Notes under the pieces: model-generated
The model's database searches: none
Told to the model about the DNA's origin: nothing
What the model saw: only the letters and a program-made list of their open reading frames with translations
Part shown: in pieces, positions 1 through 64,000 of the stretch
Layout of the letters: each line of letters starts with the position of its first letter
Numbering within the stretch: position 1 is the first letter of the stretch
Position numbers and translations under genes: made by a program
DNA from: Octopus vulgaris
Lineage: Eukaryota
DNA length: 64,000 nucleotides
Direction: 5' to 3'
Assembly (NCBI GenBank): GCA_951406725.2
Contig: OX597821.1
Location: forward strand, 30,938,001 to 31,002,000

Positions 1-126
1 TTCAATTTTGCGGAATTACTTATTTTCAGGGACAGGTTGGAAAAAGTACCGATTCTGACGCGGTGAAGATAAAATCCATGTCCATACACATCCATACACA
101 CAGACATATACAGGCACACGTAAACA

Positions 127-127
<1 letters not shown>

Positions 128-191
<64 letters not shown>

Positions 192-200
192 GCACACACA
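128..200. repeat. (CA)n-(CG)n compound microsatellite
   Basis: Direct reading of CA run followed by CG run. Confidence 0.95.
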
Positions 201-847
201 TGTTTTCTGTAACATATAGTCTATATTTGATACTCATGTGTTATTGAGATTTACGTGGGGTAAGGCTTCTGCAGTTTGCATTGGAGTAATTTCTTGTAAC
301 AAAGATTGATATTTTTAATCTCTACGTTTTCAAAAGTGCCCTATATCATGTTATTAATAACATGCAATATGTAGCCTTATATGAAATTATGAGACTAAAA
401 ATGCAAGCATAAAAATTACATTACTGCCCAAAGCCGTTCCCATATATGTGTAAAGCAATAGATGCAAATTTTATATCGGTTGAACACAACGTATTTCAGA
501 CAATTGTGTAGTATTACCTGTGCACATCAAATTTGTTTTAACAAAAAAAAAAAAACAATAGACAAAACTACTAGAAATTGGTTTTTATAATATGTCAAAT
601 AATATGGCCAGAATATTGGTTACTGGGTATCTATCGTACATTTAGAGGTTTGTTTGTAGAACTTTGCAACTGGGGCTGGACGAAATTTGTCACATTCACA
701 CACATACACACACACACGCGCGCGCAAACACACACACACACAGAAACACATACATATATATATATATGTCTAATAAAATTAATGGAGAATTTAAACTGAC
801 ACATGTTAATTTATTAACCTAATATTATATTATTATTTATAATATAT

Positions 848-1238
848 GCGTAGGAGTGGCTGTGTGGTAAGTAGCTTGCTTACCAGCCACATGGTTCCGG
901 GTTCAGTTATACTGCGTGGCACCTTGGGTAAGTTTCTTCTAATATAGCCTCCCGGCGACCAAAGCCTTGTCAGTGGATTTGGTAGACGGAAACTGAAAGA
1001 AGCCCGTCGTATATATATGCATATGTGTGTTTGTTTATGTGTCTGTGTTTGTCCCCCCCCCCCCACAACATCGCTTGACAACCGATGCCGGTGTGTTTAC
1101 GTCCCTGTAACTTAGTGGTTCGGCAGAAGACACCGATAGAATAGGTACTAGGCTTACAAAGAATTTGCTCTACTAAAGGCGGTGCTCCAGCATGGCCACA
1201 GTCAAATGACTGAAACAAGTAAAAGAGAAATAAAAGAG
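848..1238 (+). mobile_element. tRNA-derived SINE type A, near full length
   Basis: Head gtggctgtgtggtaagtagcttgct...ggttccgggttcagt (A/B-box-like); tail ggcggtgctccagcatggccacagtcaaatgactgaaac + (taaaagag) repeats. Homologous copies at 2.7, 11.3, 12.8, 22.6 and 27.7 kb. Confidence 0.9.
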
Positions 1239-1665
1239 ATAACTATTAATAATTCCTACAATTATTTGATTTAAACTTAAAACTAGCATGATATGTATGA
1301 AAGCTATTTCATATTTGGGAAATATTATGAATAAAAATGTCATTAGGGTAAAAGGAGACAAAAATTACATAGAAGTTTGAAATCCTTAAACAGACTGAGT
1401 TAATGAATATATGATTATGCTTAAAGTGTGAGCGTCAAAAACATTAAAATAAAATCTAATATTACGATAAAATGCATGTGTGTATATTCAAGAATATTGA
1501 ATTAAGTATGTTTCTGCGTCTTAGTATTTTAAAACCGAAACAATTCGTAATGAATCTATGCTGAAACAGTAAAATACATCTCTTACACAAAAATTTACTC
1601 AGAAAAAAATATCCCTTATCCTCAATACGCCGATATTATAAATTATACTCGTATAATTTTTTTTT

Positions 1666-2006
1666 CAAACGTCACCATCAAAATGTAGGACCAGATACTG
1701 CAACAGCTTGGGTTTCAGTGGGTCACAGGTCTTCAACATCCTCCCTAACTGTCTGAGAGACTTGCATGGTGTGGATGCGGATTTCTTTAAAACTAAACTG
1801 GATCTCTTCTTGTCGGGGGTCCCAGATGAACCTACGTCTCGGCAGGAGACACGGATGCGGACAGCGGCATCGAACTCCCTTGTTGACCAAGTGCCACATA
1901 TCAGAGGTGGATTCACATACTAGTGTAGCTCATTCAGCGGTGGTTCCCCAACATGGCCCCAGCCTTCGGGCTGAAACATTTTTAAGGATTAAAGGATTAA
2001 GGATTT
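1666..2006 (+). mobile_element. 3' end of CR1/L2-group LINE (ORF2 C-terminus, 3'UTR, (taaggat)-like tail)
   Basis: Peptide CNSLGFSGSQVFNILPNCLRDLHGVDADFFKTKLDLFLSGVPDEP...AASNSL resembles CR1-group ORF2 ends; ends in short tandem repeats; 5' truncated. Confidence 0.8.
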
Positions 2007-2146
2007 ATACGAATGTGTACGTAAAATAATTCAATCAAAAGTTACGTATATTTGCTATGTCTATTATAAAGAAAATAAACTATAAGCTCATGTAAATTTA
2101 TGTGTTTGTATTTATGTGTATGCATCCATATGTTCCAAAAATAACA

Positions 2147-2549
2147 TCTTTATATATAAAAGTGAAGTTGTGTGAGTGTCTGTCTCCTACGATTTACATT
2201 CCTAACTACTCCCACATTTTGCGGTGCAGTGTGACCAAAACTGGGTATCTTATAGTCATGATTCATATCGAGCCCTTCTGGGTATTAGCGCGCGTCTACG
2301 ATGAGTCTACGATTTAAAAAAAAAATTTACCATCATTTTTTTCCATTCTTATGCATTTTTTCGCTATTATATAAGGGAGGTAACTCTCTAAAAATGTCTA
2401 CGATGAGTCAACGATTTAAAAAAAAAATTACCATAATTTTTTTTTCCCTTTTTAATGCATTTTTTGCTATTTTTTGGCTATAACTCTCTAAAAATGCTTA
2501 TATAGTTATTTCCCTTACAAACCCGAGCAACGCCGGGCGATACTGCTAG
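2147..2549 (+). mobile_element. Non-autonomous Helitron, both termini intact
   Basis: A|TC start (tctttatatataaaag), CTAG|T end, subterminal hairpin cccgagcaacgccggg (2522-2537), internal ~105 bp tandem duplication, no TSD. Confidence 0.85.
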
Positions 2550-2654
2550 TTATTATAATAAAAATGTTCTAAAAATCTTTAAAAACCCTTTATTTAATAG
2601 TTAGAAACTTATGGCAAATCTTTATAAAATAAACATGTACGTCATATTCTTATA

Positions 2655-2902
2655 TTCTCTTATTCGGTTCAGTCATTTGACTGTGGCCATGCTGGAGGAC
2701 TGCATTTAGTCGAACAAATATACCCCAGTACTTACTGTAATACTAATACTTATTCTATCGTTCTCTTTTGCCTAACCGCTAAGTTATGGTGACGTAAACA
2801 CACCAAAATCGGAACACACAAAAATTTGAACTCAGAACGTAACAGCAGACGAAATACGGCCACGTGTTTCGTCCGGCGTGCTAACGCTTTTGCCAGCTCG
2901 CC
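2655..2902 (-). mobile_element. Chimeric SINE (type-B head joined to type-A body and tail)
   Basis: About 2822-2902 matches the type-B head (ggcgagctggc...ctgagttcaaatt); about 2655-2815 matches the type-A 3' half; same strand. Confidence 0.7.
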
Positions 2903-2904
2903 AA

Positions 2905-3130
2905 GCGTGCACCTGTGAGGAAAAATCGTCAAATCACCATCCGTGAGGTATCAGAAGGTGTGCAGATTAGTTAGTGTTCAGTTCAGTTCATTATCACTGA
3001 GATTTGCTTATGAGACGCGTATCTCCGAAGTTTGTTCTAATACTGCTTCCCGCTGAGCAAAAGGACAGTTGAGTTTCAGTTAGACAAGATCTCTTTGATT
3101 GTGTCGAGAACGATAAAAACTGAAATCTGT
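2905..3130 (+). mobile_element. mariner transposase fragment (pseudogenised)
   Basis: Reads approximately NRQITIREVSE...DLLMRRVSPKFVLILLPAEQK...QDLFDCVEND, like the mariner HTH and WVP linker region. Confidence 0.65.
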
Positions 3131-3216
3131 GCGTAGGCCTCTGAGCAGGTATCGCCAAGCTTTTGCCAAAATTTGTCCAAATGTGTTTCGCTCTTCTTAC
3201 CTCTACATATGGCTCC

Positions 3217-3269
3217 ATATTCTGATGATGTCTACCACTACAACTGGTAAACAGAAAAATCGTAAATGT
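3217..3269 (+). ncRNA. Type-I hammerhead ribozyme motif, stem III degenerate
   Basis: atatt CTGATGA tgtctacca-loop-tggtaaaca GAAA aatc GTA aatgt: stems I and II pair and the core is intact. Confidence 0.65.
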
Positions 3270-3361
3270 ACTTTTATTACCACTTTATTAATTAATTAAA
3301 TTAATGGCTTACTATCGCAAACGACCAACTTCTTCCTGTTATTTTCCCACCATTTACTTCT

Positions 3362-3364
<3 letters not shown>

Positions 3365-3438
<74 letters not shown>

Positions 3439-3454
3439 TATACACGCGGATACA

Positions 3455-3528
<74 letters not shown>
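3365..3528. repeat. (TA)n/(CA)n compound microsatellite
   Basis: Direct reading. Confidence 0.95.
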
Positions 3529-3529
<1 letters not shown>

Positions 3530-3533
<4 letters not shown>

Positions 3534-4880
3534 GTCTATATATCCGTGAGATAAGAAATAAAAGATTTCTACGTAAGCTTATGAGGCCATGCATATGCCT
3601 TTTATGCATAATATTCATGCAATGCATATAATTGATATTCAGAGAAAAAAGAAACTCATACGTGTTGAAGTAGTGGGAAAGCAGTGAGTGCGTCATTTTG
3701 GATAACAATGATGTGCGTCTTTTTGTTTTGTTCTGTGAACGAAGCAAACAACTGCCTATATCTTTCTTTGAATGTGTGTCCCCTCCTCCCAATGTCGGTT
3801 GTTTTATTCGATAAAAATCCGTAAGGTTGGCCTTGTACACTCGCCCAATTTCCTGACTTTTTGCTGAGGAGGTGTCCGGCGATATACAGTTAGAGGGTCT
3901 TTGGAAGTTATTCCTTATGTTTTCATTATTAATGTGGTCGAATGTAATTGACGCTGTATTGGATAGGCAACAAGCATTGATCGTATTTCTATTTAACTTC
4001 TGCACTTGTATTCTTGTGAGGAAAGTTGTTATCTATGCATTTTAGGAAAATTCTGGCCATGCAAGTGGTTACATTGAAATTATAGAGAGGATTGTACCAT
4101 AATATTTTCCCCTGTCTGCGTTATCTAGGTTCAATATAATTTATGCTGAATCTTTTGATACGGCGTTGCAGTACAAGACAGCTTTTTGAACCTGAGTTGA
4201 TTAGCGGATATTTTGGAAACACGACTGCTGAAGCTATAAACTGACTGTGTTATGATCGACGATGGTTGGTTAGAGCCTATGTTCATATATGATGCATAAT
4301 CATATAGCTTATTGTAGGTTAGAAATCTGCTTGTAGTACGATTCATGTTGATGTGTAGGGAATAACCTGTTTAAGATTTTGTTGGCTATATATTTTGCAT
4401 CATGTTTTCGTACCGTATCCATAGCATATAAATCTTTGTTCTGTACACTCGAGGCACGTAGTTCTCACATAGCTCTATGCCAGCTTCTTTTATCTGTTTT
4501 ATAATAACATTTATGAGATGAAAACCAATTAAATCAGTTATTCCTGCATTACCATAGCTCTCTTTCACCCATTATGAAACATTATGAAAGAATAATTGCT
4601 TCCTTGCGATCATTATCATATATATGTCACTGCTGGCGATGGTTAGATATGATCTGCTAAACTCAATTACCTTTCGGAGCAGGTGCTTTGTTGATACAGT
4701 TTAAACATCCGTTCTGTCTTTCTCGTAGATTCAAGCAACTTATAATATGGGGTGTGCTTTCGAAGACTTTTGATTAACAGTTTACACTGAAACTTCATTC
4801 TTCTATTAACCCTGAAGTTGCCAATATGCTGAGACCAGATTTTCATTCTGTATATTAGTTTCCATATCAATTCTTAAATT
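3530..4880 (-). mobile_element. Degraded Penelope-like element ORF (RT, thumb, GIY-YIG; Neptune/Nematis-like)
   Basis: Decayed motifs in the expected order: YGNAGITDLIGFHLI (like YDGAEICDLVGLYLL), YMNIGSNQPSSII (like YINxxSNHPPSII), KLNRNTINACCLSN, NCIS...VYKA; many stops and frameshifts. Confidence 0.75.
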
Positions 4881-4929
4881 CAAATTCATGAGTGATGAAT
4901 CATGTTTCCTGTTATTTGTATGTGCTGTA

Positions 4930-4987
<58 letters not shown>

Positions 4988-5003
4988 AATATATATATAT
5001 ATG

Positions 5004-5065
<62 letters not shown>

Positions 5066-5068
<3 letters not shown>

Positions 5069-5492
5069 TTCGGTTCAAATCGCACGTGTCTCGAATGGGC
5101 TGGAGAATTTCTATTTTGGATATATTTGGGGTACTTAATTGTGCTCGTGGCTTAGTGATTGCTTCTTCCATGGGTATGAGTAAGTATTTCATTTATTCCT
5201 TTGCCGCATTTATCACTGACGAAGGGAAGGTTCTTAGGAACTAACTCTGAAATCAGGTCCGATATGGTAATAACGGAATTTTTTTAGAAATTTCCGTCGG
5301 TTTTCTTCGAAATACGTGCTTATAGTGATAAATTACATGGTTTTGACGATTAAGTCAATTTCGGCATATTTGGCATTAGAATTTGTTTCTTTTGCCCTTG
5401 TTTATAAGTTGTATATAAATTTAACCTTTAAATGTATTTTTTAATATGCTGGCCAATGATAAAAATATTTTTCGAAAAAGTTTTATCCTACA

Positions 5493-5495
<3 letters not shown>
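5066..5495. mobile_element. PLE-type terminal fragment inserted between (TA)n tracts
   Basis: TA tracts on both sides; colinear similarity to 61200-61680; carries an HHR. Confidence 0.7.
5208..5271 (+). ncRNA. Type-I hammerhead ribozyme motif
   Basis: ttatca CTGACGA aggg..gttc-ttag-gaac..ctct GAAA tc-aggtcc-g ATA tggtaa: three stems pair; AUA triplet. Confidence 0.75.
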
Positions 5496-5562
<67 letters not shown>

Positions 5563-6329
5563 GTACACATACATATATATATTCTATCATTTGCGTCTAT
5601 AAAAGAGATATTGTGAAGGCAGTGAACAGAAGCAAAAAGAAGAGGTGATTAAACAGGTAAAAATTGATGGAAGGATTAGGAACTAGGTGGGACTGTAGTT
5701 CTATGCGAGGAGTTAAGACAGGTATAATGGCATGTAGGACTCCATAACTGTGTTGTGGTGTACAAAATGAGGGTGGCTACATATGATTTTCTGGTGAATG
5801 TGTATCACTGTTGGCGCTTGTATGTATGGGATTATGGTGATCTGGTTTACTTGACAGTGATATTTGTGCATGTCTAATCATTAAAAGTGTGCGAGGAAAT
5901 CGTGGGATTAAGTAGGTTTTAATGGGCGGGATTGTGTGGTGAAATGTAAGACGTGAAGTATCAGTGTATAATAGATAGAAGTGTATGTACGGTTATGGGT
6001 GTCAGGTGCTCAAATATAAAAGAAACTTCTGAAACAAGAGAAGTAAAAGAGGAAAGAATAAAACACCAGAAAAGAAAGAAGATCTGAGAAAGAAGAAAGT
6101 AACTGAGTAAAGAGGGAGGCGCCAGAAGAGCGTACAAAATTCAACACAAAAACACAAAGAGTATAAACGAATGGAAGAGTAAAAGAAAATTTCTCAACAG
6201 AGAAAACACGAAAAATTTGAATTAATGGACAAAATATTTCAGAGAGAAAGAGAAGTGAAAGGAGAATAAGAGAAAAGTGTAAGAAAACTTGGAGAAAAAT
6301 CATAAAAATATATAAATAACTAAAATGCA

Positions 6330-6720
6330 ATGGCTGTTCAGAGTAGTGCTCAAGTGCAAATTCCGGCTATCCATATGATAGTGAGGAGCAGATGAAAAAT
6401 AAACAAAGAAGAGTTGCAGTTAGAAAGATTACCAATTGATCTGTAACTATGCAGCGGATAGCAAATCATTTATAACGGAAAAGGAGAAAAAGAGAAAGCC
6501 CTGAGAACCTTAAGATGCTGAGATTCCAAAATGGGGAATGTTTTCAATCTGCTGCGAAAGGAAAATTGACAAATCACAGAGTTGAGTGTGAATGTGTGGT
6601 TTTGAACAGATAGAACAATCAGGTAGTGGAAATATGACTTAGGGAAATGAAATCCTTTATAAAGAAGATCGAAGAGAAAGCGGTATAAGATACACAAGAA
6701 AGAAAATTTGGGTGCAACTA
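6330..6720 (+). mobile_element. Possible decayed L1/Tx1 ORF1-like fragment
   Basis: Purine-rich with weak resemblance only (VAVRKITN..RFQNGE..QVVE); a possibly related piece at about 6950-7260 on the minus strand. Confidence 0.25.
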
Positions 6721-7258
6721 GGTGCGTGTATATGTATGAAAATGAGTACGCGAGTGGTGTGCAAATATGGTCTGAAATACAGTTGTTAAGCAAAACGTAG
6801 CGGTCAGGGAGTATGAAAGTATGTGTGTGTGTGAAAGTTTGAGTGTGCAAGTGTGAACATGCGTTTGTATAAAAATAAAAGAGACGACTGAGTGTGCTTG
6901 CAAGTATATGCGAAAACGTAAGGAAGAAAAGATGGTGACCGAAATGCGATATGTACGTGTTCTTGTAGATACAAGTAGTACGCACCTCACTCCAGGTCCC
7001 GTGTCCAGAGTCCCACAATGCGCATCCTATTTACTTTGGACAACTACCCTATCGCCCTTCCAATAACAGTTCGACATTTTTCACTTCTTCCATCGATTAC
7101 AATAGGACGCTGCGATCTGATTTTGAGCGAACTATGTTTTCCATAGTTCATATTTTCCAAAGGTATGCCTCCTGTTTATACTCGAAAACTTGGCATTACC
7201 TATCTAGGCCCACCGACCTTATATATTAGGAATTCCATTCGTTGAAAATCCCAATAAC

Positions 7259-7318
<60 letters not shown>

Positions 7319-7394
7319 AATATTTTCACTGTAATGTTATCGATATTGCGCAAACACACATATGCGTTCTGGAAGTTTGGGGGATACTTTTACA

Positions 7395-7640
7395 GTCAGA
7401 ATTTTATCGATTATATTCCATAGTCATGTGAGATATTGGTGTAAATATTAATAACATCGAACGAAACCAACAATATCTCTTCATTAGTTGTTTTTCGTAG
7501 GGGCTTATGCATATCTAGATCGTATCTAAAGAAACCGTTGATGTATTTCAGCAAGGTTTTCAATAGGATGCCTAGTATGTTGTTTAGGCGGTGGATTTCA
7601 GATGCTGAGTCAGCTATAATGGCCTATAATGTGTTATAAC
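7395..7640 (-). mobile_element. Penelope-like reverse transcriptase fragment
   Basis: IIADSASEIHRLNNILGILLKTLLKYINGFFRYDLDM...LLVSFDVINIYTNISHDYGI matches PLE RT motifs (RPII; SFDVxxLYTNIP). Confidence 0.85.
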
Positions 7641-7759
7641 TTTAAATTTTCTGGCGCTAGGATATTTATGTATTTGCCTGCTGATTGTTTGCAGGTTCCG
7701 TTAATTATGTTGTTCTTGAGTAAAAAGCAACCCAACTCGCTGAATGTAAAAAGCTATGT

Positions 7760-8090
7760 AAAAACCAACCCAAATTGCAGAAAAGACTGCTGAAAAATGC
7801 AATGCCTTACACAACAACCACGAAACCAATGGTTAAAAATCTGGACGTCCAAACTGTGGAACATGCTCCAACCTACTACAAGGCGCGGCATTCCAATTCA
7901 GCCAAGGAGAGAGGTTCACAATAAAGACAAACTTCACTTGTGCATCCGAGTATTTAATTTATGCTATAACATGTCCAGGTCGTGGACACAACTATTTAGG
8001 ACACAAATGTATGCTACTTAGATGGAGAACCACACTACATAAGGAAGTGATCCTTTCCTAGAGTATAGACAAATAATTTTGAGTGAACAC
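7760..8090 (+). mobile_element. Penelope-like GIY-YIG endonuclease fragment
   Basis: GRPNCGTCSNL...FTCASEYLIYAITCPGRGHNYLG...LRWRTTLH...LSEH: Cys linker plus GIY-YIG motif. Confidence 0.85.
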
Positions 8091-8094
8091 AGAA

Positions 8095-9400
8095 CAGGGA
8101 TGGGTAACTTTTCGTCAACTAAGGCCGCATCATACCATTTTCAAGTTGGAGACAGCCGCATGATAAAACACATATGCATGAAATATTACTTACCCACTTT
8201 ACACTGAATTTTTTGCATTTCTTCTTAATTTTATTTGTCTTAGTATGAAAGTTTATTTTTCTTAGCATGATATTTTGGTTGTCTTGGTATGAAATTCAAG
8301 ACAATGTCGTGAACTTAAAACTAGAGAGACTGATGACCTGCCAGAATATTTCGAAACAAGTTGAGGTTCGTTTATATGATTCAATCGACGACCCAATTTT
8401 CATTAGGTAAAAGTTCAACGTAGAAATGCATCAGTGGTCGCCGTAGCAAAGGCCGAGTTAATGCAATATTGTCTATACATATGAGACTGGTGAATCAAAG
8501 CTAAAGAGGAGAAGGGCTGTGCCTTGTTTCAAGTCTATAAAATTTATTTCAATAATATATGGGGATGCAATTTCTCAGGAAACTACAAGTTAAAGACTTT
8601 CTTAATTTATTATGGGAAAAAAATTCAAGAGCATTTAGGAACATCTCCAAAACAAAGCATGACTACCAGGGTTATGGATATTATATACCAAGATCCGGGT
8701 GTCGGTCGACATATTGTAAGATTGGTTTTACAAATATTTAGTTCTAACAATAAAGAAGAGAAAAGATTCTTTTACACAACGCTTCTGACCAACAGCAAAC
8801 GTCGATGAGTGTCATTCTTATATTATTCTCGTATAAAAAATCTTCTGACTGGCTTCTCGACTGCAATATACAAAACAGTGTATTATGTCTATTTTCAGGT
8901 GTTGGAAAATGTACGATATTTTTAACACCAACACAGCATGATTGGGTGTATCAGAAAGCTGTAATAATGACGTTTGGAAGAAACAGTGTCCCCAGTATAA
9001 CAATAATAAGTGATTTGACATTTTGTTATGTAAATAAAGAATTGATGGCGTTCTGAAAAGAATCGAAAAAGGTGTTGACTAGGCGGAATTACACACATTA
9101 ATTGTTGCTGAGAAGCAACAGTTCGCATATTAAGATTTTATAGAGCTTCATGAAATGGAAGTGGAGTTGCAGTAGATGGAACCAGAATTTTATGCTTCTC
9201 CATCAACACAATGCTTTTGCGTGTATGGAGAAATCACTGGACATTTTCGAGTAGAGTCATCTTAACACTGAACGTTTTATTGTTTGTATAAGGACTCATT
9301 GTTATGGGGTTATCCTTAATGACAAGAATCATAAATCCATTCAAAACACATTAAACTAGGTCCTACTCCACATCGAAAGTCGATGGCTTGAATTGGAATC
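8095..9400 (+). mobile_element. Highly decayed hAT (Charlie/SPIN-like) transposon remnant
   Basis: Terminus cagggatgggtaac...ggccgcat typical of hAT ends; scattered peptides resembling KLQGKD and CxLHQ; fragmentary. Confidence 0.45.
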
Positions 9401-9725
9401 TCTCTCATCCTTGCTTGTACTCCAGTTTCCACTTACGTCCAATCAACAAGCTTCGTTCAAATTTTAGATTTCTTTTAAAATTCTTAACATTATCATTAAC
9501 ATTAATTAATTTTTACTCACATGTTAGAAGTAAAGGATTTTATAGCGACTGGACGTATTTCTTGAACGAATTTCAATAATATTGAAATTTACATATTTAT
9601 CGCATTACGTCATTTTTAGAGTTACGTCGCTAGTAGTGACACCAAAAACCGACGTAAGTTGAGTGAAGCTTGTATATATTGATATATGTGTGGGTGCGTG
9701 TGCGTGTGCGTGTATGAGTTTGAGT

Positions 9726-9756
<31 letters not shown>

Positions 9757-10223
9757 GTACACATGCACACATATGTATATCTATATGATGTATCTATATG
9801 ATGTATCTCAACATAAATATTATGAATAGTATATTTTGGGACTCATACCAATACGTCAAAATTTCGCTATCACTGCATGACATAATTTAGAAATGCCGAG
9901 ATTGTTTGAAAGAAAATAGTGAGATATAGCATCTAGTGCCTGGAACAGAAAGATAGACCGGTGTTACGGTGAGAGTAACCGTGACGTTACTCAGAACAGT
10001 TTGCGTACGCAAGTGTATGGGCACGGATACTCTCATAGAAAAGGACATATATTCACATGCACAAATGCGCGCTCATTCTCCTTGTTATACACATCCCTAT
10101 TGTATGGTGTGGGACATAGTTTGATTTAACTTTTATAAGCTTTATTTGTGTAGCTTGTCATGTTATAGTTTCCTGATTATACTTTGCAAGTTTTTTACGG
10201 TAATACTTAAATTATCATATACG

Positions 10224-10451
10224 TATTTCTTTATTACCCATAAGGGGCTAAACACAGAGGGGACAAACAAGGACAGACATAGGTATTAAGTCGATTACAT
10301 CGACACCAGTGCGTAACTGGTACTTAATTTATCGACCCCGGAAAGATGAAAGGCAAAGTCGACATCGGTGGAATTTGAACTCAGAACGTAACAGCAGACG
10401 AAATACCGCTAAGCATTTCGCCCGGCGTGCTAACGTTTCTCCCAGCTCGCC
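10224..10451 (-). mobile_element. SINE type B, full length
   Basis: Minus strand ggcgagctgg..gttagcacgccgggcgaaatgcttagcggt..gttctgagttcaaattcc..gtcgactttgcctttcatc..gtcgataaattaagtaccag..aataaagaaata; many copies in window. Confidence 0.9.
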
Positions 10452-10721
10452 ATATACCACAAGATAAATATATACACGGAAAAATGATTCCGTTATGATT
10501 TCACGAATTTATATCCTATTTAAACTTTCTTTCTTCTAGAAAACTTTTTTTTAAAAGTGGGGAAATAAAAAAAAGACGGTATCGTGTTTCTGTTAAATCC
10601 GAAGTATCGTTTCATATGGGAAACGATAACTACTCATTACCGAGAAAAGGCCTTAAATATCGTTTGAAGGAGGTCAAAATTAAGACCACCCTCATATTGG
10701 TGTGCTCACACTAATGTTCAT

Positions 10722-11066
10722 TTGTTTATTGTTGAGACCCCCTTTGGTTATGTCTCTGTCATGACTGGGATTGCACCTAGAACGTTACCCTCCGAGGCAC
10801 AAGCCCGGACAAGGTTGTTTATGGAAGACCAGCAGTCGTCGATGCATACCGGCTTCCACTCTCCACGCTACTAGTGTTATCCAAGGGAAAGGCAACAGCA
10901 GATACAGCTTGCATCTGTGACGTAGCAACTCATTTCTACAGCTGAGTGAATTGAAGCATCGTGAAATAAAGTGTCTTGTTCAAAAACACAACACGGAGCT
11001 CGGTCCGAGATTCGAACTCACAACCTCACGATCGTAAGCTCGACGCTTTAACCACTTAGCCGTGGT
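10722..11066 (-). mobile_element. SINE type C (tRNA head, CORE-like domain), tail 1
   Basis: Head gtggttaaagcgtcg..gagttcgaatc; CORE-like ttgaacaagacactttatttcac..cactcagctg; ends in an (aac)-rich tail. Confidence 0.8.
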
Positions 11067-11249
11067 CATTCTATATTCTTGGAAAGACCCAGTGATTCAA
11101 CAGCACAGCATTAAGGGTTATATTGTTGTTTCACGCGCAACGGAACAATAATATACCAAGGGTTTTATGATCTTGAAAAGTAAATTCAAATCCATGGCTC
11201 TAATTTGAATACCAGCAATAGAGTTGATTTTACGAATTATGTATAAATA

Positions 11250-11354
11250 CTTTCTCCTTTACTCTTTTACCTGTTTCAGTCATTTAACTGCGGCCATGCT
11301 GGAGACTGAACCCAGAACCATGTGGTTGGTTAGCAAGCTACTTACCACACAGCC
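11250..11354 (-). mobile_element. SINE type A with internal deletion (head fused to tail)
   Basis: Tail tttcagtcatttaactgcggccatgctggag joined directly to head actgaacccagaaccatgtgg...cacacagcc. Confidence 0.8.
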
Positions 11355-12037
11355 AAAATATTTTTTAATGATTCTAGCACAACCCGTTGTGTTAATGAAG
11401 TCATTATATTTTCTAGTGAGCCATAAACAATTGTTTCGATTGAAAGCCATTAGAAAGACTTTCAAGTAAGACATTCATCGTAGTACTATGATATACGAAG
11501 TTTATTGTTTTTGCAGACGTCTACAGCAAGACAATTATATCGTGTTTTAGAGTATAATATATAATTACACTAATAGAAAGATATTGTTATATTTCATATC
11601 TTATTTAATTCAATAATGATTTTCTATTTAATTTGACAGAACACAGTGAAAGTTATGTAAATGATTCACATTAATACAAATACAGTTAAGCAGAAATGTT
11701 GAAATTACTGCAAAATATATAATGGAATACATGAATGGCAAGGGGGCTAACGTATCGGAATATTTTCCTAGTATTTATTATACGTAACTTAATACCACTA
11801 ACCTGTGTAATATACAACTCATACACGCTGAATATTTAAGAAAGCAGTATACTTACTAGAACATATTTAGTATATTCTGTTGTAGAATCTAGCATAATAC
11901 ATTAAATGATTATATTCTTGTCAATAATATTCATTAGTTGAACGTGGTCATTTTTATAACTTCTATAATCATACTCGATGGGAACAATCTATATATCATC
12001 GGTACAACCTCTATTCTACTGACTGTCTTACGAATGA

Positions 12038-12250
12038 TAATCCTTTCTACTGAAGGCGCACGGCCTGAAATTTTGGGGCAGGGAACTAGTCGATTATATC
12101 GGCACTAGCACTAGTGTTTCTTAGATACTTAATTTACCGACCAAGAAATGATGAAAGGTAAGGTCCCTCATAGCAGAATTTGAACTGAGAACGTAAAGAC
12201 GGACGCTAAGCATTAAACCTGGCGTGCTAAGAATTCTGCCAGCTCGCCGC
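12038..12250 (-). mobile_element. SINE type B, diverged, alternative tail
   Basis: Matches type-B head and core; flanked by the imperfect direct repeat tcttacgaatgata / tcttatgaataata. Confidence 0.8.
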
Positions 12251-13938
12251 CCTCTTCTTATGAATAATAGTGCAATGGGAACTTACCAGCAGATATAATA
12301 TTCTGAATAAGAATTTCCAAGCTGTTATACTTTAGTATCATATAATAAAATCATAGTAAGAGACACGCCATATAACGATTGGCTATTTCTAGCACCATTG
12401 TTTACAAATTAATAATGCAACTAAAATACATCGTTGATTCGAAATATTAAGATTGTATGAGAATTCAAATTTGCTATTTGTGGTTCTATACATCACATTA
12501 GTAATTATTTTAAAATTTACGTTATTTTATACTTATTATAATTGTTAATATTTAGAAGGATATTTTAAGCATAAACATCGGCACCTATACCATTGATAAG
12601 GATATCAAATACTTTATTTAAATTGATATAAAAGGATGTGTCATATCCAACTGTGCTGAAGTTATTCTCTCATACGAATATATTTATTTATATTTTATAG
12701 CGTGGTTTTAAACTGTGTTCAATTATATACATGTCGCCCATTAAATACCTGCATATACATCAATAATCTATACAGAGATACACAGGTACGCAGAGAGACA
12801 AATATATATATAGACATAGGCGTAGCTGTGTGGTAAGAAATTTGCTTCCTAACCTCATGGTTCAGGGAGCAGTTCCACTGCGTGTTTTCTACTATACATA
12901 TATATGCGTGTGTGTGTGTGTGTGTGTGTAGGTATATGTGTGCGTGTGTATTTATTTATATATGTGTGAGCGTGTCTGCACGGGCTCGCGCGCGTGTATA
13001 TGTCTATGGGTGTGTATATATATATGTGTGTGTGTGTATATATTTATATATATATATATGCATATATATATGTATATATGTATATATATTTATCTCTCTA
13101 TCTCCCTTTCTCTCTATATATATATATACATGTATATATATGTAAACGGCCACGTTCACTTTGTTACAAAAGAATGAATACGGTGTCGATGGAGATCAAA
13201 CTTTGGTTACATAACCACAAGAGCACCATGTATTAGCAAGAGTTCGGTGAAGCTTGCGCGACCAATCTAACAAAGGGTTCGCTTACCTAAAAACCTTCTA
13301 AAACGAAATCCATTTAATACTATATATATAGATATGTATATATATATATATTTATATATATATACATATAAGGGGGACCCCCCACTTTATATGTAGGTAA
13401 TATAATTTTTTCAATATGATATACCACTGGTTTTAAAATGATATTAATCAAATTAATATTCAAATTTTCACCCTTATTAATTTAAACTTTTATACCTATA
13501 TATCTATATCTATCTCTCTATATATATATATAATGCAAATAATAAGACAAAGACTTTATCACATCTGTACTGATCAGTTAAAATTGTTTTTGTACCAACT
13601 TCACAGTTAACGCAAAAAGTCCATGTGAAAATTTTGATAATTCCAGTTATTAAGTATCTTTTTGCATGGAACTGTTGTATTGGGTTAACATGGAGTTGTT
13701 ACAGAAAGGATTGTAGTTAAAGCTGTAATATGCTCTATTTTTTCCAATGGATTATGTTTTAATATTTGTTAAATCTAGTTGTTTGCTTTGCGTATGTATC
13801 ACCTGGATTTTCTACACCAGAAAAACTTCGGTATTACTTAATAATATATTCCAAGCACGTAGGCAGCCGAAAGGTCGGTTTCTGTACTACATCGGAGATA
13901 CTCCATATTTCTACACCTTCAATACCTTATACAATGAG

Positions 13939-13989
<51 letters not shown>

Positions 13990-14132
13990 ATGCATGCATG
14001 TAAATATAGGAGGATGGATGGAAGGATGGATGGATAGATGTATGGATAAATGGATGGATGGATGCATGTATTTCTCGCTGAATAATATTAGAAATGGAAA
14101 ATGAAAAATTCACCAGCTACTTTATTTAGAAC

Positions 14133-14222
14133 CACTATGATCGTTTCGACTTATCATACACCTTTACAATGCTGTAAAATACATGGCCATCGATTATAGC
14201 TATAGATGTGTCTCTTCAGGTG
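14133..14222 (-). ncRNA. Type-I hammerhead ribozyme motif with long loop 2
   Basis: Minus strand: cac CTGAAGA gac-(~60 nt)-gtc GAAA cgatca TA gtg; stem III is one base from the palindrome ACGATCGT. Confidence 0.65.
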
Positions 14223-14435
14223 CCTTTCCAAAAATTGCCTCGTTTTTCACCTGCCGTTTCGTTTGTTTCTGTAGCAATGTATTTTACTTGCTGTAGCATA
14301 CAATCCGTCTCAATAATGAACTCTTCTTGAAGTATGCTGTAAATATATACTACGATGTGTATACCAGAATATAGACCGCATGTGTATGTTTGGCGATTTT
14401 CTTTCTCCGTCTTCCCTTCTTTGTATTTTATCTAT

Positions 14436-14470
14436 ATTTCTGACGAAGAGCTCCGCTCGAAACTTGAAAT
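14436..14470 (+). ncRNA. Minimal hammerhead motif, cleavage site probably mutated
   Basis: attt CTGACGA a gagc-tcc-gctc GAAA cttg aaat, inside a repeat abutting (TA)n at 14572. Confidence 0.55.
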
Positions 14471-14568
14471 CCTCTTGCTTTTCTCTCCTTTCCTCAGCTT
14501 CCAATAGCACTGTACTTATTGTAGGTCCTCGCGTTGCTGTTTTTTCTTGCTTGTTCATGTTTGTATTG

Positions 14569-14616
<48 letters not shown>

Positions 14617-14738
14617 GGAGTAAACACATAAATGTGAAACAAGGTGGAAAAAACAGTACTCAAATACCAGTGGTAGAGTAATATGCTTTAAATAAATTAT
14701 ATATATATATATATACATACATACATATATACATACAT

Positions 14739-14810
<72 letters not shown>

Positions 14811-14811
14811 G

Positions 14812-15170
14812 TATAGGGTGTCCGAAAAGTTACCCTTGTGGCCGTGCGATTTCAAAAATTGGTATCAAACGAACTCTACCACATAAAATACTAAGAAAAC
14901 TCAATATGAAACCTTACATTTCGTGCCTAATTCACGGAGTTCTGGAGGATGATCCTGTCGCAAGTTTGAATTTTGCGAATAGTTTGTAAGTCAAGGAGAC
15001 CAAGTTTGTAAGTCAGAGGAAGCCAAGAAGTATTCAAGACCGTAGGCAGTTCATTATTGATGTATTTAACCTTTATCCAGACTTGTGAACCAAAGTTTGT
15101 CGTAGTGTGCTTTGACGTTGTCGGGAATAAATTGAAGAAAATGGCTTATAATTTGAACATTTTATCATAA
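14812..15170 (+). mobile_element. Tc1/mariner remnant
   Basis: TIR-like tatagggtgtccgaaaag after TA; peptide HGVLEDDPVASLNF resembling HELxEDDxxRRxEFC. Confidence 0.55.
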
Positions 15171-16118
15171 CAGTAGTAAATGAAATTGATTGCTTTTGTG
15201 TATGAGTGTGATTGTGTGTGCGCGTGTGTATTTGTGTATGTGTGTGGAAATGGGTGGGTGATTGTCAGTGTGTATGTGCAGCCCACCAGCGCAGTATCTA
15301 TTTATATTTTGATATTCTCCTTCTTCCTAATTTTTTGTATTCTGAGCGGATGTATTTCTATGTATTTTGTTTCTAAAATACGTTTTGAATGCTGTTCTCT
15401 CAACATTCTTATATCATCCTCTTTACTCCATTTTCTTCACTATACAAATGTCATTTTTTTAAATAAGTATTAGTAAAGGTATTTAATACAATTTAAGCTC
15501 CATTATGAGGATAAAAATACACATCTACAGTATGTGATTAACACAATATCTTATAAATATCTTTAACAAGAACAATGAATAAAAGAATTAATATATATGC
15601 ACGACGCTTTTACTTTCTATTTTTTGTTTAGTTTCATATATCTATTATAGTTTAAAAACTGAAATTAATTCGTTCACTAATAAGGAACATTTCTGTTGAA
15701 ATTCTCAAATATCGATGTGCTTTAACAATAAACACATCATTAAAATATGACATATTTATCATAAAAAAATTATGAGAACACAATCCGGAAATCAACAAGC
15801 TCATGTAAATTAACAAGACAACATTACAACATTTTCATTACAACAAATATAGATTTCTACGCACACAAGACGCTTCATAATAGAATGAATTGACACTAAT
15901 AGATTACCCACTTATATCAAAAATACTAATACATAGAAATGAATACAAACATGTAGACACGCAATTACATTATTATAAGTTACCCAGTCGAATTCCATAC
16001 GAATATGATCGAAATGCATCATGTGCGCATGATAGATTCTGCTATATTTCAGTTTCTTTCCGTGAAAATATGGAGTAATAATGGTAATATATTGGTATTA
16101 TTATTACAGAATAACTAA

Positions 16119-16552
16119 GACGGCGTGCTGGCAGAATTATCAGCACGCCGGGCGAAATACTTAGCGTCTGTTGCTACGTTCTCAGTTCGAATTCCGCCGA
16201 ATTCTATTTTGCCTTTCAGCCTTTCCGGTTCGATTAAATAAGTATCAGTTATGCACTGGGATCGATGTAATCAAATCAAGCCCCTCTCCCAAGGTGCACC
16301 TGTCGAAAAAGATTTAAATGATTATTACAGAATAACTAACGGCGGAGAGCTGGCAGAATAGTTAGCAAACTGAACGAAATGCTTAGAAGTATTTCGCACG
16401 TCGCTACATTCTGTGTTCATATTCCGCCGAGGTTGAGTTTTTTCTTTCATCGTTTATGGGTCGATAAGATATGTAGAACTTGAACACTGGGGTCGATGTA
16501 ATTGACTCATCTCCAACTCTCGATGCTGCCCTTCTGGGAAAAATTTGAAATA
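16119..16552 (+). mobile_element. Two head-to-tail type-B SINEs separated by a repeated target site
   Basis: Copies at about 16119-16320 and 16340-16552; attattacagaataact at 16100 and 16321, one-mismatch copy at 16553. Confidence 0.85.
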
Positions 16553-16792
16553 ATTATTACAAAATAACTGGAAATATTAAAAGGAAAAAATAAGTCTCAT
16601 GCCCTTTAGATATAAGTGCAGTGGCAAAAATATCATGAGCAGGAAAATTTCATCACCAAACTATAATCCCTCGTTGCTCGTTACTTGATATCTTATACTA
16701 GATTCACAATCAAAGCACAAAATACATAACATTAACTGCACAATAAGCACGGTCAATTAGTGAGGAGAAAATCATTAGAAGCCCGTGAATAT

Positions 16793-16950
16793 TTGTTCTA
16801 AATTTTGGCACATTGCCATCAAGTTCGGCGTTGGGTGTAAGTCGATTACTTAAACACCAGTGCTAAACTGGTACGCATTTCATCGACCACGAATGTATAA
16901 AGGACAAAGTTGACCACGGCGGCAATTGAACTCAGAATGTGAACTCTGGA
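16793..16950 (-). mobile_element. SINE type B, degraded
   Basis: gtcgattact..accagtgc..ctggtac..tcgacc..aaagttgaccacggcggcaattgaactcagaatgt. Confidence 0.7.
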
Positions 16951-17699
16951 CGCTTAAACCATTTAACATATAGTCATAGTTGGCGATATGCCTTGAAGCG
17001 GGCCTTGTTTGGTATTCGGCATTGATAAATCCCAACAAAGACGAAACATCTATGTCTCTTGCTACGAGAAGGGACTTATGTGAGTTGTTAAGCTTGATTA
17101 TGACTTACTTTCAGGTGTTTCTTACACTTGGCGCATAGAGAATACATTCTCGTTTGCCCCACAAAATTGCAGCCGATCCACGATGTAACAACAGTCATAA
17201 TTTGTGTATGTATGCCCGAGTTTGCTTATATACCTCTGACAACTTCAAAACTAAAATTGTTAGACTGAAATATACTCCTCTGCCTGGTATTTAGAAATAC
17301 ATCACCAGAGGTAGAATGAGAACCAATCAATAGGAATATATTGAACCCCAATATTTCTAGCTCGTAACATTGTGAGAAAAGTGTGCTGAAATGATGACGG
17401 AATAATCGGGAATTTACGAGAGGTTACGGAAAAACACGATACAAAATTATTGAATAAAATTGTATGAAAATATTTATAAGAAATGAATTTTGCTACAAAC
17501 CCACAAGTAACAAATACGTGCATGGGAAGTGGCAGGAATATCAGTGAACGTTACAGAAAATTATATTGCAATAAGTAAAATAAGCACAAAGCAATTAATA
17601 ACAATATCAAATCAATGACAACAGGAAACCGTACAGAAAAATGATATGGTGAATAAAAACAATAGTAATTGCCACACGAGAAACATTTTAATCGAAACA

Positions 17700-17792
17700 A
17701 TAAATAGACTGGAAACATCTCCAAATCATAATAGACTGGAAACATCCCCAAATCAAAATAATAGGCTGGAAACATTCCCAAATCATAATAGA
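17700..17792. repeat. Minisatellite, 3 x ~28 bp (aatagactggaaacatctccaaatcat)
   Basis: Three adjacent near-identical units. Confidence 0.9.
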
Positions 17793-17984
17793 TATTACAT
17801 TCAAAACAGGAAAACAAAAATGTGATACATGAAGTTTGACATTAATAAAAATCAAATGAATGCTCTCTAAGTCTTTATGAAAAATCAAATTGTTTACTAA
17901 AATTCAAAGGAATACGAGCTAATATCGTTTTTAACCATATTCTCGTCTTCCTCCACTTCCTCCTCCTCCTCATCATGATCATCA

Positions 17985-19900
17985 TCATCATTATCCGGTC
18001 GTGCTTATTGCACGGATCGTCGTGACCCGTTCTCTCCCGTCTGTTCGGTTCGGCATTGCACGTGGTAGGTCTTCTCGGATGCACTCGGAATCCTCACCCA
18101 GTCGTTCTGTGTAGGTTCCACAAGGTATACCAACCATTTGTGTACTCATGCTTCAATTTCTAAAGAAGAAAGTCACTGATGAGCTCATCTTTTGCTCTCC
18201 AGCAATGTCCAGCGAATATTGTTCTTCTTTCTCTGATGACATGAATATTTCTTGTAAATTACCATAGAGAGGTCCGTTCATAGTGTGTCGTGTTCAGGAG
18301 ATATCCAGAGCAGCTCGAAACATTGTTGTATAAGTTTCATCAATTTACATTTCAAGATGTTTGTTAGAGTCCATGCTGTACATCCACATGCCAAAAGTGA
18401 TTGCACAACTGCTTGAAGGAAATCACGTTTCATTTTTACGACTGTTGATTATATATTTAAAGCTGACCGGGTTTGCCGATTCAGATATGCACATAATTTG
18501 CGATAATATCTTCCTTTGCGATTTTACTTCTGAGTTATATGAACTTGTCAACGTTTTTCATGGATTATTCACATGTGGAACTAATATTACCGCTCTCATT
18601 GTACATCATATATTCTATCTTGCCGGAGACCAACGTAGAGACCAACACTTTTAGCAGCACTTTTAAGGCTGTGCAAGAGAGACATTGCATCACAAGAGTG
18701 AATCTTTTATTTTCCTTCTCATTTAGAGGCATAGAGCATAATATAGACGTACAATGAAGAAGTACGGTGTGATTCCAAGCTGGCACTCTGGAGGACACCA
18801 TCCACTATGTTAAAGACCTCTCTGACGCCGGTTGCATATAGACCTATAGATTGAGTATCTGTGCAAAGTTAGGATAGCACTGACAGTTTCCTTTGGGATA
18901 TTTGGTAAAATGTGGTGTTATTTTAATATTTCAGTTTATCAATCAGAGTAGGGTGTTTCTCGACCACGATGATGGAGCAATGAAGGGAATGAGCCTTATC
19001 ACTGGCAAACTGTGATTGTATACCTCTTTACAAGATATAAAGATATAAACATCCGCCAGATGGTTGGAATTTATTAACAAGCTGTATCTTTGGTGAAAAA
19101 ATATTACCAGTAATTTTTTTGATCGTCGCAAATTACAGGTCAGTAGACAAGGAGGTCTTTATTTCTTTATTGCCCACAAGAGGCTAAATATAGAGGGGAC
19201 AAACAAGGACAGATAAAGGGATTAAGTCGATTATATCGACCACAGTGCGTAACTGGTACTTAATTTATCGACTCCGAAAGGATGAAAGGCAAAGTCGACC
19301 TCGGCGGAATTTGAACTCAGAACGTAGCGGCAGACAAAATACCGCTAAGCATTTCGTCCGACGCGCTTACGATTCTGCCGACAAAGAGACAAAGTGGTCT
19401 ATCAAGGACGCCCCATCTGACACCAATGTTTCACGAGTCACTATTTCTCGGAATACACTAAGCAAAGTTCTATGATTTGCCCTCATCTTACCCTCGAGGG
19501 TGCGTATCTGTAGCGTAAATCTTACCTTGAATGTTACTCAAGCCTGATGCCAAGATATGTTATGAATAAAACCTTACAAGCCATAACCTCTGGCAAACAG
19601 GACATCCCTCAATTTGTTGTTGGATTTGGGATTTCACGAGTTGGGATTTCACAAGCTTAAGCGAAAGACGTGCACGATGTTGTTTGCACTGTTGAACGCT
19701 ATAATATCTTTGCCCGTGTAACTAAATGCGAACATATGTCCACTTATATGTTTCTATTCGTTTGATCTTTTCCGAATGCTCTATTATTATGTAAACAAAT
19801 CTTGCACTTCCTCAATGAGTACATTTGATTTTAATATTGGTTATATACAGATTGAGAAAATATCTTGGTCTATGTTTTTACAACGTGTCAGGTTTTATGG
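17985..19900 (-). mobile_element. Degraded RTE-group LINE (RT to 3' end), interrupted by a SINE
   Basis: Minus strand VIRERRTIFAGHCWRAKDELISD and LDVxHG..LLYNN..AALD-like remnants of the RTE C-terminus; (atg)n tail near 17970; left end clearer than right end. Confidence 0.75.
19159..19380 (-). mobile_element. SINE type B nested in the RTE LINE
   Basis: High similarity to 10224-10451. Confidence 0.9.
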
Positions 19901-20911
19901 TCCACGTCTTAATTGAAAATAAACAAATGATTCTGTTGACACGTTTTCTGTACGTACTTTAAATCTAAGCAACTACTGGAATAAGAAATAATGAAGACTT
20001 CCGTATTAATAAAAATTATTGAATTTTATAATGCTATCGAAAATACGTGTCAGAAGTGAGCGAGTGCTAGTGAAATATTTTACGGCGAATAATGGATAAT
20101 TGTGAGTAAAACAATACAAACAAAAGATATAAAAATTAATTGATAGTAAAGGTAACTGAGGTAAGTTTTGAATATAGAGCAAGTTCAGTGTATGGTTCCA
20201 CTTGCATTTAAAAACGTACTGATATTGAAAATGTATAGATCCAATAACTCTCTGGCGATGACGTCTAAAGTGAAAGGTTACGTTAATGAAGGGGAGTTGA
20301 ATGATTTTGTAATAGTGAATGATAAACGATTAAATTACGAAGCTAATATTTCAAGGAATGTTTTAGGTGTAAAGAATAGATATTAAAAGTGCAAGAAATA
20401 ATTGGAAAATGTGTTAATGGGGTGTGACTGGGAAACGTTGTATTTGCAATAAACAATAGAAAACAGGAACGAAAATTAAAAGAGAAAAGAATGAGAAGAC
20501 GAAGGAAGAGAGAAAGGAAAAGTAAAGGCAGAAGAAAAGGAAGAAGAAGAAAAATACGAAAGAAAATTAGCAGAAAAACAAGTTGGAGAAAAAGAAGTAA
20601 AATTTCAGCGAAACGTTCGTGCAATAGCTGCAAGCTGTTAAATTTTCTTTTATAATATAATTTTATAAAATAATAATAATAAAATTATATAGCTCATATC
20701 AAAATAGTAATTGTATTATCGAAGTCACTAAGAAAAAAACTGTTAGTTTCGCCGACACATCTAATTGCATTTCAATATTACAATTTCTATTTTCCTGACT
20801 TGAAGTAATTTTATGTCCATTTTGTTACTCCTCTTCTCCTTCATCCTCTTCCTCATCCTTTTCTTCATCCTCATCCCCTTCCGCCTTCTCATCATCATCA
20901 TTATTACCTAT

Positions 20912-21297
20912 TTCTATTTCTTTACTACCCACAAGGAGTTAAACACAGAGGGGACAAACAAGGACAGACGGACGGATTAAGTCGATTATATCGACCCCAG
21001 TGCGTAACTGGAACTTAATTTATCGACCCCGAAAGGATGAAAGGCAAGTCGACCCTATTTCTTATTTGTTATTTCTTTATTGCCCTCAAGGGGCTAAACA
21101 CAGAGGGGATAAACAAGGATAGACAGACGGATTAAGTCGATTATATCGACTCCAGTGCGTAACTGGTACTTAATTTATCGACCCCGAAAGGATGAAAGGC
21201 AAAGTCGACGTCGGCAGAATTTGAACTCAGAATGTAACGGCAGACGAAATACCGCTTGGCATTTCGCCTGACGTGCTAATATTTCTACCAGCTCGCC
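20912..21297 (-). mobile_element. Two tandem type-B SINEs (one 5'-truncated, one full)
   Basis: Copies at about 20912-21055 and 21070-21297. Confidence 0.9.
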
Positions 21298-21859
21298 ATC
21301 ATCATTACCATCATTACCATCATCAACATAGATAAATATACGCCTGCCCCAGCATGGCCACAGGTTTAGAGCTGAAACATGAGAAAGAACGAAAAAAATA
21401 AAAGAATACATAGGTTTAAATATACATATAAATTAATGTCTACAACGCTCTATCTACATACATACATATATATGTGTATGTTTGTGTGTGTATGTGTGTG
21501 TGTGTGCGTACAAGCTTGAGGCATATTGGAACCCATAAGATAACCGTACACTATTTTGTCATGAAGAAAATTTCTCGCAGTACACACTTGGGTGTTCATA
21601 CTCCGAATCAATTCCTAACATTCCTGCTTGATGCATACATTTCGGAGTGATTATCTCCTCCTCAGCAACAGAAACCGGAAAACTGCGAACTGACACGAAA
21701 TACAGGTCATTTTTATGATATTCCTGCCATGTTCAATTACACAACGTCATTCACGTTACTTGCCACCGTGTACAAATAGGAGTAATTACGCCGAGTCATC
21801 CAATAAGCCCCCCCCCCCCCCAATCAGACTGTTAGATGCATACATAGTTTCTGGTGAAG

Positions 21860-22270
21860 TAGCGAGCTGAATGGATTTACCTTCCTTTATGTCATCTGCC
21901 TCGATGTCGGTTCATCTGGTATTATCCAAGCCCGCTTTGAAGACCTCCACATCTACACGTCGCAAATACTTAGGCTGTTTAGTACAATGTTAATTTAATG
22001 TGGGTCCTTCAAACCGAAGCTATTACAAAACTAGCTCCTTATTTTACGAGATGGGATAATTTTTTATGCATTGCTGTCCAGTTCAGTTGCTTGTATAATC
22101 TTCAGTTCCCAAATTTTTAGCTACAGTATCCAAGGCATTCCATATGTGTATCGCTGCATATCTTGCGAGTCTACCACCTTGGTAGTAGAGATTCATTTCC
22201 TTTAACCTCTCCCAGTAGCTCAGCTGTGTCACCGAGTCTGACACTGGAATGTCTAGGGTTCCGCGCATCT
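21860..22270 (-). mobile_element. CR1/L2-group LINE ORF2 fragment, related to 1666-2006
   Basis: LSYWERLKEMNLY..RLARYAAIHIWNAL, then CNSFGLKDP..VDVEVFKAGLD..PDEPTSRQ. Confidence 0.8.
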
Positions 22271-22602
22271 TGTCTGCATATTAACGTCACCTTGGTCTAG
22301 TTGCCCTGCAATCATACTTCTGACAGAGCCACCAAAAACAACGGGGTTTCCAGTACAGGGCTTCGCTGAGAATCGAGGAATTAACACTTAACATCAGCCC
22401 TGTATGTAGGTATCTGTGTGTATGTGCTTGCGTATGTGCTCGCGCGCTTGTGTATATGTGTGTAAAAATTTCTAAACTAAGAAAATATGCACTAAAGCAC
22501 ATGTACACACATATCAACACACTTAAACACACACATTATATGTACACACATACACAAACACGTAACCATACACACTCACAAACATACATATACATGCGCA
22601 GA

Positions 22603-23016
22603 TACTCTTTACTCTTTTACTTGTTTCAGTTATTTGACTGTGGCCATACTGGAGCACCGCCTTTAGTCGAGCAAATTAACCCCAGGACTTATTCTTTGTA
22701 AGCCTAGTACTTATTCTATCGGTCTCTTTTCCGAACCGCTAAGTTACGGGGACGTAAACACACCAGCATCGGTTGTCAAGTGATGTTGGGGGGGGCAAAC
22801 ACAACACACAAGCATATAGATATATACATATATACGACGGGCTTCTTTCAGTTTCAGTCTACCAAATCCACTCACAAGGCCTTAGTCGGCCCGAGGCTAT
22901 AGTAGAAGAAACTTGACCAAGGTGCCACGCAGTGGGACTGAACCCGGAACCATGTGGTTCGTAAGCAAGCTACTTACCACACATCCACTCATATGCCTAT
23001 AGCCACTCCTACGCCT
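22603..23016 (-). mobile_element. SINE type A, full length
   Basis: Reverse-complement homolog of 848-1238. Confidence 0.92.
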
Positions 23017-23905
23017 ATATATGTTGAAGACAAAAACACAACAGTTTAGTAGAAAGAAATATGTCCAAAGAAAGATGCAAACAAGAATGCTCCTGATGAA
23101 TATGACGGAGGCGACGACGTTGAAGAAATTCTTAGAATTGATGATTGTTTTGATGATGATGATGATGTTAATGTTGATGATGATGGTGATTATTTCAAAG
23201 CCAAAACTAAACATGCCAGGTTTAAAATAAGTAAAACTAAATGCGAATAACGATACTTAGATAAACTATGGCAAGAACTAGATAAAATTCAATTTCTTTT
23301 TCTTCAAGCAATAAAAATTGTGACAATAGAGTAAAGACATCAGACATGGTAAAGTACGAAATATGAAAATAAGAAGAAAACACCTACAAAAAATATGAAG
23401 AATCAATGTGCAAAGAGCGGAAGATGGAAGCAGACAAGGGAAGTTTAGATGTAAAAGATTCAGACTCGAGTGATAATGAAGACGAGAATAGAAAGTTTCT
23501 TCTCGTAGGAACGATTGGAAGTGACTAATGATAGTACATCGAGGTAATAACATGAGAGCAACAAACACCAGTAAAATATATCTAATTTAATTTTTCTCCA
23601 ATTATTGTTTGGAAGTACTCTGTCGTCAACAAATCGTTTCTTGTCTTTTCTATTAATGGTGATGTGCACACGCGCCACGCATGTATACAGAGGGGGATAG
23701 GAACAGTGAAATATAAGGGGGAGATGTGTTTGTGCGTATTTAAGTATGCATGTGTTTGTTTGTATGTATGTATATATGTATATATTACCTATGAGTTTGT
23801 AGTTCTTTAAGGAACTACAAACTCGTAGGTAAAAATTCCGAAATATAACAATATTTGTTTCAAAACACGATCTCACATCACGAATCATGCAGAAGAAATG
23901 CATAA

Positions 23906-23948
<43 letters not shown>

Positions 23949-24002
23949 TATATACACATACATACATCCATGCATACATACATACATACATAAGTTGCAA
24001 TG

Positions 24003-24800
24003 GGTATCATGTCGCCTTTTTATAATTTTAACTTCGTGCAAATGCATTATTTGTATTTGATTTTTTCTACTACACAGTATAGTAGGATCCGCTGGCCAGT
24101 GACTGTGGGAAAAACCGCACATTGACGCAATTCACTGTATCAGAAATTTGGGAAAAGACATCCTGTACTGCTTGACATTCGCGCTGGAAACCACAATGCG
24201 AAGATTTCAGTATTTGGTTATCAATCTGAGGACAGTGTAGACGATACGCACGAAGAAAGACCGCGCTACGAAGCTTTTGAACAAACTCAACTATTCCCTC
24301 CAACCGAACATGCTTTAGTCTTTCTCAGACGAGAAAAATTTCTGCCAGGATCAGATGGTGAACTCACAAAATAAGCGTTGGATTGCCGAGTCCCCAAAAC
24401 ATGTACTGAGAGTGATAAAAATCAAACATCAAATCAACAGCATGGTGTATGGAGTAATCAGCGGTGATGGTGACGTTATGTCTCCATTCATCAGCCCAGG
24501 CAGACTCAAAATCAACACTGAGTCTTCCATTAAAAAGGTTGCTACTGAAAGATCATTTTTAATGTAAGACTCTGCACCATGTCACTCAAGCAGGAGAACC
24601 CAGTTATGACTCTCAGACAATTTCTGGGATTTCATCACCCCTAACACCCGGCCAAATAACGTCCTAGACTGCAATCACCTTTATTATTATGTGTGAAATT
24701 TACTCTGTAATATTTCAAGATAGTTTAATGTAATTTTAGTAAATATATCTGTTAAAATGAGATATCGGTATTATTTTAATCATTGCGTATTTTAGATAAC
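24003..24800 (+). mobile_element. mariner-family (DD37D/maT-like) transposase pseudogene
   Basis: VFSDEKNFCQDQMVNSQNKRWIA..MVYGVISGDGDVMSPFI..DSAPCHS..PNxRPNNVLDCNH (catalytic D, D and SPDxNP-like region). Confidence 0.85.
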
Positions 24801-24828
24801 AATTTATGTATGTCTGTATATGTGTACG

Positions 24829-24892
<64 letters not shown>

Positions 24893-27641
24893 AATATGTA
24901 TATATCCATATATATTTATATATGTATGTATATATATATACATATATATATATATACATATATATACATATACACATATGTATGTACATATTACTAATGC
25001 GTTTAGTTTTTAAGTGTTTGGGGAATTGAAAGAGGCAATATTGACACGATGCCTATTTAGCTATACTAGAGCCTGGAACATTTTGATTTAATTATTAACG
25101 TATTCATACTAACGAATCCTATGTCTTTAGAATTATCTGTCATTCAATCATTCTTCAACATGCATTCCTGCAGGCTTTGTACTGAAATAATTGCCATTTC
25201 ATTCTAGGACAGTTTATACAAATCAATTTGTGCTTACTAGTATCCAATTGACGAAACTCCCTTCATACTTGACACTATGTATTCGTTTATTATCAGCCAT
25301 AGAACTTTTCAAATTAGGAATAAAATACCGTTTCAGTTGTCGATCTTTCCTTTTCACTTTCTATTATCTCTCAATCACTTTCCATCTGACTAAAATATCA
25401 TTTGTGTATGTGTATATGGTTAGCGAATCACTGGAACAAATAAACACCAATTTGACTGGGCGATATTGGTTATAAAACAATGTATGTAAATACATTTCGA
25501 TTTATCTACTGGTGCCGTAAGCGTTATTCAATTAAATGTATCTTTCATCTCTGCTAAAGTGAATGATTCAAGTGTTTCTTTCATCTTTATATACCGACCA
25601 ACATCCTCTCGAATAGCCAACATTTCTACCAATAACCTCCGCTCTCGATCAACATACATTTTTCAAATAAAATCCACATACACTACTGTGTGTCTAGAAC
25701 GACATCAATGATATCAAATACAATTATATGTCTTCATCTAATAAATGCTATCTTTTCATCTGGAATGAAAATGATTCACAATCACTTATCACTATGTTAA
25801 TTCATTTGTTATTTCCTCGGTTGTGTAAAATATACAGTTGACTTCTTTCATTCATTCTGCAAATAATATTCTGAAAAAATACGACACTGTGATTTATTTA
25901 GAGCAAATACATAACCATAAATATATGTGCTGCTGAAGGTCCAAATATATATTGCTGTAATCCCTTATGCAAGAAAAGCTGTGAATCCGGACGTTCCTAC
26001 CGTATTGAGAAGTTGAACAATGATTAATGTTTCACTGAAATGCGCAGTACACCTAATTTGATAATTGTTAAGTTATGTACAAAATAACCCAACTTTCAAA
26101 AACTGACTTACTAACATTATTAGAGATATCAAGACAACAATCCATAGTAACGAAGTACTAGCTAACAAACCTAACCTATTAATTCGTAGTGTATGATCGA
26201 TCTTCTAAATCGAGAAATCCACAATTCACATCAGGCATTTAAATAAAGACGGCACTTATTAGATAATACAGGACTGGTGTAGCACAGAGATAATGACTTT
26301 AATATTGCCTTACCTGAGCTCATCAGTGTTCGAGATCCGACCTAACAACTTTATTACCCTATTATTTCACTTTTACGTTGTTATAGTCTATTATCTTTCT
26401 ATATGTATGTGGACCAATTACGTAAACGCTAGGTGCGCGTTTATGATTATTACAGACTATTTGTAACATTTTCACATAGATATACAATGAAAAGTATCTA
26501 CTATACTATACATGTTAGGGACAGGTGCATAAGAGACATAGTCTTGCATTTTAAAGACATAGCTCGAAACTCTGCACACAGAAAACAAGATTTGAAACCC
26601 CCTCTTAAGCATTCCAGATAACGTTTGTATATAAAGTGTATCGGATTACATTGTTACCGCTTCTCATCGTCAGCTATTTTATTGATCAGAGAAAACAATA
26701 AAAGGCAAAATTGATTCCAGAGAGATTCGAAAGGAGAGCGTATACTGAAGATGCAATCTTTATGGAGCGGTTCTTAAAAGGTTTTATCCGTTATATTCTT
26801 TTCACATTATTCCTAGTTGCAATATTTTAATCTAATTTTTGTGAACAAGACTTATAATATTGAAGACATGGGCGAGTCTATGACGTCGAGTCCATTACTT
26901 ACTGATATTTTATTTTGACCACGGCATCATCTGTGCTTAGAAAGTAAAGAGCCGGGGCAAATGCTGCTAAGCATTATACTCTGTGGTATCGCATAATCTG
27001 GGGAATCATTTTTTTGTTTTTGTTTATATTGCTCCTACTTCTTGTTCTTCTCTGGAACAATGTTTTCAACCCGCAAACTCCGAATGACGAATGAATCCCT
27101 ATTGTGAAAACTGAAATTAGAAATCTAAGGGAATACAAAAATTACAGATTCTTCTACATCACGATCCTCATGTATGTAATTATGGTTTTAAATTTAGGAA
27201 CAACTTATCTATATTTAGACCTTTGATAGCCGTTTACGTCCGCGCAACTCCCATCCAGCCAGCGCCCGCCCGACAACCAGAGCGCTCGACCGACAGTGCT
27301 GCACGCTTTGCGTCTCCACGATCCTCAATCTCTCTCTCAGTCTTCCTTCCTTCCTCTCCTGCAACTGGCTTCAGCAGTCGCGCACTGTTCCGCTGCTGCC
27401 GCCGAAGTTACTCGGTTTCCGTTTGGTTTCGTTTTTCTTTTTTTTTTTTTTGTTGATGATGAAAAGTTAAATTCACCTCAACCGGTTTTCAAATTAGAAT
27501 AAAGATCTGGAAAGTACTAAACACGTTAGATGCTGGGCACTTCTATTTCTTCGATATGATTGATTTTGAATGATCAAGTTAATTATCTTCATGATAAATC
27601 CCTCTCTGTCTGAATGAATGCTGCACAGACACGTGTATATT

Positions 27642-27901
27642 ACTCTTTACTCTTTTACTTGTTTCAGTCATTTGTGGCCTTTAGTTGAGACCCAGTATCG
27701 GCCTCTTTTGCCGAACCACTTGTTAAGCGAGGGTAGGCGGACAAACACAGACACACAAACATATATTTGCATATATATACATACATATATACGACGGGCT
27801 TCTTTCAGTTTCCATCTATCGAGGCTATGGTTGAAGACAATTGCCCAAGGTGCCATGTGGTTGGTAAGCAAGCTATTTACCACACAGCAACTCCTGCGCC
27901 T
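27642..27901 (-). mobile_element. SINE type A with multiple internal deletions
   Basis: Blocks colinear with 22603-23016. Confidence 0.85.
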
Positions 27902-28072
27902 ATTTGGAATAATTATGATAATTCCATGTAAACAAACTTTTATTAAAGCCCACCTTTCAAGTGGTCCGTGCAGTTTGAATCTAATCAGTTTCATAGTTCT
28001 ATATTTAAGAGATGAGGAATTATGTATATTATTTACATCTGCCGGATATTTGTCTTCATCCTGTTTGTTGTT

Positions 28073-28118
28073 AACACAACGTTTCGGCCGATATACCCTC
28101 CAGATTTCATCAGGTGTC
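28073..28118 (-). ncRNA. Minimal hammerhead motif in a PLE-type terminal fragment, stem II damaged
   Basis: Minus strand gacac CTGATGA aatctg..cggcc GAAA cg TT gtgtt; palindromic AACGTT stem III. Confidence 0.6.
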
Positions 28119-28633
28119 TTTTAAAATGTTAAATCACTTATGTGAGCATGAAAGTGAGATGAAAACACCCCCATACATAAAAACAGCATAAATACATTGT
28201 ATACTTCTATACATACATTGTATACTTGCAAACATGCATTAAAACAATTATAAATTCCTTATAACTTTCTTTGACGTGCCTTTTAATTCCCGCTGCCAAT
28301 AACGAAAGATTAGCATTCAAATTTCAGTTGTCAGTTTCATTGATCCCTTTATGAAATCAATATCCTACTTTCATCAAAAACGTATTTATCATACATACTA
28401 ATAAACCTACTTCTCAATAATAGGGCATATAAAAATGAAATCTGTGCGACTTGGAGAAATTACAGTTTACTCATAAACGAATTGCATACGATATATTCTA
28501 TATTATCTGTTGTTCTCTCTGGAGCAAAGAAAATTTCTTTCAGAACACATGTTAGCGCATGTTTGGCTACACTAATGTTACATACACTGAAGCACCTGAT
28601 GAGTTAGGTGACTTGTAACATTCCAAAATCTGT

Positions 28634-28681
<48 letters not shown>

Positions 28682-30547
28682 ACACAAACACAAATTAAAT
28701 ACACATTTCCTCTGGATATCAGATCCTCGTCCAGTAAATTATGCAAGTACTAGAGGTAGGCTTAGCTCGGTTAATTATCTATATTGTGTTATCATATTGT
28801 AGTAAACATTTTATAGATATTGATCAATAGCTTTTATCTAAGAAAAAGTTATATTGAAGTGACTGTTGCCTTAGCGTCCAGAATAAACATATATTTCTTG
28901 TTTACCGTATACGCTAATGACATATATTTATAAAAATTGAACAACATGCAACAAAGAAACGTCTAAAATTCAATTTTACTCTATATAAATGTAATCCAAT
29001 CTATTCTTGGAATTTGTTTTGAAGACATCACATAAAATTAAAGGTTCATTCTAGTAATTAATCTAAAGATATTAATCTAAAACATTGTCAGACATCTAAC
29101 CGCGGGACACAATAACAAACCAATCCCAGTGAAAAAAACTTTTAGAAGTATAATTACACAAACCAAACTCATCACAATGACTTCCGAAATTGAAAAACGT
29201 AACCCAAGGAACATATCAACATTTGTGCTGGACGAATATATTGATAATCATTTCTGTTGATATTGGAAATAATACAAGAGGATTGCAGTAGAATAGAAAG
29301 ATGTTTAGCCATTTTCTTATCGTAAATTCTGATTACTTTCTATTGTTACTAGTAAATCTAAATTTACTATAAATGGAGTCTGATGCTAAACTAATAATTT
29401 TTTCCATGGAGGCATTTGTATGGTATTTTCTATCAAATTGCCATCAAAATCTCTTTCAGAGTAAAGTACACATCTATATTTGTTTTGCATAGCTAAAAGC
29501 TATTACAATATTTCTTATTTCTTATATATCTCCTATAAACTCAACGTACACTTGTCATTTACTCCTCTTGCTTCAAGCTATGTTCAGAGTTTTAATGCAA
29601 ACGGAATATACAGTTTTATTGATAAAACTACGTGATTTCTCATTTTGTTTTTCGTTTTCTAAATCAGTTTTACAAAGAAAAAGTATATGTAAAATGCTTG
29701 TTTTTTTTCAATTAAGTTTAACAGTAACAAACGTTATACTATATATGTACAGTAAGATTGTGATAAAACTAAAGTATTTTGAGAATGGAATGGCTTACAT
29801 TTGTCATTGAGAAAGAATTAGCATTTGAAGGAAATGTACTAATTTTTACATTTGTAAGAGGTGATCAAAGTGTTCAATATGTAGTTATCTCGTTTGAACT
29901 TCTATACACGTAAGCTTTCAACTTAGTCTATTTTCTGTATAGTTTTACGCTATATAAAATTTACACGACCTCGAATGTAAACAATGGGTGATTCATTCCG
30001 ACGCTTTGTGACGAAGTTTTTTTTTTTTCAAGAGAAATACATGCTAGTCACTAGCTGAACCATAATTCTTGATCATAGCTATTACGAGCTAGCATTCTTG
30101 AATAACAATAACCTGGCGGAGATAAGCAGATTAATGGAAAAGGAGGCAGACGGGATTGGAAAGCTATACTAGAATTGATTATTATCTTATAAACAAAAAG
30201 CAAAAAACTTCTTTCGCTGGACCTGAAGTGAGAAAGAAAAATGAGAATCAAATACTGAGATTCTTTTCTCCAATGCTATGAGGACTCTACTTATCGCGCG
30301 ATATAAGCCGATGATTAGAGACCGAAATGACAATATTTAACCCAAGGCGAAAAATAGTCGAGCAGATGTCCGATCAAAATATCACAGTTGCGATTATTTT
30401 CCTCGGCGTCCCTAACTTTATATTAGTCAGTGCAGCGTAGCCTGAAAAAGTGGAGACGGATTTCAAAGAGATTTGTTTGCAGTTTTTAACAATATCAGCA
30501 TTCTAATTGCTAATAATTTTCTGTCCGTATAAACATAGAAATACCTG

Positions 30548-30875
30548 GCACTTCGTCGATTATGATGTCGAGGGTTCCAGTTTAACTGATCAACGGAACA
30601 GGCTACAAGTGAAATTGATATGCACATGGCTGAGCACTCCACAGACACGTGTTCTCTTAAAGTAGATCTCAGGGAAATCTAACGTGACACGGTGTGTGAC
30701 AAGGCTGGCCCTTTCAAATACAGGTACTACACATTTTTGCTAGCTGAGTGGAGTGGAGTGGACGAATGAAAAATAAAGTGTTTTGCTCAAGGTCGGAACG
30801 CGTCATCGTCAATTCAGCTCACGACCTTGGATCGTGAGCTGAATACCCTAAACACTAAGCCACGCACCTTCACAG
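30548..30875 (-). mobile_element. SINE type C, tail 2
   Basis: Head gcgtggcttagtgtttagggtattcagctcacgatc; CORE-like ccttgagcaaaacactttatttt..ccactcagctagcaaaaatg; partial inverted copy at about 31000-31200. Confidence 0.8.
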
Positions 30876-33800
30876 AAGTAGAAATACGTGTTATGTAGCA
30901 AACACACCAGTAGAAAAGACTTAATAAAATGGCGAGTACGAAGGATTTCTGTCAATGCCGGTGGATTGTATCTCCAGTAGGACGCTTTAGGTCATATTCT
31001 TCCAGTTAATTCAGCTGACAGAAATGTGTTGTCTAAAGTACTTGTATTTTAAAGGGCCAGCTGTGTCATATTCTGCGTCATGCTAAATCTCCATTATAAA
31101 TATGTGAGGGTTACGCGCGTCTGTAATGTGTTCACGTCCTTGCACGTTAATTTCGTATCAATTTCGACTCGTCGTCGAAACCGATAGAATGCCAGTTTAT
31201 TTTTCTTTTTGCTGTTTAACTCGATAAGTAAGTGTTTGAAAGAAAGGGTGATATTGCTATTTTTTAAGAAAAATCTGTTACCGGAAACCAGCAAGTCGCC
31301 AATCAAAATGTTAACATTTGCTACATCTACATGCTGATTTCATTTTTCCGAACATGTTTCTATGTGTACCATCAAGTAGATATGGTTAGAGAACTATATT
31401 TGTTTAGTTGAAAGCACTAATTTGTAATATGAAATATTCTACTCAGTCGCGTACCTTGGAGGAGACTAAAACTATACAAAGACAAGGTAAGCGTCTCGGA
31501 AGAATATCTTCTAAGGACATTGCTACCAAATGTTTTTAATTTTCGGTATTGAAAGACGATGCAAATCTTAGAGTACTTGTCTTTGAAATTTCGAAACTGT
31601 GATTCTTCTTGTGTGAGTATTTGAAAATTGATTACAGCTTTTCAATAAGAACTCAGTAAGAGGAAAATTTACTTAAAATAGTAGGCGGGTTAATGAGTAT
31701 GGATGAAAATGATGAAGAACAGCAATTTAGAAAGATAAATAGATTGCGATAAGCATGATAGAATGCATTGCGAGACATAATCTTAAAATATATCATTAAC
31801 AAGATAGTACAAGTAATGTTTACATGAGAGAGGAAAACAGTAAGAATGGCTAAAATGAAAGTAAGGCATCATTTAGTTATGCTGCATCGTAGAAATCAAA
31901 TTAGATAGAATATTAGAGTGTATGTGGGGTGATTTTAATTAATGCAAATAATATGTATAAAATTCAAAATGTAAGCATCAATGAACAGAATGAAACCGTA
32001 ATTCAAGTGACTTGAAGATACTTTGAAGTATTTTGAAAGAGAATTAAACATATTTTATGTTATGTGCTATCCTAAATTTCAAACAAGGATTCACCTGATA
32101 AATCTAGATCGTAATATGAGAGCATTTATATTTATAAAGGCAACATACTTTGAAGAAACTATTAACGAATTAACTGCCGTAAAATCAAATACGAAATGCT
32201 TACATAATATAAAAACTAAATAACTGTGTGGAGATATAACGATTATAGCTCTCAATCCAGTTCCACATGTTTGATAGGGGAATATCGGAGTGGAGGTGAG
32301 GGAAAGGGACCAAGTTGAAAGAACCTACGTACGTGGGTGAAATTCCCCTGTGGAGTGCTGAAATGTCGACGGTGACTGAAGATGCGAAATTCTTTTAGGT
32401 ATTCAGATGAAAATTAAGGTATCAAGATGGCAACTACAAAGAGTCCTACTTTGCAATTTGTATGTTAAATGTTCGTTTGATGATCCCCAATTCAGATCTC
32501 ATGCAGCATACATATGAACAAAATTTCTACTATTTTATCATTTCCTATATTTGTAAATACAATATCAAGTGCAACCTTTTTATTTGTATGTTTGAATGTT
32601 TATGTAAGCATGTATATGTAAAACTGTACTTGCAATTGTATACTTATATTTTGGGGAAATATTCAGTATTAAATAGCAGTAAGGTTGTGTTGAATGTTAG
32701 ACAGATGAAGATCATAGTATATGAATTTCAAAAGGACATAATTGCAGTATAATTAATAAACAGAGTTCCCACTTTATAGAAGAATCGATGCAATGCACTA
32801 AGTTAATATCAGGTCGTAAATGTATTTCGGTTTTGCTTAAATTGGTAAAAAAAATTATACTCAAAAGTTGTTTTTATCATGCTGCACTCATATTTTAGCA
32901 TGTGATTTATTTATATTTATAATATCTCGATATATATGTTTCATCCATTTAAGGAATATTACAGTTTTTATTTATTTTCAAATTTCTATTCAATTATTCT
33001 CCTACTTGGTCATTTACAAGATAGCGTGTTTTTTCAGTTCATAATTCATAGTCCTCTATAGCATGTACCGAGATACCGATAATTGATGCAGCTAAACTAG
33101 AACGTTACTTTCAGTTTTCTACTCCAGTTCAATTCAATTATATTCAAAGCAAGGTTAAATAAGTCACTTAGTATTTTGCATGTGTCTCTGAATAGAGACT
33201 GGCACGCATACTTGTATACATATATCCATACTAATTAGAATATGCATAAATACATAAATAAATGAATAAATAAATAACAAATGAGTAAAAATACAAATAA
33301 AAGTATATACACATAAAGCAACTACATTTAATCTGTTAAAATTTTTACAATTCACAGTATATTTTCAAGTTGTGGCCAAATATTGTTGAAACTGAAATAT
33401 TTAGAACACTTTTTTCCCATCTTCGTCTTCATCAATGTTGAGGATTTTCACTTAGAATTCTATTTATAAAATTGCAATCACATAAAATCATTGCCGTCAC
33501 ATTATTCGAAATATAAACATATGCACTGAATGCTAATGTTTGCCCGTCGCTAATCGGCTCAATTTATTTTGGATAAAGCGTTTCATTTCAGCTTTATTCA
33601 ACATAACTTTTTTTTTATTTTCCTTCTTGTATCCATACGCATATGTATGCACGCATGTATGTGCGTGTATGTGCGTGTATTAACGCGTTGTATTGCACTT
33701 CATCAGCTTAAATTCAAGTTGTGTTCTCTAAAATGATTTTGCCTGGTTCTTGAATCATATATGGATAAATGTTTACCATTCTCAATTTATTTAATATTTC

Positions 33801-34185
33801 TCTATGACCTATATTATTTCCAACGTTTTATTTCCGTTCCTTTATTTATTGTTTGAGTGTGCGAATTAGTGTAATGCGTATGGGAATGCTTGAAATTGAT
33901 GTTGATTTAAATCATGTTACACTCAACATCTGCTGTGTAAAATGTTACTGTATTAAAGATTAAATAAACTTTGCATGAAGTCAAATAAAATCATTCATGC
34001 GAGAAGATGCGTGCCTGTCGATTCAAGATTACATTCCGTTTGAAGACGGAATATTAGAAAATGGATGGAATTAGCATACTTTTGAGGATGGAAAAGTGAA
34101 AAAGGTAAAAACAAATATGCAATATAAGAAACAGAATTATCATGAAAACTTCGTTGCGAAATGGGGTGTGAACGTATTACTACTT

Positions 34186-34186
34186 C

Positions 34187-34246
<60 letters not shown>

Positions 34247-34333
34247 CAGCAACTGTAGTAGTAGCATTTACAGCAGCTGCAACAGTAGTAATAGTTGTTG
34301 TAGTAACAACAACAACAACAACAGAAACAACAC

Positions 34334-34378
<45 letters not shown>

Positions 34379-34393
34379 TATTAATAATAATTG
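34186..34393. repeat. (TAG)n/(CAA)n/(TAA)n compound trinucleotide microsatellite
   Basis: Direct reading. Confidence 0.95.
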
Positions 34394-35355
34394 GAGAATA
34401 ATAAGAGGCGAATGGGCTGACTTGGTATGTCAAGGGGAGTAAACGAAGCCGTATATCCAATACAATTTAAGAAAGATGAGAGAGAGCAGATAAAGAAAAT
34501 TTGGCAGGACAAGAAAATGTATTGTCAGTTCTTGAAGAATAACGATGAGATTGATTGGAACAGAACCTGGCAATGGCTGCGGAAAGGAGACTTAAAAGGG
34601 ACCACTGAGGCCTCAATGTGCAGCCTACAAGAACGAGCTCTCGGAACAAATTACTCCAAATATCACATTGATAAAACCACTGATTTGCCAGTGTTGGGCT
34701 GCTCTGAGAAGGGAGAAAATATAAGCCATACTGTTATTGCATGCTGTAAGATCGTACAACGCGAATTGAAAAGGCGACACGACATCATGGCCAGATATAT
34801 CTACTGGCTGTTGTGCGGTAAAGCAAATCTCGAGAGAGCCGAACATGTGTATGAGCACAAGCCAGAAGGAGTAATGGTAAAGAAACAGCACAAAATACTA
34901 TGGGATTTTAACATGCAGGGCGACAAAGTCATAGATGCGAGAGGGTCAGATATTGTGCTCATCCATATAGATGAAAAGGTAACATAATTTGCAGTACCAG
35001 GCAAATCGAGGGTGAAATGTAAGGAAACAGAAAAGTGTGAGAAGTACCATTCACTGCGGGATGAGATAAGAATGTTATGGGGCTTGAAGAAATTAATGAC
35101 GATACCGATGGTAATTGGAACATTAGGAGCCGTTTCCGAGTGCTTTGAAAAACATACTAAAAATACTGGAGCTGCTTTCAGGCTCGAAGTGATTCGGGAG
35201 ACAGCATTGCTGGGTATTGCTCGCATTCTGATGAGAATATTGTCTGTTTGAGTCACAGCAGAAGGCACTACTTGAAACCTTTGGTAATATGTTGTTGCCT
35301 GCTTTCAAGTAAAGAATAATCGGCAAATAAGAACTATCGGCATGTCTTTCAGGGA
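34394..35355 (+). mobile_element. R4/Dong-like non-LTR retrotransposon, 3' part (CCHC-like region and restriction-like endonuclease)
   Basis: TWQWLRKGDLKGTTE..QERALGTN..ENISHTVIAC..KRRHD..ILWDFNMQGDKVIDARGSDIV..KETEKCEKY..IPMVIGTLG..ETALLGIARILMRIL; flanked by (TAA)n. Confidence 0.9.
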
Positions 35356-35432
<77 letters not shown>

Positions 35433-35584
35433 TAATAACAATAATAACAACAACAACAACAACAAAAACAACAGCAACAACAACAACAAAAACAACAACA
35501 GCAGCAGCAACAACAACAACAACAATAACAATAATAATAATAATGATAATAATAATAATGATAATAATAATAATAATAATAATA

Positions 35585-35840
35585 TGATCCCTGGCTTACC
35601 ATCCCTGCAAGAAGTGCAAAAGATTGTCTTAACTGGTACATCACACGTATTGAGAAGAGCATTGTCGATGTGAGAACTGTTGCTGCTCATGTATTTTAAT
35701 TTAACTTAAAAAAAAAAAAATTAACGAACTACTGAGTTTGGTTTAATGGCCTACCATTGTATACTATGAGTTTCTTTGCCCTAGGAGTCGGGAAGACACT
35801 CGGCAAGAAATGGAAGCAAATTTGAAAGAAGAAAAAAAAA
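35585..35840 (+). mobile_element. Second R4/Dong-like 3' fragment (different family)
   Basis: IPGLPSLQEVQKIVLTGTSHVLRRALSM-stop plus UTR, between (TAA)n tracts. Confidence 0.8.
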
Positions 35841-35903
<63 letters not shown>

Positions 35904-35919
35904 CATAATAATAATAATA

Positions 35920-36253
35920 ACCTGTGTTCATGGGTGCCCTAGGAATGATAGCAAAAGAGGATGATTGTTACCTAGCTCAGATAACAGGAAACCCCCGAAT
36001 GGCAGAAATTCAAAAGATAGTATTCATGGGAACTACCCATATCTTACGTAAAATACTGTCTGTGTAATCTCAAATTTGAAATACTCAGTATTTTTCTTAC
36101 GTATCCTTAAACATTCTCTAGAGGAATTCTACGTGCAAAACCAAATATATGACACCCTAGGCACAACACCAATAGGACATTCTAACTTGTAATCTCTTGA
36201 GTTCTCAGCGTGAAACTTGGAGCTAACTTGTACAAATACAAAAGCAAAAGTCA
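35920..36253 (+). mobile_element. Third R4/Dong-like 3' fragment (different family)
   Basis: PVFMGALGMIAKEDDCYLAQITGNPRMAEIQKIVFMGTTHILRKILSV-stop plus UTR, between (TAA)n tracts. Confidence 0.8.
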
Positions 36254-36269
36254 AATAATAATAATAATG

Positions 36270-36338
<69 letters not shown>

Positions 36339-38722
36339 TTTCAATCTGCATTTTTGTTGGTTAGATGGAACGTTAAATCATGTTTTCTATATATTTACAG
36401 AAATGTTTAAAGTAAACAGTCTTATACCATCGTGTGGGAGATTATTTGTGCCAATTTGATATTCCTGTATTATATACATATCAGTAAGAACTACACGGAT
36501 GGGAATGTCATGTTTTGGGGGTATTAAGGGTAAAATTAAATATCTTACTTTTCCCATAAACGTTGTAATTTTCCCCCATTATATTTAATATAAAGCCTAA
36601 GCCAGAGACGAAATCTCGCTAAATCCAAATATTTGCAAGCAGAACAACCGATTGCAAGTAGAAAAAATTACTGGGCAAGAAATGTTGACTCTTATAAAAT
36701 GACACTAAACAAATTAACCATTGATTTATTATTAGCTGTAGGTCATTTCAACCAGAGCATCTTTTTAGCCGCCCTCTTTCTTCGACTCCCAAAGAAGTGG
36801 TGAATTTCTTTGGCTTAGTTTATCATTGGCTACATTTGATTACTGATGATACCGTCTACCTGACGTGCGTAATGTACTGGTGGTGATTTCATTCTCCTGT
36901 ATTATATGGAGAGAGATATCATGATAGCATGCCATGCAATTCTTTGTATTTTATGCCATATTTTATTACGATGTTTTCGCAAAGTTTTGTGTTTCTCCTA
37001 TGCATGTCCATTTTTGTTATGAACGATTTCCTATTTCGGTTTTACTGTTATGACTATTATTGTATATTATAAACTGTATTAAGGAGAATAACGGAATACT
37101 CACTGATGCGTATGGAAACACGCTGTTCTATATTTTATGGATGATTTGATCCTTATCTTCTAAACTGAAGCTTTTGCGAGACGTGTTAGCCGTAAGTTGG
37201 ATAACATTCTCTTCCTAAACTAATTTCCCCATCCTATTTTCCTTAGAATTTACCAGTGATTCGTGTAAGCAACCATTTCGTAATTCATGCGCTTCGTTTT
37301 GTTACTTGTTTGAAATGCAAAGCGATTTCCCTACATTTGTATAAAACTTTGACGCCCAAAAGTCTGTTAGATTTTTCTACGATTTTCAGCACAAATACAT
37401 ATGTTTTAAATTAGTTCTCAATTATAGAGATATAGCACTCAGTTGGTTGTGTTGTGTATTCGTATGCATCTTGAGGAAGTATAGTAACTTCGTTGTAGCT
37501 CCAGAAGGAAACCACATTAAATTTCCAGATATCACAGAATGTCACTTTTATAGATCAACCTACATTGAATTATACGCTGGTGAGGCCCATCAAAGTGCCA
37601 TCATATTTTCTCTCACGTGTCAGAATTCTTTGCTTTTTTCCTGAGAATGAATTAATATATGAAATATATATTATTTTTGACCGAAATTATGTACCAACTG
37701 GATCGTTTATGATTTTATGCAACCACTCAATTACAGCAGAATTGCATTTACTTGGAGCTTGCTAATTCTAAAGTGAATTATATATGAAAACCGAAGGCTG
37801 ATTCGTCACAACTATCAAGGATTTATTTAACATGCGTCGAGAATGTGAGCTTTGTCTTCAATGCACAGTTGTATATAAATGTATGCTGGTGGACTTGTCT
37901 ATGCGTATAATTATTTGATTGCGAAACTAATGTGTCGAATGAAAATAATAGCATCATTATATACACTAAACCACAATTCACTCATGCGATCCACGAGATG
38001 CCGTTCAAAATTTATACCACCGTATTTTTATCAAATATTTTCCCTAAGTATTTGAGTAAATGAATAACAATTCACGCATAATACATATGTATATATGATA
38101 GTGTGTTAGCGCTTGTGTGTGCGTGCGCGTGCATGACTGAGACTGTGTGTATATTAAATGAAATTCGATGAGACAAACAACGCAGCTCCTAAAATCAGCA
38201 CCCCTGCGAAGAGAGTGTGTAGAACGAAACAGTGCTTCTATTGTAGCATGTATTTCCCAGAAATGGATATGCGTAAATCACGAATTATAGAACATGCAAA
38301 ATAAGTGCGGTACGGTCATTAGGTTTATCATTTGGTTACATCTGTTTCAGTAACATAAGTGGAAAAAATATTCATTAGTGCAGCAGGCATATGACCATTG
38401 GTTATGCGAGTGTTTTGTTTTTAATATCTTATATTGCCTATATAATCCAAAGCCTGTAACAGTTTTGTCATGCTGAATGTATAAATGAATACCAATAAAT
38501 TTGAATTAATTCACCTACTTATGCATAAGCACACAAACACACGTGTGCATATATATATATCAGTTCAAAATAACTGAATATTCTGAATATTCTTCCGTCA
38601 GTTGCTAAACTCTACTACCTGAATGTTCTTAAAATTTAAATCGACATCTTTCTCTATATATCTACTTTCTCTATAACGTTATCACTTGATATGAACATTA
38701 TATATTAATGGGAAACCTCTAT

Positions 38723-38810
38723 TAATTGCTGATGATTGCTCAAAATTTTAAAACTGTTGTAATACACTATTCAATAAAATGATGTAGCGTGAAACGATCG
38801 TACCAAATTA
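38723..38810 (+). ncRNA. Type-I hammerhead ribozyme motif
   Basis: aattg CTGATGA ttgct-(~45 nt)-agcgt GAAA cgatc GTA ccaaatt; palindromic stem III ACGATCGT; homologous to 57976-58063; short (TA)n follows; stem I imperfect. Confidence 0.7.
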
Positions 38811-40069
38811 CCGAAGTTATTCTTCTTACTTATTTTTGATTATATATATATAGTTAGAGAATCTCAATAAGAATGTCCGGACGAGTTTAACTTCCTCGTT
38901 GTACGAATAGTGGAAGGTGTTAGATGTAAATCATTCTAGAGTTATTCGTAGATGTATAATGCATTATTTTATTTCGGAAGATAAAAATGGAAATCGTGAA
39001 ACTATTACAAATTATTGTTATTCAGGCAATAATGAGTGGATACTAATTGCTGTCATAGAAGTTTAAATTGTGTACTGAATAGATTACATTCCTAAGGTGT
39101 AAAGTTCCACCCAAATTCTGCGTTCGTTTCAATATAGAATACTCATTTCAAACGGCTTAGAGGACACTTTAGTGTTCATAAGATTTTTATAATTCTGTTC
39201 AGAAAAAATACACATGAAGAATTATTTACATCCGAACACTGAGAAACTGGTTAAAGGAATCTTCTCTCGTTCACTATGCTGTATCTTGTAGCATTATGCC
39301 AATGGAAAAAAAGTTAGTAAAAAATATTTGTACACACACACGCACACAAACACATACACGCATACACACAAGCACACAAGCACATACACGCATACACACA
39401 AGCACACACATACGCATGCAGTAGTACCAGCAAACTTCGTAAATTTTTGTATGAATTTTGCGTTCCTTGCAGTTCGAATGGAATACACTGGATAAAATTT
39501 CGTTCATATAATAAAATGTTTTTTAAAGTATAATAAAACTCTGCTTGAAACATTTTGCCATTCAGCACTTTTCTTTGTTGACGGAAATTTCTGTCATATC
39601 ATAGGTGCACTTACACAAGCATACGGGAGTAGAAATACGTACACATAAACATAAGCTATTTATATATTTGGATACGTACTGGGTACTCAAAAAGTTCATA
39701 CATACGTGTGTACGTGCGTGTATGTGTTTGTATGCGTGTGTGTGTGAGTGTGTGCATGTCCTTCTTAAAAGCATAACCAAACACATGAAAATGAAATCAA
39801 TTGCAACTTACAACGAGATTGAGTATAAAAATATTATTTCGTTTTATATTCACTGATCGCTAAATTATTTACGAACGATGTAACGTACCATTTTACGAAT
39901 CGTCAGAATATATTCGTTTCATTTCAACGATTCGTAGATGAAACGATAGACTTTCGTAAATAATTTAGATTTCCTCAAACTTACACACACACAGATACAC
40001 ATCCACACTTACACACACATACACACAGAAGCATACACACCGATATATGCATGTTTATGTGTGTCGGTG

Positions 40070-40106
<37 letters not shown>

Positions 40107-42335
40107 ATGTGTGTGTGTATGCGTGTGCATATATATATGTGTGTGTGTATGTGTGTGTAAGTATAAGGAGGAGACATGAAAATTATGCTTCATTAAATAA
40201 GGCTTTGGAGTAAAGAATATTGCCTTCTTATCTATTTCACTGGTTTCATCTGATTTCTCATTGAAGTCAAGTGGAACATAAAATATTTAGATATTCCCTT
40301 TGATTTGTTTTATTCATGTTAGAACATTTACCACTAAATATTTTCCCTTCATCATTTTCGCTCCTCCTTTGCTAGTACAGTGATTATTTGCATATGTATA
40401 TATTTTTTATTTTTCGTTTGTAAATGCATCGTGGACATTAATAATTGCTTTTCCTATTTAAATCTTGCATAAATATTGAAATGTCTTACGGTTTCTGTTC
40501 GTCAAATAAAATTTTATGCTTTTTATGTATCATCATAATCGTTTAAAACCGTTTCTTTTTCAAAGTGGGATATTGATTTTTACGCAGGAAAAAAATCACT
40601 TCCAAAAGACTTTAATATTTCGAATTGATGTTTCTACTGAATCAAAATTAAATATATCTGCTAATGAATTCTTTAAGCTTTGAATTTTGCAATTACGATC
40701 TATATGCTATATTTTCTTTTTATTTTTAACATTTTATTATTTCAGTAATTGAGTTAATGCGACTTTTATAGTTTTATCATATATGCTATATACAAAAATC
40801 TTATTAGGTATGTCATACATGTAAAATCTCAAATTGTTGTTTTACTAGATTTACTTTTATAACATGTTTTAATTCAAATGCAAAGTAAAACAAATAAGTT
40901 ACGTTGCTATAGTTAAAACAAATTGATATTTTATTGAATTGCAGTATGTCACTATACAAAATATAACATTTTATTTAACGAAAAATTGTATTTAAGAGAA
41001 AAAAGTAAACAAGACATAAAAATTGAGTTGGCTGAAAAATTAATAAATGATCACAGACTGGAGATTACGTAAGATAATGTATAAAATAAATATACGCTAC
41101 CGTACCTCAGTTAAAAGATTGTGTAAGCAGCTAAGCATAATTTGATTTTTCAACTAACTTCAATAGGTTGATCTTCTTAAAAGAGTAAATTAATTCGCTG
41201 AATACTCTTTCATCTAACTGTTTAATATTCAGTTAGAAAATAATGACACTGTTCATACAAGAAAAATTAAATATACAAATTAGTAAAATATCTCGTTTAT
41301 TACTTTCAATAGTTGATTAAATTAGTTTGCATATTTGAGCTTGTACTATGCACTTTATTTAGTTTTAATAAGTAATAAAATGGAATAAAATACATGCAGT
41401 AAATGTTTAGAGAATATTCAAATTGTTTTTATTACATTTTGTTGGTATTATATATACTGCAATAATGAATAAATGGGATTTTTTTGTTTTAAAGTTTGGT
41501 CACTACGTTCATTGAGAATGATTATTTACCCAACGGTAAATAATCATTCCAGTCATACAATGCAAATTGATATCTATATTGCAAACGAAAATCACATTCA
41601 TGATTGAGTAAATAGAACACCAACGAATAGAAATTCAATACAGCCGACAAACATGTTAAAGAACAAATTTCAAAAATACAAAATGCTCAATCATATCAAG
41701 TGAGCAATGCCAAATTGAAGTGTTGATAGGAAATTTCTAATTAATTCAGCAAATAATTATATACTTTGGATAACTCATTTTTGAAGAAAAATAAAATCCA
41801 CTGACTTTAAATCCAAACGCCAAAACAATTATCAAATAGCTAAGCATTTATCACAATGTTACTAAAGAAGTGATATGATCTCTGGGCGAAATAAGCAATA
41901 TTGGGATCCCACTATGACGGTTAAATATTCTGTTTTAAGTAGTGTGGGCTTTTAAGTTCTAAAATGCTGCTGGTCACATGTGTAAGTTTTGGAACCATGT
42001 GAAAACTTTTATCCTATGCAAGATTCATCTCACGTTTGGAAGACATTTACAGAGAAGAAATCGGTGTCCCTATTATCACGAGAAAAACAAAGCCACATCC
42101 ACTTGCATATATGCTGCATATAAACGCTTACATATATTTAAGCATCCTATCGTAGCTGTTATATGCTTAGAGACAAATACGGTTTTAGCGTGCTTCATTA
42201 TTGCAAACTAAAGGAAGTGGTCCTCCGTTTGGTATACACAGTACTAAATGAGTACAATGGCAATGTGGTCTGAAAATTTGTTAACATATGATCTCTCTTC
42301 TATAAGTTAACCTTCACTGAACTGTTCCTGATATG

Positions 42336-42366
<31 letters not shown>

Positions 42367-42554
42367 TGGTAAAAACGGTAAAGTAACAAGAAAGAAAGAG
42401 ACCTCAATATTATGTAAATAGAGGAATTTATCTGTAAACGTACTATGTGACAATTATTCGGTAGCCTAGATAAAACTCTGAGTTTCGGATGCCGAGGTGG
42501 AAATCCACACCACCATCTCTTCGGTTATCTGACCAGACAAATATCAGAAAATAA

Positions 42555-42555
<1 letters not shown>
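42367..42555 (-). mobile_element. ~190 bp (TA)n-embedded element with a variant hammerhead (42468-42530)
   Basis: Minus strand agataa CCGAAGA gatg..gtgg-attt-ccac..catc c GAAA ctc-a-gag TT ttatct; TA tracts on both sides. Confidence 0.65.
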
Positions 42556-42614
<59 letters not shown>

Positions 42615-44673
42615 TTACTTTTTGCTATTTGTCATAACATCAAGACACTTTTAATTCGTGCTGCAGTTGGGAAAATACATTATAGAGTTCCACAGTGTTC
42701 AGATGTTTCCATGACGTGCCTATAATAGGAGAGTTTCAGAGGATATGTATGCGAATGCTTCAGTGTAAAGAATGAAATATAAGCTGGTTTACTGTATACG
42801 TCACTCCAAATTTTATGAGTAAAATAGTTTGTTGTGACCTGTAACCTCTAGATATTTGCGCCAATACATTTGACTATAAATATCAATAAATATATGTATT
42901 ACCATGCAAGTTATATACTGCTTTTACCGAATTAATCGTGCGTTTTATGGATTAGCTAATTGAATTTTATGTAAATTATATATTCCATGACTATTGCAGC
43001 ATATTTGGCAGGATGATATTTGCAATTTGCGAATCTTTAATGTTACTTGCTAACATCTTAAGTATTTTAAAATACGAGCCTAGCAGCATAACGGTGTAAG
43101 CTGCAAAATGTAATTGATAAGTAGGTGTACGTGACTTATAAAGAACTTTACATATGTGTGGAGAAAAGATTTAAAATGCAATTATGCCAACGAACAAGAA
43201 ATACAGTGACTAGTTGCTATCAGAAACGGATAACTTTATAAACAAATATATTAATAAACTAAAATTTCGGAATAAAATTTGGAAATTATAATCAACGCAG
43301 ATATGTCGTAACTGAATTATTAATGTTGAAACAATATATAGAATATCGTTCGTTTTCATATATTTAGTGTTTAATAAAATTAAATCAACTGTAAATAATG
43401 AAAACAAACAGCGAAATAACTTACATGTTATTAGGTACTTTTGGTAGAAGTGACTGTAACATGTTTCGAAAAATTGAAAACAACTTACTAATAATTTCTT
43501 TCTAATCACTGCAGGGGCTTAACAAATGACATATTCTGGTTGAAGCTGAAAGACGTGGCATGGTATAGCAATTGCTCTATAAGAGAATGGTTACAAATAG
43601 CATATTTTCTGTTTCTTTACATTTTGTGCTGAAAAATATTCTGCAATTCGAAAGTTTTTTTCTTATAAAATATCCGATTATAAAAATAGAGTATTTATTT
43701 TTCTCCAGAATTTCACATATTTCAATACATCTAGTCCTGCTTGAGGAAAGGAACTTACTAGTGATGAGATACGAAATATAAAACACTTAATGCGTACTTT
43801 CAAGTTAACTTGCTTATTTCGTTTCTCCATGGTTTTTGCTATATACTCTATGTTACATCGCTGAAGATCTTTTACTTTAAGTTAAGATGTTCTCAGCCTG
43901 ATGCTGAACATTTCTACAATATTTGTATTATTCATTTCTAAATGCACCCATGAAACTGGTGCAACTTAGCTGTTATTAAGTTAGTAGTAAAAAAACAAAA
44001 CAATACAATAGATTGGAAAGTGATAAAACTTTATACTTCAATCACTCTGTACTGAAGTTCTATAATATAAAAAAAAGTTTCTTTACATCGCATCCATCTG
44101 CATATAGTTTTCAATTAAACGTCTAAAGAAATATTCTGAAGGCGAAATCAGTATCACAGATGGTATAGATGCAAAATATGAAATGAGATTTACAACATTC
44201 TAGAGTGATAAATGAAATGGAAAACCAGTCGGTGTTAAAACCGAGTGATATGCTGCAACGTTTTAGAGGACAAAATATAGAAAAAGATCAACATATAAAA
44301 TCAATAAAAATCAGAAAAAATACATAGAAAACTTGACATGGTGTATAAGAATAAAGGTCAGCGAGTTCAATGGAAAGTATCTTATTTGGTATTGTCGTAG
44401 ATATCTTAAATCAGTGAAGTGTGAGATGCACGCACCTTAATCAGTATCGCAGCTGAAATGTATAAATGGAATTGAAAACAAGCCATGCCTTCTCGTTCTT
44501 TTTATGTTCAGTTTAATTTCACTTATACATTGGGTGTTCTTAAATGCAATCACTCTCAGAAATCGCATATATAATGGTGATGCATCAATCACTTTATTGA
44601 TCCATCCTATCGGAAAAATATACGGAGCTCAAAATTACACTCAAGTGTAATTATATATATCTATATATACATG

Positions 44674-44776
<103 letters not shown>

Positions 44777-44887
44777 GTATGTATGTAGGTAGGGATGTAT
44801 ATGTATATATGTATGTATACATGAGTGCGTTTACATTTATCCATATATGAATATTACTTTACGCACCTATATAACAATATAATAATA

Positions 44888-46254
44888 CACCCAGAACCAC
44901 GCTAATAGCTTAGGAGTGAAATTTAGGATTTCTCGGTTTTCTCAGAATCGATTTTGATAAAAAGTTTCTCAGCTGGTCTGCACACTATGGCAAAACCATT
45001 GTTATGCTTTCATTATTCTGTGTAGCGTCCTTTCTTTTTTATTCTAAATTCTTCAGTTTTTGTGGTGAACCACGCTAATAGTTTTTGAATGAAGATACCA
45101 CCTATAGACATTTTTTTCAGAAACTGAAGGGTGATGATAAATAGTAAGTATACATTGAGTATATATTTAACAGAAAACCGTGATAATATTATAACAATTA
45201 TTGACGTAATGAATTATTTTGCCACGTGACAGTCATTTCGACGGTTAACTTCAAACACTTAATTAGTCATGGAATCTTTCAATGTCTTAATAGTAGCAGG
45301 TCGGACTGCCTCAGTTGCAACTTTGCTGGTCGCCCATAAGATATCTTTCGATGTCAATTGGAGTTCCATCGGCATAAATATCTTGTTTAATAATGGATCG
45401 AAATTTTCAATCAAAAGTGTTGAGAACCGAAAATGCTAGCGGCCACTCCGTCAACCTTTCAAATTGTATGCCACAAGGACCTAGGAATGGTTAGTACTGG
45501 CAGAATGGAAGGGAGCGTTGTCATATCTGAATACGAGATTCCTTACAAGTGACAGCATCATGTCATCTAGCCCCTTCAAGACCCCATCTATGAATCCAAG
45601 ATCTCATTCAGGAGATTGTAGAAGGCGGTTGCGGTCCTTTTAATCACTTTAGGCACCCTAACTGGGGCAATAAGTCTGTCCCCAATGATACCAGCCCACA
45701 TCATGACTCCTCTACCCTGTTGTTGACGTCGTAATTGTTGGTGACTCTCACCCTCAAGACCCAGTCATTTGCCCAACTGTCAGTTCTGTGAAGATTCGCT
45801 CTTGTTTCGTCAGTGAATAGACCACAGCACATGTTTAATGTCTTGTGATTTTGGGCCCATTGAAATTTCAAACTACTGTGAGGAGACAGTTTCAGTATTT
45901 TACCGCACGGAATCAATGGTCCCAAGAATGTGATTTCTCATGGTTTTCTGTACATGCGGCAGTCCGAAGGCGGTGAAAAGGGTTTGTTTGTTTGTTCAGG
46001 TTTCCCGCGTAACGTACGGTCAATATTTCTTAAATTTCTAGCTGTCACAGATTTGGGCGTCCCACGATCGGATCGTGTTTGCCTTGGCACTCATGTGGCT
46101 AAATAATTCATTATGTCAATAAATGAAAACGTAACAATGAACAATGGTGTTGCCATAGTGTGCAAACCAGCTGGGAAAAGTTTTATCAAAATCGATTCAG
46201 AGAAACCGAGAAATCCTAAATTTCACTCCTAAGTTGTTAGCGTCATTCTGGGTG
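44888..46254 (-). mobile_element. Tc1-like DNA transposon with ~115 bp TIRs, TA TSD and decayed transposase
   Basis: cacccagaa..gcacactatggcaaaaccattgtt mirrored at about 46140-46254; TA on both sides; LFTDETRA..RRQQQGRGVMMWAGIIG..YDNAPFH. Confidence 0.92.
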
Positions 46255-46267
46255 TATATATATAATA

Positions 46268-46519
46268 ATATGTTCCTTCTCGAGCCATGCCAGGCTCGTA
46301 AGGGCCGGTTTCTCGGTTTCAATGGCGTAGAAGTTCCCCACCTTGACGGAACGCCGGTCCGTCGCAGGATTGCTCATTTTTGCCAGTTGAGTGGACTGGA
46401 GCAACGTGAAAATGAAGTGTTTTGCTCAAGAACACAAGGCATCGCCCGGTTCCGGAATCGAAACCACAACCATACAATCATGAGTTCAACACCCTAATCA
46501 CTAAGCCACGCGCCTCCAC
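46268..46519 (-). mobile_element. SINE type C, tail 3 (V-domain-like)
   Basis: Head and CORE as other type-C copies, then cctgcgacggaccggcgttccgtcaagg..gaaaccggccc..ggctcgagaaggaac. Confidence 0.85.
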
Positions 46520-48742
46520 AATACAATAATGTGTATACATATGTGTGCCTTTGTATGTGCATGCATGTGTTTATGTTTATTATGTATTTCTCTGTTATGG
46601 CAATCATTTACTAACATTGAAAACAACTCCTTTACTTGCTGTTGGGCGATATCGGTTGAATTTTATCCAAAACAGGATTTTGTTTCAGAACGCAAACATT
46701 CTTTAGGGCCTAGAACATTTTGCCCGCCACTCTGCTAAATATTTATCTCTGCCGAAATTAAACCCTATGAACTGCTCTTACATTGTCATACAGTCAAAAT
46801 CCTTACATACGATAGTATCTTACATACGATATGGAACAATATATCTGTCGTCAAAGAGATCGTTATTTTGTTTTTCGTTTTCGATTGTGGTATCGCGGCT
46901 TTTAATAAAGAATGTTTGTAGATAAGGCTCACAAAATAGTGGATAGGGGAGAAAGAAAGTATTTTGCCAACACATGTTTGAGTATATGTACTCAGATTGA
47001 AATGCTTATGTTTATAGTTTCAAATAGGAAAATAATCAAAATATTTGATTAATGATTTGCAAAGGGAAATACTATCTTTGAAATATTCCCTACCAGTTCC
47101 TTATCTTTCACTTTTCTTATTCATGCTTGTAACTTGTGCGCTCATGTATTCAGTTAATGTATGCATATAAAATCTCACATGGGAAATATTTTTATATTAT
47201 TTTCTCTCTTACGGATATGCTTTCCAATATGTAAATTGATTCCACAATTTAAGGTTCATGCCATATTTTGCAAAAAATTTTATTTATATATACACACACA
47301 TATGTACACATATAGACATGAGTGAGTGTATGTATCTATGTTTATGCGTTTGTGCGCGTTATTTCTATATGTTGTTGTCTTGAAAAGCAAATTTTGCAAG
47401 AAAAGAAAAACGTTCATCCCACACTATCATAAGAAAATTATTAAAATAATTTTTATTAATTTATCATTGCTATCGTCGTTATTAGTACTCCTACTGGTAT
47501 TATTAGTTCTGAGCTCTTGATGACAAATATCATTGACTCATTTATCGAATGTGTCGAGGAGAAATTCTGTGTTTTGCCTTGGTGGCCAGTCGATTTGTGT
47601 GGGTGTGCACAACGGACTTTATTCCCAACGTTGAATTTCTCTACGTTTATTTTCGCAATCCCATCAATCACAGTACGGGATCCTTCTGACGGGCAGGTAG
47701 TTGCAAGGCCACTACATTACATCATAAGAACCATATGTAGGTCCCTACGTAGTTTAGAATTTAACTTGATTTTCCTATCGACGCTAGAGGATTTTTTCAT
47801 AGATTGGTATGATGGTCTAAGACATGATATCCACGAATTCCTTGCATGTTTCACAAACGCTTTAATTCTACGTTTCCTTAGAGTTAATGTTTACTTAAAC
47901 CGAACGCACTCTGATTAAGGAGAAAAAGCATAGATGTCAATAATATTAAAGTAGGGGTCAATTTCTGGAGCCCGTACTTTATAGACTATTATGAGCATTC
48001 TATTCTTAGAGTGTTTGAATAGTCAGTGAATCATTATTTTGTTGCCTGAATCCAGGCAGTTTTTTTTGTACGATACTTTCCAAGATAATTTGTTTCCTTA
48101 AATAAGTGTCATCTTTTGGAGGTCCTTTTACCGCACGATTTATATCAGCTACGTCGTCACATTTGTGGCTTGTTTCCAAAAATACTCAGTTTTTCAAACA
48201 GTTATATCATAAATCACTTGGTTAAGAATGTACAGATATCAACACCGATGACTCCACATCTTTTATCAACGAAGTTTGAATTCTCTGTGTAACTTATTTT
48301 CTCTGGTAGAAAAGATAGTTAAGGCATCTTGAAAGGTGTGTGTAATATAATCAGGATAACTTATGATATTCGAGGGTATGTATAATAGGGCTGGAATCCT
48401 GGATACATTATCACTTCATGTATTGTAATGAGTTATTAAATAGATTTATGATAATCTCAATGCACGTACAATTCAGTTGTGCCATATTTTATTTAGGCTG
48501 CATTTAAGCTTTCCACATGAAGAACGTTAATTCACGTTTCTATTTGGGTATTATATGCAATATATTGTTCGATTTCCCTTCTTCTCCTGAAGTATTGTGT
48601 TTATTTACCTTCCCCGAATTATTCATAGGCGTTGGTTGCTTAACATGTGTATATTTTCGAAGCCATTTTTCTGCATGTACGTGCTTTTATGTGTGGATAT
48701 ATGTCAATATATATATATACATATACATACATACATACATAC

Positions 48743-48774
<32 letters not shown>

Positions 48775-48847
48775 ATATATGTATACATATACATGTACAT
48801 ATATTTACACACACGTACACACACACGCACATATGTATATAATATAC

Positions 48848-48885
<38 letters not shown>

Positions 48886-49262
48886 CTAAGTCTGTATGTA
48901 TACGGAGCGCAATAACTAGAACATATATCTAAATATTGCTGTTTTGGGTTTCAACACTATCGTAATTGAAGGATTCTCCTCACATAATATTCACTGTAAT
49001 CTCAATATATATATATAGTAAAAAGACACACTCCCGCATCGCATTTACATACATACACATATACATAATAACATCCATGCATACATACGAACATATATGA
49101 ACAGAAACATATATATGTGTGTATGTATTACGTATGTATTTATGTATGTATGTATGTATGTATGTATGTGTTAGTGTACCTACATACACACGTATATTTA
49201 TACGCCATTGCAACACTTAATTTACGTATATGTGTATGACTGTATATATGCGTGCGGGAATA

Positions 49263-49301
<39 letters not shown>

Positions 49302-49636
49302 TCCTTTGTATATACAAAGTTGTGTTTCAAGACATGTTCTCGTATTGCGGTTCCTAATCACATACGCGAAGGACGAAGGTAAAATAAAGAATAACGGAGT
49401 CCATCCATCTTTCTCACAACATGTAATTCTGTTTTGTTTGCCAGTGCAGATATTTTACCTTGATATTATTTATCACACCATTGGAAATACGATATACATA
49501 CATACATACACACATACACATATATATATAAACCTTAATTACCAGTTTGATGCATCATGTTTAGTATTTCACATGTCTATTGTAGTTCTCTTCCTGTGTC
49601 TAGTTCTTCGAAATAATAAGATCTACAGTTCCAGTA

Positions 49637-49890
49637 TATATGTGTGTGTGTGTGTGTGTGTCCAGAAAAAAGAAGGTATGATTGTGTGTGTATTTATACA
49701 TATACATATAAATATATGTGGCGTATATATACACCTATGTAAGTACAAATATATGCCTCTATGTGTGTGTGTGCGTGTGTCCAGAAAAAAGAAAGTATGT
49801 GTGTGTGTGTATATATACATATACATATAAATATATGTGGCCTATATATATACACATATGTAAGTACAAATATATGCCTCTATGTGTGTG
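49637..49890. repeat. ~120 bp tandem duplication anchored on (TG)n
   Basis: gtgtccagaaaaaagaa..gtaagtacaaatatatgcctctatg occurs twice. Confidence 0.85.
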
Positions 49891-50379
49891 TGAGTGTGTA
49901 CGTGTTTGTACGTATGTATTTGAGTTTATCCCTGCTATCGTTGTGTAAGTGTTTTGGTATTTGTGTAAAACGTGGTGATACATCTTAATAATGGATTATC
50001 TAATGCTTCGTAGTTTTAGAAGCGCTTTTTTCTTTGTATCATTTCCATATAGCTCTATATTTTGATGATTTTTAAAAATAAAAAAATGCATTGGCATTTT
50101 TGATCGTGTAGAATTAAACTTCAAATGATTAGTATAACAGTAGATAGACCTCGTTTTTACTCGTACCAAGGAAATAGATGATGACGTAAATGAGATGCTA
50201 GATGCGTACTCGTGAAGTCTTTATACCGTCGGTTTTCTCTACTACCTCCAGTTACAGCGAATGGTTCAGTCAAATACAGAATGTTTGTTGCTGTAGCTGC
50301 GGGCAGAATCTCTAAAGGTTAATAGTTTCTACCATTGTTGCAACCCGAAATGCTTCTCAGGTATATGTTTCTTTTTGTC

Positions 50380-50462
<83 letters not shown>

Positions 50463-50684
50463 CCTATCTATCTATCTATCTATTTATCTATATATCTATC
50501 TATTTATCTATCAATATATCCATCCATCTATCTACCTATTTATTTATCCATTATCTATCTATCTATCCATTTATCCAACCATCTGTCTATCCATTTATCT
50601 ATCCAGCCATCTATCTATCCATCTACCTCTCCATCCATTTATCCAACCGTCTGCCTACCCATCGATCCATCGATCAATCCAAAC

Positions 50685-50742
<58 letters not shown>

Positions 50743-50743
50743 A

Positions 50744-50794
<51 letters not shown>

Positions 50795-50925
50795 ATATCT
50801 ATCTACCTATCTACCTATCTATCTATCTATATATCTATCTATCTATATATCTATCTAACTATCTAACTATCTATCAATCCATTTATCCACCCATCTCTCT
50901 ATCCATTTATCCATCCATATATCTC
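50380..50925. repeat. (TATC)n/(TCCA)n tetranucleotide array
   Basis: Direct reading. Confidence 0.95.
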
Positions 50926-50929
50926 TACT

Positions 50930-51910
50930 CGGATAGGCTTGGATGGTCTGCCTCACCAACTTTATTGTCATATGCCAGACTTGTTTGAAGGCGGCTTGGC
51001 AGCTGTCTACTGCAACTGGCAGCAAAACGGGAGTATCATTTCTTTAGCGATGGCACTACTAAAGAAAGAACCAAACAAGGGGTACATAATAGATAACTTC
51101 AGGCCCATCACTCTGGTCAACGCAGATTTGAAAATTTTGACCAAGGTGTTAGCCGAGAGGTTGTGGCTTGTCATCGAGAAACTGGTTCACTAGGCGACAC
51201 CTAAAGAATACGAAGCGATAAGGGCAGGAAAAATTAACCAGGAAAAGTTAGTGGGCTTGCAGCTGGAACCTGGAGTAGCAAGCCCATGCCGTCCAACAGC
51301 GTCTCCATCGAAGGAAGCTGCATCAACTGACCGGTTAACTTACTCGGATTCTGGTTCGGTCCGGACTTCCAAATGGAGAATAACTGGGGCGAAATAACGT
51401 CTAGGGTGGTCACTCTCACCCAGCAATGGGCCGAGAGGAAGCTATCCCTAAAAGGTCAGGCAGAGGTGGTGAAAGCGTACATCCCTCACCGATTACCGTC
51501 TCACCGTCGTACCTTGTCTCAACCCTATCATCACCAAACTGGAACGCATACTCTTCCCTTTCTCGTGGAAGAGAAGTGTTTCGATGGTTAGGCGATCCAT
51601 TTGCCGTCAACACTCGCTAAATGGAAGGCTAGGCATGACGTGGTTGATGATTCGCAGACATGCGCTGAGGCTGTGATATCTTCGGCGTTTCATAGACGAC
51701 GGTTAATAGGTGTGGACACCTTTGTGCGGGGCGCCTTCCTGCAACACGTATCTGTGGCCGAACTGCAGTCGTGGATCAAACGGAAACCGAGGATAGGCGA
51801 ATGGACCACGAGTGTCGCGTTGCCTTCAAGCAACTCTACCGTTCGAGACCCAACTTCTTGTGCGACTTCATTACAACAAAGGCGTTCTATAGAGGATTAG
51901 TGGAGGGCAG
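50930..51910 (+). mobile_element. Tx1/L1-clade LINE ORF2 fragment, internally deleted
   Basis: GLDGLP..NFRPITLVNADLKILTKVLAERL; KINQEK..GLQLEP; NWGEITSRV..WAERKLSLKG; KLERILFPF..MVRRSIC..H.LNGRLGM. Confidence 0.88.
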
Positions 51911-53329
51911 GTAACTTATTAGTGCTGCAATACTTATACATGCATATGAAAGAGTCTGCATGCAGATATTTATCATATGGTTGCAGTTTTTGCTCGAAAA
52001 CACACATACATTTAGACACAGGCGAATGCATGAACACACGCAGAACCGAATGTATATACGCACGTGCGTAAGCAGAAAATAGAATTTTTTCCCCCATAAT
52101 ATATGAGCAGAAGTTCGGTCTAGCTGTCTTACTACCTATTCTTTTATAACAAACCTTCATCCTATCCATTATTTCATTCGCCTTCGTTACTGGAAACTAC
52201 CACAGATTTGTATACTGCGAACATTCTCTCTATTCTTGAAGACTATAAAATTAATATATAGAAACAGAGAATATTACGACGTTGAAGTCGATATCAATAA
52301 ACAAAATATACTATGATTTCCTATTCAATACATAATATATACACACACGCACACGCAGACACAGATACATATATGTATACTTTATATATATATATATACG
52401 TGTATATATATATATATATATATACATATATGTATACCTATATAAATATATATATATATATATGCGCATTATATGTATGTGTATCTCTGCATATGCACAC
52501 TCATATATAGGACTAATAATTACAACTGCGTAAGGACTTAGGATAAGGCTTTGTCATAGACTCTGTGGGGGATTTATTAACGATGTGCTGGCACCTTTTG
52601 TTTGTTTTCAAAGCATTTCAAAAATATCTGCTTCTTTGTTTCCATACTTTCTTCAGGAAAATATTATTCCTAATGTAGATGATATATAGGGCTTCCTTAA
52701 AATGAATTCTTTACCAAATTGTATTAATGGGATATCTGAAATATCTTCCGTCAGAGCCTGGGAATATGTCTTCAACTAAAAAAATTATGGAATCTGTATA
52801 AGTTCGTTTAACTAAGTAGAAATATGTGCAGTCTTTCATCTGAAAAAAAACAAAAAAAAACAATCAGCTGTATATATCAAGAAACGTTTGGAAAATAGGA
52901 AATGGTATGATCTGTGGATATTGTTAAATGAGATGTTTCGGGTATGGAAAATGACTGCGCGTAGACAATCATATACTATAAGTGAGGAGCCGAGCGCCGT
53001 CTGTCTGCCTGTAACAACATCCAGATAGGGAGAGGGAAGATGGGAAGGAATCAATAGGGGAGATGACACCTGCCACAACGAATATTTAGGAGGGAAGAAT
53101 GGGAAATGAAAAGATCTTTTTCACAGAGAAATACAGTGTGACAGAGTGTGTGTGTGTGTGTTTGTGTATGTGTACTTGTGTATATGTGTGTGTTTACGTG
53201 TTAAAGATAATAGATGCATAGATAGATAGTGTTGGCACCCTAGTAACTCACTATTTTTTCTTAAAAACGTGAGAGTTGGCAGTGCAAGCCAATACAACGC
53301 AACACAAACTTGAAGAAATAGCTATATGT

Positions 53330-53662
53330 ACGTACGAGAAAAACGCCCCCCCCCCCCCCCCGTCTAACGGACGGAGCTGAGTTGTCAAACGTTTACACAG
53401 AATTTTCTCAAAACAACTTGTCCGATCGTCCCATACGCCTCCCCTTTGAGAAACACTGATTTAACCTAAATTTGAGACACCAGCAAAAGAAGAAATAAAG
53501 ATAGACTTTTTTTCTATTCCAAAGAAAAAAAGATTTCCCACGGCTTTATCGATCGCATTCTCACCCGTAATCGATTATAAGATTATACACGCCCTGATAC
53601 CGTCAATATCTACATATCAAATTGAGCGCAATCGGATGGAGGGTGCCCGAGATCCTAGAAGC

Positions 53663-53665
<3 letters not shown>
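53330..53665 (+). mobile_element. Possible Helitron/Helentron-associated non-autonomous fragment
   Basis: atatcaaattgagcgcaatcggatggagggtgcccgagatc running into a microsatellite resembles the DINE-1/Lep1-type core motif. Confidence 0.35.
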
Positions 53666-53722
<57 letters not shown>

Positions 53723-53807
53723 TTAGAGACAAAACCACTATTTTGCAAAACAAACAAGGAAAGACTTAATCAATACATAAAATTTTAATAAATAGTCAAA
53801 AAAACCG

Positions 53808-53850
53808 CCACTACAATTGTTTCTTGTCTTGATCGACAATCTTCAGGTGG
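53808..53850 (-). ncRNA. Intact minimal type-I hammerhead ribozyme
   Basis: ccac CTGAAGA ttgtc-gatcaa-gacaa GAAA caatt GTA gtgg: perfect stems I and II, palindromic stem III (ACAATTGT), GUA triplet. Confidence 0.9.
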
Positions 53851-54264
53851 ACTTCCAATCTAAAATATCAATATTTTAAAATATAAAAATAATAATTTTA
53901 AAATAATTAAAGTATTAATGAAAACATATAAATATATAATCTATATATAACCTATATATAATCCATATATAATCAATATATAAACAATATATAAACTAAA
54001 ATAAACCTATCAACAATTAAATATAAAATATAAAATATAAAATATAAAATATAAAACAAAACAAAAAAATAAACTATATATACACCCATACACATATAAC
54101 TAATTATATATAACCATATCTAAATACATACACTAAATCACACACCTATATATATCCCTATACATACACATAAACACGTCTAGGCAACAATAAATAAATA
54201 AAATAGCTAAATACTTCAACACAATACTTATTCATACTCCCGCACACACACATACAACCCACAT

Positions 54265-56440
54265 TCCCGCTCTAGAAACGGACATCACTTAAAATTATGA
54301 ACGGAGAAATGGAATAAATGGAATTAAAAATTATATTCACTTGGTAAAACGAACACTACTTAAAAATTATGAATGAAATAATGCAATAAAACAACAGATA
54401 TCGCAAATAGACACAAATTACTACGAATTCCTTAACAAAACTACCTTGATAAACCCAAACTCATAAAAACATATAATGATAAAATCCCCCTTTACTAAAC
54501 TCTATAACATACCTATATAGCAATCCCCCTAACCTAAACATTCACACACAAATACACACACGTAAACCACACACCCACGACATATACAAATACCCACCCC
54601 ACTTACACATACCTATACATACATATAAACCTCAACATATACTCCAAAAACCCACTCAACCCCACACAGACAAATAAACACATACATCCCCAAACCTAAA
54701 TAGCAAACCCATAAACACATTGACACACAAATATACATACGTAAAACACACACCATATACATATACATACTCACCAAACTCGATATATACAACAATATTA
54801 ACACACCCACATTCATACAGATAAACAAACTACACAACCAAAATACGCACACACACACACAATCCCACATACATAAACACTCCAAAGAAAAACAACATTA
54901 TTACACATAATACGATATATAACATACATCGTAAGTAACCAGAATATCAAAAATAACAATATGACATAAGGAGAAATAATATACATACTTTCAAGTCAGT
55001 TTCAAATTATGAAGTGAAATTAAATTCTAATCCGTTAAAAACATCAAACCAAATTACGTTACCATAGGAACATAACTTATGTATAAAAAGAATACGCGCT
55101 ATGGAAGCAAACCTCACTTAAAATTATGAATGGAGAAATAGAATAAATGGAATTAAAAATTATATACACGCGGTAAACCAACATTATTTAAAAAAATTAT
55201 GAATGGATTCTTTTATAAAACTACCATGATAAACTAAAACTCACAAAAACATAAATGATAAAACCTCCCTTTACTAAACACTATAACATACTTATATAGC
55301 AATCCCTTTAACCTATACATTCACACACAAATACACACACGTAAACCACACACCCATAACAAATACAAACACCCACCTCACTCACACACACCCACAAGTA
55401 CATATAAGCCTCAACATATACACCAAACAAAATTAAGTTACCAAGGAACTTAACATATGTATAAAAAGTATTCCCGCTCTGGAAACGAACATCTTTTAAA
55501 ATTATGAATGGAGAAATGGAATAAATGGAATTAAAAATAATATTCACGTGGCAAAACGAACACCACTCAAAAATTATGAATGAAACAACGTAATAAACCA
55601 ACAAACATTGTAAATAGACAAATTACCACGAATTCCCTAAAAAAACCATGATAAACCAAAACTCATAAAAACATATAACGATAAAATCTCCCTTTGCTAA
55701 ACTCTATAACAAACCTATAGAGCAATCCCCCTAACCTAAACATTCACACACAAATACACACACGTAAACCACAGACCCACGACTTATACAAATACCCACC
55801 TCACTCACACATACCTATACTAACTTATAAACCTCAATATACACCAAAAACCCACTCCCTCCCCACACAGACAAATTAACACATACATCCCCAAACCTAT
55901 ATAACAAACCCATATACACATTCACACAAACACACACACACGCAAAACACACACACACAACAGATACATATACTCCCTCACATATACGCATATACATACT
56001 CACTAAACTCGATATATACAACAATATTTACACACCCACACTCATACAAATAAATAAATTATACAACTAAAAAACGCACACACTCACACACAATCTCACA
56101 TACATAAACACTCCAATGAAAAACAACATTAAATACATCGTAATTAACCAGAATATCAAAAATAACAATATGACATAAGGAGAAATAAAATACATACTTA
56201 CAAGTCAGTTTCAAATTATGAAGTGAAATTAAATTTTAAGCCGTTAAAAAAATCAAACCAAAATTACGTTACCATAGAAACATAACTTATGTATAAAAAG
56301 AATACGCGTCATGGAAAGTAAACGTCATTTAAAATTATGAATGGAGAAATAGAATAAATGGAACTAAAAACTATATCCACGTGGCAAACCAACACTACTT
56401 AAAAAAATTATTATGAATGGATTCTTTAATAAAACTACCA
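54265..56440. repeat. Higher-order tandem repeat (~1.2 kb period with internal sub-duplication), strongly A/C skewed
   Basis: tcccgctct(a/g)gaaacg at about 54265 and 55472; aaaattatgaa(c/t)ggagaaat at about 54291, 55120, 55498 and 56331; ctttactaaac..caatccc-type block at about 54490, 55269 and 55692. Confidence 0.9.
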
Positions 56441-57193
56441 TGAAAATTATTATATACATTTATGAGCTTTAGCTCATCTTGGCAGCTCTAACAAACAATT
56501 TGCAGTAACCCACGTCTATTCTCGATGCCTGCCATTCCACTACACTATTCCATTCCCAAATTCTAAGCAACGCTAGCCCACCACCCGGTTACAATTCCCA
56601 ACCCCACCCATTCATTCACAATTTCAACGACGTTCGCCTCCACAGCGCTACGTATGAGCCTCAATATATACACCGGTGATTCGCTTCCACATCCATGCGG
56701 ATGGGTGAGAGTATGCATTGAGTGTAGTGATGGGGCTCCCTTTGCTATGCACATTTGTACCTGTGTGGTAGTCTCCATGTGTATATTCACGCACGGGTAT
56801 AAATGCGGGGGGTATACGCGCACGGCATGTGCGTGTACCCCCTCACATGTACATGTGTATGCTAGTTGGGCTCGATATGTGCAACGGTGTATTCGCGCCC
56901 GCATACATGCAGATGGGCGAATTACACAATCAAAATACGCACACGTGTGTGTGTGCGTTCTTTGGTTGTGCAGTTCACCCATCTGGGTGTGAGTGGGTGC
57001 GAGCGTATTGCTGTGGATGCCGAGCCTGATACGTATGTATATGAGTGTGTATTGGGGGGTTGTACGTATGTGTTGTGTGCATGTGCTTCGCGCATGTGCG
57101 TCCGTGTATGGATGAATAATATTTTACTATAAAATTGGATTTAATCCTAAATCTGATTTTTTCCCTGTAAATTTGGATTTATTCCCTAATATT

Positions 57194-57269
<76 letters not shown>

Positions 57270-57796
57270 GTATACATATACCACCCATTCCTCACCGACA
57301 CAAAAAAAGAAAAAGAGCAGTCATACACAAAGGGCATTCCCACATTTTATCCTTGAATTTTATTGAAAGGTGTATAAATGGAAGTGATGGATACGTTAGT
57401 GCAATGGAGGGATGTAAAAGTGATAAATATGAAGAGAAGGAGAAAAAGAAAAAATGGTTTTAGGCGCATTGGTGCCGGAATGCAGAATAAGAATAATTAG
57501 AGACTGTAAAGAGAGTGTGTAATACAGTCACATGGTATGCGACATAAGGGACGTTCTAAACAGAATAGAATATGAAAAATTAGTGGGTCAATATTATGGG
57601 ATTAATTTTAATTGGATTACTAAGAACGTAAGTGATGATGCTGAGGTGGAGTAAGTGGCACGTTCATCATATATCATTCGCAGTTATCGTTCATATTTTC
57701 ATAATTTCTATTTTAATTGTTATATGTCCCCACATAACTTGTATTGTCCCCTCGGTGTTTGACCCTTGTGGCTGGAAATAAAATTCAAAATCTCCT

Positions 57797-57835
<39 letters not shown>

Positions 57836-57836
57836 T

Positions 57837-58193
57837 ATTATATCAGTTTTGAAATGTCGAGCAATCTTCAACCACATACAGATTTTTTTAATTAAACGGA
57901 CAAAGCACGTTCTTATACTTATTTCTGAAATAAGTATCAGAATGTACATTGTCCGTTTAATTAAAAACATCTATATGTGGCTGAAGATTGCTCGAAATTT
58001 TAAAACTCATGTAATAATTACAGTATTTAATAAAATGAAGTAGCATGAAACAATTGTACTACACTACCTTGGATATCCTTGTTGTTTATTTTGATTATAA
58101 TCACCCCATTTGATTTATATGGATAATACCATAAAAAAATTCTGGTGCTTTTAATTTAAATACCATATTCATCTGAATCTAAATTTTGCTGAA

Positions 58194-58196
<3 letters not shown>
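57837..58196 (+). mobile_element. (TA)n-embedded PLE-type element with 5' inverted duplication
   Basis: Palindrome 57837-58015 centred at 57926; the right arm continues into an HHR. Confidence 0.75.
57976..58063 (+). ncRNA. Type-I hammerhead ribozyme motif
   Basis: tgtgg CTGAAGA ttgct-(~50 nt)-agcat GAAA caatt GTA ctaca. Confidence 0.78.
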
Positions 58197-58231
<35 letters not shown>

Positions 58232-58744
58232 GAGAGAAAGATATACTGATATATACACTAGCACACGCACGTCTATCGTATATAATATCTATATTTATAT
58301 GTATGTCTCTATATATCTAAGTCTTTATGTATTAGTGTATGGGATATCTCTACAGTTAGGCAACCTCAAAATGGTGACAATTTGAATCCTCAACGTCATA
58401 TGTAACCAATGGAGTATCGCAATCTTTATACGTGTAGATATTATGCTGGACGTTATAGAACACGATAACGTATACGCCAAGTAAGTGATGAGAAATGGTT
58501 ACTAATAATGGCTAATGCGTCTTTATCAAAAATCAGTGACATGATACTAAAACTGCAAGAAAAGGAACTATTACAAGATATTTTATAACATAAAATGCAG
58601 TACATGACAAAATATATACACATATGTAATACGATGCTCCTTCCGCGCAATCTGCAACTCTTACGTTGGATTTGTAAAAACATCCAGGTATGGAAAAAAT
58701 ACAGTTACGGTAACTGATGGTCCAAAATCACAGAAAGGAGATGT

Positions 58745-59051
58745 GGAGGCACATGGCCTAGTCGATAGAGCAGCGGACTCGCGGTCGAGGGATCACGGGT
58801 TCGAATCTCAGACCGGGCGATGTGTCTGTTTATGAGCGAAACACCTAAGCTACCCGGCTCCGACAGAAGGTAATGGCGAATTTCTGCTGACTCTTTCGCC
58901 ACAACTTTCTCTCACTCTTTCGTCCTGCATCTTGCAGCTCACCTGCGACGGACCGTCGTCCGTCCAGGTGGGGAATCTATACGCCAACGAAACCGGGAAA
59001 CCGGCGCTTATGAGCCAGGTATGGCTTGAGAAGGAACAAAGAACAACAACA
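58745..59051 (+). mobile_element. SINE type D (tRNA-Arg-like head, V-domain-like 3' part)
   Basis: ggaggcacatggcctagt..gagcagcggactcgcggtc..gggttcgaatc head; tail shared with 46268-46519; (aac)n end. Confidence 0.85.
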
Positions 59052-60943
59052 GAAAGGAGATACTTCGTAATTCGGATGGAAACGAAATTTCTATCAATAA
59101 CAAGAGGTCGTGTGATTGTGTGAGATGAAGTGATTCACTAGATAAAATCTGTTAAAGTAACATATTGTGAGGGAGGAAATTATATAGGCGAAGAATAAGC
59201 AATCTATAAAGACATTCGAATTTAGTATCATGGCACTTTCATACGCATATGTGAAATCATTTGCATTACATCATTGTGTATTATGATAGGAGTGAATATG
59301 AACGTACAATAGGCTAGATGTTTATGTGAATTATAACATGAGGAAAATAAATAAAAGCAATTACCAGATTTGAATTATACGGGATTATTACAAGAATCTC
59401 ATTATCAGGTTGAATATACTTTGAGAGTGATAGTATCTGAATTTATTTGATGAAAATCCCAGGTATTTTATGTGGTTCCCACCTGGCAGAAGTATCATAA
59501 GAAACCATTATCAGTTAATGAACAACCTGAAACAACATTAGGAAAGCTCTTCTTGTGTAGAAGTAGCTAATGATATTATACTGTAACGCAATCACATCAA
59601 TGGAGCATAGTAGGTTGTCAAAATGTGTTAACCGTATTACATAAAATAGAAAATAATAAAAGCGACACTCAAATGTTGATTATTCTCTCCCTCGGTGATA
59701 CACAGACAATTATCAGAAAATCTGTTCCCGTGTAGCCCTAGGCTTGGTGAGCACATTATTCGCACATATATGACCACAAATCAATCTTTCCCTATATGTT
59801 CACCCAACCCCTACTATTGCAATTTGCATGTCTACAATTATATTATGCTTTGCGTCTATTGGCTGGCAGTTTTCTATAATATGTGGTTGTTAATACTAAA
59901 GCGATCCTATAGAGGTTATATTGTTGAATAATCAGAATAGTAGAGTAAAGAGGTCTCAAAAATTTGGAAATTCTTGCAAAGCCCCCAAAAGTTTCCCTAA
60001 AGTTTTCTATTGGGGTCTAACAACTAAGTCCAGTGTTTACTCGGGGCTATATTCCAATATTTCAACTCATCAAGGCATTCCTCTCCTAATGTCTCAGTTT
60101 GTGTATTACACACACACACACACGCGCACACACGCACACACACAATGGCTTTAATATCTACAAGCACATAGAACCATACCTATCTATCACTGACACCTTG
60201 GGCAAACAGGGTATAAATTTATACATATGTCTGCAGTATTTATACTTCCATCTTCCATTTTCAAACTTTTCATAAACGGTTTTATTTTCCTGTGCATACG
60301 TGTTTGTATATATAAACATTTATATGTAGAATTTGGCTTTGTATCTGACGTTGAGTACTTTTTTGCATAATTTGCGCACATGTACAAAGAATTTGTAGTA
60401 TTAGGACAGTGCATGTAGATATATTACTCCTTTACGGCTATATTATACTTACTTCTCCTTTCACCACATCGTGTCCTAAAACTTCATATATTTCTACCTA
60501 TTCCAGGATATAATTATATTTATATACAAGTTACAATGTAAATCCTTACGTTGGAATTCTCAAATGTTTCAGTATTCTGCCCTCCTACCTTTCCTTTCAG
60601 TTCAGCAAAATCACTACATGTTGCCAATGCCTTTTCTATATTTTTACTTCACTTTTATGTTCTAACTCCATTCATTCGAATCTTGTTACAATAGTAATAA
60701 CGTCTCTACAGCAATAAGCCTATTACCTTCTCTTTCATCTATACATACGTACATACACAGAAACTCACACAAACATACACACACACACACATATGTATAT
60801 ATGTATGTGTGTATATATGTGTGTGTATATATATATACATGTATTTATATATATATATAGATGTACATGTATATATATTTATACAAGTATATATGTGTAT
60901 ATCACTATACATGTATAGACGACATATATATATATATATATAT

Positions 60944-61680
60944 ACAACTTATAAACACGGGCAAAAGAAAATTATTTCTATACCTATATTCTGATAACAG
61001 ACTTTTAAATCGTCAATTTTCACATATTATATACCCACTATAGTACGTTGTGCTGAAATCGAGGAAACCTTGCCAACAGAATTTTTAAAAGGTATTTTAA
61101 TATACCGCCACTTTTTTTATGAAAGTTTTGAAAGGTATTTTAATAGGCTGCCACTTTTTGATGAAATTTTCTTCTGTAAAAACCTTCACACTATATAAGT
61201 AGTAGATTTATAACTATTCGGTATAGGGACTGGTAACCACTATAAGCTGAGGCTAACCAAAGGATTTTATATTTAGATATATCTATGGTACTTATGTGTA
61301 CTAATGATTTTTGCTTCGGCTATTTTTTCCATGAGCTCATGTAAGTATTTCATTTATTTCTATACGTATTTTCTACTGACGAGGAAAAAATCTATTATAA
61401 GATTAATTCCGAAATTGATTCAATATAGAAATAACGAACTCTTGAAAAAGATTCTGCTTGCTAGCTTTCCTTGATTTCAGCAAAACGTACTTCTGTAGTG
61501 GGTGTATAATATCTGGAAATTGACGATTTAAAAGTCTGTTATCAGCATATTGGCATATAAATAATTTTCTTTTGGCCTTGTTTATAAGTTGTTTATAATT
61601 TTTACTTTAAAGTTAATCTAATATGCTGCCACTTTTTTGAATGAAACTTTTTATTTGTAAAAAAACTTCATCCTGTATTA
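60944..61680. mobile_element. (TA)n-embedded PLE-type element with inverted partial terminal repeat
   Basis: 60944-61067 is an inverted copy of 61466-61592; homologous to 5066-5495. Confidence 0.75.
61367..61433 (+). ncRNA. Type-I hammerhead ribozyme motif
   Basis: tttcta CTGACGA ggaa-aa-aatct-attata-agatt-aa-ttcc GAAA ttg-att-ca ATA tagaaa: all three stems pair. Confidence 0.82.
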
Positions 61681-61692
61681 GTAGTAATAGTA

Positions 61693-61957
<265 letters not shown>

Positions 61958-63259
61958 GTATGAAGTTGGACTACTGTAAACTTGAAATAAAACATAACAA
62001 GGTACAATTCTAAAATCACACCAAAGAAAATAAATTTGAAACATTTATTTCTCTCATATCTTGCTTATATTTATAGCACTTTTGTTACTTTGAGAGACGG
62101 GATATAAATCTAAGTAACATTATTGAAATTCTAAACTGCATTTTCGGCATAATGTATATGGAACGACTTAAACAGTAAGTTTAGACTTGCAATGTCAAAT
62201 TCACTGATCTGCAGAATAATGTCTATTTTAGATAATGCTAAATATATATTGGAGTTAATTGTAAATTTGAGAGTGATCAATGATGATACATACATCACAA
62301 TTCACACAAACAATTGTTTTATCAAACTTCTAGACATTGTAGCTCAGTTTACATATATATTACTTTTACATGTATACGACTGAATTGTTATTAAGAACAA
62401 GGCGACATAATTTTCTTCCAGACAGCAGGAAGATATATGAAAATAGTAGCTTTTTGACGAGAGTGAAATCGCATAAATTCGTCCACGTTAGTAATTCCAT
62501 TATATTTGTCTCACTAAATGCAGATAAAATCACCATTTCAAAACGTTCATAGTGTATAGCACAATCAAATAAATGATAAGTGGTGCTTATCGTACAATCG
62601 AAATTGCTTTATATCATTCTTATTACTATTATTACGTAAATCTAAATTGTAGTTTATAACAGCTGTAAGATTTAAATTTGGCTAATTCGTTATGGTGAAC
62701 TGTTGTGTTTGAGCAATCAGTAAGAATACAGTCAACGATATTATTTTTCGTTAGGTCTTCGTTATCTGGATTGAACAAGACAAAATAATCTCTTTAGAAT
62801 TTGATCTGCACACAAAAATGATTTAAATGCTTTTGACATCAGTTTTGCTTGAAAAGAAAATTCGTGCTGCATATATTTTAGCTAGCGGTATATTAACAGG
62901 ATACGTGATGGATATATTTCAAGAAAAAATAAGACCAAAACCACAGGAACTACCGTACCGACAATCCACTGAAAGACACCAGCCAAACACTGGCTGAATA
63001 ATGAAAACTACATATGAGTATATACTCTTTTTATGCACTATTTTTTGCACCCCAAAAGTTATATCTTCTCTGCATTTTCTCTTTTCCCTCCTCCCTTTGT
63101 AACTCGCTTTCTCTATGTGGGTTTATGCATGTATATTTGTATGTATGTTTAGGTGTGTATATATATATATGTTTGTGTATGTGTCTATACTTAGAAATTT
63201 ATATAGGAATACATGTTTGTTTGGATGTACAACCCACATGTGTATATGTGTGTACATGT

Positions 63260-63500
63260 GTGTTTGTCTGTATGTCTGTCTGTGTTTCCCTAAAACTTCA
63301 AAACTACACAACCAATTTCATTCAAATTTTACACATGCCTTACTTAGGGTCCCTGTAGTTTCATGGGCAAAAAAACTTCTAGCCTAGAGCGAGCCCATAG
63401 GAATATCATATCTTCTCCACTATTTCAGTATTACGTGTTGAAAGTGAAACAAAAACATTTCTCTATTTTACGTCAGATACTTTCACTTTAACAATAAAAA
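63260..63500 (+). mobile_element. Helitron-like non-autonomous fragment
   Basis: (gtct)n then aaaactacacaaccaatttcattcaaattttacaca, a common Helitron 5' core motif; termini not seen. Confidence 0.45.
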
Positions 63501-63529
63501 TAATAATAACAATTGAATTATATGTAGTA

Positions 63530-64000
63530 AGTAATTTCTTTCATTGGCCTCAGTTGTGACTTTTATACTTTTGTCGGTGTTCTGGCATCTTACAAGATGT
63601 TTTCTGAAGGAAGTAGCTCTCGTGTTCAGATGTTCTTTGATGCGGACGTGTAACGGTCTTGTTGTGCTACCCACATATAACTTGTTGCATTTGTTACATT
63701 GTATTCTATACACAACATTTACCCGTTGGCATACATCTGTGTCACGGATGGAACAGCTTGTTACTGTGCATTGATTGTCATCCATTGTTCGTTCCTTAGT
63801 GAGATGTCCTCTCAGAGAGGGGCCGGAGTGGGCTAATTGTATGTCTAGCCCTTCTCTTCTTATGGCTCTCCAGATGGATGTAGTTATTCTCTCGCGAAAA
63901 TGGGGTATTTTAAAGAAGCATGTGTTCCTGGGTTTTCTATGTGTTCGGCGTGTTGGTCGTCTTTACATGAATCTAGGGTACCCGTTGGTTTTTAATATAC
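63530..64000 (-). mobile_element. Penelope-like element ORF C-terminus with GIY-YIG endonuclease (runs off window)
   Basis: ILKTNGYP..FKIPHF..; C..VNVVYRIQCNKCNKLYVGSTTRPLHVRIKEH..SFRKHL. Confidence 0.92.

What the first reader, a model, noticed from the sequence alone, without database searches (positions are those of the whole stretch)
53721..57196. 3.5 kb non-coding ribozyme element: hammerhead, 1.2 kb tandem repeats and giant hairpin, parked in (TA)n
Seen: TA tracts on both sides; a perfect minimal HHR on the minus strand near the left end; about 2.2 kb of A/C-skewed higher-order repeats; a ~335 nt fold-back at the right end; no credible ORF. Known: minimal type-I HHRs with palindromic stem III mark Penelope-like terminal repeats, and described animal retrozymes are short tandem units of a few hundred bp. 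Inference: a large non-autonomous, PLE-mobilised, microsatellite-targeting RNA element whose architecture I do not recognise.
Basis: partly seen in the sequence, partly recalled or inferred. Interest (0 to 1): 0.75.

Follow-up and report, generated by a model that had tools for sequence, protein, structure and literature searches.

The report
RNA-edited tail of a Penelope retrotransposon
This is the broken-off, 3.4-kb non-coding end of a young protein-coding Penelope-type jumping gene, and its two hairpins carry dense one-strand A-to-G changes that were likely made by the RNA-editing enzyme ADAR and then copied into inherited DNA.

Summary
The parts are real: minimal hammerhead (53808-53850, minus), about 1.8 copies of a 1.2-kb unit, a 339-nt fold-back, (TA)n flanks. 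They are not a separate non-coding family. The stretch is 97.3-97.8% identical over 3398 nt to the 3' UTR of coding copies. All 29 other top loci run on past 57118, and in longer stretches an ~850-aa RT/GIY-YIG frame with Hydra-clade motifs lies upstream. The last 78 nt are the element's own 3' tip, inverted, as in other Penelope-like insertions.

Two things stand out. (1) The unit is 6-8 kb with a 3-5 kb UTR; complete described Hydra families are 2.1-2.7 kb. (2) The UTR holds two hairpins of opposite polarity. One has 44 G.U against 9 A.C oppositions on the plus strand, the other 29 against 2 on the minus strand. Outgroup repeats polarise the changes as A-to-G, 5' U/A-biased, arising in bursts on separate branches, almost absent outside the cassette. 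Likely ADAR edits fixed by reverse transcription in at least two rounds. No RNA-level test was possible.

This scan noted ADAR-type fixed edits in Penelope hairpins, and the short/long-end rule, before on other DNA of this genome.

The parts
53666..53720 (.). (TA)n target, left
53721..57118 (-). 3' 3.4 kb of the 3' UTR of a Hydra-clade Penelope-like element; 5'-truncated at 57118, ending at the 'short' 3' end (no tail)
   Evidence: 97.3-97.8% over 3398 nt to ORF-bearing copies L062-L065; continuation in other copies
53808..53850 (-). minimal type-I hammerhead, palindromic stem III; predicted cut 3' of the A at 53812, about 90 nt inside the short end
   Evidence: stems kept while loop II differs in older subfamily L088/L089
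53881..54260 (-). AT-rich UTR segment with 11-mer and 7-mer mini-arrays
   Evidence: 53932-54007, 54019-54056
54263..56446 (-). about 1.8 copies of a 1.2-kb T/G-rich (sense) unit with nested ~400-nt subunits; copy number varies between family members
56306..56648 (-). hairpin 2 (sense strand): inverted repeat-unit copy pairing with the adjacent direct unit; 29 G.U vs 2 A.C; in 56440-56646, 43 of 92 ancestral A read G
56780..57118 (+). hairpin 1: 339-nt fold-back of repeat-unit sequence, full rod on the antisense strand; 44 G.U vs 9 A.C (61 vs 2 in the least-edited copy L087)
57119..57196 (+). the element's own 3' tip ('tail', about 80 nt), inverted; it starts where the left end stops, with a 3-nt overlap to the body at 57116-57118
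57189..57280 (.). (TA)n target, right

Best explanation
The stretch is a 5'-truncated copy of the 3' UTR of a coding Hydra-clade Penelope-like retrotransposon inserted in (TA)n, and its two hairpins carry one-strand A-to-G changes that likely are ADAR edits written into DNA by reverse transcription. Shown: identity to coding copies, the inverted tail, the two hairpins, and the direction, strand, location and bursts of the changes. Inferred, insertion: the RT/GIY-YIG protein cut a (TA)n tract and primed on one uncut RNA at two sites. One end copied the last ~80 nt; the other started just upstream and copied 3.4 kb before stopping. The pieces were joined by a 3-nt overlap, giving body and tail in opposite directions. 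Inferred, UTR history: the UTR grew by tandem duplication and then took in inverted pieces made by the element's own fold-back insertions. Round 1: a fold-back RNA was hyper-edited and copied; it now sits antisense (hairpin 1). Round 2: in its present orientation the sense RNA was edited again in hairpin 2 and in the 5' arm of hairpin 1, in separate bursts on several branches, one of which was inherited by most copies sampled. The hammerhead is predicted to act only as a dimer and did not set either end.
For: Family: 1275 candidates for the hammerhead end, 40 of 40 scored at 100%. 852-residue frame with DKT, CxCX5C, GIY-YIG-like, CxxC and CxH motifs (definition in PMC8557442 section 11). 12 genomic rows at >=95% identity have open frames >=820 aa. 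Unit 5996-8028 nt in 8 loci. Ends: 13 of 13 outward-facing pairs found are one short plus one long or tail-only end. Editing: G.U vs A.C 44:9 (p 1e-6), 29:2 (p 5e-7), 61:2 in L087. Against both repeat units: A>G 43 of 92, 13 of 63 and 21 of 47 A; opposite-type T>C 1, 5 and 0. L087->L082: A>G 55 of 393 A in the cassette vs 1 of 603 and 0 of 327 in the ORF and 7 of 252 in unpaired UTR (p 8e-7). 5' neighbour U/A over C/G: 57/120 vs 20/75 (p 0.004) and 77/237 vs 23/193 (p 3e-7), as for ADAR (PMC3113232 section 7). Bursts on a tree built without A/G columns: 24 A>G, 0 G>A, 0 T>C on the branch to 33 of 41 copies; 20, 20 and 16 on three other branches. Older subfamily L088/L089 has no inverted block. 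The cassette is covered by contigs of 4 of 4 runs from 4 studies.
Against: No RNA-level evidence. No 3' G preference, and 5' G alone is not significantly depleted (p 0.32 and 0.16). Preference for A opposite C is not significant (23/58 vs 11/49, p 0.064). Later copies also show a strong sense-strand C>T excess in the same cassette (98 of 259 C columns vs 11 of 138 G>A; 46 C>T in L087->L082), which ADAR does not explain. Parsimony also counts 96 G>A, partly mis-polarised or CpG decay. Singleton A>G is only 22 vs 13 T>C, and the window copy has just 4 private A>G, so recent editing is slight. Two-armed copies L066 and L074 share only 2 and 1 private changes between arms against 11 and 7 differences: no clear support for a single RNA there. 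Pfam gave no RT or GIY-YIG hit for the protein itself. Copies were top BLAST hits, not a random sample.
Confidence: 0.8

Rival explanations
1. Same truncated element, but the A-to-G/G.U bias comes from RT misincorporation, or from ordinary mutation filtered by selection to keep RNA pairing, not from ADAR.
For: A second sense-strand bias (C>T, C>A, A>T) exists in the cassette, so the RNA/cDNA phase has its own asymmetric errors; G.U is tolerated in stems; no 3' G preference.
Against: Up to 47% of A changed while the ORFs differ by about 1%. Changes come as pure bursts of 16-24 on single branches, are confined to inverted segments, switch strand between the two hairpins, and follow the 5' U/A rule.
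Confidence: 0.13
2. One reading: a distinct large non-autonomous ribozyme element (giant retrozyme) mobilised in trans.
For: No ORF in the window; hammerhead ends far outnumber hairpin-bearing copies (1275 vs 209 candidates), and such truncated copies could in principle be re-copied.
Against: Right boundary found only in the window's own locus among 30; collinear at 97% with coding copies; one hammerhead, none per repeat unit.
Confidence: 0.04
3. The polarity is reversed: cytidine deamination (APOBEC-like or methyl-CpG decay) turned G-C pairs into G.U.
For: C>T excess in late copies; 96 G>A by parsimony.
Against: Both repeat units, the source sequence, have A at the sites: 43 A>G vs 2 G>A and 4 C>T in segment 1. 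Only 18 of 100 A/G columns among early copies follow a C.
Confidence: 0.03

Closest known systems
Hydra-clade Penelope-like elements, incl. Hydra-1_Obim (Craig et al. 2021, PMC8557442; passages, section 11, supplement part 2 of 59 and term searches seen)
   Same: Single RT + C-terminal GIY-YIG-type frame, DKT, CxCX5C, no CCHH, CxxC/CxH, canonical-core hammerhead near the 3' end, (TA)n targets, 5' truncation, partial tandems, inverted 5' pieces, tail at one end.
   Different: Unit 6-8 kb with a 2.9-5.2 kb stop-to-hammerhead distance, against 2.1-2.7 kb for the 14 complete families of 27 listed. Tail about 80 nt rather than 30-40. KWK for RWK; poly-Asn insert; a hammerhead unlike that of Hydra-1_Obim, so another family. 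Edited hairpin cassette not mentioned in the passages seen.
Poseidon_Ac in vitro mechanism (Frangieh et al. 2024, PMC11167929; parts 1-2 of 4 read)
   Same: Two RT start sites bounding the tail, both DNA strands nicked and extended, AT-rich target, uncut RNA as the template.
   Different: Other clade; there the hammerhead overlaps the start codon, here it lies about 275 nt upstream of it.
ADAR A-to-G hypermutated avian retroviruses RAV-1 and ALV (Felder 1994; Hajjar and Linial 1995; seen only as cited in PMC8586724, passages)
   Same: A-to-G hyper-editing recorded in a reverse-transcribing element.
   Different: Here in an animal retrotransposon, inherited along the master lineage, in at least two rounds on opposite strands.
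APOBEC DNA editing of retrotransposons (PMC2873906, passages)
   Same: Clusters of one mismatch type fixed in genomic copies.
   Different: G-to-A on cDNA there; A-to-G tied to hairpins here.
Animal non-LTR retrozymes (bioRxiv 10.64898/2026.07.22.740005, part 1 of 5; PMC4209133 passages)
   Same: Type-I hammerhead of PLE origin, non-coding.
   Different: No hammerhead per repeat unit, no fixed family boundaries; it is a truncation of the coding element.

Membership tests
Penelope-like elements (EN+) | single ORF with RT and GIY-YIG endonuclease | tested here: met
   852-residue frame in L061; YRDD and VYK..YIG motifs align with 15 homologues. Pfam silent on this protein; GIY-YIG in 1 of 16 members. 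The ORF is absent from the window copy itself.
Penelope-like elements (EN+) | partial tandem pLTR, inverted 5' copies, tail at one end | tested here: met
   Hammerhead end plus tail ~60 nt before the ORF in L061, L068, L082-L087; 13 of 13 end pairs short + long or tail-only.
Penelope-like elements (EN+) | hammerhead in the pLTR | tested here: met
   cleavage itself not tested
Hydra clade | DKT motif; CxCX5C linker; no CCHH, with CxxC and CxH around conserved E and N | tested here: met
   against the definition
Hydra clade | RWK motif | tested here: inconclusive
   KWK in P0001; RWK or RWR in all 15 homologues at that column
Hydra clade | (TA)n insertion | tested here: met
   21 of 26 distinct short ends run into (TA)5 within 30 nt
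Hydra clade | generally short (<3 kb): a described trait, not a diagnostic motif | tested here: not met
   6.0-8.0 kb units vs the table
Hydra clade | placement in an RT tree with reference clades | not tested
   reference proteins compared by eye only; no tree with references was built
non-LTR retrozyme | tandem units each with a hammerhead; non-autonomous family with its own boundaries | tested here: not met
   one hammerhead; boundary not shared
ADAR hyper-editing | dense A-to-G on one strand, in double-stranded segments | tested here: met
ADAR hyper-editing | 5' neighbour U/A preferred over C/G | tested here: met
ADAR hyper-editing | 3' G preference (recalled; weaker rule) | tested here: not met
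   G 9/34, A 37/133, C 31/145, U 23/118
ADAR hyper-editing | inosine in the RNA and dependence on the enzyme | not testable with these tools
   only assembled contigs were served

The most novel reading that the evidence does not exclude
The master lineage of an autonomous retrotransposon is being rewritten by the host's RNA editor as a ratchet. Editing on one strand turns A-U into G.U, inversion by the element's own insertion mechanism flips the hairpin, and editing on the other strand turns it into G-C (G.U pairs fall from 58 to 40 to 22 along the lineage while the sense fold goes from -71 to about -125 kcal/mol). The edited form then won because the rebuilt structure helps the RNA evade dsRNA surveillance or serve as template.
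Probability: 0.2. Interest if true: 0.82.

Novelty: new variant of a known kind. Interest (0 to 1): 0.56.

Why it matters
As an element it is a known class, but two to three times the described size, with a UTR built from its own duplications and inversions. The edits show RNA editing acting as a heritable, strand- and structure-directed mutagen on a still-amplifying retrotransposon, implying ADAR-type activity on transposon RNA in germline or early embryo (inferred). They also record each inversion, so the copies let one test how Penelope-like elements prime twice and flip segments. Four literature searches listed no paper on ADAR edits fixed in Penelope-like or octopus retrotransposons; I judged from titles and abstract starts, and the library lacks most subscription papers.

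Tried and rejected
Rfam at E<=1 over 50000-61000: only microsatellite-driven miRNA matches, no hammerhead. Pfam and PDB for the protein: nothing relevant. Sequencing runs: no RNA holder on record. Three guessed-RNA contig sets and one DNA set laid on L082 showed no usable editing, end or splice signal; this is not evidence on expression. Shared private changes between arms of L066 and L074 were too few to decide. Private edits of the window copy: 4 A>G, too few. The script stopped after three comparisons, so hairpin 2 was counted only in the window. A/G-free scoring can bias alignments, so the counts I rely on use symmetric transition scoring. Empty orthologous sites could not be checked, as no relative genome is held; Dfam/Repbase are not available. 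The 'Transposon Ecology and the Octopus Genome' paper (PMC12988792) has 0 hits for editing, ADAR or Penelope. The passages seen of PMC13282606 list active Penelope-like families without structure. Sequence look-ups in the scan's own findings gave nothing. No structure or complex prediction was run; not needed.

Full report
Observation. All listed parts are present. The hammerhead is at 53850->53808 with its cleavage A at 53812; none of 300 shuffles gave such a motif. The repeat block is about 1.8 copies of a 1.2-kb unit at 85%. The fold-back spans 56780-57118. The longest frame inside is 186 aa.

What it is part of. The left end has 1275 candidates in the genome, and the 40 scored are all 100% identical. 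The hairpin region has 209 candidates. Of 30 loci fetched for it, one is the window's own and the other 29 continue past 57118 with the same further sequence, for at least 20 nt. In 20 stretches of 10 kb around top hits, 18 carry a whole or truncated long frame about 750 nt upstream on the hammerhead strand; L079 and L080 do not. The window copy is 97.3-97.8% identical over all 3398 nt to the UTRs of L062-L065. So it is a 5'-truncated copy, not a family of its own.

The protein. The frame in L061 is 852 residues. It has 45 homologues at E<=0.001 among 7990 scored, mostly 32-39% identical; one short hit is named from Octopus bimaculoides, which is my only basis for 'octopus-like'. The alignment shows DKT, YRDD, CxCX5C, a GIY-YIG-like pair, CxxC and CxH, and no CCHH. 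That fits the Hydra clade as defined in section 11 of PMC8557442; RWK reads KWK. By eye the reference Hydra proteins in that supplement share the same blocks; no tree with them was built, and only 1 of 59 parts of the supplement was read whole. Twelve genomic rows at 95% identity or more have open frames of 820 aa or more, so the family is young and likely still active.

Size. Hammerhead-to-hammerhead units are 5996-8028 nt in 8 loci. Stop-to-hammerhead is 2912-5238 nt in 22 young copies, mostly 3.5 or 4.0 kb. The 27 Hydra families tabulated by Craig et al. are 1.1-3.0 kb, the complete ones 2.1-2.7 kb. Sister families in this genome, about 55% identical in RT, have 1.9-2.3 kb to their hammerhead and, in L093 and L099, no such repeats. 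The older subfamily L088/L089 has direct repeats but no inverted block. Long UTRs are thus a lineage trait, and the cassette is a recent gain.

Ends and insertion. The last 78 nt are the element's 3' tip in reverse. The left end stops where this piece starts, and the piece joins the body by a 3-nt overlap. All 13 outward-facing end pairs found in the fetched loci are one short and one long or tail-only end (small set, one pair involves a tandem pLTR, and the script did not pick up the window's own tail). This matches the 'tail at one end' described in PMC8557442 and the two RT start sites with both strands extended in PMC11167929. I infer two primings on one RNA, akin to L1 twin priming (recalled). 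Both ends lie downstream of the hammerhead cut, so the template was uncut there; minimal hammerheads are weak and dimer-dependent in vitro (PMC4209133).

The hairpins. Hairpin 1 is a full rod only on the plus, antisense strand (-190.8, z -12.3; minus strand -128.2). Arm against arm it has 44 G.U and 9 A.C oppositions, and 61 and 2 in the least-edited copy L087. Hairpin 2 folds only on the minus, sense strand (-134.2, z -7.0; plus strand -61.4, z -1.6), with 29 G.U and 2 A.C. Both are built from repeat-unit sequence, so the units give polarity. At sites where both units agree, A>G is 43 of 92 (56440-56646, sense), 13 of 63 (56950-57118, sense) and 21 of 47 (56770-56950, plus strand); T>C is 1, 5 and 0.

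Controls. From L087 to L082, A>G is 55 of 393 A in the cassette, 1 of 603 and 0 of 327 in the ORF, 3 of 99 and 4 of 153 in unpaired UTR, and 8 of 127 and 6 of 89 in partner repeats. Eight early copies differ at 100 A/G, 31 C/T and 29 other columns. The 5' neighbour favours U/A over C/G in two site sets (p 0.004 and 3e-7), the ADAR rule in PMC3113232 section 7. On a tree built without the A/G columns and rooted on L101, A>G comes in bursts: 24 with no G>A or T>C on the branch to 33 of 41 copies, and 20, 20 and 16 on three early branches; 52 of 121 columns show repeated origins. Contigs from 4 of 4 runs of 4 studies cover the cassette, so it is not an assembly artefact.

Against. There is no 3' G preference, the A.C preference is not significant, and recent singleton edits are few. 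A second sense-strand bias, C>T at 98 of 259 C columns against G>A at 11 of 138, appears in late copies and is not CpG-specific. I cannot explain it; together with A>G it may be what drives the T/G skew of the UTR (inference). The copies are top hits, recombination between copies was not tested, and no RNA reads were available.

Reading. Round 1 edited a fold-back RNA that was copied and later placed antisense. Round 2 edited the present sense RNA on several branches. G.U pairs in hairpin 1 fall from 58 (L101) to 40 (L112) to 22 (L085) while the sense fold improves from -71 to about -125; in the latest copies part of the G.U loss is decay, as the antisense fold weakens. That coleoid cephalopods edit RNA heavily is recalled, not from a call.

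Known work. A-to-G hyper-edited avian retroviruses are cited in PMC8586724; APOBEC clusters in retrotransposons are in PMC2873906. Searches listed nothing on Penelope-like or octopus elements. Supplements of the bioRxiv retrozyme preprint could not be seen. Within this scan, notes e1-8670425 and e1-8672752 describe 874-877 nt edited hairpins in a Penelope element of this genome, possibly this same cassette (not verifiable), and e1-8669363 describes the end rule. I had noted both ideas before those look-ups.

Verdict. Ordinary as an insertion; a new, oversized variant of the Hydra clade; interesting for the inherited two-strand editing record. Interest 0.56.

Noticed in passing
window 5210-5270 (+) and 61370-61431 (+): Two more type-I hammerheads with long stems II and III and related flanks; the first is followed by (TA)n about 240 nt downstream. 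Likely 3' ends of other Penelope-like families.
   Followed up: partly
L092-L099 (e.g. L093:5734-5837 in sense orientation): Sister families (about 55% RT identity, frames up to 962 aa) with about 2 kb UTRs and a hammerhead whose stem II carries an 80-95 nt insert.
   Followed up: partly
L083-L085 hammerheads: Stem III palindrome carries one A>G change that keeps pairing as G.U.
   Followed up: no
cassette, L087 sense 3780-4900, late copies: Sense-strand drift to T: C>T 98, A>T 43, G>T 13, also C>A 31, against G>A 11 and T>C 11. Unexplained.
   Followed up: partly
L061:4335-4415 (+): An (AAT)n tract inside the ORF encodes a poly-Asn run of variable length between RT and endonuclease.
   Followed up: no
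L083 UTR: A 1.75-kb tandem duplication (97.6%) that includes the hairpin cassette, giving an 8.0-kb unit.
   Followed up: no
window 57852-58000: A 74-nt-arm inverted repeat (89%) beside a TA tract, probably a MITE-like element.
   Followed up: no
window 20915-21209: Two tandem copies of a 155-nt unit that looks like a SINE piece (label recalled).
   Followed up: no
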